Positions 1 to 64,000 of a stretch of DNA of 64,000 nt are shown in pieces (within the stretch, counting starts at the first letter, position 1; each line of letters begins with the position of its first letter). This DNA is from an uncultured delta proteobacterium (lineage in GTDB: Bacteria; Myxococcota_A; UBA9160; SZUA-336), in contig CAVPHD010000009.1 in NCBI GenBank assembly GCA_963704165.1, forward strand, positions 32,001 to 96,000, written 5' to 3'. The notes under the pieces are model-generated. The model saw only the letters and a list, made by a program, of their open reading frames with translations. It had not been told where the DNA came from and searched no databases. Both the position numbers and the translations under genes were made by a program.

Positions 1-340
1 TGGCGAAGATCACGTCCTCGTTGCAGAGCGCGTGCAGCTTCTCGTAGAGCTCGCGCTTGGTCTCGAGATCCTCGGGCACGGCCTCGAGCAGGATGTCCGC
101 GTCCTTCATGTCTTCGAGCGCGGCGACGCCGCGGATGCGGCCGAGCGCGGCGTCGTGGTCGGCCTGCGAGATCTTCTCCTTCGAAAGCAGTCGACCGAAA
201 CCCTTCTTGATCGCGGCGAGGCCCTTGTCGACCGAGGCCTGTTTGCGATTCCAGAAGATCACCGCAAAACCCGACTGCGCGGCGACCTGCGCCAGTCCGG
301 CGCCCATCGTCCCGGTTCCGAGTACGCCAAGCGTCTTCAT
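1..340 (-). CDS. hbd: 3-hydroxybutyryl-CoA/3-hydroxyacyl-CoA dehydrogenase (5' part; runs off window)
   Basis: Manual translation from ATG at 340: MKTLGVLGTGTMGAGLAQVAAQSG... with Rossmann GxGxMG and EAVPEDLETK motifs; start overlaps thiolase stop (TGATG). Confidence 0.85.
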   Translation of the reverse strand, partial: MKTLGVLGTGTMGAGLAQVAAQSGFAVIFWNRKQASVDKGLAAIKKGFGRLLSKEKISQADHDAALGRIRGVAALEDMKDADILLEAVPEDLETKRELYEKLHALCNEDVIFA

Positions 341-1515
341 CAGCAGAGCTCCACGGCGAGCGCCACCGCTTCGCCACCGCCGATGCAGAGCGTCGCGATC
401 CCGCGCCGCTTGCCGCGATCGCGGAGCGCGTGCAGGAGCGTCACGAGCACCCGCGCACCCGAGCACCCGATCGGGTGACCGAGCGAGACCGCGCCACCGT
501 GCACGTTCACGGTTTCGAGGTCGATGCCGTGCTCCTTCGCGGCCGCCATCGTCACGCCCGAGAAGGCTTCGTTGATCTCGTACAGGTCCCAGTCGCCGGC
601 CTTCGTCCCGGTCTTCGCGTAGAGATTCGCGAGCGCCTTCACGGGCGCGATCGTGAACCACTCCGGCTCCACCGCGGCCGTCGAGTCCGCGACGATGCGC
701 GCGAACCTCGGCATGCCGAGCTCCGCCGCCTTCTCGGCACTCGTCACGATCAACGCCGCCGCGCCGTCGTTGATCGACGACGCGTTGGCCGCGGTCACCG
801 TGCCCTCCTTCGAGAACGCCGGTCGCAGCCCCGAGAACTTCGACGGATCGCCGCGTCCCGGCTCCTCGTCCTGGTCGACGACCACCGCACCCTTCTTTCC
901 GGCGATCTCGACCGGCACGATCTCGGCCTTGAACTTCCCGCTCGCCTGCGCCGCGCGTGCGCGCCGGTACGATTCGGCGGCGAACGCGTCCTGATCCTCG
1001 CGGCTGAAGCCGTACTTCGCCGCGACCATGTCGCCGCAGTTCCCCATGTGGAAGTTCTTGTACGGATCCCAGAGCCCGTCGTGGATCATCGTGTCGACGA
1101 TCTGGCCGTTGCCCATGCGGTAGCCGCTGCGCGCCTGCGGCAGCACGTACGGCGAGTTGGTCATGCTCTCCATCCCGCCCGCGACGAGGATCTGCGCATC
1201 GCCGACGAGGATCTCGCGCCGCGCGAACATCACGGCTTGCAGACCCGAGCCACAGACCTTGTTCACGGTGATCGCGCCGACCGAGACCGGCAGGCCCGCC
1301 TTGATCACCGCCTGGCGCGCGGGTGCCTGACCCATGCCCGCGGAGAGGACGTTGCCGAGGATCGCGCGCTCGACCTTCTCGGGCTCGATGCCCGCGCGCT
1401 TCACCGCTTCGCGAACGGCGACCGCACCGATCTCCGATGCGGAGAGCGCGCCGAGCGCACCCTGGAACGAACCGATCGGCGTGCGGCACGCGCTGGAAAT
1501 CACGACTTCCGTCAT
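340..1515 (-). CDS. Acetyl-CoA C-acetyltransferase (thiolase)
   Basis: VNKVCGSG, NEAF, GHPIGCSG and CIGGG thiolase motifs; AAGGGGAG upstream of ATG 1515. Confidence 0.95.
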   Translation of the reverse strand: MTEVVISSACRTPIGSFQGALGALSASEIGAVAVREAVKRAGIEPEKVERAILGNVLSAGMGQAPARQAVIKAGLPVSVGAITVNKVCGSGLQAVMFARREILVGDAQILVAGGMESMTNSPYVLPQARSGYRMGNGQIVDTMIHDGLWDPYKNFHMGNCGDMVAAKYGFSREDQDAFAAESYRRARAAQASGKFKAEIVPVEIAGKKGAVVVDQDEEPGRGDPSKFSGLRPAFSKEGTVTAANASSINDGAAALIVTSAEKAAELGMPRFARIVADSTAAVEPEWFTIAPVKALANLYAKTGTKAGDWDLYEINEAFSGVTMAAAKEHGIDLETVNVHGGAVSLGHPIGCSGARVLVTLLHALRDRGKRRGIATLCIGGGEAVALAVELC

Positions 1516-1638
1516 TGCGTAGCTCCCCTTCCCCATGGGCGGTTCTGAACGAATGCGAGCGAAACGACTCCCGACGAGACGGTGCGCTCGAGGCGCAGCA
1601 GGGTTGGCACGCTACACGAACATCGTGCGCTGCGTCAA

Positions 1639-2490
1639 TCAGAGATACCCGAGCTCCCTCGCGCGCTTAGGCCGCTTGGTCCAGTTCTTGTCGAGCTTCA
1701 CCCAGAGCGCCAGGTGAACGGTCTTCGAGAGCCGTTCCGAGAGCCGCTTTCGCGCCTCGATCCCGAGCGCCTTCAGCGCTCCGCCTCCCGCGCCGAGCAC
1801 GATTCCCTTCTGCGATTCCCGCTCGACGAGCAGGTTCGCGCGGATCCGCACCGCGTCGTCGGTCTCGTTCCACTCGTCGATCTCGACGGCCACCGCGTAG
1901 GGGATCTCGTCGCGGTAGAGCTCGTACACGACCTCGCGGATCTGCTCGGCGCCGAGAAAGCGCTGGCTCGCGTCGGTCAGCGTGTCTTCGGGGTACAGCG
2001 CGGGTCCTTCGGGGAGAAGCGCCTCGAGAGCCGCGACGAGCTCGTCGAGGCCCCGACCGGAGACGGCCGACGTCTCGACGATGCTCGCAAAACGTTCCGG
2101 ATGCGGAACGTGGGTACACGGGCCGAGATCGCACTTGGTGCGCGCCAGCACGAGCGGCTTCGCGAGCGAGGCGATGCGCTCCTCGGGCGCGTCCCAGCGG
2201 CCGCCGGCCTCGAAGAGCAGCAGGCGCAGATCCGCGCCTTCGGCCGCCTCGAACGCGCGCTCATTCATCGATTGGTTGAACTTCCGCTCACCGCCGTGAA
2301 CCCCGGGCGTGTCGTGAAACAGGATCTGCACATTCGGTCGCGAGAGCACGCCGAGCATGCGCCCCCGCGTGGTCTGCGCCTTCGCCGACACGATCGCGAG
2401 CTTCTCGCCGAGCAGCGCGTTCAAGAGCTGCGACTTGCCCGCGTTCGGCCGCCCGAGCAGCGCGACGAATCCGCAACGGTGGACGCTCAC
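1639..2490 (-). CDS. era: GTPase Era
   Basis: GRPNAGKS, AQTTR, DTPG, TKCD motifs; C-terminal KH region (SQKGIVLG); follows rnc with GTGA overlap. Confidence 0.95.
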   Translation of the reverse strand: MSVHRCGFVALLGRPNAGKSQLLNALLGEKLAIVSAKAQTTRGRMLGVLSRPNVQILFHDTPGVHGGERKFNQSMNERAFEAAEGADLRLLLFEAGGRWDAPEERIASLAKPLVLARTKCDLGPCTHVPHPERFASIVETSAVSGRGLDELVAALEALLPEGPALYPEDTLTDASQRFLGAEQIREVVYELYRDEIPYAVAVEIDEWNETDDAVRIRANLLVERESQKGIVLGAGGGALKALGIEARKRLSERLSKTVHLALWVKLDKNWTKRPKRARELGYL

Positions 2491-3206
2491 GCGTGATCTC
2501 CGGCGAGAGCGCGAAGCGCATCGCGCGCGGCGACCTGCTCGGCGACTTGCTTCGACGGCCCGCTCCCTTTGCCGCAGACGCTGCCTCCCACCTGCACCAC
2601 GACGCTGAACTCGCGTGCGTGCGGGGGCCCGGACTCGCCCACGGTGAGGTAGGTCGGAAGCTCGAGACCCGCGGCGTGCAGCCACTGCTGGAGCGCGGTC
2701 TTGGCATCGCGCGAGGGAGCCGCGGGGCCGGCGAGAGCGGCCCCGAACTCGCGCGCCAGGAAGGCTCGCGCGACTTCGAATCCGGCATCGAGGTACAGCG
2801 CGCCGACGACCGCCTCGAAGACGTTCGCCAGAATGGAGTCCTTCGCGCGACCGCCTTGTCGCGTCTCGCCGCGACCGAGTCGCACGACCTCGTCGAGACG
2901 GAGCGAGCGCGCGCGTTCCGCGAGAGCGGTACCGTTCACGACGTCGGCCCGCACGTGCGTCAGCGCGCCCTCCGAAGCATCGGGATGGGCCGTCATCGAC
3001 AGCTCCGCGACCACGAGGCCGACGACCGCGTCACCGAGGAACTCGAGCCGCTCGTTGCACGTTTCGGGTGCGCCGTCCTCGTTGGCGCGCGACCGGTGCG
3101 TCAGCGCCTGGGTGAGGAGCTCGGGCCGCGCGAAGCGATGGCCGAGGCGTTCGCAAAGCGCGTCGATCCGCTGCTCACGCGTCCGGGCCAGTGATCCATC
3201 CTCCAC
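2487..3206 (-). CDS. rnc: Ribonuclease III
   Basis: ALTHRS, NERLEFLGDAV, C-terminal dsRBD (DAKTALQ...GPSKQVAEQ); start approximate. Confidence 0.95.
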   Translation of the reverse strand: MEDGSLARTREQRIDALCERLGHRFARPELLTQALTHRSRANEDGAPETCNERLEFLGDAVVGLVVAELSMTAHPDASEGALTHVRADVVNGTALAERARSLRLDEVVRLGRGETRQGGRAKDSILANVFEAVVGALYLDAGFEVARAFLAREFGAALAGPAAPSRDAKTALQQWLHAAGLELPTYLTVGESGPPHAREFSVVVQVGGSVCGKGSGPSKQVAEQVAARDALRALAGDHA

Positions 3207-4263
3207 CGAGGACCCGTTCGTCCGCGGCGTCGTACACGACGGCGGCCTGCCCCGCGGCCGGCGCCCAGACGGCCGAGTCGAAGCGGACCTCTGCCACGTC
3301 GCCGGGTCCCGCCTCGATCTCTGCCGACACAGACTTGTGTCGATGACGGACCGCGACGCGGACCGGCCCCGACGGCGCCTCGCCATCGAAGAACGAGACG
3401 TTCCGCATGCGCACGCGCCGCGACTCAAGCGCCTGCGCGCGATCGACCACCAGCCGGTTCTCGGCGAGGCGAACCTCGCGCACGTACCAGGGCCCGCCGG
3501 ACAGGCCAAGCCCGCGGCGTTGCCCGGGTGTGTAGCCGATCGCGCCGCCGTGGCGGCCGAGCTCCGTGCCATCCGCGCTCGTGATCGGCCCCGGCGCCGG
3601 GTCGGAGCCGGGCGCGATCCGCGCGAGAGCGGCGCGGACGTCGCCGTCCGGAACGAAGCAGATGCCCTGGCTCTCGGGCTTCTCCGCCGTCGCGAGTCCG
3701 AGCTCGCGCGCCAGCACGCGCACCTCGGATTTCTCGAGATCGCCGAGCGGAAAAGCGATGCGGTCGAGCGACTCGCGCGGCAGATCGAAGAGGAAATACG
3801 TCTGATCCTTTTCGCGATCGCGCGGACGGTAGAGCCCCGCTCCACCGTCGGGTGCCTTCGCGATCCGGGCGTAGTGGCCGGTCGCGACGCCTCTCGCCCC
3901 GAGCGCCTCGGCTCGGCGCAGCAGGAGGTCGAACTTCAGCACGCGATTGCACGCGATGCACGGAATCGGCGTGCGACCGGCGGCGTACTCGGCCGCGAAC
4001 GGCTCGATCACCGCCTCGCGGAATTCGGCTCGGTAGTTCGCGGTGTAGTGCCGGACCCCGAGCGCACGCGCGACGTCGCGCGCGTCCTCGGCATCCGGGA
4101 GGCCGCAGCACTTCTTCGCGGAGCGCGGGACGAAATCACGCGCGGATCCTTCGCCGAGGTCCATCGTGACGCCGACGACGTCGTGTCCGGCCCGGGCCAG
4201 GATCGCCGCAGCCACGGACGAATCCACGCCGCCGCTCATCGCGACGAGCCAGCGCTCGCTCAA
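3175..4263 (-). CDS. mnmA: tRNA-specific 2-thiouridylase MnmA
   Basis: AMSGGVDSS, TPIPCIACN, ATGHYA, KDQTYFL, ESQGICF; TTG start overlapping the desulfurase stop. Confidence 0.95.
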   Translation of the reverse strand: MSERWLVAMSGGVDSSVAAAILARAGHDVVGVTMDLGEGSARDFVPRSAKKCCGLPDAEDARDVARALGVRHYTANYRAEFREAVIEPFAAEYAAGRTPIPCIACNRVLKFDLLLRRAEALGARGVATGHYARIAKAPDGGAGLYRPRDREKDQTYFLFDLPRESLDRIAFPLGDLEKSEVRVLARELGLATAEKPESQGICFVPDGDVRAALARIAPGSDPAPGPITSADGTELGRHGGAIGYTPGQRRGLGLSGGPWYVREVRLAENRLVVDRAQALESRRVRMRNVSFFDGEAPSGPVRVAVRHRHKSVSAEIEAGPGDVAEVRFDSAVWAPAAGQAAVVYDAADERVLGGGWITGPDA

Positions 4264-5411
4264 GCCGCCCTCGCCTTGCGAACGCGCGCCACGACTCGCG
4301 GAAGGACGTCGAGCACGCGTGCAATCGCAGCGTCGTCGATTCCAGGCCCGAAGCTGAAGCGAAGCGCGCTCGTGCCGAGCTCGCGAGAGAGCCCCATCGC
4401 CGAGAGCACGTGCGAGGGTTCGGTCGAGCCTGCGTGGCAGGCGGCGCCCGTCGCGACCGCGATCCCCTCGAGATCGAGCGCCTCGACGAGCGTCTCCCCC
4501 GAGGCGCCGGGGAACGAGACGTTCAGCGTGTGCGCGAGCGACTTCTCGCGCGAGGAATTCCGCACCACATCGGGAACGGCTTCGTACAAGCCCTGCCAGA
4601 GCCGCTCGCGCAGCCGCTCGTGTCGCGCCCGGGCCAGCTCGAGATCGGCGTGGGCGGACTCGCAAGCCGCGCCGAAGCCGACGATGCCGGGCACGTTCTC
4701 GGTCCCCGGCCGTCGCCCCTTCTCCTGCGATCCCCCGCGGAGAAGCGGTGTCAGCTCGACGCCCGGACGGACGTAGAGCGCGCCAACGCCTTTCGGGCCA
4801 CCGAGCTTGTGCGCGGAGAACGACGCGTAGTCGACGGGCAGGCTCCCGAGATCGAGGGAAAGCTTGCCCAGCGCCTGGACCGCGTCGCTGTGGAACGGGA
4901 CGCCCTGGGCCGCCGCGAGCCTCGCAAGCTCCGCGATCGGGTGGATCACGCCCGTCTCGTTGTTTGCCCACATCACCGATGCGAGCCGCGTCGCGGAGGT
5001 GAGCGAAGCTTCGAATCGGGCCGGATCGAGTCCCCCGTCGGACTCCACCGGAAGGATCGTGACGCGACAGCCTTCGTCCGCGAGCGCCCGGACCTCTTCG
5101 AGCACCGCGGGATGCTCCGTCGCGCAGGTGACGAGGTGGACATCCCGCGCCCCCGAAGCGCGGGCCGCGTGGCGAAACACGGTGTTGTTCGCCTCCGTCG
5201 CGCCGCTGGTGAAGACGATCGATTCCGGTGTCGAACCCAGGCTATCTGCGACCTGCTTGCGCGCGCGTGCGAGCGCAGCGCGCGCGGCGGCGCCGAACGC
5301 GTGGGCACTCGACGGGTTGCCGTGGGCGTGCTCGAGCACCTTGGCCATCTCGCGCTGTGCTTCCGGCCGGACGGGCGCGGTTGCGTTGTAGTCGAGGTAG
5401 ATATCGCTCAT
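4260..5411 (-). CDS. iscS: Cysteine desulfurase (IscS/NifS family)
   Basis: YLDYNATAP, FTSGATE, HSDAVQ, SAHKLGGPKG, TGAACH; adjacent to mnmA. Confidence 0.92.
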   Translation of the reverse strand: MSDIYLDYNATAPVRPEAQREMAKVLEHAHGNPSSAHAFGAAARAALARARKQVADSLGSTPESIVFTSGATEANNTVFRHAARASGARDVHLVTCATEHPAVLEEVRALADEGCRVTILPVESDGGLDPARFEASLTSATRLASVMWANNETGVIHPIAELARLAAAQGVPFHSDAVQALGKLSLDLGSLPVDYASFSAHKLGGPKGVGALYVRPGVELTPLLRGGSQEKGRRPGTENVPGIVGFGAACESAHADLELARARHERLRERLWQGLYEAVPDVVRNSSREKSLAHTLNVSFPGASGETLVEALDLEGIAVATGAACHAGSTEPSHVLSAMGLSRELGTSALRFSFGPGIDDAAIARVLDVLPRVVARVRKARAA

Positions 5412-5607
5412 GCGCAGGACAGGGTAGCGAGTTTCGCCGCTGGGTAGCCGGCGTCCGCTTCCGACACCCGATTCGCCCCCCGTCGCAGATCGCGCGCTCG
5501 CTGCGCGGCGCGTGCGGCGGGCACGCGATTTGCTCTCTCGAGCGCCCGGGTCGGCCGCTTCATCCGGGCGTTCTCCTTGCTGCACCGGCTGCGAACGTCG
5601 ATCCAAC

Positions 5608-6052
5608 TCAACTCGAAATCCCGACTCCACAGGCCGGATCCGTCCCCACCGCGAACAGGTGGGGGCGGATCCGGTCGATCGTTTTCGGGCCGATTCCGGG
5701 AACGCGGCGCGCGAGCGCATCGATCGAATCGAAGGCACCGCCGCGCTCTCGCTCCCCGGTGATCGCGCGCGCGCGCGTGGGACCGATTCCCGGAACACGC
5801 TCGAGCGCCTCCGCGCTCGCCAGGTTCAGGGGCTGCGGCAGTCCGAGCGCGGCCCGCGCATCGGCGGGCAGCTCCGTACAGGCACAGGCCGGCGCCGAGG
5901 CGAAGTCCCCCAGCCGGCAGCTCGACGCCATCGTGCACGAGCGCGAGCGTGCCGGGCGCGGTCGGGACGCGTGCGCCGAGCACGGCGAACCAGGCGATCG
6001 CGGCCCAGAGCAGCGCGCGCACCGCCGTCGTCTCGCCGACGCGCGGGTCCAC
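5608..6052 (-). CDS. ComEA-family helix-hairpin-helix DNA-binding protein (frameshifted between N-terminal TM part and HhH part)
   Basis: LNLASAEALERVPGIGPTRARAI and RVPGIGPKT HhH repeats; hydrophobic N-terminus in a different frame. Confidence 0.75.
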
Positions 6053-6055
6053 GCG

Positions 6056-7294
6056 CTAGCCCGCCTCGGCCTCGGGGGCGACGCCGCCGAGCTCGAAAGC
6101 GTCGTGCAGGGCTCGACAGGCGAGCTCGGTGTACTTCTCGTCGATCACGACCGAGATCTTGATCTCCGAGGTGCCGATCATCTGGATGTTCACTCCGTGC
6201 TCCGAGAGCACCGAGAACATCTTCCCAGCGACGCCGGCGTGGTCCTTCATGCCGAGACCGACGACCGAGACCTTCGCGATCGCGCCGTCCGACTTCACGC
6301 CCGCCGCGCCGAGCGCACGCGCGATTCCCTCGACGAGCACGAGCGCGCGCTGCATGTCTCCGCGCCCGACCGTGAACGTCACGTCGGTGTGGCCCTGCGT
6401 CGAAACGTTCTGCACGATCATGTCGACGACGACGCCCGCATCGGAGAGCGGCACGAAGATCCTCGCCGCGATTCCCGGCACGTCCGGTACACCGAAGATC
6501 GTGACCTTCGCCTCGTTGCGGTTGTAGGTGACGCTCGACACGACGAGCCGCTCGATCACTTCACTCTCCGGAACCACCCAGGTGCCCTCCTCGTCGCTGA
6601 ACGTGCTGCGCACGTGGATCGGAACGCGGTACTTCATGCCGATCTTCGCCGAGCGTACGGCGAGCACCTTCGCACCCAGGCTCGCCATCTCGAGAACCTC
6701 GTCGTACGAGATCCGCTCGAGCTTTCGCGCGTTCGGAACGATGCGCGGGTCGCTCGTGAAGATGCCCGTGACGTCGGTGAAGATCTCGCACACGTCCGCG
6801 CGCAGCGCAGCCGCGAGTGCGACCGCAGTCGTGTCGGAGGCGCCGCGGCCGAGCGTCGTGATCTCGCCTCCATCGGTCACACCCTGGAAGCCGGGCAGGA
6901 CCGGAACACCGCCGCGCGAGAGCTCATCGCGAATTCGCGCGCCATCGATCCGCAGAATTCGCGCGCGCGCGTGATCGTCGTCGGTCTGCACCTTCACCTG
7001 CGCGCTCGTGTAGCTGCGCGAGGGCACGCCGAGGCTCTGGATCGCCATCGCGGTGAGCGCGATCGTCTGCTGCTCGCCGGTCGATACGAGCATGTCGTAC
7101 TCGCGCGGATCCGGACTCGACGAGATCTCGTTCGCGTACGCGACGAGCTGATCGGTGACGCCGGCCATCGCGGAGACGACCACCACGACGTCGTTGCCGC
7201 GCTTCCGCGTCTCCACCACGCGCCGCGCCACGTTGAGGATGCGTTCGACCCCCGCCACCGAGGTGCCGCCGAACTTCTGGACGATCAAGGCCAT
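6056..7294 (-). CDS. lysC: Aspartate kinase
   Basis: [29 protein letters not shown], two ACT domains (TSEIKIS). Confidence 0.96.
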
Positions 7295-7770
7295 CGCGCT
7301 TCGAGTTCCTCTCTGGATCTGTGCCGCCCGCTCGCCCCGCGCCTCGATCCGGATCTGACGCTCCTCGGGCTCCGGCCCCGGCTCGATGCGGATCTCGAGA
7401 CGGTCGCCGGGCAGCACTTCGGGGAAGCGCTCGGGCCACTCGACGACGAGTACGCCGGTCGCGTCACACAGGTCGTCGAAGCCGGCGTCGAGCAGGCGAG
7501 CGTAGCTTTCTACCCGATAGAAATCCGCGTGTCGAAGCCACGCACGCGCCGGGTACTCGGCCACGATCCCGAACGTCGGGCTCGTCACCGCCACGCGCGG
7601 ATCGACGCCGAGCCCCTCGGCCAGCCCCTGTACGAGACAGGTCTTGCCCGCCCCGAGGGGCCCTTCGAGCGCCGACGACGTCGCCCGCCGCGGAGTAGCT
7701 CGCCGAGGACTCGGCCGAGTCGCCGGGTCTCGTCCGGGCTACGGGAAGAACGACGATGGTCCCGGCTCAT
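7285..7770 (-). CDS. tsaE: tRNA threonylcarbamoyladenosine biosynthesis ATPase TsaE (frameshifted)
   Basis: Pieces across frames: [37 protein letters not shown]. Confidence 0.85.
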
Positions 7771-9344
7771 CCGGCTCTCCTCGACCACGGAGAAGCGGCC
7801 TGCCATGCGTCGGGAATGCGGCTCGCCAGCTCCGACGCCAGCCCGCCCACGCTCGGCCCGAGATCGCCCGCGAGCCCGTGCAGATAGGCGCCCACGCGCG
7901 CGGCGTCCCAGGCGCGAAGCCCCTGCGCGAGCAGCGCGCCGAGCAGCCCGGCGAGCACGTCGCCCGAACCGCCCGCGGCCAGGCCCGGCCCACCGGTCGG
8001 GTTCACACAGATCTCACCGTCCGGCGCCGCGATCACGCTGCGGGCGCCCTTCAGGACGGTGACCGCGCCGCTCCGCGAGGCGATCGCGCGCGCCGCAGCC
8101 GCCCGGTCGGCCTGGATCGCTGCGGCCGACGATCCGAGCAGCCGCGCGGCCTCGCCGGGATGCGGCGTCAGGATCCGTGGCGCGGACGAGCGCAGATCCT
8201 CGGGCTCGCCCGCGAAGGCGTTCAGGCCGTCGGCGTCGACGACCGCCGGAACGCCGCGCGCGCGCGAGCAGCGCGCGCGCGAGCGCAGCCGAGATCGGCG
8301 TCCTGCCCGAGACCCGGCCCGAGCACGAGCGCGTCGCGCGCGCCGATCTCGCGAGCGAGCGCGTCGAGATGCGCGACGCCGAGCGCCGCGGCCGGGACCG
8401 TCGTCGAGCACGACGCACATCGCTCTGTCGAGCCGGCTCGCGTAGATCGGGAAGCAGATCCCGAGGCGAAGCGACGCTGACCAGGCCGGCGCCTCCGCGC
8501 AGCGCGCCCTGGGCGGCGAGCAGAACGGCGCCCGTCTTGCCGGCCGAGCCGCCGACGACGCCCACGTGCCCGAACGTCCCCTTGTGCGCCGCGAGCGGTC
8601 GGTCGGGCAGGAGCGCCCTCGCGGCATCGCGCGACAGCACGTGCGCGCGGACGTTCGCGCGCTCGACGGATTCCGCCGGCAAGCCGATGTCCGCGACCAG
8701 AATTCGCGCCCGGGTCGGGTACAGAGCGCGAGGCCGAGCTTGGGAGCTCCGAACGTCACGATCAGATCGGCGTCGAGAATCATGCCGAGCGACCTGGCCG
8801 GTCTCGCTCGAGAGGCCCGACGGCAGATCCACCGCCACACAGGGCCGGCCGCTCGCGCGCGAGCGCGCGCATCATCTCGGCGGTCCGGCCCGTCCACCGG
8901 GCGTGCGAGCCCGCTGCCGAAGATCGCGTCGACGACCAGGTCGCACGCCTCGAGCCAGGTCGCGAGCTCGGACGCGCTCTCGGCCCGACGGATCTCGACA
9001 CCCGCGGCCTCGAGCCGCTCGCGGTTCGTCTTGGCCTCGGGGCTCTGCGACGCGCGACTCGCCAGGTCGAGCACGACCGGCAGCGACGCCGCGGCCCTGC
9101 TCGGCCAGCACGCGCGCGACGACGTAGCCGTCGCCGCCGTTGTTTCCGCCACCGCAGACGACGAGCGGCCGGCGCGCGTCGGGGAAGGACCGCGCGATCG
9201 CCTCGGCGACCGCGCGGCCCGCCGTCTCCATCAGCGTGAGGCCGGGAATGCCGAGGCGCTCGATCGCGTCGCGGTCGATCGCGCGCATCTCCGCTCCCGT
9301 CGGGCACGACCCAGACACGCGCGTGCGCGGCCGAGCGCACTCAC
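7767..9344 (-). CDS. nnr: Bifunctional NAD(P)H-hydrate epimerase/dehydratase (multiple frameshifts)
   Basis: [59 protein letters not shown] in successive frames. Confidence 0.88.
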
Positions 9345-9719
9345 GCTCCGACCTCGACCCAGACGCTGGCGAGCGCGAAGTCGGCGTCGTGGGTGAGCGA
9401 GAGAAGATCTCGAGCGACTCCCCCGGCTCCGCCTCGCGCATGACCAGAACGCGGCTCGCCGCTGCGCCGCCGCGCGACCTCGAGACCCGCGAGCGGAAGC
9501 GCCCGGCCGAGCACGCCGCGAAGCGCGGCGCGACCGGCGCACTTCGCGGCGAAGCGCCCGGCGAGGTTCTGCCAGCCCGATTTCTTGCGACGCGCGTAGG
9601 CGATCTCGGCGGGACTGAACACGCGTGCGAGCATCGCGCTCGCCCCGGCGCTCGAGCGCGGCGCGGAAGCGCGGCACCTCGACGCCTGCGAGTCCGACCC
9701 CCCTAAGCGCGCCCGACAA
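9341..9719 (-). CDS. acpS: Holo-[acyl-carrier-protein] synthase (frameshifted)
   Basis: [34 protein letters not shown]; position after pdxJ. Confidence 0.8.
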
Positions 9720-10422
9720 GCTGCTTCATCTCGCGCACGGCCCGCTCCATGCCGACGTAGATCGCGCGCGACACGATCGAGTGTCCGATCGAGAACTCGT
9801 CGATCAGGTCGTTCTCGGCCAGCTTCCCGACGTTGCGGTAGTCGAGTCCGTGACCGACGCCGATCTCGAGCTTGAGCTTGGCGGCGAGCCGCACGGCGTC
9901 TTCGATCTGCGTCAGCACGGCTTCGTGATCCGGACCCCGTTCGCAGTAGCGGCCGGTGTGGATCTCGACCGCACGCGCACCGACGCGATGCGCGGCCTTG
10001 ATCTGTTCGAGATCGGGCTCGACGAAGAGGCACGTGCGGATGTCCGAATCGTGCAGCGCTCGGGCGATCTCACCGATCTCGCCGATCCGACTCTGGACGT
10101 CGAGCCCGCCCTCGGTGGTGAGCTCCTCGCGCCGTTCCGGCACGAGCGTCACCGAATCGGGCCGGACGTCGAGGGCGACCTTCAACATCTCCTGGGTGCC
10201 CGCCATCTCGAGGCAGAGCCGACCGTGAACGGTCTGGCGCAGCACGCGCAGGTCGCGGTCCTGGATGTGGCGGCGGTCCTCGCGCAGGTGGACGACGATC
10301 CCGTCGGCCCCCCCGAGCAACGCGAGCGTCGCGGCGGTCACGGGATCCGGCTCGACGCCCTGTCGCGCCTGCCGCACGGTAGCGACGTGATCGACGTTCA
10401 CGACGAGCCGGCGTTCCGACAT
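9703..10422 (-). CDS. pdxJ: Pyridoxine 5'-phosphate synthase
   Basis: VNVDHVATVRQAR, HLREDRRHI, LTTEGG, GHGL, IGHSI. Confidence 0.97.
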   Translation of the reverse strand: MSERRLVVNVDHVATVRQARQGVEPDPVTAATLALLGGADGIVVHLREDRRHIQDRDLRVLRQTVHGRLCLEMAGTQEMLKVALDVRPDSVTLVPERREELTTEGGLDVQSRIGEIGEIARALHDSDIRTCLFVEPDLEQIKAAHRVGARAVEIHTGRYCERGPDHEAVLTQIEDAVRLAAKLKLEIGVGHGLDYRNVGKLAENDLIDEFSIGHSIVSRAIYVGMERAVREMKQLVGRA

Positions 10423-11799
10423 CTAGTTCTTCTCCCCGATCGCGCGCTCGATCAGCGCACAGATCTCCGCCGCGAGCCTCTCGATCTCTCCGCGATCATC
10501 GCCTTCGAGCATCACGCGCGCGACCGGCTCCGTGCCGGAGTAGCGCACCAGGATCCGGCCGCGGCCCGCGAGATCGCTCTCGACGCGCGCGAGCGCGCGC
10601 GACACCTCGGGCAGCGTCTCGAAGCTCGGCTTGCTTCGCACGCGCACGCCGCGGAGCACTTGGGGCGTGCGCTCCATGACGCGCGCCAGCTCGGAGAGCG
10701 GCCGTTCCTCGCGCCGCATCAGCGCCAATACCTGAAGCGCCGTCAGCATTCCGTCTCCGGTCGTGTTCTCGTCGAGGAACACGACGTGGCCGGACTGCTC
10801 ACCCCCCAGGTTGATCTTCTCGCGCAGCATCGCCTCGACGACGTAGCGATCGCCGACGTCTGCCCGCACGAGATCGAGGCCCATTCCCGAGAGCGCGCGC
10901 TCGAGCCCGAGATTGCTCATCACCGTGCCGACGACGGCGTCCCGCGAGAGCGCCTGGCGGCGCTTCATGTCGAGCGCGCACATGGCCACGACCTGCTCGC
11001 CATCGACGATCTCGCCGCGCTCGTCGACGAGGACCACGCGGTCCGCATCTCCGTCCACGGCGATGCCGACGTCTGCGCGGCACTCGCGTGCGATCGCGGC
11101 CACGTGCTCGGGGTGCATCGCTCCGCACCCGTCGTTGATGTTGATGCCGTCGGGCTGCCGGCCGACGGCGACGACCTCGGCTCCGAGCTCCTCGAGCACG
11201 GTGGGTGCGACCTTGTAGGCGGCGCCGTTCGCGCAGTCGATCGCGATCCGCAGCCCTTCGAGCGTGTGCTGGCGCGGAAACGTCTTCTTCAGGAACACGA
11301 TGTACCGGCCCGAGGCGTCGTCGATCCGCCGCGCGCTGCCGATGTCCGCGCCGAGCGCGCGCCGCGATTCGAGCTCGGGCGAGCTCATCAGCTCCTCGAT
11401 CCGAACCTCGGCGTCGTCGGGAAGCTTGAAGCCATCGCGCGAGAAGAACTTGACGCCGTTGTCCTCGAACGGGTTGTGCGAGGCCGTGATCATCGCGCCC
11501 GCATCGCAGCGCATGTCGACGGTCAGGAACGCGAGTCCCGGGGTCGGAATCGGCCCTACCTGGAGCACGTTCACGCCCATCGAGCACAGGCCCGCCGCGA
11601 GCGCGTCCTCGAGCATGTAGCCGGAGCGACGCGTGTCCTTGCCGATCAGCACGCGCGGCGTGCGGCCGCCGTTCGGTCCGAGACGGAACACGAGCGCCAG
11701 TGCGCGCCCGAGCTGCAGCATGACGTCGCCGGTCATCGGATGGACGTTCGCGCGCCCGCGAATTCCGTCCGTGCCGAAGAGCTTTCGCGATACCGCCAT
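10423..11799 (-). CDS. glmM: Phosphoglucosamine mutase
   Basis: FGTDGIRG, ITASHNP, DGDADR, GGEQSGH, RYSGTEP. Confidence 0.97.
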   Translation of the reverse strand: MAVSRKLFGTDGIRGRANVHPMTGDVMLQLGRALALVFRLGPNGGRTPRVLIGKDTRRSGYMLEDALAAGLCSMGVNVLQVGPIPTPGLAFLTVDMRCDAGAMITASHNPFEDNGVKFFSRDGFKLPDDAEVRIEELMSSPELESRRALGADIGSARRIDDASGRYIVFLKKTFPRQHTLEGLRIAIDCANGAAYKVAPTVLEELGAEVVAVGRQPDGININDGCGAMHPEHVAAIARECRADVGIAVDGDADRVVLVDERGEIVDGEQVVAMCALDMKRRQALSRDAVVGTVMSNLGLERALSGMGLDLVRADVGDRYVVEAMLREKINLGGEQSGHVVFLDENTTGDGMLTALQVLALMRREERPLSELARVMERTPQVLRGVRVRSKPSFETLPEVSRALARVESDLAGRGRILVRYSGTEPVARVMLEGDDRGEIERLAAEICALIERAIGEKN

Positions 11800-11814
11800 T
11801 CGAGTCCTCCCGCC

Positions 11815-12483
11815 TCAGCCGCCCGCGACCGGGTCGGCCACCGGCTCGATCTCGAGCTTGATACGGATCGGCGCTGCACTCTTATCCTTGCGCCAGACGT
11901 GCGGATAGCCGAGCACGACCGGGCTTTCCAGCGTCGCGGACTCACGCAGGGTCGAGAGGTCGATGCGATCGGTGACGACCTCGCGAACGTTGCGGACGGC
12001 GCGCTTGGCGCCGGTGATCGCGAGCTCCTTCGGCTCGAGGGTCATGCGCTTGAGTTTGAAGCCCTCCGGGAGCTCGCCTGCGAGATCGGCACGGACCGGT
12101 ACCACCTTCGAGCTCACGGCTTCGAGTGCGTAGACGAGCGTCGATGGAGAACTCGCGACGATGCGCGCGCCTCGAGGCAGCGCGATCTGCTCCTTGTTGA
12201 CGGCCAGGCGCGCCTCGCCCGCCTCGGCTCCCTCGAACGACACCGAATAGTGCTGCAGGTTCTTGCTCACCTGGCGCAGCGCCGCGCGACTTCCCATCAC
12301 GCGCAAGTTGATCTCGTGCGCGGACTCCTCGATCACCACGAGGCTCTCCGGAACGTTCTCGACCTGGACCGGGATGTCGAAGCTCTGCTCCGCATCGGTG
12401 ACGCCCTGCGCGGAGGCCCAGAGCACGCAAGCGATCAGGAGCGCCACGATCTTGTAGAGCAGATTGTCGAAGACCCACATCAC
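11815..12483 (-). CDS. cdaR: CdaR/YbbR-domain protein
   Basis: N-terminal TM (KIVALLIACVLW) and YbbR-like beta repeats; lies between cdaA and glmM. Confidence 0.85.
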   Translation of the reverse strand: MMWVFDNLLYKIVALLIACVLWASAQGVTDAEQSFDIPVQVENVPESLVVIEESAHEINLRVMGSRAALRQVSKNLQHYSVSFEGAEAGEARLAVNKEQIALPRGARIVASSPSTLVYALEAVSSKVVPVRADLAGELPEGFKLKRMTLEPKELAITGAKRAVRNVREVVTDRIDLSTLRESATLESPVVLGYPHVWRKDKSAAPIRIKLEIEPVADPVAGG

Positions 12484-12488
12484 CCGAC

Positions 12489-13340
12489 TCAGGTTTCCGC
12501 GGCCCGCGCGGGATCGGCGAGCACGTCTTTGTCGGGAGGCGGATCGACGCTCGGAGCGCCTCCCGTCAGCTCGAGCAAGGTCGCGCGCAGGCGCGGACCG
12601 TCGAGGTCCTCACGCATCTCCCCGTTTGCGACGAGCGAGATCCGGCCGGTTTCCTCGGACACGACGACGACGAGCGAGTCGGTCTCCTCGGTGAGCCCGA
12701 TCGCCGCGCGGTGACGCGTGCCGAACGCACTCGAGATGTCGCTGCGCGTCGCCAGCGGAAGGATGCAACCAGCCCAGGCAATTCGGCCCCGGCGCACCAC
12801 GACGGCACCGTCGTGGAGCGGGGAGTACGGCAGGAACAAAGAGATCAGGAGATCTCGCGAGAGATCCGCGTCGATTGGCGTGCCCTGCTCGACGAACTCG
12901 TCGATCTGAAGCTCGCGCTCGATCGCAATCAGTGCACCGACCCGGCGCTGCGCCAAGGCCTGACACGCGCGGACGATCTCCTCGATCGCGTGCGCCTGGT
13001 GCATCCGCGCCGGGGCGAACAGCCCGCGGCCGACGCGCGTCAGCGCACGGCGGACGTCGGCCTGGAAGATCACGATCAGGATGAGCAAGCCGGACGAGAG
13101 GAAGTTGTCGAGCAGGAACGAGACGGTGGCCAGCTCGAGCAGGTCCGAGAGCCGCCACGCCAGAACGAGCACCAGAAGTCCGAGCGCCATCTGCGCCGCG
13201 CGCGTGCCCTTGATGCGCATCAGCAGCCAGTACACGCACCAGGCGACGACGAGGATGTCGAGGGAGTCGCGAAGCGGCTGGAAGTTCTCGGCGAAGCTCT
13301 CCCAGCGTTCGAGCAGCCACGTGTAGACGAGCCAGGTCAC
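12489..13340 (-). CDS. cdaA: Diadenylate cyclase CdaA (DisA_N domain)
   Basis: Three TM helices, IVIFQADVRRAL, SPLHDGAV, GTRHRAA, VVSEETG. Confidence 0.94.
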   Translation of the reverse strand: MTWLVYTWLLERWESFAENFQPLRDSLDILVVAWCVYWLLMRIKGTRAAQMALGLLVLVLAWRLSDLLELATVSFLLDNFLSSGLLILIVIFQADVRRALTRVGRGLFAPARMHQAHAIEEIVRACQALAQRRVGALIAIERELQIDEFVEQGTPIDADLSRDLLISLFLPYSPLHDGAVVVRRGRIAWAGCILPLATRSDISSAFGTRHRAAIGLTEETDSLVVVVSEETGRISLVANGEMREDLDGPRLRATLLELTGGAPSVDPPPDKDVLADPARAAET

Positions 13341-14197
13341 GCGACCCCCGCCGCGCGTGCGGCGCGGATCGCGCTCGCGACGTCCACGGCCTGCCGGGTT
13401 TCTGCAACGTCGTGCACGCGCACCGCGCGGGCGCCCGCGAGCACGGCGGCCGTCGCGGCCGCAAGCGAGCCCGGTAGCCGGTCGGCCATCGCGGCGCCGG
13501 TGAGCACCGCGACAAACTGCTTTCGCGAGGCGCCGACGAGCAGCGGGTAGCCGGTAGCGACGAGCTCGTCGAGGCGGGCGAGCAACGGCAGGTTGTGACG
13601 GAGTGGGTGCTTCCCGAAGCCGATCCCCGGATCGAGCCAGATGCGCTCGCGCGCCACCCCGGCGCGTTCAGCGTCCGAGGCCTCGGCGAGCAGGTCGTCG
13701 CGAACTTCGAGGACCACGTCGGTGTACACCGGATCGCGTTGCATGCTCGCGGGCTCGCCGCGCATGTGGTTCAAGACCAGCGTGGCGTCGTACACCGCAC
13801 AGACGGCCGCGAGGCCGCGATCGCGAAGTCCGGCCACCGCGTTCACGATCCGCGCACCCGCCGCGAGCGCTGCGGCCGCGACACTTGCGCGGCGCGTGTC
13901 GATCGAGATGGGGGTCTCCGTGCGCTTGGCGAGCCCTTCGATCACGGGCAGCACGCGCGCGCACTCCTCGGCCTCGGAAACCGGCATCGACCCGGGGCGC
14001 GTCGATTCACCACCGACGTCGAGCCAGTCCGCACCTTCGACAGCGAGCGTGAGCCCGTACTCGATCGCGGCTTCCGCGCTCGCGAGTCTCCCGCCGTCGG
14101 AGAACGAGTCGGGCGTGACGTTCACGATCCCCATCACGATCACTCGCGGGGCAGCGCTCGGCGCGCCGGAGGGCGTGTCCGGCCGCGGTTCGGGCAT
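13337..14197 (-). CDS. folP: Dihydropteroate synthase
   Basis: [40 protein letters not shown]. Confidence 0.96.
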
Positions 14198-14201
14198 GCG
14201 T

Positions 14202-16128
<1,927 letters not shown>

Positions 16129-16191
16129 CTCACCTCCGGGCGAGTGCGTGGCATCAACCTCTTCCGCCAAGCGCTCGAATTCTTTGTCAAT

Positions 16192-17553
16192 CTAACAACT
16201 TCGCCGCGGGCTTGGAAGCCGTAAGGCACGGAGTTCGAGCGGACCTTCACCGCCCTCCACCGCCTCGCTTCGCACCAGACCCGGAACCCAGATGACTTCC
16301 CCGCCTCGCTCGACGACCACCGCGCGCGCCCGAGCCTGTCTGGACCATCGGGCGCTTGCGAACAGCTCCTTGAGCGGACGTGGCCGTCCGCGCACGAAAA
16401 CCCGGTCGCTCTCGATCGGACTCCGCACGATCAGCGCCGAGTGCGGGAACGCGGGAAGACGCAGCAGGCGATCGGGCGGGTCCGGTGCAACACACGCGTG
16501 CCAGCTGAGACGCAGGCCCTGATCGGGCAATTCGAGCGCGCCTTCGCGCGGCAGTGCCTGGCGGAGCAGCGGCTCCGGAAACCGCGGACCGGTGGCGGGA
16601 CCCAGCCAGAGTCTCCCGCGATCTCGCAGCAGCCGGAAGCCTCCGGGGAGCGAGAGAACCCGCCCGGGCGCGGCCTGCTCGAGGAATGCGTCGATCCGCT
16701 CGACGTGGTTTCGCGAGAGCGACGATTCGAGTCCGGCGCGCGCGGCCAGCGCGAGCAGTGCGCGACGTCGCCGCCCCACATCGAACTCGGAGAGCTTCGC
16801 AGCGTCGAGCCATAGACCACCGTCACCCGGCTCCGAGAGCTGCTCGAGCCACGGCTCGAGCGTCGCGATCAATGCCGCGTCGTGTTCAGCGGCGAGATCG
16901 GCGAGCGACGCCAGCCGCTCGCTCGCGCCCGGGTGCAGGGCTTCGAGGGCGGGCAGGATCTCCGCACGCAGCCGATTTCGCGGTGTACGCAGGTCCGCGT
17001 TCGTCGCGTCCTCGCGAAATCCGAGCGCCCGCGCGGCGAGGTAACGACGCAGGCTCGAGCGGCGAACCCGGAGCAACGGACGCAGAACGCGTCCGCGATC
17101 GAGACTCGGCCGGATTGCCGCGAGTCCGCCGATCCCGGTTCCCCGCAAGGCCCGGAGCAGGACGGTCTCGGCCTGGTCGTCGAGGTGGTGCGCGGTCGCG
17201 AGGTGCCGGTAGTTTCCGGCGCGGCGCATTCGCTCGAGCTCCCGATAACGGAGCGCGCGTGCGCGCGCCTCGGGTGAGCGACCGTCGCGCGAAGCCGCAT
17301 CGACGTGCGCGACGGCGAGCGTGACGCCGAGCGTTCGCGCCAGATCCGCCACGAACGCCAGATCGGCATCCGCTTCGGGACCCCGCAATCCGTGATGCAC
17401 GTGCGCGGCGGCCACCCGCTGTCCCACACCGAGCAGAATCCGAAGAAGCGCGACGGAATCGCCCCCGCCCGAGACGGCAACGAGCACGGGTGAACCGCGA
17501 CTCACGCCATGCTCGCCCAGAAAACGAGCGACCTCGCGATGCACCGGGTCCAT
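16192..17553 (-). CDS. tilS: tRNA(Ile)-lysidine synthase
   Basis: [31 protein letters not shown]; upstream of ftsH. Confidence 0.93.
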
Positions 17554-17675
17554 GGCCACAGAGTACGGATCCAGCGAGCATCGCCAAGCACTCGAAGCCC
17601 TCAACACCGCGGCCATGCGGACCGAAAACACATCTGACGCGCCGTGCCGCGCGAGACGGGGGGGAGAGGCTTCTC

Positions 17676-19769
17676 TTGGAGGGGATCGCCTGGATCGAGC
17701 GCGCGTCGGAGTCGCTGACCCGATTTTCGGGCGGCTTCGACGTCACCGTCAGCGCCGCGCTCGCCGCGGCGGCCGGCGGGTTGCTTCTCGGCTGGATCTG
17801 GCTGCGGCGCCGAGGCGCGTCGCGCCCGTCGCGGAAGCCGAGCGACCACGAGGCCGAGTACCGAAAGCTCGTCGAGCGCGGTGAGTTCGAGCACGCCGCC
17901 GACCTTCTCGTCGAGCGGCAGATGGTCGCGCGCGCGTTGCCGCTCTACGAACGTGCCGGGGCGAAACCCAAGCTCGCCCGCGCGCTTCTGCTGGCCAAGC
18001 AGCCCGCACGCGCGGCGCGCGTCTACGCCGAGCTCGGCCGACACGCCGAGGCCGCACACCACTTCCAGAGCGCCGGCATGTGGAGAGAAGCGGGCGAAGC
18101 GTTGCTGCTCACGGGCGAGGAGCGCGAGGCCGCGGAGCTCTTCGAGCGCGCAGGCGATCTCGAACGCGCCGCGGAGCTGCACCGGCAGCTCGGCGACGCC
18201 GACAACGCCTCGCGCCTGTTCGCTCGCGCAGGGCTCGGCGCCGCTGCGGCCGAATCGCTGCTCGAATCGCGCGGCCGCAAACCCCGCTCGCTCCGACGCG
18301 CGGCCGAGCTCTACGAGTCCGCGTCCGAGTGGGACAAGGCCGCGGCCTGTCACGCCGAGGCCGGAGATCCGCGCCAGGCCGCGGAGCTCTACGAGAAGGT
18401 CGGGCGACACGAACCGGCCGCCGCGGCCTACGAACGCTCCGGCGTCTACGATCGTGCCGCAGGCTGCTACGAGCGAGCGGGCAAGCGCGCAGAGGCGCGC
18501 GCGTGCTGGGAGCGGGCGGGCGATCGGCTGCGCGCCGCGGAGATGGCGCTCGAGGACGGCGATCACCTCGCCGCCGCCGGAGCCTTCTACGAGGTCGGCT
18601 CCTACGAGCGCGCCGTAGACACGCTTCAGCGCGTCCCGACCGACGCCGCGGGAGCGCACGCGGCCTCGAGACTTCTCGCCCGGATCTTCCTCGAGAAGGG
18701 CTTGATCGATCGCGCGCGGGAGAAGGTCGACGCGCTGGCTGCCGGCACGGGCTACGTCAAGGACGACCTCGAGCTCTTGCTGATGTTCGCAACGGCACTC
18801 GAGCGGAGCGGCGATACGGCCGGCGCTTTGGAAACCCTGGAACGCATCTCGCAGCTCGATTCGCAGTACGCCGACGTCGAAGCACGGATCGACCGCCTGA
18901 GAGACCGCTCGCCCGGAATCACCACCGCTCCGTCGCTCACGACGTCGGCGAGCGATCGCTACGAGCTACGCGATGAGATCGGACGCGGCGGAATGGGCAT
19001 CGTCTACCTCGCCAGCGACCGCGAGCTCGAGCGAGCCGTCGCGATCAAGTTCCTGCCGAGCGAGCTCGCGGCGAATCCGCAGGCCGTCCAGATGTTCCGC
19101 GCCGAGGCCCGCGCCGCCGCGGCGATGAATCACCCCAACATCGTGCACATCTACGACGTCGCGGTCGTGAACGGGCAACCCTGCATCGTGATGGAGTACG
19201 TGCAGGGGCGCACGGTCCGAGAGGTGATGCGGATCCGCGGCTCGAGCGAGCGGCAGCCGCTGCCGCCGCACCGCGTCGCGGAGATCGGGCGCGAGATGTG
19301 TGGAGCGCTGGCGTACGCGCACCGCTCGAACGTGATTCACCGCGACGTGAAGCCCTCGAACATCCTGCTCACCGCCGACGGCAGCGCGAAGCTGATGGAT
19401 TTCGGCATCAGCAAGGCGCTCGAGACCGGCAGCGACGCGCTCACCGAGGCGCGAGGCACGCCGCAGTACATGCCGCCGGAGCAGATCCTCGGCCACGAGA
19501 TCGACGGGCGCGCCGACCTGTATGCGCTCGGCATCTCGATGTTCGAGATGGCGACGGCCGAGCGTCCGTTCAGCGGCGACGGGGTGGTCGATCAACAGCT
19601 TCACGCGCCCCTTCCGGATCCGCGTCACCTGCGTCCCGAGATCCCGGAGGGGCTCGTCCGGATCCTCATGCGGGCGTGCGAGAAGGATGCCAACGACCGC
19701 TTCGCCTCGGCCCGCGAAATGGCGCAGGCGCTCGAAGCGCTGATCGGCGATTCAGCCAAGAAGCGCTGA
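17676..19769 (+). CDS. Membrane-anchored Ser/Thr protein kinase with long AAELY/FER helical-repeat region
   Basis: N-terminal TM, about 10 helical repeats, C-terminal Hanks kinase (IGRGGMG, AIK, HRDVKPSN, DFG, GTPQYMPPE); TTG start after GGGGAGAGG is tentative. Confidence 0.9.
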   Translation: MEGIAWIERASESLTRFSGGFDVTVSAALAAAAGGLLLGWIWLRRRGASRPSRKPSDHEAEYRKLVERGEFEHAADLLVERQMVARALPLYERAGAKPKLARALLLAKQPARAARVYAELGRHAEAAHHFQSAGMWREAGEALLLTGEEREAAELFERAGDLERAAELHRQLGDADNASRLFARAGLGAAAAESLLESRGRKPRSLRRAAELYESASEWDKAAACHAEAGDPRQAAELYEKVGRHEPAAAAYERSGVYDRAAGCYERAGKRAEARACWERAGDRLRAAEMALEDGDHLAAAGAFYEVGSYERAVDTLQRVPTDAAGAHAASRLLARIFLEKGLIDRAREKVDALAAGTGYVKDDLELLLMFATALERSGDTAGALETLERISQLDSQYADVEARIDRLRDRSPGITTAPSLTTSASDRYELRDEIGRGGMGIVYLASDRELERAVAIKFLPSELAANPQAVQMFRAEARAAAAMNHPNIVHIYDVAVVNGQPCIVMEYVQGRTVREVMRIRGSSERQPLPPHRVAEIGREMCGALAYAHRSNVIHRDVKPSNILLTADGSAKLMDFGISKALETGSDALTEARGTPQYMPPEQILGHEIDGRADLYALGISMFEMATAERPFSGDGVVDQQLHAPLPDPRHLRPEIPEGLVRILMRACEKDANDRFASAREMAQALEALIGDSAKKR

Positions 19770-20618
19770 AGCGGTACCGACGATGACGACGGTGCGCTTC
19801 GCGTCGTCCTTCTCGACCCAGATCTCGTAATCGCGCCGCGTGAAGGCACCCTCGGCACTCTCGCCGCGGAGCTTCGCCCGCGCGCGAACGCGCTCGCCGC
19901 CCCAGAGCACGTTCACGAGCTTCACGTCCATCCGTCCGCCCGCGAACCAGCCCGCGCCGTGCGCATTGCCCATCACCTGCGACGCGAGACAGGTCGAGAG
20001 CATTCCCTGCACGACGACGTCGGGAAATCCGAACTTCTTCGCCTCGTCCCGGTCGGTGTGGTAGTTCCTGGCCGGCCCCGAGAATCGCCAGCAGGTGGCG
20101 AGATCGACGTGCAGATCGACCGGCTCGAGCTCGGGTCCGTCGCCCTCGCCGACCGCACGGCGTTCCTTCTTCTCCGCGCTTCCACGATCGACGACGAAGG
20201 CGCCTTCGGCCTTCGGCAGGTCCGCGAGAAAGGACTGATGGGTTCGAGATCGCACGAGCAATCGTCCGGCCTCGTCGCAGAAATCGACCTCGTTCACGAT
20301 GAAATCCCGATCGCGCTTCCGGTAGCGGTCGATCACGGTCGAGCGCGTGTGCACGGTCGACCCCGTGCGCAGGGGTGCGAAGAGCTGCCACTCCTGGCGT
20401 GCGTGCAGGTTTCCGACCAGATTCCGTAGATACCAGCGGTCGAGGTGGGCGTAGACCTCGCTGTGGTAGAGCAGCGGCGGTGCGAGCCCATCGTGCGCGT
20501 ACACCGGGTTTCGGTCCGCGAACGTGTCGCAGTAGAAGTCGATCACTTCGGGCGAGATCGGGCGCTCGGCCTGGTGGACGAGATCTCCGACGCGAACGGG
20601 CTGGCCTTTGAGGTTCAC
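19752..20618 (-). CDS. MaoC-like double hot-dog fold dehydratase family protein
   Basis: NLHARQEWQLFAPLRTG (N-terminal hot-dog) and NYHTDRDEAKKFGFPDVVVQGM (MaoC-like). Confidence 0.75.
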   Translation of the reverse strand: MNLKGQPVRVGDLVHQAERPISPEVIDFYCDTFADRNPVYAHDGLAPPLLYHSEVYAHLDRWYLRNLVGNLHARQEWQLFAPLRTGSTVHTRSTVIDRYRKRDRDFIVNEVDFCDEAGRLLVRSRTHQSFLADLPKAEGAFVVDRGSAEKKERRAVGEGDGPELEPVDLHVDLATCWRFSGPARNYHTDRDEAKKFGFPDVVVQGMLSTCLASQVMGNAHGAGWFAGGRMDVKLVNVLWGGERVRARAKLRGESAEGAFTRRDYEIWVEKDDAKRTVVIVGTASALLG

Positions 20619-20649
20619 GCCGCGATTCTGGCACACTCGGACCATCGAC

Positions 20650-22131
20650 ATGCAGCACGATCCCGGTCCAGAAGCGAACGTCGGGACCTGGCTCGTCGCT
20701 CACGCGGAAGCCCGGCCCGATCATCCGGCCCTCGTCGTCGAGGCGAGCGGTGAGCGCATCTCGTACGCGGAGCTGGAGGCTCGCGCGAACCGCGCGGCGG
20801 CGGCGCTCGCACGACTCGGCGTCGCCGCCGGTGACCGGGTCGCGCTCGCGCTCGCGAGTGAGCCGCTCTATCTCGAGCTCTACTTTGGCGCCGCGTTGCT
20901 CGGCGCGATCCTGCTTCCGCTGAACACCCGACTCACCGCCGCCGAGCTCGACTTTCAGATCGAGGACTCCGAGCCGCGCGTCGTCGTGCGCAACGAGAGC
21001 ATCGCGATTCGTCCGCGCGCGGGCGCTCGGCTGCTCGCGCCGGACGAGCTTCGCGCCCTCATGCCCGAACGCGCCGAACGCCCCACTCCGGCGCCGGGCG
21101 GCGAGAGTCCGCAGGTCATTCTCTACACGAGCGGCACGACCGGTCGGCCGAAGGGCGCGGTGCTCCCGCACCGAAAGACCTACTGGAACACGCGCAATGC
21201 GGAGCGGTACTTCGAGCTGGTGAGCGACGACGTCGTCGTCGTACCGGTCCCCCTCTTCCACTCCTTCGGGCTGAAGATCCTGTCCGTGCCGACGCTTTTC
21301 GCGGGCGCGACGGCCGTGCTCGTCGATCGCTTCGACCCGATCGGCCTTCAGGACTGCGTGGCGCGCGAGCGCGCGACCTTGCTCGGCGCCGTGCCCGTCA
21401 TGTACGAGCGCATGCTCGCGTCGGGACTCGCGCCGGAGAAGTTCGCCTCGCTGCGCTTTGCATTCAGCGCCGGCGCCGCGCTCGCGGTCGAGACGATCGA
21501 ACGCTACGCGCGTCTCGGGATCCGGCTCAAACAAGGCTACGGGCAGACAGAGACGTCGATCCTGTGCTGCCTCGACGCGTCGGACGCGGTTCGAAAAGCG
21601 GGCTCGGTCGGGAAGCCCGTCACCTTCGGCGAGGTGCGAATCGCCGACGAGCACGGCCACGACGTCGTGCGCGGCGCGCGAGGAGAGATCGTCGTGCGCG
21701 GACCGATCGTGATGACGGAGTACTGGCGCCGGCCGGAAGAGACGGCGCAGAGCCGGATCGACGGCTGGCACCGAACCGGAGATCTCGGCGTGGTGGACGA
21801 CGAGGGGAACATCTCGCTCGTCGGCCGATTGAAGGAGCTCTACATCAGCGGCGGTGAGAACGTGTACCCGGCCGAGGTCGAGCGCGTGCTCGGTCAACAC
21901 CCGGATGTGTCCGAGGTCGCCGTCGTCGGCGTACCGGACGCGACGTGGGGAGAGGCCGGACGCGCCTACGTCGTTCCCGCCCACGCGGACTTCGAGCCCG
22001 GGGCCCTGCTCGCCTGGGCGAGCGAACGCCTGGCGCGCTACAAGCTCCCGCGAGAGGTGGTGGTGGTCTCGGAGCTGCCGCGCACGGCCTCGGGGAAGGT
22101 GCAGAAGCATGCGCTCGTGGCTGACGCTTAG
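20650..22131 (+). CDS. AMP-forming acyl-CoA synthetase (FadD/MenE-like)
   Basis: YTSGTTGRPKG, GYGQTE, HRTGD, ISGGENVYPAEVE, PRTASGKVQK. Confidence 0.93.
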   Translation: MQHDPGPEANVGTWLVAHAEARPDHPALVVEASGERISYAELEARANRAAAALARLGVAAGDRVALALASEPLYLELYFGAALLGAILLPLNTRLTAAELDFQIEDSEPRVVVRNESIAIRPRAGARLLAPDELRALMPERAERPTPAPGGESPQVILYTSGTTGRPKGAVLPHRKTYWNTRNAERYFELVSDDVVVVPVPLFHSFGLKILSVPTLFAGATAVLVDRFDPIGLQDCVARERATLLGAVPVMYERMLASGLAPEKFASLRFAFSAGAALAVETIERYARLGIRLKQGYGQTETSILCCLDASDAVRKAGSVGKPVTFGEVRIADEHGHDVVRGARGEIVVRGPIVMTEYWRRPEETAQSRIDGWHRTGDLGVVDDEGNISLVGRLKELYISGGENVYPAEVERVLGQHPDVSEVAVVGVPDATWGEAGRAYVVPAHADFEPGALLAWASERLARYKLPREVVVVSELPRTASGKVQKHALVADA

Positions 22132-22858
22132 CGGGGCGATCCTGCTCGTCGCGGGCTGCGCGTGGGTCGAGGGTGGAGGCCCCCCCGCGAAGCCCGTGCT
22201 CGATCCGGATCTCGTGCAGCGGGGCGCGGCGCTCTTCGCCGATCCGCGCCTCTCGGGCGACGGCGCCCGCAGCTGCGCGAGCTGTCATCCGGGCGGCGGC
22301 GAGGATCACGGGGTCTACCGATCGGGCGAGCGCGTCGAGCCCGGCGCCCCCGGGGGGCGGCGGACGAAGAGCCTGCGGGGACTCTGGCAGACCGCGCCCT
22401 ACTACTGGGACGGCTCCGCGCGAACGGTTCAGGACGCGATCGAGCGCATGCTCGAGACCGAGATGCGTCAGGGGAAGATCTCGGGGCGGGACCCGGAGGC
22501 GCTCGAGGCGTACCTGCTCTCGCTCGCGCCCTTCGATCGCGGGCGCATCCAGCCCGACGGATCGCTCGTCGAGCCCGCGAACCTGTCCGCGCGCAAGGGA
22601 TTCGCGGTCTTCGTCGAAGCCGATTGCGCGGACTGCCACCGCGCGCCCGCGTTCACGCGCGAGGGGCTCGTCGACGTCGGCACCGGGGGCCGCTTCGACG
22701 TTCCGACGCTCCGCGGCGTGTCGACGGGCGGCCCGTGGGGGCACGACGGTCGTTGGCCCGATCTCGAGTCCGCGGTGCGTGCGATCGCCGCGGCGCAGCG
22801 GATCGAGCTCACGGGCGACCAGCTGAGCCAGCTGCTCGCCTATCTCGCACTCCTGTAG
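22109..22858 (+). CDS. Di-heme cytochrome c lipoprotein, bCcP/MauG-like
   Basis: Lipobox LLVAGC, LFADPRLSGDG, CASCH and CADCH heme motifs, TAPYYWDGS, FDVPTLRG...PWGHDG. Confidence 0.82.
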   Translation: MRSWLTLSGAILLVAGCAWVEGGGPPAKPVLDPDLVQRGAALFADPRLSGDGARSCASCHPGGGEDHGVYRSGERVEPGAPGGRRTKSLRGLWQTAPYYWDGSARTVQDAIERMLETEMRQGKISGRDPEALEAYLLSLAPFDRGRIQPDGSLVEPANLSARKGFAVFVEADCADCHRAPAFTREGLVDVGTGGRFDVPTLRGVSTGGPWGHDGRWPDLESAVRAIAAAQRIELTGDQLSQLLAYLALL

Positions 22859-22901
22859 CAGCGGCGCGCTCGTCCGGTTAGTGTTCTGCGCCCGCAAGTC
22901 T

Positions 22902-22975
22902 GGCGATGTAGCTCAGCTGGTTAGAGCAGGCGGCTCATATCCGCCGTGTCGGGGGTTCGAGTCCCTCCATCGCCA
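22902..22975 (+). tRNA. tRNA with CAT anticodon, most likely elongator tRNA-Met; 3' CCA not encoded
   Basis: Acceptor GGCGATG/CATCGCC+A, D-arm TAGCTCAGCTGGTTAGAGC, anticodon arm GGCGG-CTCATAT-CCGCC, T-loop GGTTCGAGTCC. Confidence 0.95.
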
Positions 22976-23010
22976 CGCGCCGCAGAACCAGCACTTCAGG
23001 GAGAGAGCCG

Positions 23011-23616
23011 ATGGCCGTCGCCCAAGCCGACTTCCCGTCCCCCGAGCGGGACATCGCGGCCGGGATCGGAGCCGCACCGCAGACGGCGGTCCTCGCGGGC
23101 GGCTGCTTCTGGTGCACCGAAGCGGTCTTTCAAGCGCTCGATGGCGTACTCGACGTGACGTCCGGCTATGTCGGGGACGTGGCCGCGAAGGCGGATTACG
23201 AGACGGTGTGCGGCGGCGCGACGAACCACGCCGAGGCGATTCGCATCCGCTTCGATCCCGCGCGGATCCGATTCGGCGAGCTTCTGCGGATCTTCTTCTC
23301 GGTCGCGCACGATCCCACGCAAATCGATCGTCAGGGCAACGACATCGGACGTCAGTACCGATCCGCGATCTTCGCGGCCGATGCCGAGCAGAAGAGCGTG
23401 GCCGAGAGCTACATCGTGCAGCTCGACCGCGCGAAGATCTTTCCGGCTCCGATCGCGACGCGTGTCGAGCCGCTCTCGGAGTTCTTCGAGGCCGAGGTTT
23501 ATCACCAGAACTACGCCTCGCGAAATCCGCAGCAGCCCTACATCGCCGCGATCGCGCTCCCGAAAGTCGCGAAGCTTCACAAGCTCTATTCGGAGAGGCT
23601 GAAGTCGCGTCGCTAG
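23011..23616 (+). CDS. msrA: Peptide methionine sulfoxide reductase A
   Basis: GGCFWC, SGY, HAEA, HDPTQ, QGNDIG.QYRS, AEVYHQNY. Confidence 0.96.
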   Translation: MAVAQADFPSPERDIAAGIGAAPQTAVLAGGCFWCTEAVFQALDGVLDVTSGYVGDVAAKADYETVCGGATNHAEAIRIRFDPARIRFGELLRIFFSVAHDPTQIDRQGNDIGRQYRSAIFAADAEQKSVAESYIVQLDRAKIFPAPIATRVEPLSEFFEAEVYHQNYASRNPQQPYIAAIALPKVAKLHKLYSERLKSRR

Positions 23617-23630
23617 GGTACTCTGCGCGC

Positions 23631-25362
<1,732 letters not shown>

Positions 25363-25380
25363 CGATCTCGAGACGCGAGC

Positions 25381-25883
25381 TCAGTCGGCGGGCCCGATCG
25401 CGCGGAGCGCGCGCAGGTCGGACTCGAAACGGGCGGCGAGATCGCCCATCGCGCCCGATCCGGACTCGAGACCCGCGCGGGCGCGCTCACACCACGGCAG
25501 CAGATAGCGCCGGCAGAGTTCCGCGACGAGCACGTCGTCCTCGCGGTCGATCGCGGCCGCAAGGGCCTCGCAGCTCGGTGCGAGGTGATCGGGCGGCAGC
25601 GCCTTGTCCTGCCAGCGGAGTCCGAGGAAGTGCAGGACGCGCATCCACTCCTCGCGGGCGTGCCCCCCTCGAGCCCGAGCGCGGCGTGAAGCAGGAGTGA
25701 GACGGTCGGCAGCGGCGCCCCGACGTGGAAGGCGGACCAGTACTCGGACTCGACGTCCGAGAACGATCCGGGCAGGCCGAGCGCCTCCCACGCTTCGATG
25801 CGCTGCTCGGCGGAGGCCAGCGGGCTCCAGATCCGCGCCCAGCCCACGAAGGGCAGCGCGGCCTCTCGGGCCGCCTGGCTCAC
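25381..25883 (-). CDS. Molybdoenzyme maturation chaperone (TorD/DmsD/EbdD-like delta subunit), frameshifted
   Basis: LPPDHL motif, YLLPW helix; last gene of the molybdoenzyme cluster. Confidence 0.7.
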
Positions 25884-26431
25884 GCGCCGAGCTCGATCCA
25901 CCCGGGCGACACCGACTTCAGGCCGCCGCGATCGTTCTCGGCTCCCTGCCAGACGGCGATGGCGAGCTGACGCCGCGCGTCGAGCACCGCCCAGCTCTCG
26001 AGCTCGAAGACGCAGGCTCCAGCGCCCGCGACTTCCACTCCGCGATCGCGCGCCATCCGGCCGGTGCGATCGCTGCGCGCGACCGTCCCGAGGCCTTCGG
26101 CACGTACACCAAAGAGCGTCTCGCGATCGGCACGCCAGAGCGCGCCCTCGACGGCCTGGCCCGGCGCGCCCATCGTCAGCCATGGGGCGTCCGCGACGAC
26201 GGGCGCGATCACGGCGGCGGCGTCGGCGAAACGATCGACGTCATGTCCGATCTCGCGCGGTGCCTCCGGGCACGCCCAGCCGAGGCGAATCCGCCAGAGC
26301 CCTTCGGACTTCGAAGCCTCGAGATCGACGACCGCGGTTCGCGGCGCGTCGCGGCCGACGTAGGCGACCGGAACGTACCCGCCCGGAGACATCCCCGTCG
26401 GCGCCGCGATCATCGAGATCTTGCTGCGCAT
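25880..26431 (-). CDS. Heme b gamma subunit of type II DMSO-reductase-family enzyme (EbdC-like)
   Basis: FADAAAV, LTMGAPG (candidate Met ligand), AVWQGAENDRGGLKS (candidate Lys ligand). Confidence 0.8.
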   Translation of the reverse strand: MRSKISMIAAPTGMSPGGYVPVAYVGRDAPRTAVVDLEASKSEGLWRIRLGWACPEAPREIGHDVDRFADAAAVIAPVVADAPWLTMGAPGQAVEGALWRADRETLFGVRAEGLGTVARSDRTGRMARDRGVEVAGAGACVFELESWAVLDARRQLAIAVWQGAENDRGGLKSVSPGWIELGA

Positions 26432-27460
26432 CAGAGCACCTCTCGCTGGCGCGGGCCGAGCGCGAAGTTCTGGTTCCAGTCGTACGCGATCAGAAGATCC
26501 ATCAGCTCGCTCGTCTCGCCCGCGCGCCGCTTTGCGCGCTCGCGCTCGAGCGTCGCGAGCACCTCGTGCACCCGCTCGCCGAAGAGGCTGACGAGATACT
26601 GCGTGGGAATGCGCGGCTCACTCGTCGGGCGTCCCTTCTCGTCGAGCTTCGGCGGGCTCATCGGCGGCACGTAGAAGACGTTCGGTCCGAGCTCGAACTC
26701 CGGATGCAGAGGCAGCGCCACGCGGTAGCCGTGAACGAGCTTCCAGATCGGCCCCTCCTCGTCGTCGAGATAGCCGACGAAGCGCAGACGGCCCGGGCAC
26801 TGCCGCGCACACGCCGGCGCGACGCCCTCCTCGATGCGCGGGAGACAGAAGATGCACTTCGTCGAGACCTGTCGCTGCGGATCGAAGTAGACCTTCTTGT
26901 ACGGGCACGCCTCGACACAGAAGCGGTAGCCGTGACAGCGGTCCTGATCGACGAGCACGATGCCGTCCTCGTCGCGCTTCTCGATCGCGTGCGCGCGGGC
27001 ATGCGTCGAGGCACGCCGGATGCGTGCAGTGGTTGCAGAGCCGCGGCAGGTAGAAGTAGTGGTTTTCCTGGGGGTAGTCGCCGGCACCGCGATCCTCGTC
27101 CCAGTTCGCGCCCCAGCGCGGCGCGCCGTCGGGTCGCAGCCACGGCTTTCCCTCGCCCTCGCCGGAGCGCTTGCGCACCGCGTCGTGATTGAAGGTCCAG
27201 GCACGCCCGTACTCGTCGTCGAGAGTGGGGATCCGGCCGGCCTTGACCTCGCCGGTTGGCGTCCGACCGCCGCTCGCATCCCAGTTCCGCGGATAGCCCG
27301 CGCCCGGGAGTGTCTCGACGTTGTTCCAGTAGGCGTAGCCGGTACCGGTGTCGGTGTTCCAGAGCTTCTTGCACGCGATCGTGCAGGTCTGACATCCGAT
27401 GCACTTGTTGAGGTCGAGCACCATCGCGATCTGTCGCTTCGACGGGTTCTCGTTCGCCAT
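26431..27460 (-). CDS. Fe-S beta subunit (EbdB/NarH-like), frameshift near 27000
   Basis: DLNKCIGCQTCTIACK, YLPRLCNHCTHPAC, CHGYRFCVEACPY, KCIFCLPR, CARQCPGR. Confidence 0.92.
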
Positions 27461-27462
27461 GT

Positions 27463-30445
27463 CTAGGCCTCCTGCGCCGCGCGGATCGCATCGACCGCAT
27501 CGGGCCTTCGGGGACGGATCGCGACTCGCGTGTCCTGGACCTGCGTGCCGGGCGCCCACACGCCGAATCGCCAGCGGAGCTGACCCTCGCCGCCGGCGAA
27601 GTGGAGCGGGTTCATCAGTCCCGGAGTCACGAACTTGTAGCTCTCGTGCTTCGGGAACTGGTGCGGCTCCCACGCGTGGAAGTAGTACGCGACCGCGGGC
27701 CGGACCATCGATCGAGTACTTCACACGCATGAAGATCAGTCCGAAGCGGTTCTCGACTTCGGCCCATTCTCCGTCCGCGATGCCGAGCCTCTCCGCATCG
27801 CGCGGGTTCAGATACAGCGCGGGTTCGCCCGCGCTGCAGGCGCAGCAGCAGCGGATCGTCGCGCCAGACGCTGTGGATGCTCCAGCGCGCGTGACAGGAA
27901 ATGAGCTGGAACGGGAGGTCGCCTCCCGCCTTCGGGCTCTCGATGTGCGACGGCAGCGCCTCGCCGGCCTCGAGGAACCATGGATGATCGATGTAGAACT
28001 GCTGTCGGCCCGTCCGCGTCGGCCAGGGCCACTTTTCCTCGGTGAAGTGGGTGCACGCGCGGAGCACGCCCTCGCCCTTCCAGGAGTCGTTGAAGAGCTG
28101 CGGCTGGCCTCCCGGGCCACCCGCCCCCTTGAACTTCTCGATCCCGGTGCGCTCGAGCCCAGCGACCGTCATTCCCTCGGTCGTGCCCGCACTGTCCAGG
28201 ATGTGCTGCATGACTTTCTCGGTGTCGCCGGGGCCGAACTCGCCATGGAACGAGAAGCGGTCTCCGATCGTCTGAAGATCGACCTCGAGCTTGCCGCAGC
28301 CCGGCGAGCACGGGCGTGCCGCGCTCGCGCGCGACGCGCTGCACCTCTTGAGCGAGGCGCCAGAAGATCTCCCACTCGTCCTTCGAATCACCGACGGGAG
28401 GAACCGCCGCGTCGCAGTAGTGGAGATACGGGATGTAGGCGACCGTGTACTTGATGCCGCGTTTCTCGTAGTAGCCCGCAGCAGGCAGCAGGTAGTCGGC
28501 GTGCATGCCGGTGAACGTGAACTTCGGATTGACGTCGACCACCAGATCGAGACCGGGCCAGAGATGCTCGAGCGAACGCTGCGGCAGATTCGAGCGCCGC
28601 AGCACGTTGTTTCCGCCGGTCACCCAGGCGCGCGCCGCCTTGCGTCGGGTAGCGCGGCATCCAGCCCTTCTCGCGCGCCTCGCGGTCGTATTCCGTGAGA
28701 GGTCGAGGATGAAGACCTGCCTGCACCTGATCCAGATCCGCCGCCACGCCCTGGTAGCCGAGATTGAAGCTCGCGGCGTTGCCGATGCACGCGAGTTCTT
28801 CGCCGGCATCCGCACCCAGCTCCCAGAGCGCGCGCTGGGCGCTGATCCGCCCGCGCACGCGCTCGACGGCGAGGTCGAAGAGCGTGGTCATGTCGAGGTG
28901 CATGAAGAGCTCGAGGCGCCCGCGCAGTCCCCGTGTGGCTCGCCGATGCCGAGCCCGCCGGTCTCGATCCAGCCGGTCGAGTGGTAGCCCGCGCCCTTGC
29001 GGCCGACGGCCCCCTTGAGCGAGAGGCAGAGGATCTTCGCGCGATTCATCTGGTCCGAGTGAAAGAAGCGGTTCGAGCCCCAGCTCGAGAGCACCATCGG
29101 GTCGCTTCGCCTTCGCGAAGCCTTCGGCGAAGCGCTCGATCTGCTCGGGCGGCGAGCCCGGTCACCTCGGCCGTCGCCGCCATCGTCCAGGGCTCGAGGT
29201 GCTCGCGCAGGAGGGAACCCACGGGGACGACGGCGGCTTCGCGTGCCGTCGCGCAGCTTCACCGCGAAGCGACCTTCGATCGGCGGCTCGAAAGCTCCGC
29301 CGTCGAGCTTCGGCACGTCGCCGTTGCCGGGAGCGCCCGGCGCGGCCACGGGCATGGCCGGACGCGGGGTCCCAGACGTACACGAGTTCGTGTCCCCCGC
29401 CCTCGCGCAGATCCGCCTCGGTCAGGAAGCGACCGGTGTCGAGCCGCACCAGGATCGGCAGATCGGTCTGCTCGCGCACGTAGGCGAGATCGATCCGGCC
29501 GGTGTCCCAGATGTGCCGCGCCGTCGCGAGCGCGAGTGCCGCATCCGTCCCCGGTTTGATCGGGATCCACTGATCCGCGTGCACGGCGGTGGCGCTGTAC
29601 TGCGGATCGATCACGACCAGCTCCGCACCGTCGTACTTCGCCTCGAACAGGAAGTGCGCGTCGGGGATCTGGGTGACGGCCGGATTCATCATCCAGACGA
29701 CGAGGTAATCGGAGAGGAACCACTCGTCGGAGCTGCCGCCGACGTGGGGGAAGCCGAAGGTCAGCGTGGCGCCGTGGTTCAGGTCGCCGATCTCCGCCCA
29801 GTCGTCGGAGAGCGTGGCACCGGCGAGGCCGAAGAAGCGCACGCGCCCGGCCGTCGTCGGCCCCTGGTCGAAGTGGGGACCGAGGTCGTGGATGATGCTG
29901 TCGGTGCCGTCCTTCTCGGCGATCGTCACGAGCTTCTCGGCGATCTCGCGCAGGGCCGTGTCCCAGGAGATCTGCTGCCACTGCCCGCCGCCGCGCGGTC
30001 CGACGCGCTTCAGCGGCACGGTGAGTCGGCTCGGACCGTACATGACCTCGGTGTAGCAGGCGCCCTTCTGGCAACCGCGCGGGTTGAAGTCGGGTACGCC
30101 GGGCTCCGACGCCGTGTAGTTCGCGGTCTGCTCCTCGCGAACGACGATGCCGTCCTTCACGTAGAGATCGAAGTTGCAGGCGCTCCGGCAGTTCAACCAA
30201 CCGTGCGTTCCCTTCGCGACGCGATCCCAGCTCCAGCGCTGACGGTAGAGATCCTGCCAGCTGCCGAGCTTCGCCGGGTTGCGTGCGACGCTCGCCCCCG
30301 CGAGATCGGCGGCGATCGCCTCCTCGCGTAGGTGGAGGAAGGGAAGGCTCCCGGCCGCGGTGGCGACCGCCGCGAGTCCCGAGAGCTTGAGGAAGTGGCG
30401 ACGGTCGAGCCAGAGGTGGCCACTTCGGCCTTCGGAACCAGTCAT
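27463..30445 (-). CDS. Tat-exported Mo-bisPGD catalytic alpha subunit, type II DMSO-reductase family (multiple frameshifts)
   Basis: DRRHFLK twin-Arg; THGWLNCRSAC...NPRGCQKG Fe-S motif; WAEIGD candidate Asp Mo-ligand; PGTDAALAL; DYLLPAAGYYEK; HARWSIHS. Confidence 0.92.
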
Positions 30446-30491
30446 GGTGTTCTCCCCAATTCGAACTCCAACTCCGGGCGCGTTCGCGGCC

Positions 30492-31175
30492 TCACGGGAG
30501 GTGCTCCGCGCGAAGGGGCGGAAGGATCTGCAGATACATACAGACCGACGCGATCGCCTCGCGCACGAAGCTCGCGTCGTCCAGCGTCTCGAAGCCCGAA
30601 CCCAGGACCCCACCCTCGAGGCGCAGAAGCAGCATCGCGCGGAGCTGCTCGAGCGCGAATCCGACCGCGAGATTCGGATCCGCGTGTCCGATCTCGTCGC
30701 GACGGGCGAGCATCAGGTTCGCGAGACGCCGACTCAGCTCATGGTGAAGCTCGAGGGACTCCGCGGCGATGGACGGATCGCTGAGCGCCAGAGCCAACCG
30801 CGCGCGCGACAGGCCCGCGTGTTGGCGGCCGACTTCGAGCGAGAATTCGAGGTAGGCCTCGAGGATCTCGGCGATCGACGCACCGTCCCACCGGACCGGA
30901 TCGACGGCGGACTGCATGGTCTCGCGGAACTCATGGCCGAGGCGGTCGAGAAGCGCGTAGATCAGACCGGCCTTGTCGCGGAAATGGTGGTAGAACGCGC
31001 CCACGGAGCAGCCCGCTCGCGCGGCGACGTCGCCCACGGCGGTGTCGTCGATGCCCTTCTCCGAGATCAGCGCTTCCGCGGCATCGAGCAGCTGGATCAG
31101 CGTGCGCCGGCTGCGCGGCTGGCGTGAGGTCCGGACCCAGCGGAGATCGGCGATCCAGGGACTTCTCGGCATCAC
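30492..31175 (-). CDS. TetR/AcrR-family transcriptional regulator
   Basis: RQPRSRRT..LLDAA, VAARAGCSVGAFYHHFRDK HTH. Confidence 0.92.
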   Translation of the reverse strand: MMPRSPWIADLRWVRTSRQPRSRRTLIQLLDAAEALISEKGIDDTAVGDVAARAGCSVGAFYHHFRDKAGLIYALLDRLGHEFRETMQSAVDPVRWDGASIAEILEAYLEFSLEVGRQHAGLSRARLALALSDPSIAAESLELHHELSRRLANLMLARRDEIGHADPNLAVGFALEQLRAMLLLRLEGGVLGSGFETLDDASFVREAIASVCMYLQILPPLRAEHLP

Positions 31176-31225
31176 CCCGCCCTTCCCGATCGACTTCCCT
31201 AACCATTCGAAATCAACTCAAGATA

Positions 31226-31281
31226 AATCAGAACCAGAACTCGGCTTTTGTATTCTGGCCGAAGCGGCGCAAGCCCGTCAA
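31226..31281 (-). promoter_or_regulatory. Candidate sigma70 promoter (TTGACG-N18-CAGAAT) with overlapping imperfect inverted repeat (candidate TetR operator)
   Basis: AT-rich patch; CCAGAA (31234-31239)...TTCTGG (31253-31258) overlaps the -10 element. Confidence 0.5.
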
Positions 31282-31295
31282 GGATGGGAAGAACT

Positions 31296-31940
31296 CTAGA
31301 CGCCCTTCGTCTCCGCACCCCAGATGTACTTGTGAAGCTGCAGGTTCAGGCGCACGCGCAATCCGTCTTCCTGAATCCAACGCGCGAGATCGCGGGGGTC
31401 GAGTCCGCCATGGACCGGTGAGAGATTGATCGGCACCCGATCCTCGAGTCTCTCTGCACGGATCAGCTGCAGCGCCCATTCGTAGTCGGCGCGATCGCAG
31501 ATCACGAACTTCAGCTCGTCGCCGGAGCGAAGGCGTGCGAGGTTCGAGAGATCGTTGCGCGCGACCATCGCGCTGCCGGGAGTCTTCACGTCGACGATCG
31601 CGCGCACGCGAGGATCGAGGACCGAGATGTCGTGGTGGCCGCCGGTCTCGATCAGGACCGTGTAGCCCGCATCGCAGAGCCGGCGTGCGAGCTCGGGAAC
31701 GGCCTTGTGCAGCAGGGGCTCGCCGCCGGTCAGCTCGACCATGTGCGTTCCGAGCTTCGCCACGCGCGCGAGCACCTCGTCGACCTCGAGCAGCTCGCCG
31801 CCGCTGAACGCCTGCGGCTCGTCGCAGTACGTGCAGCGAATGTCGCATCCGGTCGTGCGCACGAAGACGCACGGCCAACCGGAGTGCGTCGATTCGCCCT
31901 GGATCGAGCGATAGATCTCCTTGACGCGCAGCTCGGACAC
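31296..31940 (-). CDS. queE: 7-carboxy-7-deazaguanine synthase (radical SAM)
   Basis: EIYRSIQGES, VRTTGCDIRCTYCD, TGGEP, LNLQLHKYIW. Confidence 0.92.
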   Translation of the reverse strand: MSELRVKEIYRSIQGESTHSGWPCVFVRTTGCDIRCTYCDEPQAFSGGELLEVDEVLARVAKLGTHMVELTGGEPLLHKAVPELARRLCDAGYTVLIETGGHHDISVLDPRVRAIVDVKTPGSAMVARNDLSNLARLRSGDELKFVICDRADYEWALQLIRAERLEDRVPINLSPVHGGLDPRDLARWIQEDGLRVRLNLQLHKYIWGAETKGV

Positions 31941-31945
31941 GGCGT

Positions 31946-34654
31946 TCAGCCGTAGAGAACGGAGCGATGGCGCACGATCTCGCCGATCAGGGCCTCCATG
32001 CGCTCCGGATGCTCGGGCAGGCCTTCGATTCGCGCGCGGCCGATTCGGTCGCCGCCGCTCTTCGGAACCACCCACGGCTGATGGCTACCGACGGCGTCGA
32101 GCAGGCCGGAGACGTTGAGCGGCCGTTTCTCGTCGTTGCAGGACAGCAGCACGATGTCGTCGCCTTCGAGCGTGGCGAGCGAGAGGCGCGCGCCGGTGCG
32201 CAGTCTCAGTCGCCGGCCGATCTCGCCCGGATCCAGATTCGCGGGCACGCGCGCGACCGCGAGCTGGTACTCGCCGAAGTGCACCATGCGCGGGTCGTTC
32301 GCCTCGACCCAGTCGGTCTCCGCGCGATACACGTCCGGCGCCGATGGCAGATCGATCGGCTTGCCGGCGAGCACCGGCATGATCTCGGCTCGGTGTTCTC
32401 CCGGGTTCTCCGCCATTCGCTTGATCAGCGCGATCACGCGATTGCCCCACTTCTGCATGTCGGCGTCGGAAAGACGGCGCGCCGATAGATCGACGAGCTT
32501 GTCGGTGAAGCGGCTGCGCCGCTCCGTCACCTGGCTGACGGCTCCGAGCGGGCTCGTGGCGTTCTCTTCGATCACGATCGAATCCCGCCCGAGAACCGCA
32601 CGCAGGCGCTCGAGATCCTCGATCGCCCATTCGTGATGGTCAAACCATTGCAGCCGGCCGCGGAACAGCTCCGCAGTGTCGAGCACTTCTTTCGGGCGCG
32701 GCTGCGCGCTGCAGCCCACGACGAGCACGTCGACGTTCTCGGCGATGTCCGTCGCCGGTCCCTTGAAGAAGTCCATCAACCCGTCTTGCGGCGTGACGCG
32801 GAACGACACGATCGTGCGTCGGTCTCGTGCGAGTACGAGCGCGGCGAGGATCGAATCCGGATCGTCGCGGACGAGGATCGCGGCGCGCTGCCTGCGCGCA
32901 CGCGGTGGCGAGACCTCGACCGGCTCCGCGGCGGGACCCGCTTCGGGCTCCTCGTCGCCGTCGGTGAGGGTGGCTTCCAGGTCGCTCGTGAGCTGTTCGT
33001 CCAGAGCCGAGGCGGCGATGGGCGACGCCTCTTCATCGGTCGCGTCCGCGGCGTCGCGCGGTTCGAGCTCGTCATCGCGCGCGTCGCCGCGAGTCTCGGC
33101 CTCGCCCGCGATTCCGTCCGCGTCCTCGGACGTACCCAGCCGAGCTCCCTCTTCGGATCGCGCCCCGCCACCGCGCCGACCACCGCGACGTCTGCGTCCG
33201 CGACGACCCCGCGATCGCCCCGATTCCTCCTCGCCGACGGGCGCATCCGAAGCTTCCGCCTCGGGCTCGCGCTCCGCTTCGAACGAGGCCGCGTGTTCGA
33301 ACTCGCCCCCGTCGTCGCGCTTCCCTTCCGACGTACCGACGGCGAGCTCGGCCGCTCGGCGAGCTTCACGTCGGGCGTTTCGCTCCTCCGCCGCAGCGGC
33401 CGCGTCGTAGACACTCGCCGCGGCCCCGCCGGACTCGCGGTCGCCGTCGCGCCGCCGGCGACGTCCACGCCGCCCCCCGCGACGCTGCGACCGACCATCG
33501 TCTTCGCGCGTCTCGTCACCATCCAGAGCGTCGTCGGATTCCCGAGCCACCTCGGATGTGAACTCGCGCGCCGGCGCTTCCGGAAGACCGCGCTCTCCGA
33601 TCGGGCCCGCGAGTACCTCGAGGATCTCGCGCGCCTCGTCGGCGATCCCGTCCGCCGAGATGAAAATCCGCGGCGCACCGATCGCACCCGGGCTCCAGAT
33701 CTCGCGATCGAGATCGAGCAGGTGCCAGCCCGCGACCAGACCGGGGACGTCCGAGACTTCGATCCGAGGTCGAATCGCGCCGACGACGGGCCGACCCGCG
33801 ATGTCGATGCCGACCCAGTCGATCGCATCGTCTCCTTGCTCGTTCCAGGGAAGCCAGCGCGCGGTGACGCCCGCGTGCGCCTCGTCGGCACAGCGCTCCA
33901 CCAACGCATCGCGCCGGGCCGCGGAACCGTCGAGCAGCTTCGTGTCGTCTGCGAGTCGCACGACCCACTCGTGCAGATCCGCGCCAATCCGCGCGAAGCC
34001 TGCCTCGGTCGCGCGAATGGTTCGGTTCTCGGGAAGGGCGATCGAGACGACGACCTCGTCGCCCTCGACGCTGACACGCGCGGCGCGCTCGCCGCGCACG
34101 TACAGCAGGTAGCTCGACCCCGCAGGGCGAACTCCGCCGCCCCCGGAAACGGCCGAAGCGCCCTCGAGTACGCGCAGCACGCGGGCGAGCAGGTTCGTGC
34201 TGCCGCCGACGATGGAGGGCCGGGCGGGTGCGGGATGACTCTCGAGCTCGAAGGTCGCGCCTTCCTCCGCCAGCGCCGGCAACGCCAGCAGGTGCACCGA
34301 CGGACCGCACTCGGCTGCGCGCGAAGCCGCGCGCCGGGTGCGCAGAGAGAACTGCGGAGCGGCGATCAGGACCTCGTTCAAGCTGCGGCCACCACCCGCT
34401 CGGCGCGCGGCGATCCGCGCCCAGCCGAGCAGGTCGAGGCCATCCCGGCGGCTCGCGAGCAGAGCGATCGGGCGATTGCCCTGCCATCGCGCCACGCCGG
34501 CCTCCAGACCCTCCGGAAGCTCGTCGAAATTCTCCAGCTCGCGGACCTCGACCAGATCGATGCCGCGCAGATCGCGAAGTCGATCGAGCATACGTCCGCC
34601 GCCGCTGCCGCCGCGGCCGAACCAGCGACCGGCTCCCCAGCCTCGCTTCCTCAA
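31946..34654 (-). CDS. Large uncharacterised protein: folded N-domain, charged disordered linker, degenerate DHH/DHHA1-like C-domain
   Basis: Uninterrupted 902-aa ORF, GGAGGA before TTG; DDPDS and WFDHHEW motifs. Confidence 0.75.
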   Translation of the reverse strand: MRKRGWGAGRWFGRGGSGGGRMLDRLRDLRGIDLVEVRELENFDELPEGLEAGVARWQGNRPIALLASRRDGLDLLGWARIAARRAGGGRSLNEVLIAAPQFSLRTRRAASRAAECGPSVHLLALPALAEEGATFELESHPAPARPSIVGGSTNLLARVLRVLEGASAVSGGGGVRPAGSSYLLYVRGERAARVSVEGDEVVVSIALPENRTIRATEAGFARIGADLHEWVVRLADDTKLLDGSAARRDALVERCADEAHAGVTARWLPWNEQGDDAIDWVGIDIAGRPVVGAIRPRIEVSDVPGLVAGWHLLDLDREIWSPGAIGAPRIFISADGIADEAREILEVLAGPIGERGLPEAPAREFTSEVARESDDALDGDETREDDGRSQRRGGRRGRRRRRDGDRESGGAAASVYDAAAAAEERNARREARRAAELAVGTSEGKRDDGGEFEHAASFEAEREPEAEASDAPVGEEESGRSRGRRGRRRRGGRRGGGARSEEGARLGTSEDADGIAGEAETRGDARDDELEPRDAADATDEEASPIAASALDEQLTSDLEATLTDGDEEPEAGPAAEPVEVSPPRARRQRAAILVRDDPDSILAALVLARDRRTIVSFRVTPQDGLMDFFKGPATDIAENVDVLVVGCSAQPRPKEVLDTAELFRGRLQWFDHHEWAIEDLERLRAVLGRDSIVIEENATSPLGAVSQVTERRSRFTDKLVDLSARRLSDADMQKWGNRVIALIKRMAENPGEHRAEIMPVLAGKPIDLPSAPDVYRAETDWVEANDPRMVHFGEYQLAVARVPANLDPGEIGRRLRLRTGARLSLATLEGDDIVLLSCNDEKRPLNVSGLLDAVGSHQPWVVPKSGGDRIGRARIEGLPEHPERMEALIGEIVRHRSVLYG

Positions 34655-34736
34655 GCTGAGTCCTCCTGCATCGCGGCGCCAACTCTATCCGCCACGACGA
34701 CCGCCGCCAGAGGGCCGGCGCACGGAATCGGTCCGT

Positions 34737-35877
34737 CTAGACGTGGGTATGTGGATCGAAGAGCCGATCGTGCTCGTCCATCGCGAAGCGGTCGGTCATG
34801 CCCGCGACGTAGTCGACGATCGCCCGCTCCTCCGGCTCTCCGCGCGCACGGTCGAGCACGTGCGGCGGCAGCTGACGCGGGATCGGCGGCGTAGGCGCGC
34901 CAGAGATCACCGAGGATGCGATCGGCCTTCGCGGCCATCCTCACCACACGGTGATTGCGATAGAAGTTCTCGAGCAGATAGCGCGCGAGCGCGCGTTTCT
35001 CGGTCGCGATCTCCGGAGAGAAGCCGATCAGCGGCTCGGTGGCGGCGCAGGCCTCGGCGGCCGACTTCGGCGCCGCTCGCTCGAGCCGGTTCGCGCTCGA
35101 CTCGATCAGGTCGCTGACCAGCAGGTCGATCAGGACGACCGTGACTCGGGGACGGAGGGTTCTCTCGGAGACATCGGCCTCGGCGCGAAGCACTTCCATC
35201 GCACGCCGGAACAACGCGAGCTCGGAGAGCGAATTCCAGTCGAGCAGATCCGCGCGCAGGCCGTCATCGAGGTCGTGGGTGTGGTAGGCGATCTCGTCGG
35301 AGAGATTCGCGATCTGCGCCTCCACCGTCGGTCCCGCTCCCAGATCCGGCAGTGGCACGGGGTGTGGATAGCGCGGAAAGTCCGAGCCGTGCTTCAGGAT
35401 GCCCGCACGAGTCTCGGCCGTGAGGTTCAGCCCCGGGTAGCGCTCGGAACGGTCCTCGAGCCAATCGACGATCCGCAGGCTCTGACGGTTGTGTTCGAAG
35501 CCGCCGTGCCCCTTCAACAGATCGTGCAGTACACGCTCGCCCGCATGACCGAAAGGCGGATGTCCGAGATCGTGCGCGAGCACGATCGCCTCGACGAGAT
35601 CCTCGTTCGCACCGAGCGCGCGGGCGACCGTGCGTGCGATCTGCGCGACCTCGAGCGTGTGAGTGAGCCGGTTCCGGAAGTGATCCCCCTCGTGATACGG
35701 AAAGACCTGCGTCTTGTACTGGAGCCGCCGGAACGCTCGCGCGTGAAGAACGCGATCGCGATCGCGCTGGAAGACGGTGCGATACGGGTGCTCCGGCTCG
35801 GGCTCGACTCGCCCGCGCGAGTCGCGCGCGCAGACCGCGTACGGAGCGAGGATCTCGCTCTCTCGCTGCTCGGTCAC
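34737..35877 (-). CDS. dgt: Deoxyguanosinetriphosphate triphosphohydrolase (C-terminal frameshift near 34875)
   Basis: FQRDRDR, FRRLQYKTQV, RNRLTH, HDLGHPPFGHAGE, DEIAY..HD.DD; true end DYVAGMTDRFA in another frame. Confidence 0.93.
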
Positions 35878-35897
35878 GACCCGGGTTCGCAGCGTCT

Positions 35898-36197
35898 CTA
35901 TGGCTCCCTCGTCTTCTCCTCGACCAGTCGATCGAGCCTTGCGCGCTCGTCGGCGCTGAACTGCTCCACGGCGCGCTCGGGAGGAGCGGTCGATACGGGC
36001 GGCGGATCGGAAGCGACACCCGCGACGCGCTCGGCCGCCTTGTCACCCATCGCGCGCGCCGTCGCCTGCACGCTCTTCACGAGCTCGACGGGGGTGCGAA
36101 CGCGAAGCGTCAGCGTGAGTGTCTTCGGCTCCCAGTTCGGCTCGACGAGCAGAAACGCGGCTCCGAGCAGGACGAGGAGGAACAGGAGGCGGAACAA
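35898..36197 (-). CDS. Small membrane-anchored hypothetical protein
   Basis: Hydrophobic N-terminus, co-directional between HIT and dgt; GAGG upstream. Confidence 0.6.
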   Translation of the reverse strand: MFRLLFLLVLLGAAFLLVEPNWEPKTLTLTLRVRTPVELVKSVQATARAMGDKAAERVAGVASDPPPVSTAPPERAVEQFSADERARLDRLVEEKTREP

Positions 36198-36244
36198 TCG
36201 AATCTACCTCGCGGTGGGCGGACCGAACGGAGTCTAAGTCAGGC

Positions 36245-36592
36245 CTATCCGGGCGGCCAGCGGAAGCTCCGGCCGCCGAGCAGGTGCAGATGCAGGTGAT
36301 ACACGGTCTGTCCAGCCGCCGCGTTCGTGTTGAACACGAGTCGGAAGCCCGGATCCGCGATTCCGAGTTCACGAGCGAGTCCGGCCGCGGCCTGCACGAG
36401 CTCACCGATCAACGCGTGGTCCTCGACGCCGATCTCGAGCGCGCTCGCGATGTGCTTTCGCGGAATCAGCTGCACGTGGGCCGGTGCCTGCGGGTGGATG
36501 TCTTCGAACGCGACGATCCGTTCGCTCTCGAAGACGATTCGCGCCGGCAGCTCTCGGGCTGCGATCCGACAGAACAGACAGTCCGGTTTCAT
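36245..36592 (-). CDS. hinT: Histidine triad nucleotide-binding protein
   Basis: CLFCRI, DIHPQAP, GQTVYHLHLHLLGGR, WPPG. Confidence 0.93.
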   Translation of the reverse strand: MKPDCLFCRIAARELPARIVFESERIVAFEDIHPQAPAHVQLIPRKHIASALEIGVEDHALIGELVQAAAGLARELGIADPGFRLVFNTNAAAGQTVYHLHLHLLGGRSFRWPPG

Positions 36593-36630
36593 CGTGCCCT
36601 CACCAAAGTGCGGCCGAGTATACTCGCCCG

Positions 36631-37731
36631 GTGAGCCGACTCGAAATGCCAGAGCGCCTGCTGCTCGGCCCCGGACCGAGCAACGTTTCCGACGAGGTGC
36701 GCGAGGCCCTCGCAAGGCCGCTCATCGGTCATCTCGATCCCGCCTTCCTCGCGCTTCTCGACGAGGTGCAGGCGCAGCTCTCGACGGTATTCCGCACGCC
36801 CGACGGCGCGCTGACCCTGCCGATTTCGGGAACCGGGAGCGCGGGCATGGAAGCCTGCCTGGTGAACCTGCTCGAGCCCGACGACCTCCTGCTCGTAGCC
36901 GTGAACGGCGTCTTCGGCGAGCGGATGGCGGTGATCGGCGAACGCTGCGGCGCGCGCGTGCATCGCGTCGAGGCCGAGATGGGCGAGATCGTCGCGCCGA
37001 AACGACTCGTCGCGGAGATCGAGGCGCGACGTCCCGACGTGGTCGCCCTCGTTCATGCCGAGACTTCGACCGGCGTCGCGCAACCCATCGCCGATGTCGC
37101 GCACGCGGCGCGCGCGATGGGCGCCCTCGTCGTGCTCGACTGCGTCACATCGCTCTCGGGGATGGATGTGCGCATGGGAGACTGGGAGATCGACGCGGCC
37201 TATTCCGGTACGCAGAAGTGTCTCGCCTGCCCGCCCGGTCTCTCGCCTCTGGCGATCGGCCCACGCGGTCTCGCCCGTCTCGAGCGCCGGAAGCGTCCCG
37301 TGCAGAGCTGGTACCTCGATCTCTCGTTGATCGGCCGCTACTTCGGGGAGAAGCGCGTCTACCACCACACCGCGCCGATCTCGATGATCTTCGCTCTGCA
37401 TGCCGCCCTTTCGCGCGTGCTCGCGGAAGGCCTCGAGGAGCGATTCGCGCGTCATCGACAGGCACACGAACGACTGGTCCACGGCCTCGAAGCGCTGGGA
37501 TTCGAGATGCTCGTGCCCGCGGAGCATCGGCTCCCGATGCTGAACACGGTACGGCCGCCGGTCGCAGACGAAGCGAAGCTGCGACGGAGACTGCTCGACG
37601 ACTACGGGATCGAGATCGGAGGCGGGCTCGGCAAGCTCGCAGGACGAGTCTGGCGGATCGGGTTGATGGGTGAGAACGCGCGGCCAGAGATCGTCGACCG
37701 GCTGCTCGCCGCGCTGCGCGCGCTGCTCTAG
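36631..37731 (+). CDS. Class V aminotransferase (alanine-glyoxylate/serine-pyruvate family)
   Basis: LLLGPGPS, SGTGSAGMEA, HAETSTG, SGTQKCLACPPG, YHHTAP, RIGLMG. Confidence 0.92.
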   Translation: MSRLEMPERLLLGPGPSNVSDEVREALARPLIGHLDPAFLALLDEVQAQLSTVFRTPDGALTLPISGTGSAGMEACLVNLLEPDDLLLVAVNGVFGERMAVIGERCGARVHRVEAEMGEIVAPKRLVAEIEARRPDVVALVHAETSTGVAQPIADVAHAARAMGALVVLDCVTSLSGMDVRMGDWEIDAAYSGTQKCLACPPGLSPLAIGPRGLARLERRKRPVQSWYLDLSLIGRYFGEKRVYHHTAPISMIFALHAALSRVLAEGLEERFARHRQAHERLVHGLEALGFEMLVPAEHRLPMLNTVRPPVADEAKLRRRLLDDYGIEIGGGLGKLAGRVWRIGLMGENARPEIVDRLLAALRALL

Positions 37732-39752
37732 AAGGACGGGTCGGGAGCGCCGGCCACGTCTCCGATTCGGTGGGGCTCGGCGGAGATCCCGTCGAGACCG
37801 ATTCCCACCCGCGCCTCGACGGGGAAGTACCGCGCGATGCCCAGCCAGCGCGCGAAGGGAATCACGAGCGATGCACGCGGTCCGGACGTGCCGACCTCGA
37901 GCGATAGCCGCGCCTCGTCGAAGCTCGCGCGCACGCCGATCCCCAGATCTCCACTCGAATCCCCGTTGGCGTAGAAGATCGGGGCGAGTGTGCGCCGCAC
38001 CTCGATGCACGGCATCTCTTGCGGACAGGCCGCGCTCTCGCCTCCGAGCGATCGCTCCGCGACGACGTCCTCGTCCCGCCGCTCGATCTCGATGTCTCCC
38101 ATCGTCCGCGCGCGCTCGCGGTCCACGAACGCCGCCTCGAGCGCATCGGCTCCGGATGCCAGCTCGGTCGCCCACGGGCGCGCGATCAGCTTTCGCCCCG
38201 CCCGAACCTGCGCGTCCAGACGCCGCAGAGAGCGGAGCACGTCGTTCGAGCTCGCGCCGCGCGCACCCAGCGTCTCATCCTCGATCCCCGTCGCCAGCCG
38301 TGCCAGCAGGTCGAGTGACGCCGCCATCGACACCTCGGTGCCAGACTCGGTCTTCCGACCCCGTCCCGTGTCGAGCGCGAGCAGCACGGCCGACGCGCCG
38401 TCCGAGAGATCGCTGACGATGTCCGATGCCGTGGCTTCGAGCGCGGCTCTCGCGACCACGAGGCGCATCGACGCGAGTCGGGTCCAGGCCGTCTGCGAAT
38501 GCGGGAGGACCAGGACACCGTCCTCGAAGACGGAGACACGCGGACTCTTCTGCTCCTGCACCGCGAGTTCGTCGAGCCACGAGGCGGCTTCGGCGGCCAT
38601 CTCCCCGTCGGGAACGAGTTCGAGGTAGCGCCGTGCGACGTCGCTCAAGTCCCGACCCTCCGGTTGCCAGGAACGCCAGGCGCGTGAGGGAGCGTCGATC
38701 ACCAGGTTCGCCGGAGTCAGTGCGCCACGCCAGGCGCGGATGGACTCCTCCCAGGCCTCGAGCCCGTCGCGACTCAGGGACAGAGCCTCCTGCGGAGACG
38801 GAAGCGCGGTCGCCGCGAGCTCCTGCCCGCCGACCCAGCCGAGCGCGCGGCGCGTTCGATACGATCGGAGCTGCATCTCGAACTCGCTCGACGGGTCCAC
38901 CTCCGGATCGGCGAGGAACTCGCCAGCCCGTCTGGCTGCGAAGTCGGTTCCGCGCGCGATGCGGCGGAACTCGTCGAGCGCACCGGGGCGATCGCCGCCG
39001 AGAAATCGCGCGGTCGCGCGCGCGAGCGCCGCGTCGTTCGCATCGCTCGGGCCGAGCGTCCGTGCGCGTTCGAGATCATCGAGGAGCAGAGCAGCGCCGA
39101 GCTGCACCTCCCAGCTCTCGATCGCGCGGTCCGAGTCGGTCCTCGCCGGAGCCGCGTCCTCGTCGAGCGAGGTCCGCCACTCGCTCTCGTCGAGCGCGTC
39201 GAGCAGGCGATCCGCGCGCGTCGAACCTGGCTCGAGTGCGAGTGCACGATCGATCGTCCGGCGCGTGCGCCGCAGGTCCCCGACTCCAAACGCGCGCTCG
39301 GCGTCGGCGAGCAGCGTAGAGACGCGCGCCTCGCTCTCGCGCCGCTCGAGGTGCGAATAGAGCGCGAGGCTCTCCGGGTCGAGGTCGCCACTTCGGACAC
39401 CCGGAGCGAGAAGTGCGAGCGCCTCGTCTTCGGCCCAGGTTCGGTCGTCCCAATCCCGCACGCCCCGGCCGACCCTTCCGACCGCCCGAAGGAGCTTGAA
39501 GGGCGAGGCCTGTAGAGACGCGTGGATGCCGATGTCGACGAAGTCCGCGGACAGATCCGCGAGCTTCCGTCTGCGTTCGGTGGCGAGCAGCTCGAAGGCC
39601 TCGCCGGCACGCGCCTGATCGCTGCGGAGATCGGGGGTCAGGAGCAGACTCGCCGCTTCCTCGCCACTGTCGAACTCTCCCGCGTCACCGCGAATGCCGA
39701 GCGCGAGCACGAGCAGGCCGAGTCCGAGAGCGAGACGCCGCTCAGGGCGCAT
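37728..39752 (-). CDS. Exported hypothetical protein with TPR-like segment
   Basis: Signal peptide MRPERRLALGLGLLVLALG; helical repeat (ALALEPGS); overlaps upstream gene. Confidence 0.7.
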   Translation of the reverse strand: MRPERRLALGLGLLVLALGIRGDAGEFDSGEEAASLLLTPDLRSDQARAGEAFELLATERRRKLADLSADFVDIGIHASLQASPFKLLRAVGRVGRGVRDWDDRTWAEDEALALLAPGVRSGDLDPESLALYSHLERRESEARVSTLLADAERAFGVGDLRRTRRTIDRALALEPGSTRADRLLDALDESEWRTSLDEDAAPARTDSDRAIESWEVQLGAALLLDDLERARTLGPSDANDAALARATARFLGGDRPGALDEFRRIARGTDFAARRAGEFLADPEVDPSSEFEMQLRSYRTRRALGWVGGQELAATALPSPQEALSLSRDGLEAWEESIRAWRGALTPANLVIDAPSRAWRSWQPEGRDLSDVARRYLELVPDGEMAAEAASWLDELAVQEQKSPRVSVFEDGVLVLPHSQTAWTRLASMRLVVARAALEATASDIVSDLSDGASAVLLALDTGRGRKTESGTEVSMAASLDLLARLATGIEDETLGARGASSNDVLRSLRRLDAQVRAGRKLIARPWATELASGADALEAAFVDRERARTMGDIEIERRDEDVVAERSLGGESAACPQEMPCIEVRRTLAPIFYANGDSSGDLGIGVRASFDEARLSLEVGTSGPRASLVIPFARWLGIARYFPVEARVGIGLDGISAEPHRIGDVAGAPDPSF

Positions 39753-40680
39753 GACTCTTGACTCCCTGGTGGTAGGCGAGCAGCGCCTCGATCCGGGTTC
39801 GCGCCTCGTGACGGAGCGCGGGCTTGTGGTCCTCGCCCGCCAGCTCGTAGGCCGAGAACGCCTGATCGACGAGCGCGTCGTACTGCTCCGCATCGAAGCG
39901 TCCGCGGTTCGTCCGTGCCTGCAGCTGTTCGTGTTGCGCGGCGTCGGCGTAGAGATCTCCGAGTCGCAGCAGGTGCTTCGAGAAGAGCTTCGACTCGCGG
40001 TTCGCCTCGATCAGGGTTCGACAGGCTCGAATCGCCTCGGAGAGACGTCCCGAGCGCTCGAAGCCGTCGACGCGCAGGATCTCCCACGCCTCCACCTCTT
40101 CGCGCGCGAGCGGCTCCTGCGGCGTGTTCCGCACCGCGCGCGCGAGGGACCGCCAGCTCTCGAGGCGTTCCTCGATGAAGTGCAACTCTTCCGCGGCGTT
40201 CGCGAAGGGCCGCTCGGGCGCGGCCGACGCAGACGCGAACATCCCGACGATTCTCGCGCGCTCGGCCGCCGCATCGCCGAGAACGGATCCGGACTGCTTC
40301 ACACGCCCGTAGGCACGCGACGCATCCTCGTACCGGCGCAGCCGCTCGAGTGCCTTCCCGCGCGCGAACTCGATCACGTAGTCGGCGTTCTGCCACTCCG
40401 ATTCCCCGCGCGCACGCTGCGCGGCGAGTCGATCGAGCTTCCAGAGCGCGATCGCATAGACGTTGTTGCCGTCCTCACTCACCGCACGATCGAAGCGATA
40501 GGTGTCGTCTCGCATGTGCAGCTTGAGCTGCGAGATCACCACCGTCAGTGACTCGGCCGCCTCGGATGCGGCGCTCGGACTCTCCGTCGGGGAGAAGCCC
40601 GCACAGCCGACGAGCCAGCCGAGACTCGAGGCGATGAACGCGATCTGTCGAAGGCTTCGCACGCTGTCCGAGAACTGCAT
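39742..40680 (-). CDS. TPR-like lipoprotein
   Basis: Lipobox LVGC; GKALERLRRYEDASRAY and LGDLYAD TPR-like helices. Confidence 0.72.
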   Translation of the reverse strand: MQFSDSVRSLRQIAFIASSLGWLVGCAGFSPTESPSAASEAAESLTVVISQLKLHMRDDTYRFDRAVSEDGNNVYAIALWKLDRLAAQRARGESEWQNADYVIEFARGKALERLRRYEDASRAYGRVKQSGSVLGDAAAERARIVGMFASASAAPERPFANAAEELHFIEERLESWRSLARAVRNTPQEPLAREEVEAWEILRVDGFERSGRLSEAIRACRTLIEANRESKLFSKHLLRLGDLYADAAQHEQLQARTNRGRFDAEQYDALVDQAFSAYELAGEDHKPALRHEARTRIEALLAYHQGVKSHAP

Positions 40681-40849
40681 CGACCGTGCCGGGCATCCGG
40701 AAGCGGCAGCTCGTGAGCAGCTGTGCACGCAACCCTCCGCATCGGGGCTCGGGAATCAGCTGCGACCGGGAGAGACTGCGCAACCGCCTTCGCGGGGCGA
40801 ACCGGCGAACACGGTCGAGTTGCGGAGATGTTGCGGATCGATCGCCGTC

Positions 40850-41344
40850 TCAGGGATCGAGCCAGTCCTCCGGGACTCCCGCGAGCGACGCCTCGACCCG
40901 CAGATCTCGCAGTCTCTGCCGCGACGCTTCGAGGGATTGGCGATCTCGGCGGAGCTGAGCACGGAGCTTCAGGACCTCCGGATCCGTGGCCTCACCGCCG
41001 GCGGGCGAGTAGTTCCAGTCCCCCGACGTGGTCTTGCGGAGGCGATCTTGACTGACTTCGACCTTCGCCTCGAGATCCTTCACCTCGAGATTCGCGCGCT
41101 CGAATTCGTCACGCCACGCGACCCGATCCCGGCCTCCGTAGCTGGGCTCCGACGGAGGCGTGTCCGCAAGAATCCCCGGGGGTCGGAGCAACCTCTCGAG
41201 ATCGAGCGGCGCCGACGGCTTGTGCTGGGGCGCCGGGGACACGTCCTCTGGACCGATATCGCCGCCTGGCGGCGGCGCCGATTGCGCCCACGAGCCGGCA
41301 GGGCCGATCAGGAGGAGCAACAGACCGAGACGTGCGCCGCGCAT
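40850..41344 (-). CDS. Exported coiled-coil hypothetical protein
   Basis: Signal peptide, Pro-rich linker, heptad repeats, ends AGVPEDW. Confidence 0.7.
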   Translation of the reverse strand: MRGARLGLLLLLIGPAGSWAQSAPPPGGDIGPEDVSPAPQHKPSAPLDLERLLRPPGILADTPPSEPSYGGRDRVAWRDEFERANLEVKDLEAKVEVSQDRLRKTTSGDWNYSPAGGEATDPEVLKLRAQLRRDRQSLEASRQRLRDLRVEASLAGVPEDWLDP

Positions 41345-41460
41345 CGTCGGCCGAGTATAGGACAGGGCCGCAGCGGCTCCCATCAAGCGCGGGTGACGTG
41401 CGACCGAAGCAGTGAGGAACGCGCGGGATCTCGGGTCTACGCGCGAAGACGGGACCCTAC

Positions 41461-42587
41461 ATGGACCGAGAGCGACTCCATCGACTGCTTCGGCTGGGCT
41501 TCGAGAAGGGTGCGTCCGACATCCACTTCCAGGTCGGATACCTGCCCCTGTATCGCTTCAACGGTGAACTGGTCGAGCTGAAGTACAAGATCCTGACGAT
41601 GGCCGACACCGAGGCCATCGCGCGTCTGCTGATGGAGTTCGACCCATCCAAGAATCTCGACGGCGGTCTCCGAGATCGACATGGCCTACGAGATCGCCGG
41701 CGAGGGCCGCTTCCGCGTCAACATCTCGCGCGAGCGCAAGGCCTACAACATCGTGCTGCGCGTCGTGCCGCTCTCGATCAAGACCTTCGAGGAGCTGAAC
41801 CTGACCGTCGGTGCTGAGGACGATCGCGTCGGTGCGGCGCGGTCTGGTGCTCGTCACCGGCGCGACCGGAATGGGCAAGTCCACCACGCTCGCGACGATG
41901 CTCCAGGAGATCAACCGGACGCTGCAAGTGCAAGATCGTGACGATCGAGGATCCGGTCGAGTTCATCTTCACGCACGAACACTCGATCATCACCCAGCGC
42001 GAGATCGGCACGGATACGCCGAGCTTCCCCGCGGCGCTCCGCGCCGCGCTGCGCCAGGATCCCGACGTGATCATGGTGGGCGAGATCCGCGACGCAGAGA
42101 CGGTCGATACGGCGCTCAAGGCCGCCGAGACCGGCCATGCGGTGTTCTCCTCGATCCACACCAACGACGTCGTGACGACACTCCGCGCGCGTCGTGCTCG
42201 TTCTTCCCGGTCGAGGAGCACCAGCAGGTCCGCGAGCGGATGGCCGAGAACCTCCAGGCGATCGTCTCGCTGCGCCTGCTGCCCAACAAGAAGGGCACCG
42301 GCCGCGTGCCCGCGGTCGAGGTCCTGCGCACGACCCGCTCGATTCGCGAGTGCATCCGCGATCCGAATCGCGCCGTGGAGATCCGCGACCACATCGAGAA
42401 GGGCCACTCCGACATGGAGATGCAGACCTTCGATCAGCACCTCCTCGAGCTGTACCAGGCGAACAAGATCAAGCTCGAGACCGCACGCGACGCGGCTTCG
42501 AATCCGCGGGACTTCGCGACCAAGCTCGCCCTCGAGGGAGACACGTCCTACACGCAGGAGAGCTCGAGTTCGCGTCCCCGGTGGTAG
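41461..42587 (+). CDS. PilT/PilU-family type IV pilus ATPase (several frameshifts)
   Basis: [52 protein letters not shown]. Confidence 0.9.
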
Positions 42588-42613
42588 TGACGAGGGTCGG
42601 TTCTAGAGACGCC

Positions 42614-43844
42614 ATGGAGATCCTCGCTCTCTACACCTCGCCCGACACGCTGCCGTCCGCGCTCGCCGCCGGTGCGCGTCATCTCGCGGCCTCGCTGCAG
42701 GGCTTCGCGCTGGTCTATCGAGCCGCCACGTCTCGAGCGAGCCCGACGGCTGGGCCGGCTTCACGTGCGCGAAGGACGCGCAGGTCGCGGGCGAGGAGCT
42801 CGACGATTTCGTCCGCCAGACGCTGGCCTCCGAGCGCCCGCTCCGCACCGACTCCCCCGAGGGAAGCCCGCGCATCTGGGGCCGCGCCGCGGGGGGAGTC
42901 TACGGCTTCCCGATCCGCCACAACGGACAGGTCGCGCGGCGTCGCGTTGCTCGGCTGCCCCGGACCGTGGCCGCGGGTTCAGAACGCAGGAATCGAGTCG
43001 GTCCTGCGCCAGATCGCCCTGGTCCTCGATCACCATGCGGTTTCGGGCGGAGGCGCGCCCGACGCCGAGCCATCGGACGAGCTGCTCCGGCTCTCCGAGC
43101 AGCTTCTCGCTCAGGACATCGAGCTGATCAAGCGCGAGGAGCGGCTCACGCTCGTCGAACGCCTGAAGGCAGACCTGATCGAGACGATGTCCTACGAGCT
43201 TCGTCAGCCGCTGAACAGCATGATCGAACGCATGATCTCGGTTCTGGCCAACGAGCACGAGGCGCTCTCCGGCGCTGGCCGCGATGCGCTACGCGGTGTT
43301 CTCGCCGACGGGAACACGCTGATGCAGATGCTCCAGAACATCCTCGACCTCTGGCGCCTGAAGCAGGGCGAGGTCACGCGTGGACATCCAGGACGTGAAC
43401 CTAGCCGAGGTGATCGAGGAAGCGATCTTCAACGTGCGCGACACGCTTCAACCCGACGTCGTGTTCGAGAAGCGCATCCCCTCGGCGCTGCCGAAGATCC
43501 GAACGGATCTCGCCAAGCTGAATCAGATCCTCTTCCACCTGCTCGACAATGCGGCGAAGTTCACGCGCCGCGGGCGGATCGCTCTCGAGCTCGGACTCGA
43601 GGATGGCCAGCTCGTCTGCAGCGTGACCGACACGGGGATTGGAATCGCCCCGGACGATCAAGAGCAGATCCTCGACGAGTTCTACCGGGTCGATTCGTCA
43701 CCCGACAGTCGTCACCGCGGTGCGGGACTCGGCCTCACGCTCGCGCGCGGACTGATCGAGAAGCTCGGCGGGTCGCTCTCGTTGCAGAGCGAGATCGGTC
43801 AGGGTTCGCGCTTCAGCTTCGCCTTGCCGGTCACCGTCTGCTAG
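42614..43844 (+). CDS. Histidine-kinase-like protein with Tyr in place of the H-box His (frameshifted)
   Basis: MSYELRQPLN; N box LLDNAAKF, G1 DTGIGI, G2 GAGLGL. Confidence 0.8.
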
Positions 43845-43871
43845 AGGTCGCCGGAGACTGACGCTACCGGA

Positions 43872-44081
43872 TCAGTGCTGAGCGGCGTCACCTTCGACGT
43901 CGGGTGCGATGTGGCCGGCCGCGATCTCGCGAAGCGCGTTCACGACCGCCTTGTTCTCGGTCGACTTCACCAGGCCGCGAGCGCCTCGCATGATCTGCTT
44001 CGCCCGGACGGAGACCATGACGACCAAGGCGAATCGATTGCCGACCCGCTCCGTGCAGTCCTCGATCGTGATTCTCGCCAA
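43872..44081 (-). CDS. rpoZ: RNA polymerase omega subunit
   Basis: MARITIEDC, NRFALV, RAKQI, ALREIAAG. Confidence 0.95.
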   Translation of the reverse strand: MARITIEDCTERVGNRFALVVMVSVRAKQIMRGARGLVKSTENKAVVNALREIAAGHIAPDVEGDAAQH

Positions 44082-44135
44082 CGCGGTCTCCTTCTCGTAG
44101 CGGGACCGATCCTAGGATTCCGCCTTCTCGTTCGC

Positions 44136-44180
44136 AAGAAAGAAGAAGCCCCCGTCGCTTCGCAGCGACGGGGGCCTTCT
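44136..44180 (-). terminator. Rho-independent terminator after the basic peptide gene
   Basis: GCCCCCGTCGCT-GCGA-AGCGACGGGGGC followed by TTCTTCTTTCTT. Confidence 0.85.
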
Positions 44181-44202
44181 ATGGAATCAGGATGCTAGGC
44201 CC

Positions 44203-44328
44203 TCAGCTGGCCTTCTTGCGGCGCCGCGTGGCCTTCTTCCGGCCAGCCTTCTTCTTCGCGCCCTTCTTCTTGCCACCCTTCTTCCGCCGCGTTGCCTTCT
44301 TGCTCGCGGCTTTCTTCCGAGCTGCCAT
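44203..44328 (-). CDS. 41-aa Lys/Arg/Ala-rich histone H1/protamine-like peptide
   Basis: MAARKKAASKKATRRKKGGKKKGAKKKAGRKKATRRRKKAS; GGGGGTGAGAG upstream; terminator downstream. Confidence 0.8.
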   Translation of the reverse strand: MAARKKAASKKATRRKKGGKKKGAKKKAGRKKATRRRKKAS

Positions 44329-44535
44329 TTGCTCTCACCCCCATTTGCGTTTTTGTTCACCGTGTTCGGGTTGCGACCGCTCTGCTTTCGCGTCCTGGAG
44401 CAACTCGTGCACGACCGAGAGGACCCTGATTTTCGTTTCCTCTCGCGTCACGTATCGGACTCGATCTTCCGAACTTGACGCGAGTACCGTTGTTTCACGT
44501 CTGGAAACGCATGGTTCCCGTTCTCGGTTGCACAC

Positions 44536-44565
44536 ACAGTAAGCATTGCGCGGCGAAGGTGTCAA
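44536..44565 (-). promoter_or_regulatory. Candidate sigma70 promoter TTGACA-N18-TACTGT
   Basis: Perfect -35 and plausible -10 immediately after the upstream terminator. Confidence 0.6.
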
Positions 44566-44576
44566 CGGACGTGCCA

Positions 44577-44609
44577 AAAAAAACGCACCGATGTGTTCCA
44601 TCGGTGCGT
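44577..44609 (-). terminator. Rho-independent terminator
   Basis: CGCACCGATG-GAACA-CATCGGTGCG followed by an 8-T tract. Confidence 0.9.
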
Positions 44610-44646
44610 GTAGGTTGGCTCGAGGTGCTGCCGAACGCGATCGCGC

Positions 44647-44742
44647 TCAGCGCTTGTTGCGCTTGTGCCTCTGCTTCGCGCGCAGCTTCTTGTACTTGTG
44701 CTTGCGCATCTTCTTGCGGCGCTTCTTGATCACACTGCCCAC
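44647..44742 (-). CDS. 31-aa AURKAIP1/COX24-domain ribosomal protein (bS22/mS38-like)
   Basis: MGSVIKKRRKKMRKHKYKKLRAKQRHKRNKR; GGAGG upstream. Confidence 0.88.
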   Translation of the reverse strand: MGSVIKKRRKKMRKHKYKKLRAKQRHKRNKR

Positions 44743-44776
44743 GGAAAACAGGGCCTCCACCGTCGAGTGGCGGCCG

Positions 44777-44804
44777 AAGTTATCCGTGGGCTTGTGCTTG
44801 TCAA
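44777..44804 (-). promoter_or_regulatory. Candidate sigma70 promoter TTGACA-N16-TAACTT for the bS22-like gene
   Basis: Perfect -35 in a short intergenic region. Confidence 0.5.
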
Positions 44805-44809
44805 GCGTC

Positions 44810-45292
44810 TCAGACTCGAGAGAGCGCCCAGGCCGCCCGCCCGAGCATGCGCGCCTGGATTCGCCCGCACAGCCGGTTGAGGGCGTGCCCGCGTGGCAGG
44901 AAACGGATCAGCGGTCTGCGACGGATCCCGAGCTCGGCCAGGCGCCGGTGCACCGCCGCGTTCTCGGGATCGACCATCAGCGCTCGGCGCAGGAAGCGGA
45001 TCGCGTCCGCCTTGAAGTCGAATGCGAGGTAGATCCGCGCGAGGTTCTGATAGAGGTCGGGATTGTAGAACTCCTGTCGCACCGCTGCGCGCGCCAGCTC
45101 GACGGCGCCCAGGAACTGACCACGCACGAGCGCGAGCGCGAGCGCATAGGACGAGCGGAAGCGCGCATTCTGCGGATCGATCAGATAGGCACGACTCAGA
45201 TGCTCGAATGCTTCGTGCCCGTGTCCCGCCTCGAGAAGCGCGATACCGCGACGGTTGTGCTCTTCGGGCGTAAATTCGGTCTTCTGCTGCAT
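44810..45292 (-). CDS. TPR protein
   Basis: AYLIDPQN, YQNLARIY, ALMVDPEN TPR motifs; C-terminal LGIRRRPLIRFLPRGHALNR. Confidence 0.8.
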   Translation of the reverse strand: MQQKTEFTPEEHNRRGIALLEAGHGHEAFEHLSRAYLIDPQNARFRSSYALALALVRGQFLGAVELARAAVRQEFYNPDLYQNLARIYLAFDFKADAIRFLRRALMVDPENAAVHRRLAELGIRRRPLIRFLPRGHALNRLCGRIQARMLGRAAWALSRV

Positions 45293-45396
45293 GAGGTCTG
45301 CCACCTGTCCCCTTCTGCCCCCCTGAGCGGCCTTATCGGCCAGTTCCTCCGGGAGATGAGTGGCCTCGGCAACCGTGCAGATCGCCCAGCCTCTGC

Positions 45397-47142
45397 CTAT
45401 GCGTGAAGTGGCAGGCGCACGACGAACTCGACCGTTCCAGCGAAGGGAAGCTCGGCCCAGGCGCGTCCGCCGTGCAGCTCGGCAATCGCGCGAACCAGGT
45501 TGAGCCCCAGCCCGACGCCCCCGTACTTCCGGGAGTACGAGCCGTCGCGCTGAACGAAGCGTGCGAAGATCCGCTCGAGATCCTCCGGTCCCAACTCGGC
45601 GCAGGGATTCCGCACTCGAACCTCGACGGCCTCGTCGTCCGCATTCGTGGAGACACGCACGCGAGCACCGCGCGTGCTGAACTTCAGGGAGTTCTCGAGC
45701 AGGTTGAGCACCACCTGTTTGATCCGATCGGGATCGAGGTCCGCCCGAGGCAGGCCGGGGTCGAGCGCCAGATCGACCGCGAATCCGGCCTCGTCCAGTC
45801 GGGGCTTCAGGATCTGCAGGCACTCGTGAACGATCGATCCCAGGGCTACGGGCCTGCGTGCGAGCGCGACACCCCCCGCCTCGATGTTCGATAGCTCGAG
45901 CAGACCGCGGATCAGCTCGGTCATGCGCGCGGCCTCGCGTTCGACGAGCCCGAGGAACTCCGCGCGCTGGACGGTATCGAGCCTCGCGCCTCCGGCGACT
46001 TCGGCGGCGATGTCCCTGCGGAGCAGTGTCGCGAATCCCTTGATGCTCGTGAGTGGAGTCGTCAGCTCGTGGCTCACGTTCGCGAGGAACTCGGACTTCA
46101 TCCGATCCGCGTCCACGATCCGTACGTTCTGCTGCCTCAATTCCTCGTTGCGCTCTCCCAGCTCTCGCTCGAGGCGCAGTCGCTCCGTCACATCGCGTGC
46201 GATGCACACGAGGGCATTCGAGCTCGCGGAGACGCGAGCGGATACCTCGATCGTCGCCAGCCCGGTCCGCGTGCGCGCCTCGAGCTGGATGCCTCGCATC
46301 GCGCCGAGCTCGAAGAGACGCGGGAGCACCTCCCGGATCGCCCGCCAGGAGGCGTCGGAGAGAAGGTCCTGCGCGGACTGACCGCGCAGCTCCGCGAGTG
46401 TCATGGAAGAGAAGCGCAGCGCGGCGCGATTCGCGTCGAGCACCATCATCGAGCGGTCGAAGACCAGAATGATGTCCGGCACCTCGTCCATGAAGCGCCG
46501 GACCCGCTGCAGATCGCGCAGGTCGGAGAACTCAGTCGTTCGAGCTTCGGACTCGGGATCGTCCCGCCGGACGGACTCGCGTCCTTCGAGCTCCGCTTGA
46601 AGCAAGCACGCCTCGCGCAGCACGCGCTCGTGCCGCGCGTCGCGGCATGGAATCCAGGACTTCACCTCGAAGCAACAGCGGTTGCCGCCACTCGCCGCGC
46701 ACTCGACATGGGAAACCAACACCGGCCCCTCGCCCGAGCAGCTCGACAGGAGAGCCCGCAAGGCGCCGAGCCGGAACTCGCACTCGCTCGCCTCGGCTGG
46801 AAAGCCGGGCGCGTTGGACCAGAAGAGCTGCGTGTCCCGCTCGCCGGAGCGGACCTCCACACTCGAGTGTCGGTCGAGCAATCGCGCCCAAGTCGGGAGC
46901 TCAGCCAGGAGAACGCTCGGGTCCTGAGCGAGTTCTGCGAAGGCGAGCACCCAGGGCTCCGAAACCTCCCAGACGCGCAGGCCCGCGGTGAAGGCGTTGT
47001 CGCGGTCCGCGAAGATCTCGAGCAGCCGCGCCCGAGGAATCCAGAGCGCCCGTTCCGCGCGCTCCTCGGGTTCGGGGCGCGCCAACGTCGGACCCTTGAT
47101 GGCGACCGGAGCCTGGGCGCTGCGACGAGCGCGCTCGCTCAC
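45397..47142 (-). CDS. V4R-like/PAS sensor histidine kinase
   Basis: HVECAASGGNRCCFEV (V4R-like), PAS, ANVSHELTTPL, GGVGLGL. Confidence 0.88.
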   Translation of the reverse strand: MSERARRSAQAPVAIKGPTLARPEPEERAERALWIPRARLLEIFADRDNAFTAGLRVWEVSEPWVLAFAELAQDPSVLLAELPTWARLLDRHSSVEVRSGERDTQLFWSNAPGFPAEASECEFRLGALRALLSSCSGEGPVLVSHVECAASGGNRCCFEVKSWIPCRDARHERVLREACLLQAELEGRESVRRDDPESEARTTEFSDLRDLQRVRRFMDEVPDIILVFDRSMMVLDANRAALRFSSMTLAELRGQSAQDLLSDASWRAIREVLPRLFELGAMRGIQLEARTRTGLATIEVSARVSASSNALVCIARDVTERLRLERELGERNEELRQQNVRIVDADRMKSEFLANVSHELTTPLTSIKGFATLLRRDIAAEVAGGARLDTVQRAEFLGLVEREAARMTELIRGLLELSNIEAGGVALARRPVALGSIVHECLQILKPRLDEAGFAVDLALDPGLPRADLDPDRIKQVVLNLLENSLKFSTRGARVRVSTNADDEAVEVRVRNPCAELGPEDLERIFARFVQRDGSYSRKYGGVGLGLNLVRAIAELHGGRAWAELPFAGTVEFVVRLPLHA

Positions 47143-47162
47143 CGTGGCCGAGATCCCCGGGC

Positions 47163-47396
47163 TCAGTTCTCGATGATCTCGAGGATGTACCGCTTGTTCT
47201 CCTTGCCGCTCGCAGCTGCGAGGATGGTGCGGATCGCCGAAGCGTGTGCCCCGCCCTTGCCGATCACCTTGCCGAGATCCTCCTTCGCCACGGAGAGTTC
47301 GATCACGTGGGCATGGTTGCCCTTGATCTCGGTGATCTCGACCGATTCGGGCCTGTCGACCAGAGCCTTTACGATCATCTCGACCAGCTCTTTCAT
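47163..47396 (-). CDS. khpA: Small KH-domain RNA-binding protein (KhpA/UPF0109)
   Basis: MKELVEMIVKALVD.P, DLGKVIGKGG, AIRTIL. Confidence 0.9.
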   Translation of the reverse strand: MKELVEMIVKALVDRPESVEITEIKGNHAHVIELSVAKEDLGKVIGKGGAHASAIRTILAAASGKENKRYILEIIEN

Positions 47397-47520
47397 GTCC
47401 GACTCCTGCACCGGTGGCGAAATCGAGCGTCGGTGAATCCAGGGAGAGACCCGATTCAGTCTCTCACCCCGTTTCGAAAGGGTCAACCACGCAACTTCCG
47501 GGGAGAACGCGCGACCCGCT

Positions 47521-48135
47521 TCAGCTACCGGTTCGCGTGAATCCAGCATTCTCCAGATACCGAAAGACGTACTTCCCGAGCACGTCGAGCTCGAGATTCA
47601 CGGTCATGCCCGGCACGAAGCTCCCGAGTGTCGTGACCGCGAGGGTGTGCGGGATGAGCGCCACGGAGAAGCCCCGCTCATCGGGGGCAACCACCGTGAG
47701 CGAAGTACCTTCGAGCGAGATCGATCCCTTGGGCACGATCTGCCTGGCGAGCGGGGTCGGGCAATCGACGCGAACCAGACGATCGGTGCCATCGCGCTCG
47801 ACCGAGCGAACCGTTCCCGTTCCATCGACGTGTCCCTGGACGATGTGCCCGTCGAGGCGAGCATCGGCGCGCATCGCGCGCTCGAGATTCACGGCGTCGC
47901 CGGGCTTCCGCGTTCCGAGCGACGTGGTTCGCATCGTCTCGGCGACCGCTTGGAAGACGAGGGCCGCACCGCGGACCTCGACCACCGTGAGACAGCATCC
48001 GGAGATCGCGATGCTGTCTCCGATCCGGACCTCGCCCGCGAGATCGACGCCGGCTTCGATCTCGAGTTCCACCCGGCCCCCGATCGGCTCGATCCGCGTG
48101 ATTCGCGCGACGCGTTCGACGATTCCGGTGAACAC
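47521..48135 (-). CDS. ribE: Riboflavin synthase
   Basis: MFTGIVE, GCCLTV, VNLERA, GHIVQGHVDG, ALIPHT. Confidence 0.96.
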   Translation of the reverse strand: MFTGIVERVARITRIEPIGGRVELEIEAGVDLAGEVRIGDSIAISGCCLTVVEVRGAALVFQAVAETMRTTSLGTRKPGDAVNLERAMRADARLDGHIVQGHVDGTGTVRSVERDGTDRLVRVDCPTPLARQIVPKGSISLEGTSLTVVAPDERGFSVALIPHTLAVTTLGSFVPGMTVNLELDVLGKYVFRYLENAGFTRTGS

Positions 48136-48145
48136 GCGGCGCCCC

Positions 48146-49102
48146 TCAACGTGGCTTGAAACGGAAATTGTGCTCCGCTTCGATCCAACGTGTCGTCATC
48201 GAGTGACTGCGCATCACGACGGAGTGGGTCAATGCGCCCTCCGCGCGGAATCGCACGCCCTTCAGGAAGTCTCCCTCCGTCACGCCGGTGCCGGCGAACA
48301 ACACGTCCCCCGAGGCGAGGTCGTCCAGGGTGAGCTTCGCGTCGACGTCCTTGATTCCCATCGCGCGCGCGCGATCGGCCTCACCCTGGTTGCGCGGCTT
48401 CAACCGACCCTGGATGTCCCCGCCCTGGCAGCGGAGCGCCGCCGCGGCGATCACGCCCTCGGGCGCGCCGCCGATTCCCAGCAACACGTCGACCTGATGT
48501 TGCCGGCTGCACGTCGCGATCGCGGCGGAGACGTCGCCGTCCTTGATCAGCTTGATTCGCGCCCCGGCCTTCCTCACCTCGTCGATCAGCTTTTCGTGAC
48601 GCGGTCGATCGAGGATGACGACGGTCAGATCCGACACGGGTACGCTCATGGCCTTCGAGATGTTCTTCAGGTTCTCCGTCGGTCCGAGGTCGATGTCGAT
48701 GGCACCGCGCGCGGCCGGCCCCACGGCGATCTTCTCCATGTAGGTGTCGGGTGCGTGCAGGAAGCCACCCTCTTCCGCCGCGGCGATCACCGAGAGGGCG
48801 TTCTGTCCGCCCGTGGCGCAAAGCGTCGTGCCCTCGAGCGGATCGAGCGCGATCTCGATCCGCGGACCCTTACCGGTCCCGACCTTCTCGCCGATGTAGA
48901 GCATCGGCGCCTCGTCGCGCTCGCCCTCGCCGATCACGACCGTCGCATCCATTTCGATGCGATTCAGCGCGGTGCGCATCGCATCGACCGCGGCCTGGTC
49001 CGCGGCCGTCTCGTCACCCCGCCCCATGAGCCGCGCGCACTCGAGCGCGGCCGCCTCCGTCGCACGCACGAGTTCGAGTGCCAGATTCCGATCCATTGCC
49101 AT
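48146..49102 (-). CDS. glpX: Class II fructose-1,6-bisphosphatase
   Basis: VIGEGERDEAPML, DPLEGT, LDRPRH, DGDV, GGAPEG. Confidence 0.96.
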   Translation of the reverse strand: MAMDRNLALELVRATEAAALECARLMGRGDETAADQAAVDAMRTALNRIEMDATVVIGEGERDEAPMLYIGEKVGTGKGPRIEIALDPLEGTTLCATGGQNALSVIAAAEEGGFLHAPDTYMEKIAVGPAARGAIDIDLGPTENLKNISKAMSVPVSDLTVVILDRPRHEKLIDEVRKAGARIKLIKDGDVSAAIATCSRQHQVDVLLGIGGAPEGVIAAAALRCQGGDIQGRLKPRNQGEADRARAMGIKDVDAKLTLDDLASGDVLFAGTGVTEGDFLKGVRFRAEGALTHSVVMRSHSMTTRWIEAEHNFRFKPR

Positions 49103-49123
49103 GTCTGTTGCTCCCTCCGTCAG

Positions 49124-50476
49124 CTAGAAGCGCTGATCGATCTGTCGGTAGATCTCGCTTCGTACGACGTCATAGCGCGCAGGAAGCACGATCGGCGGAT
49201 TCGCCAGCCCTGAGTCGATGCCGGCGAGCTTCGATTGGTGATAGCGCACCTTGAAATCGGTGAACTTGAGTCCGTGCGCGGTCGAGACGACGACGACACG
49301 CTGGTCCTTCTGGATCTGCCCGCGCTTGACGAGCTTCTTCAACGCGGCGAGCGCCACCCCCGTATGGGGACACGCGAAGAGGCCCGTACGGTCGGCCTCA
49401 GCGGCGGCCGCGGCGATCTCGTTCTCCGAGGCCTGCTCGACGATCCCGTCGAAACGGCGCAGGGTCGCGACCGCGCGGTCGAACGAGACGGGATTCCCGA
49501 TCTGGATCGCCGACGCCAGCGTCGGCCGCGCGTGCATCGGCTCGAACTTCTCGAAGTCGCCGAGATAGCTCTGATAGAGAGGGTTCGCGTTTTCCGCCTG
49601 CGCACAGCAGATGCGCGGCAGCCGGTCGATGATGCCGAGGTCGAGCCACTCGAGCAGTCCCTTTCCGAGCGCCGAGACGTTGCCGAGGTTGCCCCCCGGA
49701 ATCACGATCCAGTCCGGAACCTCCCAGTCGAACTGCTGCACGATCTCCATGCCCAGCGTCTTCTGGCCCTCGATGCGCAGGCTGTTCATCGAGTTCGCCA
49801 GGTAGATGCCATCGCGCTGCGCGATCTCCCTCACGATCGCCATGCATCCGTCGAAGTCCGTCTCGAGCGAGAGCGTGATCGCACCGTTCGCGAGCGGCTG
49901 GACCAACTGGGCGATCGATACCTTGTCCTTCGGCAGCAGCACGATCGCGGGGATCCCCGCATAGGCCGCGTACGCGGAGAGCGCCGCAGAGGTGTCGCCC
50001 GTCGATGCGCAGGCGACCGCGCGCACGTCCTTTCCCATCTTGATCATCTGATTCACGACCGACACGAGCACGGTCATGCCGAGATCCTTGAAGCTGCCCG
50101 TATGGGTATTGCCGCAGAGCTTCACCCACAGATCGTCGACACCGAGCTGCGCGCCGAGTCGTTTGGCCCAGAACAGGTTCGTGTGTCCCTCGAACATCGA
50201 GACGACGTTCTCTTCCTCGACCGCCGGGCAGATCAGCTCCGACTTGCCCCAGACCCCGGAACCGTACGGCCACTCCGTGCTGTGGGCGCGATCGTCGAAG
50301 ATCTTCATCCACTTCTGGGGTGGGGTGCGCTTCAACCGCGCCATGTCGTGCTGCACCGTGAGCAACCCCTCGCAGTGCGGGCAGGTGTAGATCACCTCGG
50401 TGAGCTCCCAGCGACCCGCACAGCCGCGCGCGCACTCGAACCAGGCGTCGTACTTCGGCGAACGTGTCGGCGGCAT
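49124..50476 (-). CDS. thrC: Threonine synthase
   Basis: [43 protein letters not shown]. Confidence 0.95.
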
Positions 50477-50478
50477 GT

Positions 50479-51786
50479 CTAGAGCTCCCGTTCGATTCGA
50501 ATCGACTGAGCGGGCGCGACGACCTCTCGGAGCTTCGCGATCTCGCCAAGCGCCGCATCGAGATCGAGCTGTCGCGATTCGTGGGTGGTGATCACGATCG
50601 GCACGGCGCGCGACTCGTGGCGCTCTTCCTGAAGGACGCTCGCGATGCTGATGCCGCGCGCACCGAGCGCCCCGGTGATGCGCGAGAGCACGCCCGGCGA
50701 GTCGTGCGCGGTGAAACGTACGTAGAACTCGCCGCGCTGGTCGCCGGGTGCACAGAGCTCGGCGTCGCGGGGCTCGGGGGTTCCAAACGGTGGAACCCGG
50801 CCCGACAGGCCGTGTCGCCGCGCGCGCGCGAGCTCCATCAAGTCCGCCACGACCGCACTCGCGGTCGGCAAGGCGCCCGCGCCCGCACCGTAGTAGAGCG
50901 TCGGTCCCGAGAACTCGCCGTGCACCTCGACCGCGTTCATCGAGCCATCGACGCCCGCCAATACGCTCGTTCTCGGAATCATCGTCGGATGCACCCGAGC
51001 CTGGATGCCCGTTCCATTCTGCTTCGCGACGGAGAGCAGCTTCACTCGAAAGCCGATCCGGCTCGCGTACTCGATGTCGGCGGGGACGATGTGCCGGATC
51101 CCCTCGATCGGGAACGCGGATGGCCCGAGATACACACCAAAGGCCAGCCCCGCGAGGATCGCGAGCTTGTTCGCGGAGTCGATTCCATCGATGTCCGAGC
51201 TCGGATCGGCTTCGGCGTAGCCGAGATCCTGCGCGCGCTTCAGACACGCCTCGTACGGCTCACCGGACTTCTCCATCTCGGTCAAGATGAAGTTGCAGGT
51301 GCCGTTGACGATCCCGTGCAGAGCGACCACGCGATCCCCACACAGCCCCTCGCGGAGCGCGCGCAGCACGGGAATCGTGCCACCGACGCTCGCCTCGAAT
51401 GCGATCTCCGTCGACTTCGAGGCGGCCAGCGCGAAGATCTCTCGCCCGTGACTCGCGAGAAGCGCCTTGTTCGCGGTGACGACGTGCTTGCCCGCGTCCA
51501 GCGACGCCAGCACGAGGTCGCGAGCCACGCGCGTACCGCCGACGAGCTCGACGACGAGATCGATCGTCGGATCGTCCACGAGCTCGCGCCAATCGCGCGA
51601 GAGCCGGTAACCTCCGAGGTCCACACCACGCTCGCGCTCGAGATCGATGTCCGCGACGCGGACGAGCTCGAGCGGAAAACCGAGTCGTTCGGAGATCAGC
51701 GCGCCGTGGGACTGAAGTGCGCGGACGACGCCGGTCCCGATCGTGCCCAGCCCCACGAGTCCCACACGCATGGACCGCTCAGACAT
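50479..51786 (-). CDS. hom: Homoserine dehydrogenase
   Basis: [34 protein letters not shown]-terminal ACT. Confidence 0.96.
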
Positions 51787-52954
51787 CGCGCAGGAGTCTC
51801 TTCATGTTGCGAACCGCCTGTCGGATCCGGTGCGTGTTCTCGACCAACGCGAATCGCACGAAGCCTTCCCCCGCGGGACCGAAGCCGATGCCCGGCGCGA
51901 CGGCGACGTCGGCCTTCTCCAGCAGGAGCTTCGAGAACTCGAGCGATCCGAGCGAGGCGAATCGCTCCGGCAGCGGCGCCCAGACGAACATCGTCCCGAG
52001 CGGCTTCTCGATCTTCCAGCCCGCCTGGTCGAGTCCGTCGACGAGCGCGTTTCGGCGCTCGCGGTAGTCCTCGACGATCTCGGCGACGAAGTCCTGCGGT
52101 CCGTCGAGCGCGACGATCGTCGCGATCTGGATCGGCTGGAACGTGCCGTAGTCGAGATAGCTCTTCACGCGCGAGAGGACGCGCACGTACTCCGCGTTCC
52201 CCGCGCCGAAGCCGACGCGCCAGCCGGCCATCGCGTGCGACTTCGAGAGCGAGGTGAATTCGAGCGTGCACTCCATCGCGCCCGGCACCTGCAAGGCGCT
52301 CGGCGGCTTGTAGCCGTCGTAGCAGATCTCCGCATAGGCGAGGTCGTGCACGAAGACGAGATCGTGCCGACGGCAGAAATCGACGAGACGCGCGAGGAAC
52401 GGCAGGTCGACCGTCGCGGTGGTCGGATTGTGCGGAAACGAGGCGATCAGCATCTTCGGGCGTGGCCAGCTCGCCTGCGTCGCCTCCTCGAGGCGCTCGA
52501 TCAGTCCATCGAGCGGAAGCAGCGACACGCGCCGGATGTCGCCCCCCGCGATCAGCACCGAGAAGCTGTGAATCGGGTAGCAAGGGTCCGGGCACAGAAC
52601 GGTGTCACCGCGGGAGATCGCCGCGATCACGAAGTGCGAGAGGCCCTCCTTCGCGCCGATCGTCGAGATCACCTGCGTGTCGGGATCGAGGTCGATGTCG
52701 TAGTGGCGCTTGTACCAACGGCCCATCGCGCGCCGCAGATTCGGCAGGCCGCGCGACGCGGAATAGTGGTGGTTTCGCGAGTCGCGGGCGGCTTCGACCA
52801 GCTTCTCGACCACGTGTGGAGGGGTCCCGTGATTGGGATTTCCGAAACCGAGGTCGATGACGTCCTCGCCGGCGCGCCGCGCCCGAAGCTTCAGGTCGTT
52901 GACGATCGCGAGGATGTAGGGCGGCAGTCGGTCGAGCTTTTCGAACTTCGTCAT
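51779..52954 (-). CDS. Class I/II aminotransferase (AlaC/LL-DAP aminotransferase-like)
   Basis: LPPY, DLGFGNP, GAKEG, FPHNPT, HDLAY, SLSKS, KSYLDYG. Confidence 0.88.
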   Translation of the reverse strand: MTKFEKLDRLPPYILAIVNDLKLRARRAGEDVIDLGFGNPNHGTPPHVVEKLVEAARDSRNHHYSASRGLPNLRRAMGRWYKRHYDIDLDPDTQVISTIGAKEGLSHFVIAAISRGDTVLCPDPCYPIHSFSVLIAGGDIRRVSLLPLDGLIERLEEATQASWPRPKMLIASFPHNPTTATVDLPFLARLVDFCRRHDLVFVHDLAYAEICYDGYKPPSALQVPGAMECTLEFTSLSKSHAMAGWRVGFGAGNAEYVRVLSRVKSYLDYGTFQPIQIATIVALDGPQDFVAEIVEDYRERRNALVDGLDQAGWKIEKPLGTMFVWAPLPERFASLGSLEFSKLLLEKADVAVAPGIGFGPAGEGFVRFALVENTHRIRQAVRNMKRLLRDV

Positions 52955-53874
52955 CTCGGGCCTTCGGGGGGGCGGAGGTGATCGACGAGCGTCTCGGCGC
53001 GGAATGAGCTGCGCACGAGCGGTCCGCTCTCGACGTGGCGGAAGCCGAGCCCGAGAGCGAAGTCGCGAAGCTCGGAGAACTCGGCGGGAGCGAGGAAGCG
53101 ATCGACCGGACGGTGCCGCAGGGTCGGACGCAGGTACTGCCCGAGCGTCAGGACATCGACTCCGGAATCGCGCAGGTCGCGCAGGACTTCGACGAGCTCG
53201 CGCCGCGTCTCTCCGAGGCCGAGCATCAGCCCCGACTTCGTCAGCAGATCCGGGCTTCGCCGCTTGACCCGCGCGAGCAGCGCGAGCGAACGCGGGTAAC
53301 GCGCGCCGATACGGACGCTCGGATAGAGACGCGGAACGGTCTCGAGATTGTGGTTGTAGACGTCCGGTCGTTCGTCGGTCACGCGATCGATGCAGGTTGC
53401 GTCGCCGCGGAAGTCCGGGGTCAGGACTTCGATCGTCGCGGGCGGCAGGGCCATGCGGATCTCCGCGATCGCGCGCGCGAACTGGCTCGATCCCTGGTCC
53501 GGGAGGTCGTCCCGATTCACGCTGGTCAACACCACATGGCGTAGATCGAGCGCGCGCGCGGCTTCGGAGACCCGCCGAGGCTCTTCGAGATCGATCGGTC
53601 GGCCGAGCCCGGTCGCGACATTGCAGAAGCGGCACGCGCGCGTGCAGACGTCGCCGAGCAGCATGAACGTGACCGTGCCGCGTCCGAAGCAGTCCGAAAG
53701 GTTCGGGCAGCGCGCCTCCTCGCAGACGGAGTGCAGGCCGCGCTCGCGCAGCATTCGCTTCATCTCGAAGACGGCCGGGGTCATCCGCGAATCGCTCCTG
53801 CAGTGCGACGGCGGGCGCAGGAGCGCCTTTGCCGAAACAGCGGAGATCCGCGACTGGCCTAGGGAATCAGCCAT
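52951..53874 (-). CDS. lipA: Lipoyl synthase
   Basis: CEEARCPNLSDC, CTRACRFC, NHNLETV, GQYLRP, PLVRSS. Confidence 0.95.
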   Translation of the reverse strand: MADSLGQSRISAVSAKALLRPPSHCRSDSRMTPAVFEMKRMLRERGLHSVCEEARCPNLSDCFGRGTVTFMLLGDVCTRACRFCNVATGLGRPIDLEEPRRVSEAARALDLRHVVLTSVNRDDLPDQGSSQFARAIAEIRMALPPATIEVLTPDFRGDATCIDRVTDERPDVYNHNLETVPRLYPSVRIGARYPRSLALLARVKRRSPDLLTKSGLMLGLGETRRELVEVLRDLRDSGVDVLTLGQYLRPTLRHRPVDRFLAPAEFSELRDFALGLGFRHVESGPLVRSSFRAETLVDHLRPPEGPR

Positions 53875-53930
53875 GGGCCGGCAGGATATTCGAGCCTGAG
53901 CGGGCCTGCCAGCGAGCCCGCCCCGGCCGG

Positions 53931-56276
53931 TCAGGCAATCGACCCGAAGGCCAGCCGCACCCCCCAGCGACGCTCGACCGCGGCCCGCAGCGCGGGTGTC
54001 CGACGCAGCTCCGGATCACCCTCGAGCAGCTTCGAAGCGGCGCGACGCACGGCCGCCAGGGTATCGCCGTGGCGGACCAGGTCGGCGAGGCGAAGCTCGG
54101 GCAGATGGCCGGCCTGACGCGTGCCGAGCCACTCCCCGGCGCCTCGAATCCGCAGGTCCTCTTCCGCGATCTCGAAGCCGCTCACGCTGCGTTCGAGGAT
54201 GGCAAGCCGCTGCACGCCTTCGGGCGTCGTCGGGTCGGCGATCAGCAACGCGCGCCCCGGCTTCTCGCCCCGTCCGACTCGCCCGCGCAGCTGGTGGAGC
54301 TGCGCCAGGCCGAAGCGCTCCGCGTGCTGCACGATCAAGAGCGTCGCGTTCGGGACGTCGACGCCCACCTCGATCACGGTGGTCGCAACGAGCACCCGGA
54401 CCCGACCCTCGGCGAAATCGGCCATCACGCGAACCCGCTCGCGCGCCTCCAGGCGCCCGTGGATCAGCGCCGCCGGCACCCCGGGGAGGGCCTTGCACAA
54501 GCGCTCGAAGCCGCGGGTCGCATCCTTCTGGTCCTGCTTCTCGGATTCCTCGACGAGCGGATAGACGACGAAGACCTGCTCGGATCGGCGCAGCGTCTCG
54601 TGCAGCGCCCCCATGACTTCACGCCCCGCCGAGGGTCCGACCACGCGCGTCGATACCGGCGCTCGCCCCGGCGGACGCTCGCGCAGAACCGAATGCTCGA
54701 GGTCTCCGAAGACCGTGAGCGCGAGCGATCGGGGGATCGGAGTCGCCGACATGGCCAGGACGTGCGGGCTGCCGGCCTTGCGGGCCAGGGCGCGACGCTG
54801 TCCGACGCCGAAGCGATGCTGCTCGTCGATCACGGCGAGTCCGAGCCGCGGCAACTCCACCGATTCGGAGAGCAGCGCGTGCGTACCCACCACCACGTGG
54901 AGCGCACCCTCCTCGAGCCAACGCTCGAGCCGCCGCCGATCTCCCGGCGGTGTCGCACCGGTGAGGAGTGCGGTGCGCATGCCGAGCGCTCCGCCCAGAC
55001 GCGAGAACGTGTGCAGGTGCTGCTCGGCCAGGATCTCCGTGGGCGCGAGCACGGCGGTGGTGTGCCGGGCCGCGTGTGCCGCGGCGGCGGCGAGCACCGC
55101 GAGCACCGTCTTCCCGCTGCCCACGTCGCCGATCAACATCCGGTTCATCGGCGTCGAGCGCGCGAGATCCGCGCGGATCTCCGTCCACGCGCGAAGCTGA
55201 TCCGAGGTGAGGGCGAACGGCAGCGCCGCACGTGCGTGCGCCTCCGCGGCATCGCTGATCTCGAGCTTCGCGGTGCGCCGCCGTGCGAGCTCGCGCTTGC
55301 GCAGCCCGAGACCGATCTGCAGCAGGTACAGCTCCTCCGCGACGAGCCTCAGGTGGTAGGGCGTGTTCCGCTCGCGCAGCGCGGTCGGATCGAGCTGCGT
55401 GCCGGGCAGGTGGACCTCGCGAAGTGCGGCACCGACATCCGCAAGTCCCAGCTGTGCGACCGTGGACGCCGGCAGGAAACCATCGACGAGGTCTGTCGCC
55501 GAACGAACGGCGGACTCCACCACGCGGCGCAAGCTCCGCGGGGCGAGTCCCTCGACGGCGCTGTAGCTCGGGACGATCCGCGGTAGCTCACCCGACGAGG
55601 TTTCCGCCGAGAGCGTCTCGACGTCGGGATGGTGCAGCTCCTTCGCGTAGCGGAAACGCCGAACCTCGCCCGCTACGAGAACGCGCGTACCGGGCGCCAG
55701 CCGGTTCTCGAAGTGGGCGAGCCCGCGGAACCACTTCAGCTGAACTGCACCGGTACCGTCGGAGACGATGGCCTCGAAGAAGCGCCGACCGTTTCGCAGA
55801 GGTACGACACCGGAACGCTTCACCGTTCCCGAGAAGCAGACAGACCGGCCGACCTCGAGCTTCTCGATCGGCATGATCTCGCGCCGGTCCTCGTACGCGC
55901 GTGGCAGAAAGAAGAGTAGATCCTCGACCGTCGCAATCTCTTTTCGAGCGAGCGCCGCCGCGGTCTTCGGCCCCACGCCGGGAACGCGCGAGGCCGGCTG
56001 CGCGAGCATCCGCGTGGGGAATTCCGGAGCGAGAAGCGGTGCGAGGCGCTTCGCGATCCAGGCGAGCGCGGCCGGCTCGACGCCGGACGCGAGCCGCTCC
56101 GATGCTTCGCGCAGTCGCTTCTTCGCCTCGGGCGGTATCCAGAGCTCCGCCGCCGCATCGATCGCTGCGCGAAGCGTTGGCCCGGGATCGCGCGCCCCCG
56201 CAGTGGCATCCTCGCCGCGCAGCGCGAACTCGAGCGGACCGCGAATCGCATCGGCGGCTTCGCGAAAGCTCGTCAT
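53931..56276 (-). CDS. recG: ATP-dependent DNA helicase RecG
   Basis: GDVGSGKT, APTEILA, DEQHRFG, SATPIPR, QLHQLRGRVGR. Confidence 0.96.
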   Translation of the reverse strand: MTSFREAADAIRGPLEFALRGEDATAGARDPGPTLRAAIDAAAELWIPPEAKKRLREASERLASGVEPAALAWIAKRLAPLLAPEFPTRMLAQPASRVPGVGPKTAAALARKEIATVEDLLFFLPRAYEDRREIMPIEKLEVGRSVCFSGTVKRSGVVPLRNGRRFFEAIVSDGTGAVQLKWFRGLAHFENRLAPGTRVLVAGEVRRFRYAKELHHPDVETLSAETSSGELPRIVPSYSAVEGLAPRSLRRVVESAVRSATDLVDGFLPASTVAQLGLADVGAALREVHLPGTQLDPTALRERNTPYHLRLVAEELYLLQIGLGLRKRELARRRTAKLEISDAAEAHARAALPFALTSDQLRAWTEIRADLARSTPMNRMLIGDVGSGKTVLAVLAAAAAHAARHTTAVLAPTEILAEQHLHTFSRLGGALGMRTALLTGATPPGDRRRLERWLEEGALHVVVGTHALLSESVELPRLGLAVIDEQHRFGVGQRRALARKAGSPHVLAMSATPIPRSLALTVFGDLEHSVLRERPPGRAPVSTRVVGPSAGREVMGALHETLRRSEQVFVVYPLVEESEKQDQKDATRGFERLCKALPGVPAALIHGRLEARERVRVMADFAEGRVRVLVATTVIEVGVDVPNATLLIVQHAERFGLAQLHQLRGRVGRGEKPGRALLIADPTTPEGVQRLAILERSVSGFEIAEEDLRIRGAGEWLGTRQAGHLPELRLADLVRHGDTLAAVRRAASKLLEGDPELRRTPALRAAVERRWGVRLAFGSIA

Positions 56277-56278
56277 CT

Positions 56279-59466
<3,188 letters not shown>

Positions 59467-59474
<8 letters not shown>

Positions 59475-60603
59475 GCGTGGACTCCACGAGCTCGCGGAAG
59501 CGGCGGAAGAGGTAGGCCGTGTCGTGCGGACCCGGCGCGGCCTCCGGATGGTACTGCACGGAGAAGAGCGGTAGCCGGCGATGACGAAGTCCTTCGACGG
59601 TTCCGTCGTTGAGATTCACGTGCGTGACCTCGAGGTCGTCGGCTTCCGCGAGCGTCGCCGCGTCGACGGCGAAGCCGTGGTTCTCCGAGGCGATCATCAC
59701 GCGCCTCGATTGCTCGTCCCGAGCCGGTTGGTTCGCACCGTGGTGACCGAAGCGGAGCTTCCGAGTCGTGCCGCCGAGCGCCAGGCCGAGAATCTGGTGG
59801 CCGAGGCAGATCCCGAAGATCGGAATCCGGGCCGCGATGAGCTCGCGGACGATCGGAAGCGCGTAGCTGACCGCCGCCGGATCGCCCGGTCCATTCGACA
59901 GGAAGATGCCGTCCGGCTCGAGCCCGAGCGCGGTCTTCGCGGGCGTATCGGCCGGGACGACCGTCACGTCGAAGCCCGCGTTCGAGAGCTCGCGCAGGAT
60001 GTTCCGCTTGATGCCGTAGTCGTAGGCGACCGCGCGGTAGCGCTTCCCGCGCACGGGCGGCTCGAGCGACCACGCCGTGCCCTCACGCCACTCGTAGGGC
60101 TCCTTGCACGTGACTCCGTCGACGAGGTTCAGCCCCGCCATCGACGGCAGCGCTCGCGCCCGCGAACGCAGCTCGACCAGGTCGAAAGGCGCGTGCGCGA
60201 CGATTCCATTCATCGCGCCGGCCGTTCGCAGACGGCGCACGAGCGCGCGGGTATCGACGCCCGAGATCGCGCTGACCCCGTTTCGGACGAGAAAGGTCTG
60301 CAGCGACTCGCGACTCCGCCAGCTCGACGGAAAATCGACGTGATCGCGCACGACGAAGCCGCGCAGGAACACGCCGCGCGATTCGTCATCCTCCGGAGTG
60401 CAGCCCGTGTTTCCGATCTCGGGATAGGTCATGCAGACGATCTGTCCCGCGTAGGACGGGTCGGTGAGGATCTCCTGGTACCCGGACATCCCCGTGTGGA
60501 AGACGACCTCGCCCAAACCCTCGCCGCGCGCGCCGAATCCGGTCCCGCGGTACACGGTGCCGTCCGACAGAACCAGCGCAGCTTCGTCGGTCCTCTCGCT
60601 CAT
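59467..60603 (-). CDS. carA: Carbamoyl-phosphate synthase small subunit
   Basis: [32 protein letters not shown]. Confidence 0.96.
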
Positions 60604-61892
60604 CGCCCCCCCTCTTCATCCAGCGCGAATGCGAGCCGCCCGCCCACCCAGGTTCGGAGTGCGCGGCCGCGAAATTCCCTTCCGAGGAAGGCGGAGTTCT
60701 TCGAACGCGACTCGAGACCCGGAACCTCGACCTTGAAGGCGCGCTCGGGATCGATGAGAACGAGGTCGGCCGGGGCGCCGGGCTCGAGCGTCCCGCCGCC
60801 GACGCCGAAGACCCGCGCGGGACGAGTGGCCATGCGATCGATCAGCGTCAGCGGCGAGAGGACGTCCTCGCGAACCAGCTCGAGCCCGACCGCGAGCGAG
60901 GTCTCGAGACCGACGACGCCGAATGGCGCCGCGGTGAACTCGACGTCCTTCTCGTAGTGCGCATGCGGTGCGTGATCGGTCGCGATGCAGTCGAGCGTCC
61001 CGTCGGCGAGGCCCTGTCGAAGCGCCTCGCGATCGCGTGCCGTGCGCAGCGGTGGCGCCATCTTCTTGTTCGTGTCGTAGCTGCGGATCGCTTCGTCGGT
61101 GAGGAGAAGGTGATGCGGAGTCACCTCCGCCGTCACCCGAACCCCCGCCGCCTTCGCATCGCGGATCAGCTCGACCGAGCGCGCCGCCGAGACGTGCGCG
61201 ACGTGCAGATGCCCGCCCGTCAGACGCGCGAGCTCCAGATCGCGCGCGACCATCACCGTCTCGGCCTCGCCGGGCGAACCGGGCAGACCACAGCACGTCG
61301 CGTGCGAGCCCTCGTGTACGACGCCCGAGCCGCGCAGGTTCAGGTCCTCGCAGTGCGCGACCACGGGTCGGCCAATGCCGCGCGCGTACTCGAGCACGCG
61401 CCGCATCACGGCCGCGTCCATGATCACCGCGCCATCGTCGGAGAACGCCACCGCGCCGGCGGCCGAGAGGCTCGCCATCTCGGACATGATCTCGCCGCGG
61501 AGACCCTGCGTCGCCGCGGCGATCACGCGGACGCGGACGTTTCCCGAATCGCGCGCGCGGCGTTGGATGTACTCGGTCACGGCCGGGCTGTCGTTCACCG
61601 GATCGGTGTTCGCCATGCAGCACACCAATGTGTATCCCCCGGCCGCCGCGGAGCGAGTTCCCGTCTCGATGTCTTCCTTGTATTCCTGGCCAGGCTCGCG
61701 CAGGTGCGTGTGCAGGTCGATGAACCCGGGTGCGAGCCATAGTCCGCCGGCCTCGATCACCTGATCGGGAATGCCAGCCTCGTCCCGGCCGACGGCTGCG
61801 ATCCGCCCATCCGCGATGTCGAGGGAGCCGATCTCGTCGCGTCCGCTCGCCGGATCGAGAAGTCGCGCTCCCGAAATCCTCACCCGGCTCAT
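60600..61892 (-). CDS. pyrC: Dihydroorotase
   Basis: [30 protein letters not shown]. Confidence 0.95.
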
Positions 61893-62800
61893 CGTCCGCC
61901 CCCGGTCAGCAGGTAGAGCACCGCCATTCGCACCGCGACGCCATTGGTCACCTGATCGAGAATGCGAGACGGCTCGGCGTCGGCGATGTCACTCGCGATC
62001 TCTACGCCGCGATTGATCGGCCCCGGATGGAGCACGATCGCATCCGGTTTCGCGAGCGCGAGCGTCCGAGCGTTCAGTCCGAAAGTTCCCGCATACTCGC
62101 GGACCGTCGGGAACAGCGCGCCGGCAAGACGCTCCTGTTGAATGCGGAGCATCACCACCACGTCGGCGCCGGGCAGCGCTTCGGCCATCGAGAAGCAGGG
62201 TTTCACACCGAGTGCCTCGATCCCCGCGGGCATCATCGTCGGCGGCGCGGCGACTCGAACCTCGGCCCCGAGCTTGGTGAAACAGTGGATGTCGGATCGA
62301 GCCACGCGGCTGTGCGAGATGTCGCCCACGATGGCCACGACCCGTCCCTCGAGCGAGCCGAGCGACTGGCGCAGCGTGAACGCGTCGAGAAGCGCCTGAG
62401 TCGGATGCTCGTGGCAGCCGTCGCCCGCGTTCACGACCGGCACGCGAACCCGCTCCGCCAACATGTGCGGCACGCCCGCGACCGAGTCGCGCACGACGAG
62501 CACGTCGGCACTCATCGCCGCGAGGTTTCGCGCCATGTCCGCGAGCGTCTCCGCCTTCGACAGGCTCGAGCCCGACCGGGTCACATTGATCGCGTCGGCC
62601 GACAGCCGTTTCGCCGCGATCTCGAAGCTGACACGCGTGCGCGTCGAGGATTCGAGAAAGACGTTGATCACCGTCCGTCCCCGCAGCGTCGGAACGCGTT
62701 TGATCTCGCGCTGCGAGATCTCGAGCATCGCTTCGGAGGTCTCGAGCACGAGCTCGATCTCGTCGCGGCTCATGTGCTCGATCCCGAGCAGGTGTCTCAT
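61889..62800 (-). CDS. pyrB: Aspartate carbamoyltransferase catalytic subunit
   Basis: [29 protein letters not shown]. Confidence 0.96.
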
Positions 62801-63378
62801 ACGACCACGACCTCGAGTTCACCGTCCTTCCGCTTGCGCAGCACGACTCGCTCCGCGCGCGCGGTCGGGATGTTCTTTCCCACGAAATCGACCTTGATCG
62901 GTAGCTCGCGGTGGCCGCGATCGACGAGCGTCGCCACCTGGATCGAAGCGGGGCGACCGAAATCGAGCACGGCATCCATCGCCGCGCGGATGGTCCGACC
63001 CGTGAACATCACGTCGTCCACGAGCACGACGCGCTTCCCATCGACGGAGAACGGCATGCGCGTCGGCCGCGGCATCGGCCGCACGCCGCGTGCGACCACG
63101 TCGTCCCGATAGAGCGTGATGTCGAGCGCTCCGAGCGGAATCACCCGGCCCGCGAGCTGCCCGAGTTGGGACGTGACGAGCGCCGCGACCGGCTCTCCAC
63201 CGCGCACGATCGCGACGATGACGAGGTCGGAGACGTCGGAGTCGCTCTCGAGAATCTCGTGCGCAATCCGGGTCGTTGCTCGCTGGATGCCGGCGGCGTC
63301 GAGGACGACGCGTCCCTGCGCGAGCTCTCGCTCGGGTTGGCCGCTGGCCGCGCTCGCAGGTTCTGCCGGGTTGCTCAT
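62797..63378 (-). CDS. pyrR: Pyrimidine regulatory protein/UPRTase PyrR
   Basis: [35 protein letters not shown]. Confidence 0.95.
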
Positions 63379-63383
63379 CCCTA

Positions 63384-63418
63384 CCTTTGCCCACCTCTCA
63401 GGGATCGGGATTAAAGGA
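63384..63418 (-). promoter_or_regulatory. PyrR-binding RNA hairpin
   Basis: TCCTTTAATCCCGATCCCTGAGAGGTGGGCAAAGG resembles the CUUUAA...UCCNGNGAGG...AAGG pattern. Confidence 0.75.
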
Positions 63419-63428
63419 GTCGGCGCGA

Positions 63429-63456
63429 AGGCTATCCGAGGTGGTCCGAGCGTCAA
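63429..63456 (-). promoter_or_regulatory. Candidate sigma70 promoter of pyr operon (TTGACG-N16-TAGCCT)
   Basis: Directly upstream of the PyrR hairpin. Confidence 0.5.
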
Positions 63457-64000
63457 TCAGCCGCGGCCGCCGACCTTGCGTTCCGAGTCTTCCCCAGCGG
63501 ATCTCCTCGATCTGAAACGTCACCACGCGCCAGACCGTGAAGAACAGATCTCCGACGAAGCTGCGCGGCGCCTGCTCGGCGGACGCGACGACCCAGGACC
63601 AGTGGATCATGAACGCCTTGCCCTTGATCTGATCGGGCGAGACGAACGGGTGATTCCAGAGCCGGCTGTCGCGCGAGTTGTCGCGGTTGTCGCCCATCAT
63701 GAAGAAGTGGCCTTCCGGGACGACCCACGGACCACGCCGATCGGCCGGACCCGCGATCTCGCCTTTGGCCTGCAGGATCGTGTACTCGCGGCCTTCGGGA
63801 TTCCTCTCGAGGTAGCGCGCGGCGCTTGCCCTGACCGCCGGACTCCGGCGAGGACGGAGCGTACTCGCCTTCGTCGATGCGATCGACCAGCTGGCCGTTC
63901 AGCCAGAGCCTGCGATCGATGATCTGGATCCGGTCGCCCGGCAGACCGATCACGCGCTTGATGTAGTCCTGGCTCGGATCGTCGGGCCAGCGAAACACGA
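63457..64000 (-). CDS. lepB: Signal peptidase I (3' part, frameshifted; runs off window)
   Basis: VFRWP, DYIKRVIGLPGD, MMGDNRDNSRDSR, IRWGR; 3' end approximate. Confidence 0.9.

Follow-up and report, generated by a model that had tools for sequence, protein, structure and literature searches.

The 64,000-nucleotide stretch of DNA analysed here (the window) carries an operon that we read, on balance, as encoding an uncharacterised member of the clade of the allylic steroid C26 dehydrogenases (S26DH), one that would hydroxylate an allylic methyl of a fat-soluble isoprenoid tail, the likeliest case being C26 of a Delta24-sterol. Its architecture and class of chemistry are already known; to our knowledge very few enzymes use water to hydroxylate C-H bonds, and the operon falls in an extensive, still unstudied arm of their family. 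A water-dependent C-H hydroxylase or dehydrogenase is very probable, and an allylic methyl is a reasonably probable target. That this methyl belongs to a sterol is a more tentative assignment, held at somewhat below even confidence, with a Delta24-sterol likely first among the candidate substrates. The earlier suggestion of a hydrophobic substrate is upheld as probable. The features of the operon are as follows.

31231..31248, no strand assigned: candidate operator, an imperfect GAA-n-TTC palindrome 5' of tetR, predicted to serve autoregulation.
30492..31175, minus strand: tetR, 227 aa, intact, matching PF00440 and PF17918, 46 nt upstream of alpha.
27463..30445, minus strand: alpha, the Mo-bisPGD and FS0 subunit with a Tat signal, matching TIGR03479, about 990 aa through nine breaks.
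26431..27460, minus strand: beta, with four Fe-S cluster motifs, 342 aa, matching TIGR03478, one break near 26992.
25880..26431, minus strand: gamma, a soluble heme b protein, 182-183 aa, matching TIGR03477, breaks at 26068, 26028 and 26009.
25381..25883, minus strand: delta, a short divergent maturation chaperone of the NarJ/TorD type, about 166 aa, break near 25666.

As originally noted, the genes run co-directionally in the order tetR-alpha-beta-gamma-delta, all five on the minus strand, and the Tat, His/Cys Fe-S, WAEIGD, LTMG, GGLKS and PPDHL motifs each lie in the subunit to which they had been ascribed. Alpha begins at 30445, bears the Tat-type motif DRRHFLK at its N-terminus, and contains HGWLNCRSAC...GCQKG and DDWAEIGD. 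Its FS0 motif (H...C...C and NPRGC) aligns to that of EbdA, and the Asp of WAEIGD, the Mo ligand, aligns to EbdA Asp223. The first piece of alpha matches TIGR03479 with an E value of 1.3e-116; the best piece of the fragmented protein reaches 390.8 bits against a curated cut-off of 984.75, a threshold that intact alphas of the clade (about 790-865 bits) and the characterised S25DH and S26DH proteins also fall below. Against NF042978, the ethylbenzene dehydrogenase equivalog, the best piece scores 256 for a cut-off of 2000 bits. Beta has four Cys groups, and gamma, which matches TIGR03477 with an E value of 6e-20, contains no 19-residue window with a hydrophobicity above 1.41. It has LTMG and GGLKS, and its Met and Lys align to EbdC Met108 and Lys201, the heme ligands. 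Delta matches PF02613 weakly (E 0.0018, for its second half), and 8 of 9 delta homologues likewise give weak matches; such a homologue is present at 30 of 56 clustered clade loci, many of the remainder being cut by contig ends. Between thiC and queE, the interval that holds the operon, there is neither a NarI-like gene nor a transporter gene, in agreement with the earlier claim. An Rfam scan of the window gave a tRNA as its sole match.

Among the characterised enzymes compared, S26DH1 of Sterolibacterium denitrificans is the closest for all four subunits (alpha 57%, beta 72%, gamma 45%, and delta 38% to the fourth gene of its operon), and its locus has the same alpha-beta-gamma-delta order. 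The S26DH1-3 (DH5-7) references WP_154715926, WP_154715930 and WP_154716405 were retrieved by exact look-up and are tied to these enzymes in passages of PMC7411048 and PMC11061730; S26DH candidates in Denitratisoma DHT3 are reportedly listed with PMC8449060. Alpha, read through with X at the breaks, is 57% identical to S26DH1-3, 39-40% to S25DH, 34% to AhyA, 31% to EbdA and 32-34% to ClrA and haloarchaeal NarG (32% to ClrA); beta is 58% identical to its counterpart encoded at the S25DH4 locus and 53% to EbdB, and gamma 29% to EbdC. S26DH, not named originally, therefore replaces EbdABC and S25dABC, which had been put forward as the nearest models. Two alpha trees were built, with FastTree (67 rows) and by a quick IQ-TREE run (35 rows), without CmdA, SerA, DdhA, PcrA and NxrA; the reductases were represented by ClrA, haloarchaeal NarG and the NarG of strain HdN1, the last serving as root in one tree. 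In both, the window alpha is monophyletic with S26DH1-3 with support of 100, to the exclusion of S25DH, DH8, EbdA, AhyA and the reductases, on a stem of 0.65 changes per site (SH-aLRT 100), and it nests with none of the three reductases. Exclusive grouping with S25DH was rejected (p-AU 1.3e-47). The marks common to the clade are HGWxNCRS, W[AG]EIGD, an Arg in place of EbdA Lys450, the short gamma and the gene order. S25DH1-4, sister to this clade together with other uncharacterised paralogues, share its cofactors and Tat export by motif; they act on a tertiary carbon, have GVSD for EIGD, keep Lys450 and lack His192. EbdABC(D) of Aromatoleum aromaticum EbN1 (PDB 2IVF) agrees in the Asp223, His192 and gamma Met108/Lys201 columns and in ABCD order, but belongs to another clade, and its EbdC is about 24 residues longer at the N-terminus than the window gamma. 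AhyA, the putative alkane hydroxylase of Desulfosudis oleivorans Hxd3 (WP_012173623), has a type II hydroxylase-like alpha with the shared Asp ligand, but lies in a different clade and lacks His192.

The window alpha nevertheless falls outside the ten-row branch of S26DH proper (support 100), and an exclusive group with S26DH1-3 was rejected (p-AU 6.6e-6), a point against the S26DH-like reading. It has His at the EbdA His192 column where S26DH1-3 have Asn, and the stretch before the Mo ligand reads PHFD..RFF..GATLSDDW instead of PNFD..FKFQ..GG.FADNW, so that it does not match the signature of S26DH proper derived in this analysis (Asn at that column plus FxFQ/M..GG/S..F.D[NM]W). The His/DDW signature of the window group occurs in 93 of the best 120 matches, and monophyly of all His-type sequences is neither established nor rejected (p-AU 0.32). 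The uncharacterised group of the window alpha includes strain HdN1. The closest named homologues come from Myxococcota MAGs, which makes the proposed Myxococcota origin of the genome plausible. An order-wide EbdA search of 301 genomes found only the centre genome, the EbdA sequence itself having come from a family-wide search, and a literature search covering few subscription journals returned no paper on this branch.

The frameshifts noticed earlier in the cluster are real in the sequence, at 14 break points: nine in alpha (near 29353, 29241, 29150, 29101, 28931, 28642, 28305, 27830 and 27712), one in beta, three in gamma and one in delta. Those of gamma are +1 breaks that cancel, leaving the gene net in frame with about 20 residues misread. 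Alpha could be read through without meeting a stop codon, and there is none operon-wide. The resulting protein is 90% identical to the intact alpha of G007, a genome of the same genus, and pN/pS against G007 is 0.126 for alpha and 0.155 for beta, the median over 93 genes being 0.158. The same patchy +1 insertions affect 14 of 89 other genes over the 98 kb compared, with 37 break clusters of which 33 are net insertions; the broken genes nearby include some that we take, from their sequence, to be carB, acpS, lipB, lepB and adk, and moaA and a KstD-like gene are likewise split. Because of the missing stops, the purifying selection, the intact G007 alpha and the similar insertions in neighbouring genes, the breaks are probably errors of the assembly. 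In the cell the gene is likely to be intact, and the cluster is probably not the dead one feared originally. It is improbable, then, that the operon died recently in this strain through genuine frameshifts. The 14 breaks do crowd into about 3.7 kb, compared with 7.5 kb past thiC that are free of intragenic breaks except at the thiC start, and the G007 copy, which has lost tetR and carries a 16-nt deletion in delta, indicates that the cassette can erode; however, genuine decay in bacteria is deletion-biased, and neither the insertion-type breaks elsewhere nor the absence of stops and the normal pN/pS fit it.

G007 has the operon at the same place with an 86% nucleotide match, which excludes a chance origin. 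It is carried by only two of the 12 genomes of the genus and does not lie near the host sterol cluster, both points against the sterol reading. We rejected thiC and queE as functional partners from gene placement in related genomes: in G002 and G009, where the operon is absent, the two genes are convergent with 1.0 and 1.6 kb between them, while they are separated by 8 kb of other DNA in G001 and sit on different contigs in G006 and G010. No conserved catabolic neighbours were found at loci of the window (His) type; desaturase-like flavoprotein pairs adjoin the S26DH-proper loci. In one cluster, the host genome has genes of the EchA20, FadA6, FadA5, FadD3 and PRK07831 types that exceed the NCBIfam cut-offs. 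It also has a steroid-24-oyl-CoA synthetase-like gene that narrowly misses its cut-off (726.6 of 750), the split KstD-like gene, an atcABC-like triple (45, 60 and 62%), NirS for nitrite reduction, and a P450 most similar, among PDB entries, to CYP125/142. KshA_C had no match in the host genome (G000) or G007, and with the queries used, S25DH-like and Delta24-desaturase-like genes were found neither in G000 (84% complete) nor in G007 (97%), so the enzyme likely acts on a ready-made allylic methyl. The best host match to the 25-hydroxysteroid-kinase candidate is only 33%. S26DH proper acts downstream of S25DH, the 25-hydroxysteroid kinase (25-HSK) and a lyase, or else of a Delta24-desaturase. 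This differs from S26DH, as do the single copy and the upstream TetR of its own type.

The pattern extends to the window-type genomes, from which the enzymes that make the Delta24-alkene in Sterolibacterium are mostly missing. S25DH-like genes (at least 60%) occur in 3 of 19, compared with 23 of 29 genomes with S26DH proper (13 of 19 after removal of the ten of the Sterolibacterium genus); for Delta24-desaturase-like genes the counts are 2/19 and 16/29, and for the kinase candidate (at least 49%) 0/19 and 12/29, the desaturase and kinase queries having been chosen by size, family and position rather than by accession. The sterol ring marker EchA20 is present in just 11 of 19 window-type genomes versus 27 of 29. 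Since the arm is mostly without the partners that S26DH needs, it probably has another substrate, or a shorter route into sterol breakdown.

By analogy with S26DH1 and S26DH2 (in passages of PMC7411048 and PMC11061730), Mo(VI)=O would abstract hydride at the allylic methyl, the rebound step would yield a primary allylic alcohol and possibly also the aldehyde, and two electrons would pass from FS0 through the beta clusters to the gamma heme; the oxygen would derive from water, not O2. Judging from the host genome, the electrons may reach NirS or the heme-copper oxidases by way of a periplasmic cytochrome c, and the product may enter the sterol side-chain beta-oxidation genes, making the enzyme a putative anoxic counterpart of the CYP125/142-like P450. 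Delta presumably matures alpha. For S26DH3, the literature passages give no known substrate.

We entertain, tentatively, that the S26DH clade began as a stand-alone enzyme of the His type, a widespread terminal hydroxylase that works without O2 on acyclic isoprenoids or alkenes, and that the steroid C26 enzymes descend from it; equally tentatively, its substrates would be squalene, prenyl tails, phytol-derived or n-alkenes, and its hosts uncultured Myxococcota and Gammaproteobacteria. If true, no such enzyme would have been known before for chains other than those of steroids. HdN1 makes the idea directly testable, being a cultured alkane degrader that has, NarG apart, a single type II enzyme, one of this group. 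With this carrier and the Thauera aromatica expression system for these enzymes (PMC6016249), the substrate is open to routine experiment.

Unlikely is a water-dependent hydroxylase for a non-isoprenoid hydrocarbon that would act in the manner of ethylbenzene dehydrogenase, with His192 as base, either at the benzylic position of an alkyl-aromatic with a long chain or at an allylic carbon of a straight-chain alkene. The retained His, whose role in EbdA is described in PMC7803848, would suit it, as would the eight of 19 window-type genomes without EchA20 and two cultured carriers: HdN1, a degrader of long-chain alkanes, at 60% identity, and the more distant Maricurvus nonylphenolicus, at 53%. 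However, the low identities to EbdA and AhyA speak against it, HdN1 has the KshA_C and EchA20 sterol markers, and the visible lipid specialism of the host includes sterols. Moreover, HdN1 did not grow on alkanes with N2O, according to passages of PMC3151549, which disfavours plain water-dependent alkane activation.

It is quite improbable that the enzyme performs only the second half-reaction of S26DH1, as a periplasmic dehydrogenase of alcohols that are allylic or long-chain (phytol, farnesol, 26-hydroxysteroids). S26DH1 does oxidise its allylic alcohol to the aldehyde (passages of PMC7411048), and such a function would explain why no alkene-forming partner accompanies the window type; against this, S26DH2 performs the step only very slowly (passages of PMC11061730), and the host is rich in SDR and other dehydrogenases. 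Finally, a respiratory oxyanion reductase or DMS dehydrogenase (SerABC, ClrABC, PcrAB or DdhABC type) is most improbable: family and architecture are shared, including the soluble heme b gamma of ClrABDC (WP_013516315) and haloarchaeal NarG (WP_004056332), the intact orthologue has PcrA as its top PDB sequence hit (493 bits; EbdA 449), and the HdN1 protein is entered at NCBI as 'dimethylsulfide dehydrogenase alpha subunit', but identity is far below that to S26DH, ClrA and haloarchaeal NarG are the outgroup in both trees and differ in reaction direction, grouping with them was rejected (p-AU 1.5e-5), the order is ABCD and not clr ABDC, and HdN1 did not use perchlorate and found chlorate toxic (passages of PMC3151549). 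The trees bear out the proposal of an O2-independent hydroxylase in the periplasmic type II branch of the DMSO reductase family, as opposed to a nitrate or chlorate reductase.

The TetR (PF00440, E 1.6e-15), originally proposed to sense the substrate, would act from the palindrome 5' of its gene as a repressor of its own operon, and binding of a lipid ligand would lift the repression. It has orthologues of 49-73% identity at seven related loci, six of them adjoining alpha. Because it is absent from the G007 locus and next to alpha at only 6 of 19 related loci, it is accessory and dispensable in the family. A motif search found a similar 18-mer 5' of the orthologous tetR in 7/7 other loci, with a leave-one-out score of 147.7 against 73-83 in 12 shuffles, a difference overstated by the relatedness of the sequences; in G007, without tetR, the 18-mer was not found before alpha. 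Searching for a regulon with this candidate operator did not point to a substrate: of 16 top sites inspected, 13 are intragenic. The candidate operator also occurs 5' of a paralogous tetR in the host (G000 C5:251143).

The operon under study is a real feature. Five genes run in one direction between positions 25381 and 31175, all on the minus strand, which bears out the tetR-alpha-beta-gamma-delta order of the original prediction, and every motif that it had named was found in the operon proteins. The genes are as follows:

31175-30492, minus strand, tetR, Pfam TetR match
30445-27463, minus strand, alpha, NCBIfam type II DMSO reductase alpha model, matched in pieces
27460-26431, minus strand, beta, NCBIfam type II DMSO reductase beta model, matched in pieces
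26431-25880, minus strand, gamma, NCBIfam type II DMSO reductase gamma model, matched in pieces
25883-25381, minus strand, delta, weak NarJ/TorD-type match, common to its homologues too

Stop and start codons overlap at beta/gamma and at gamma/delta. The operon is flanked by thiC and queE, and what lies between these two genes varies: in G002 and G009 they face each other and the operon is absent. It is carried by 2 of the 12 genomes of the genus, the window's own (G000) and G007, and a search of G000 found one type II alpha, that of the window. At least five type II alpha paralogues, often tandem copies that have no beta or gamma of their own, occur in each of seven genomes from the same family or class (G014, G019, G025, G032, G034, G013, G044). 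A tRNA gene (22902-22975; Rfam RF00005, 66.4 bits), with a cytochrome c gene and msrA on its two sides, lies 2.4 kb from where the operon ends. Adjoining queE is a 902-aa ORF (31946-34654) with a long acidic, arginine-rich middle, for which the Pfam scan gave no match; its G007 counterpart has 864 aa.

Compared with the intact G007 genes (86% nucleotide identity across the operon), the reading frames break at nine points in alpha, one in beta, three in gamma and one in delta, nearly all by one extra base. Read through with X at the breaks, the proteins contain zero stop codons, and alpha is 90% identical to that of G007. Across 98 kb of synteny between these genomes, 37 such break clusters affect 14 of the 89 other genes, 33 being net insertions, in patches with clean stretches between them. 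Several of the broken genes are presumably housekeeping, judged from their sequence; moaA and a KstD-like gene are likewise split. The pN/pS of alpha (0.126) and beta (0.155) compares with a 93-gene median of 0.158; gamma (0.305) and delta (0.343) stand above alpha and beta. Very probably the breaks are assembly errors. That the frameshifts are real in this strain and the cluster dead is unlikely, although break density is high in the operon with a clean flank alongside, and the G007 copy itself has no tetR and is short of 16 nt in delta.

To place the enzyme, the intact N-terminal 365 residues of alpha were used as the query and gave 2675 matches. The best 120 of these are all about 940-1020 aa long and 66-89% identical, and include proteins from Myxococcota MAGs, strain HdN1 (CBL45592) and Denitratisoma. 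Reference enzymes were recovered from genomes. WP_154715926, WP_154715930 and WP_154716405, named by exact look-up, are the steroid C26 dehydrogenases S26DH1, S26DH2 and S26DH3 of Sterolibacterium denitrificans (PMC7411048, PMC11061730); its C25 dehydrogenase S25DH1 was named from the source name, and S25DH4 was inferred, its accession being adjacent to that of the chaperone. Further references were the paralogue DH8, ethylbenzene dehydrogenase EbdA, the putative alkane hydroxylase AhyA (WP_012173623), ClrA and haloarchaeal NarG. The read-through alpha is 60% identical to HdN1, 57% to S26DH1-3, 39-40% to the S25DHs, 37% to DH8, 34% to AhyA, 32% to ClrA and 31% to EbdA; the S26DH1 operon matches the window's at 72% (beta), 45% (gamma) and 38% (delta). 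In trees whose rows left out CmdA, SerA, DdhA, PcrA and NxrA (FastTree, 67 rows; quick IQ-TREE LG+G4, 35 of those), window alpha groups with S26DH1-3 (stem 0.65, support 100), S26DH proper forming a separate branch within this clade. AU tests rejected every topology in which the four rows of the window's group joined exclusively with S26DH1-3, with S25DH1/4 or with the reductases, represented by ClrA and haloarchaeal NarG. Monophyly of all His-type rows gave a p-AU of 0.32. One 1213-aa member of the cluster of P0037 groups with alpha proteins and with TetR proteins of 221 aa alike, which suggests that in one metagenome TetR and alpha were called as a single read-through or fusion product.

With residue roles taken from the account of EbdA in PMC7803848, the Mo-ligand Asp of window alpha aligns with EbdA Asp223. 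The Lys450 column holds Arg throughout the S26DH clade, window alpha included. At the His192 column the window group and HdN1 keep His where S26DH1-3 have Asn, and the two types also differ in the loop preceding the Mo ligand; the His/DDW form (the window type) occurs in 93 of the best 120 of the 2675 matches. Publications already cover the enzyme class, its architecture and the nearest reaction, and PMC8449060 refers to S26DH candidates in Denitratisoma DHT3; the papers drawn on also include PMC3653055, PMC6208644, PMC6016249, PMC6153880, PMC3413370 and PMC10609526. We found no description of the window's branch itself in the open-access literature searched.

S26DH1 and S26DH2 are described as hydroxylating the allylic C26 with water via a cationic intermediate (PMC7411048, PMC11061730). 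Since the window enzyme shares their clade, it most likely works on the periplasmic side of the membrane and attacks an allylic methyl of a lipid there, and cytochrome c would receive the electrons by way of the Fe-S chain and heme b. Appreciably less probable is the reading as a benzylic or alkene hydroxylase; strain HdN1, whose alpha also has the His, is reported not to grow on alkanes with N2O (PMC3151549), which weighs against an alkane hydroxylase. An allylic alcohol dehydrogenase is more doubtful still. Least credible by far is an oxyanion reductase: the best sequence match in the PDB is PcrA, at the level of the family (no experimental structure of a near relative turned up), but HdN1 is reported not to use perchlorate (PMC3151549), which weighs against a perchlorate reductase.

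We sorted 48 genomes into 19 window-type and 29 S26DH-proper ones, according to which signature the recruiting locus had, and looked for four markers in them; size, family and position guided the choice of the desaturase and kinase queries. S25DH-like proteins (60% or more) occurred in 3/19 window-type versus 23/29 S26DH-proper genomes (13/19 without ten genomes of one genus), the Delta24-desaturase alpha candidate in 2/19 versus 16/29, the kinase candidate (49% or more) in 0/19 versus 12/29, and EchA20 in 11/19 versus 27/29; these genomes are for the most part incomplete MAGs, related ones do not count as independent and one genome may hold both types. Even so, the contrast indicates that window-type enzymes usually do without the cascade supplying S26DH. 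With no alkene-forming partner, the double bond would have to arrive with the substrate, possibly a natural Delta24-sterol, whose full degradation would then be possible in the host, or an acyclic isoprenoid. Phytoene-desaturase-like flavoprotein pairs, 64-70% identical to the Delta24-desaturase candidate, directly adjoin S26DH-proper operons in Myxococcota and Gammaproteobacteria MAGs (L061, L079, L057 and others).

Among 19 other window-type loci, six have a tetR orthologue (49-73% identical) next to alpha and a seventh has one 5.6 kb away; the remainder have unrelated regulators or none. The motif search found a GAA-n-TTC palindrome ahead of tetR in 8/8 of the upstream regions it covered, and a paralogous tetR in G000 is preceded by one too; this candidate operator would fit autoregulation. 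At the same place in G007 (L029:6470-6870 and 11430-11515) tetR and the operator are missing, alpha begins about 90 nt past queE, and a 16-nt deletion lies near the end of delta.

The host profile scan covered the first 92 of 102 selected G000 proteins. Contig C11 carries a sterol C/D-ring and side-chain cluster, several genes scoring above NCBIfam cut-offs, and the sterol set also holds a steroid-24-oyl-CoA synthetase-like gene. The large cluster at C11:163000-214000 (L207-L209, L242) has a CYP125/142-like P450 and an atcABC-like triple with no KshA match, and a profile search of G000 and G007 did not find KshA_C. From its gene content it looks like aerobic side-chain attack mixed with anaerobic ring attack. 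NirS and three COX1-family genes are present in G000, and no NarG or NapA-like gene stood out there. A qNor-like gene lies at C4:206700-208800 (L225); of the two HdN1 copies, one matches it at 64% identity and the other at 32%. It has SHNFYW (His to Asn), a mark described for putative NO dismutases, and ends in a frameshift; it lies beside nirS (C4:213442) and nirJ/nirF-like genes to C4:225000, and a COX1-family gene of about the same length (795-aa frame) is present in G007. G000 reads as a Myxococcota-like denitrifier that has a candidate NO dismutase and a sterol P450.

The known alkane degrader HdN1 (L036, genome G042) carries the sterol-degradation markers KshA_C and EchA20 together with the operon's molybdoenzyme; the words 'steroid', 'cholesterol' and 'molybd' do not occur in the main text of PMC3151549. 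The HdN1 operon is followed by a GH5 gene whose product has PF18564 as its C-terminal domain.
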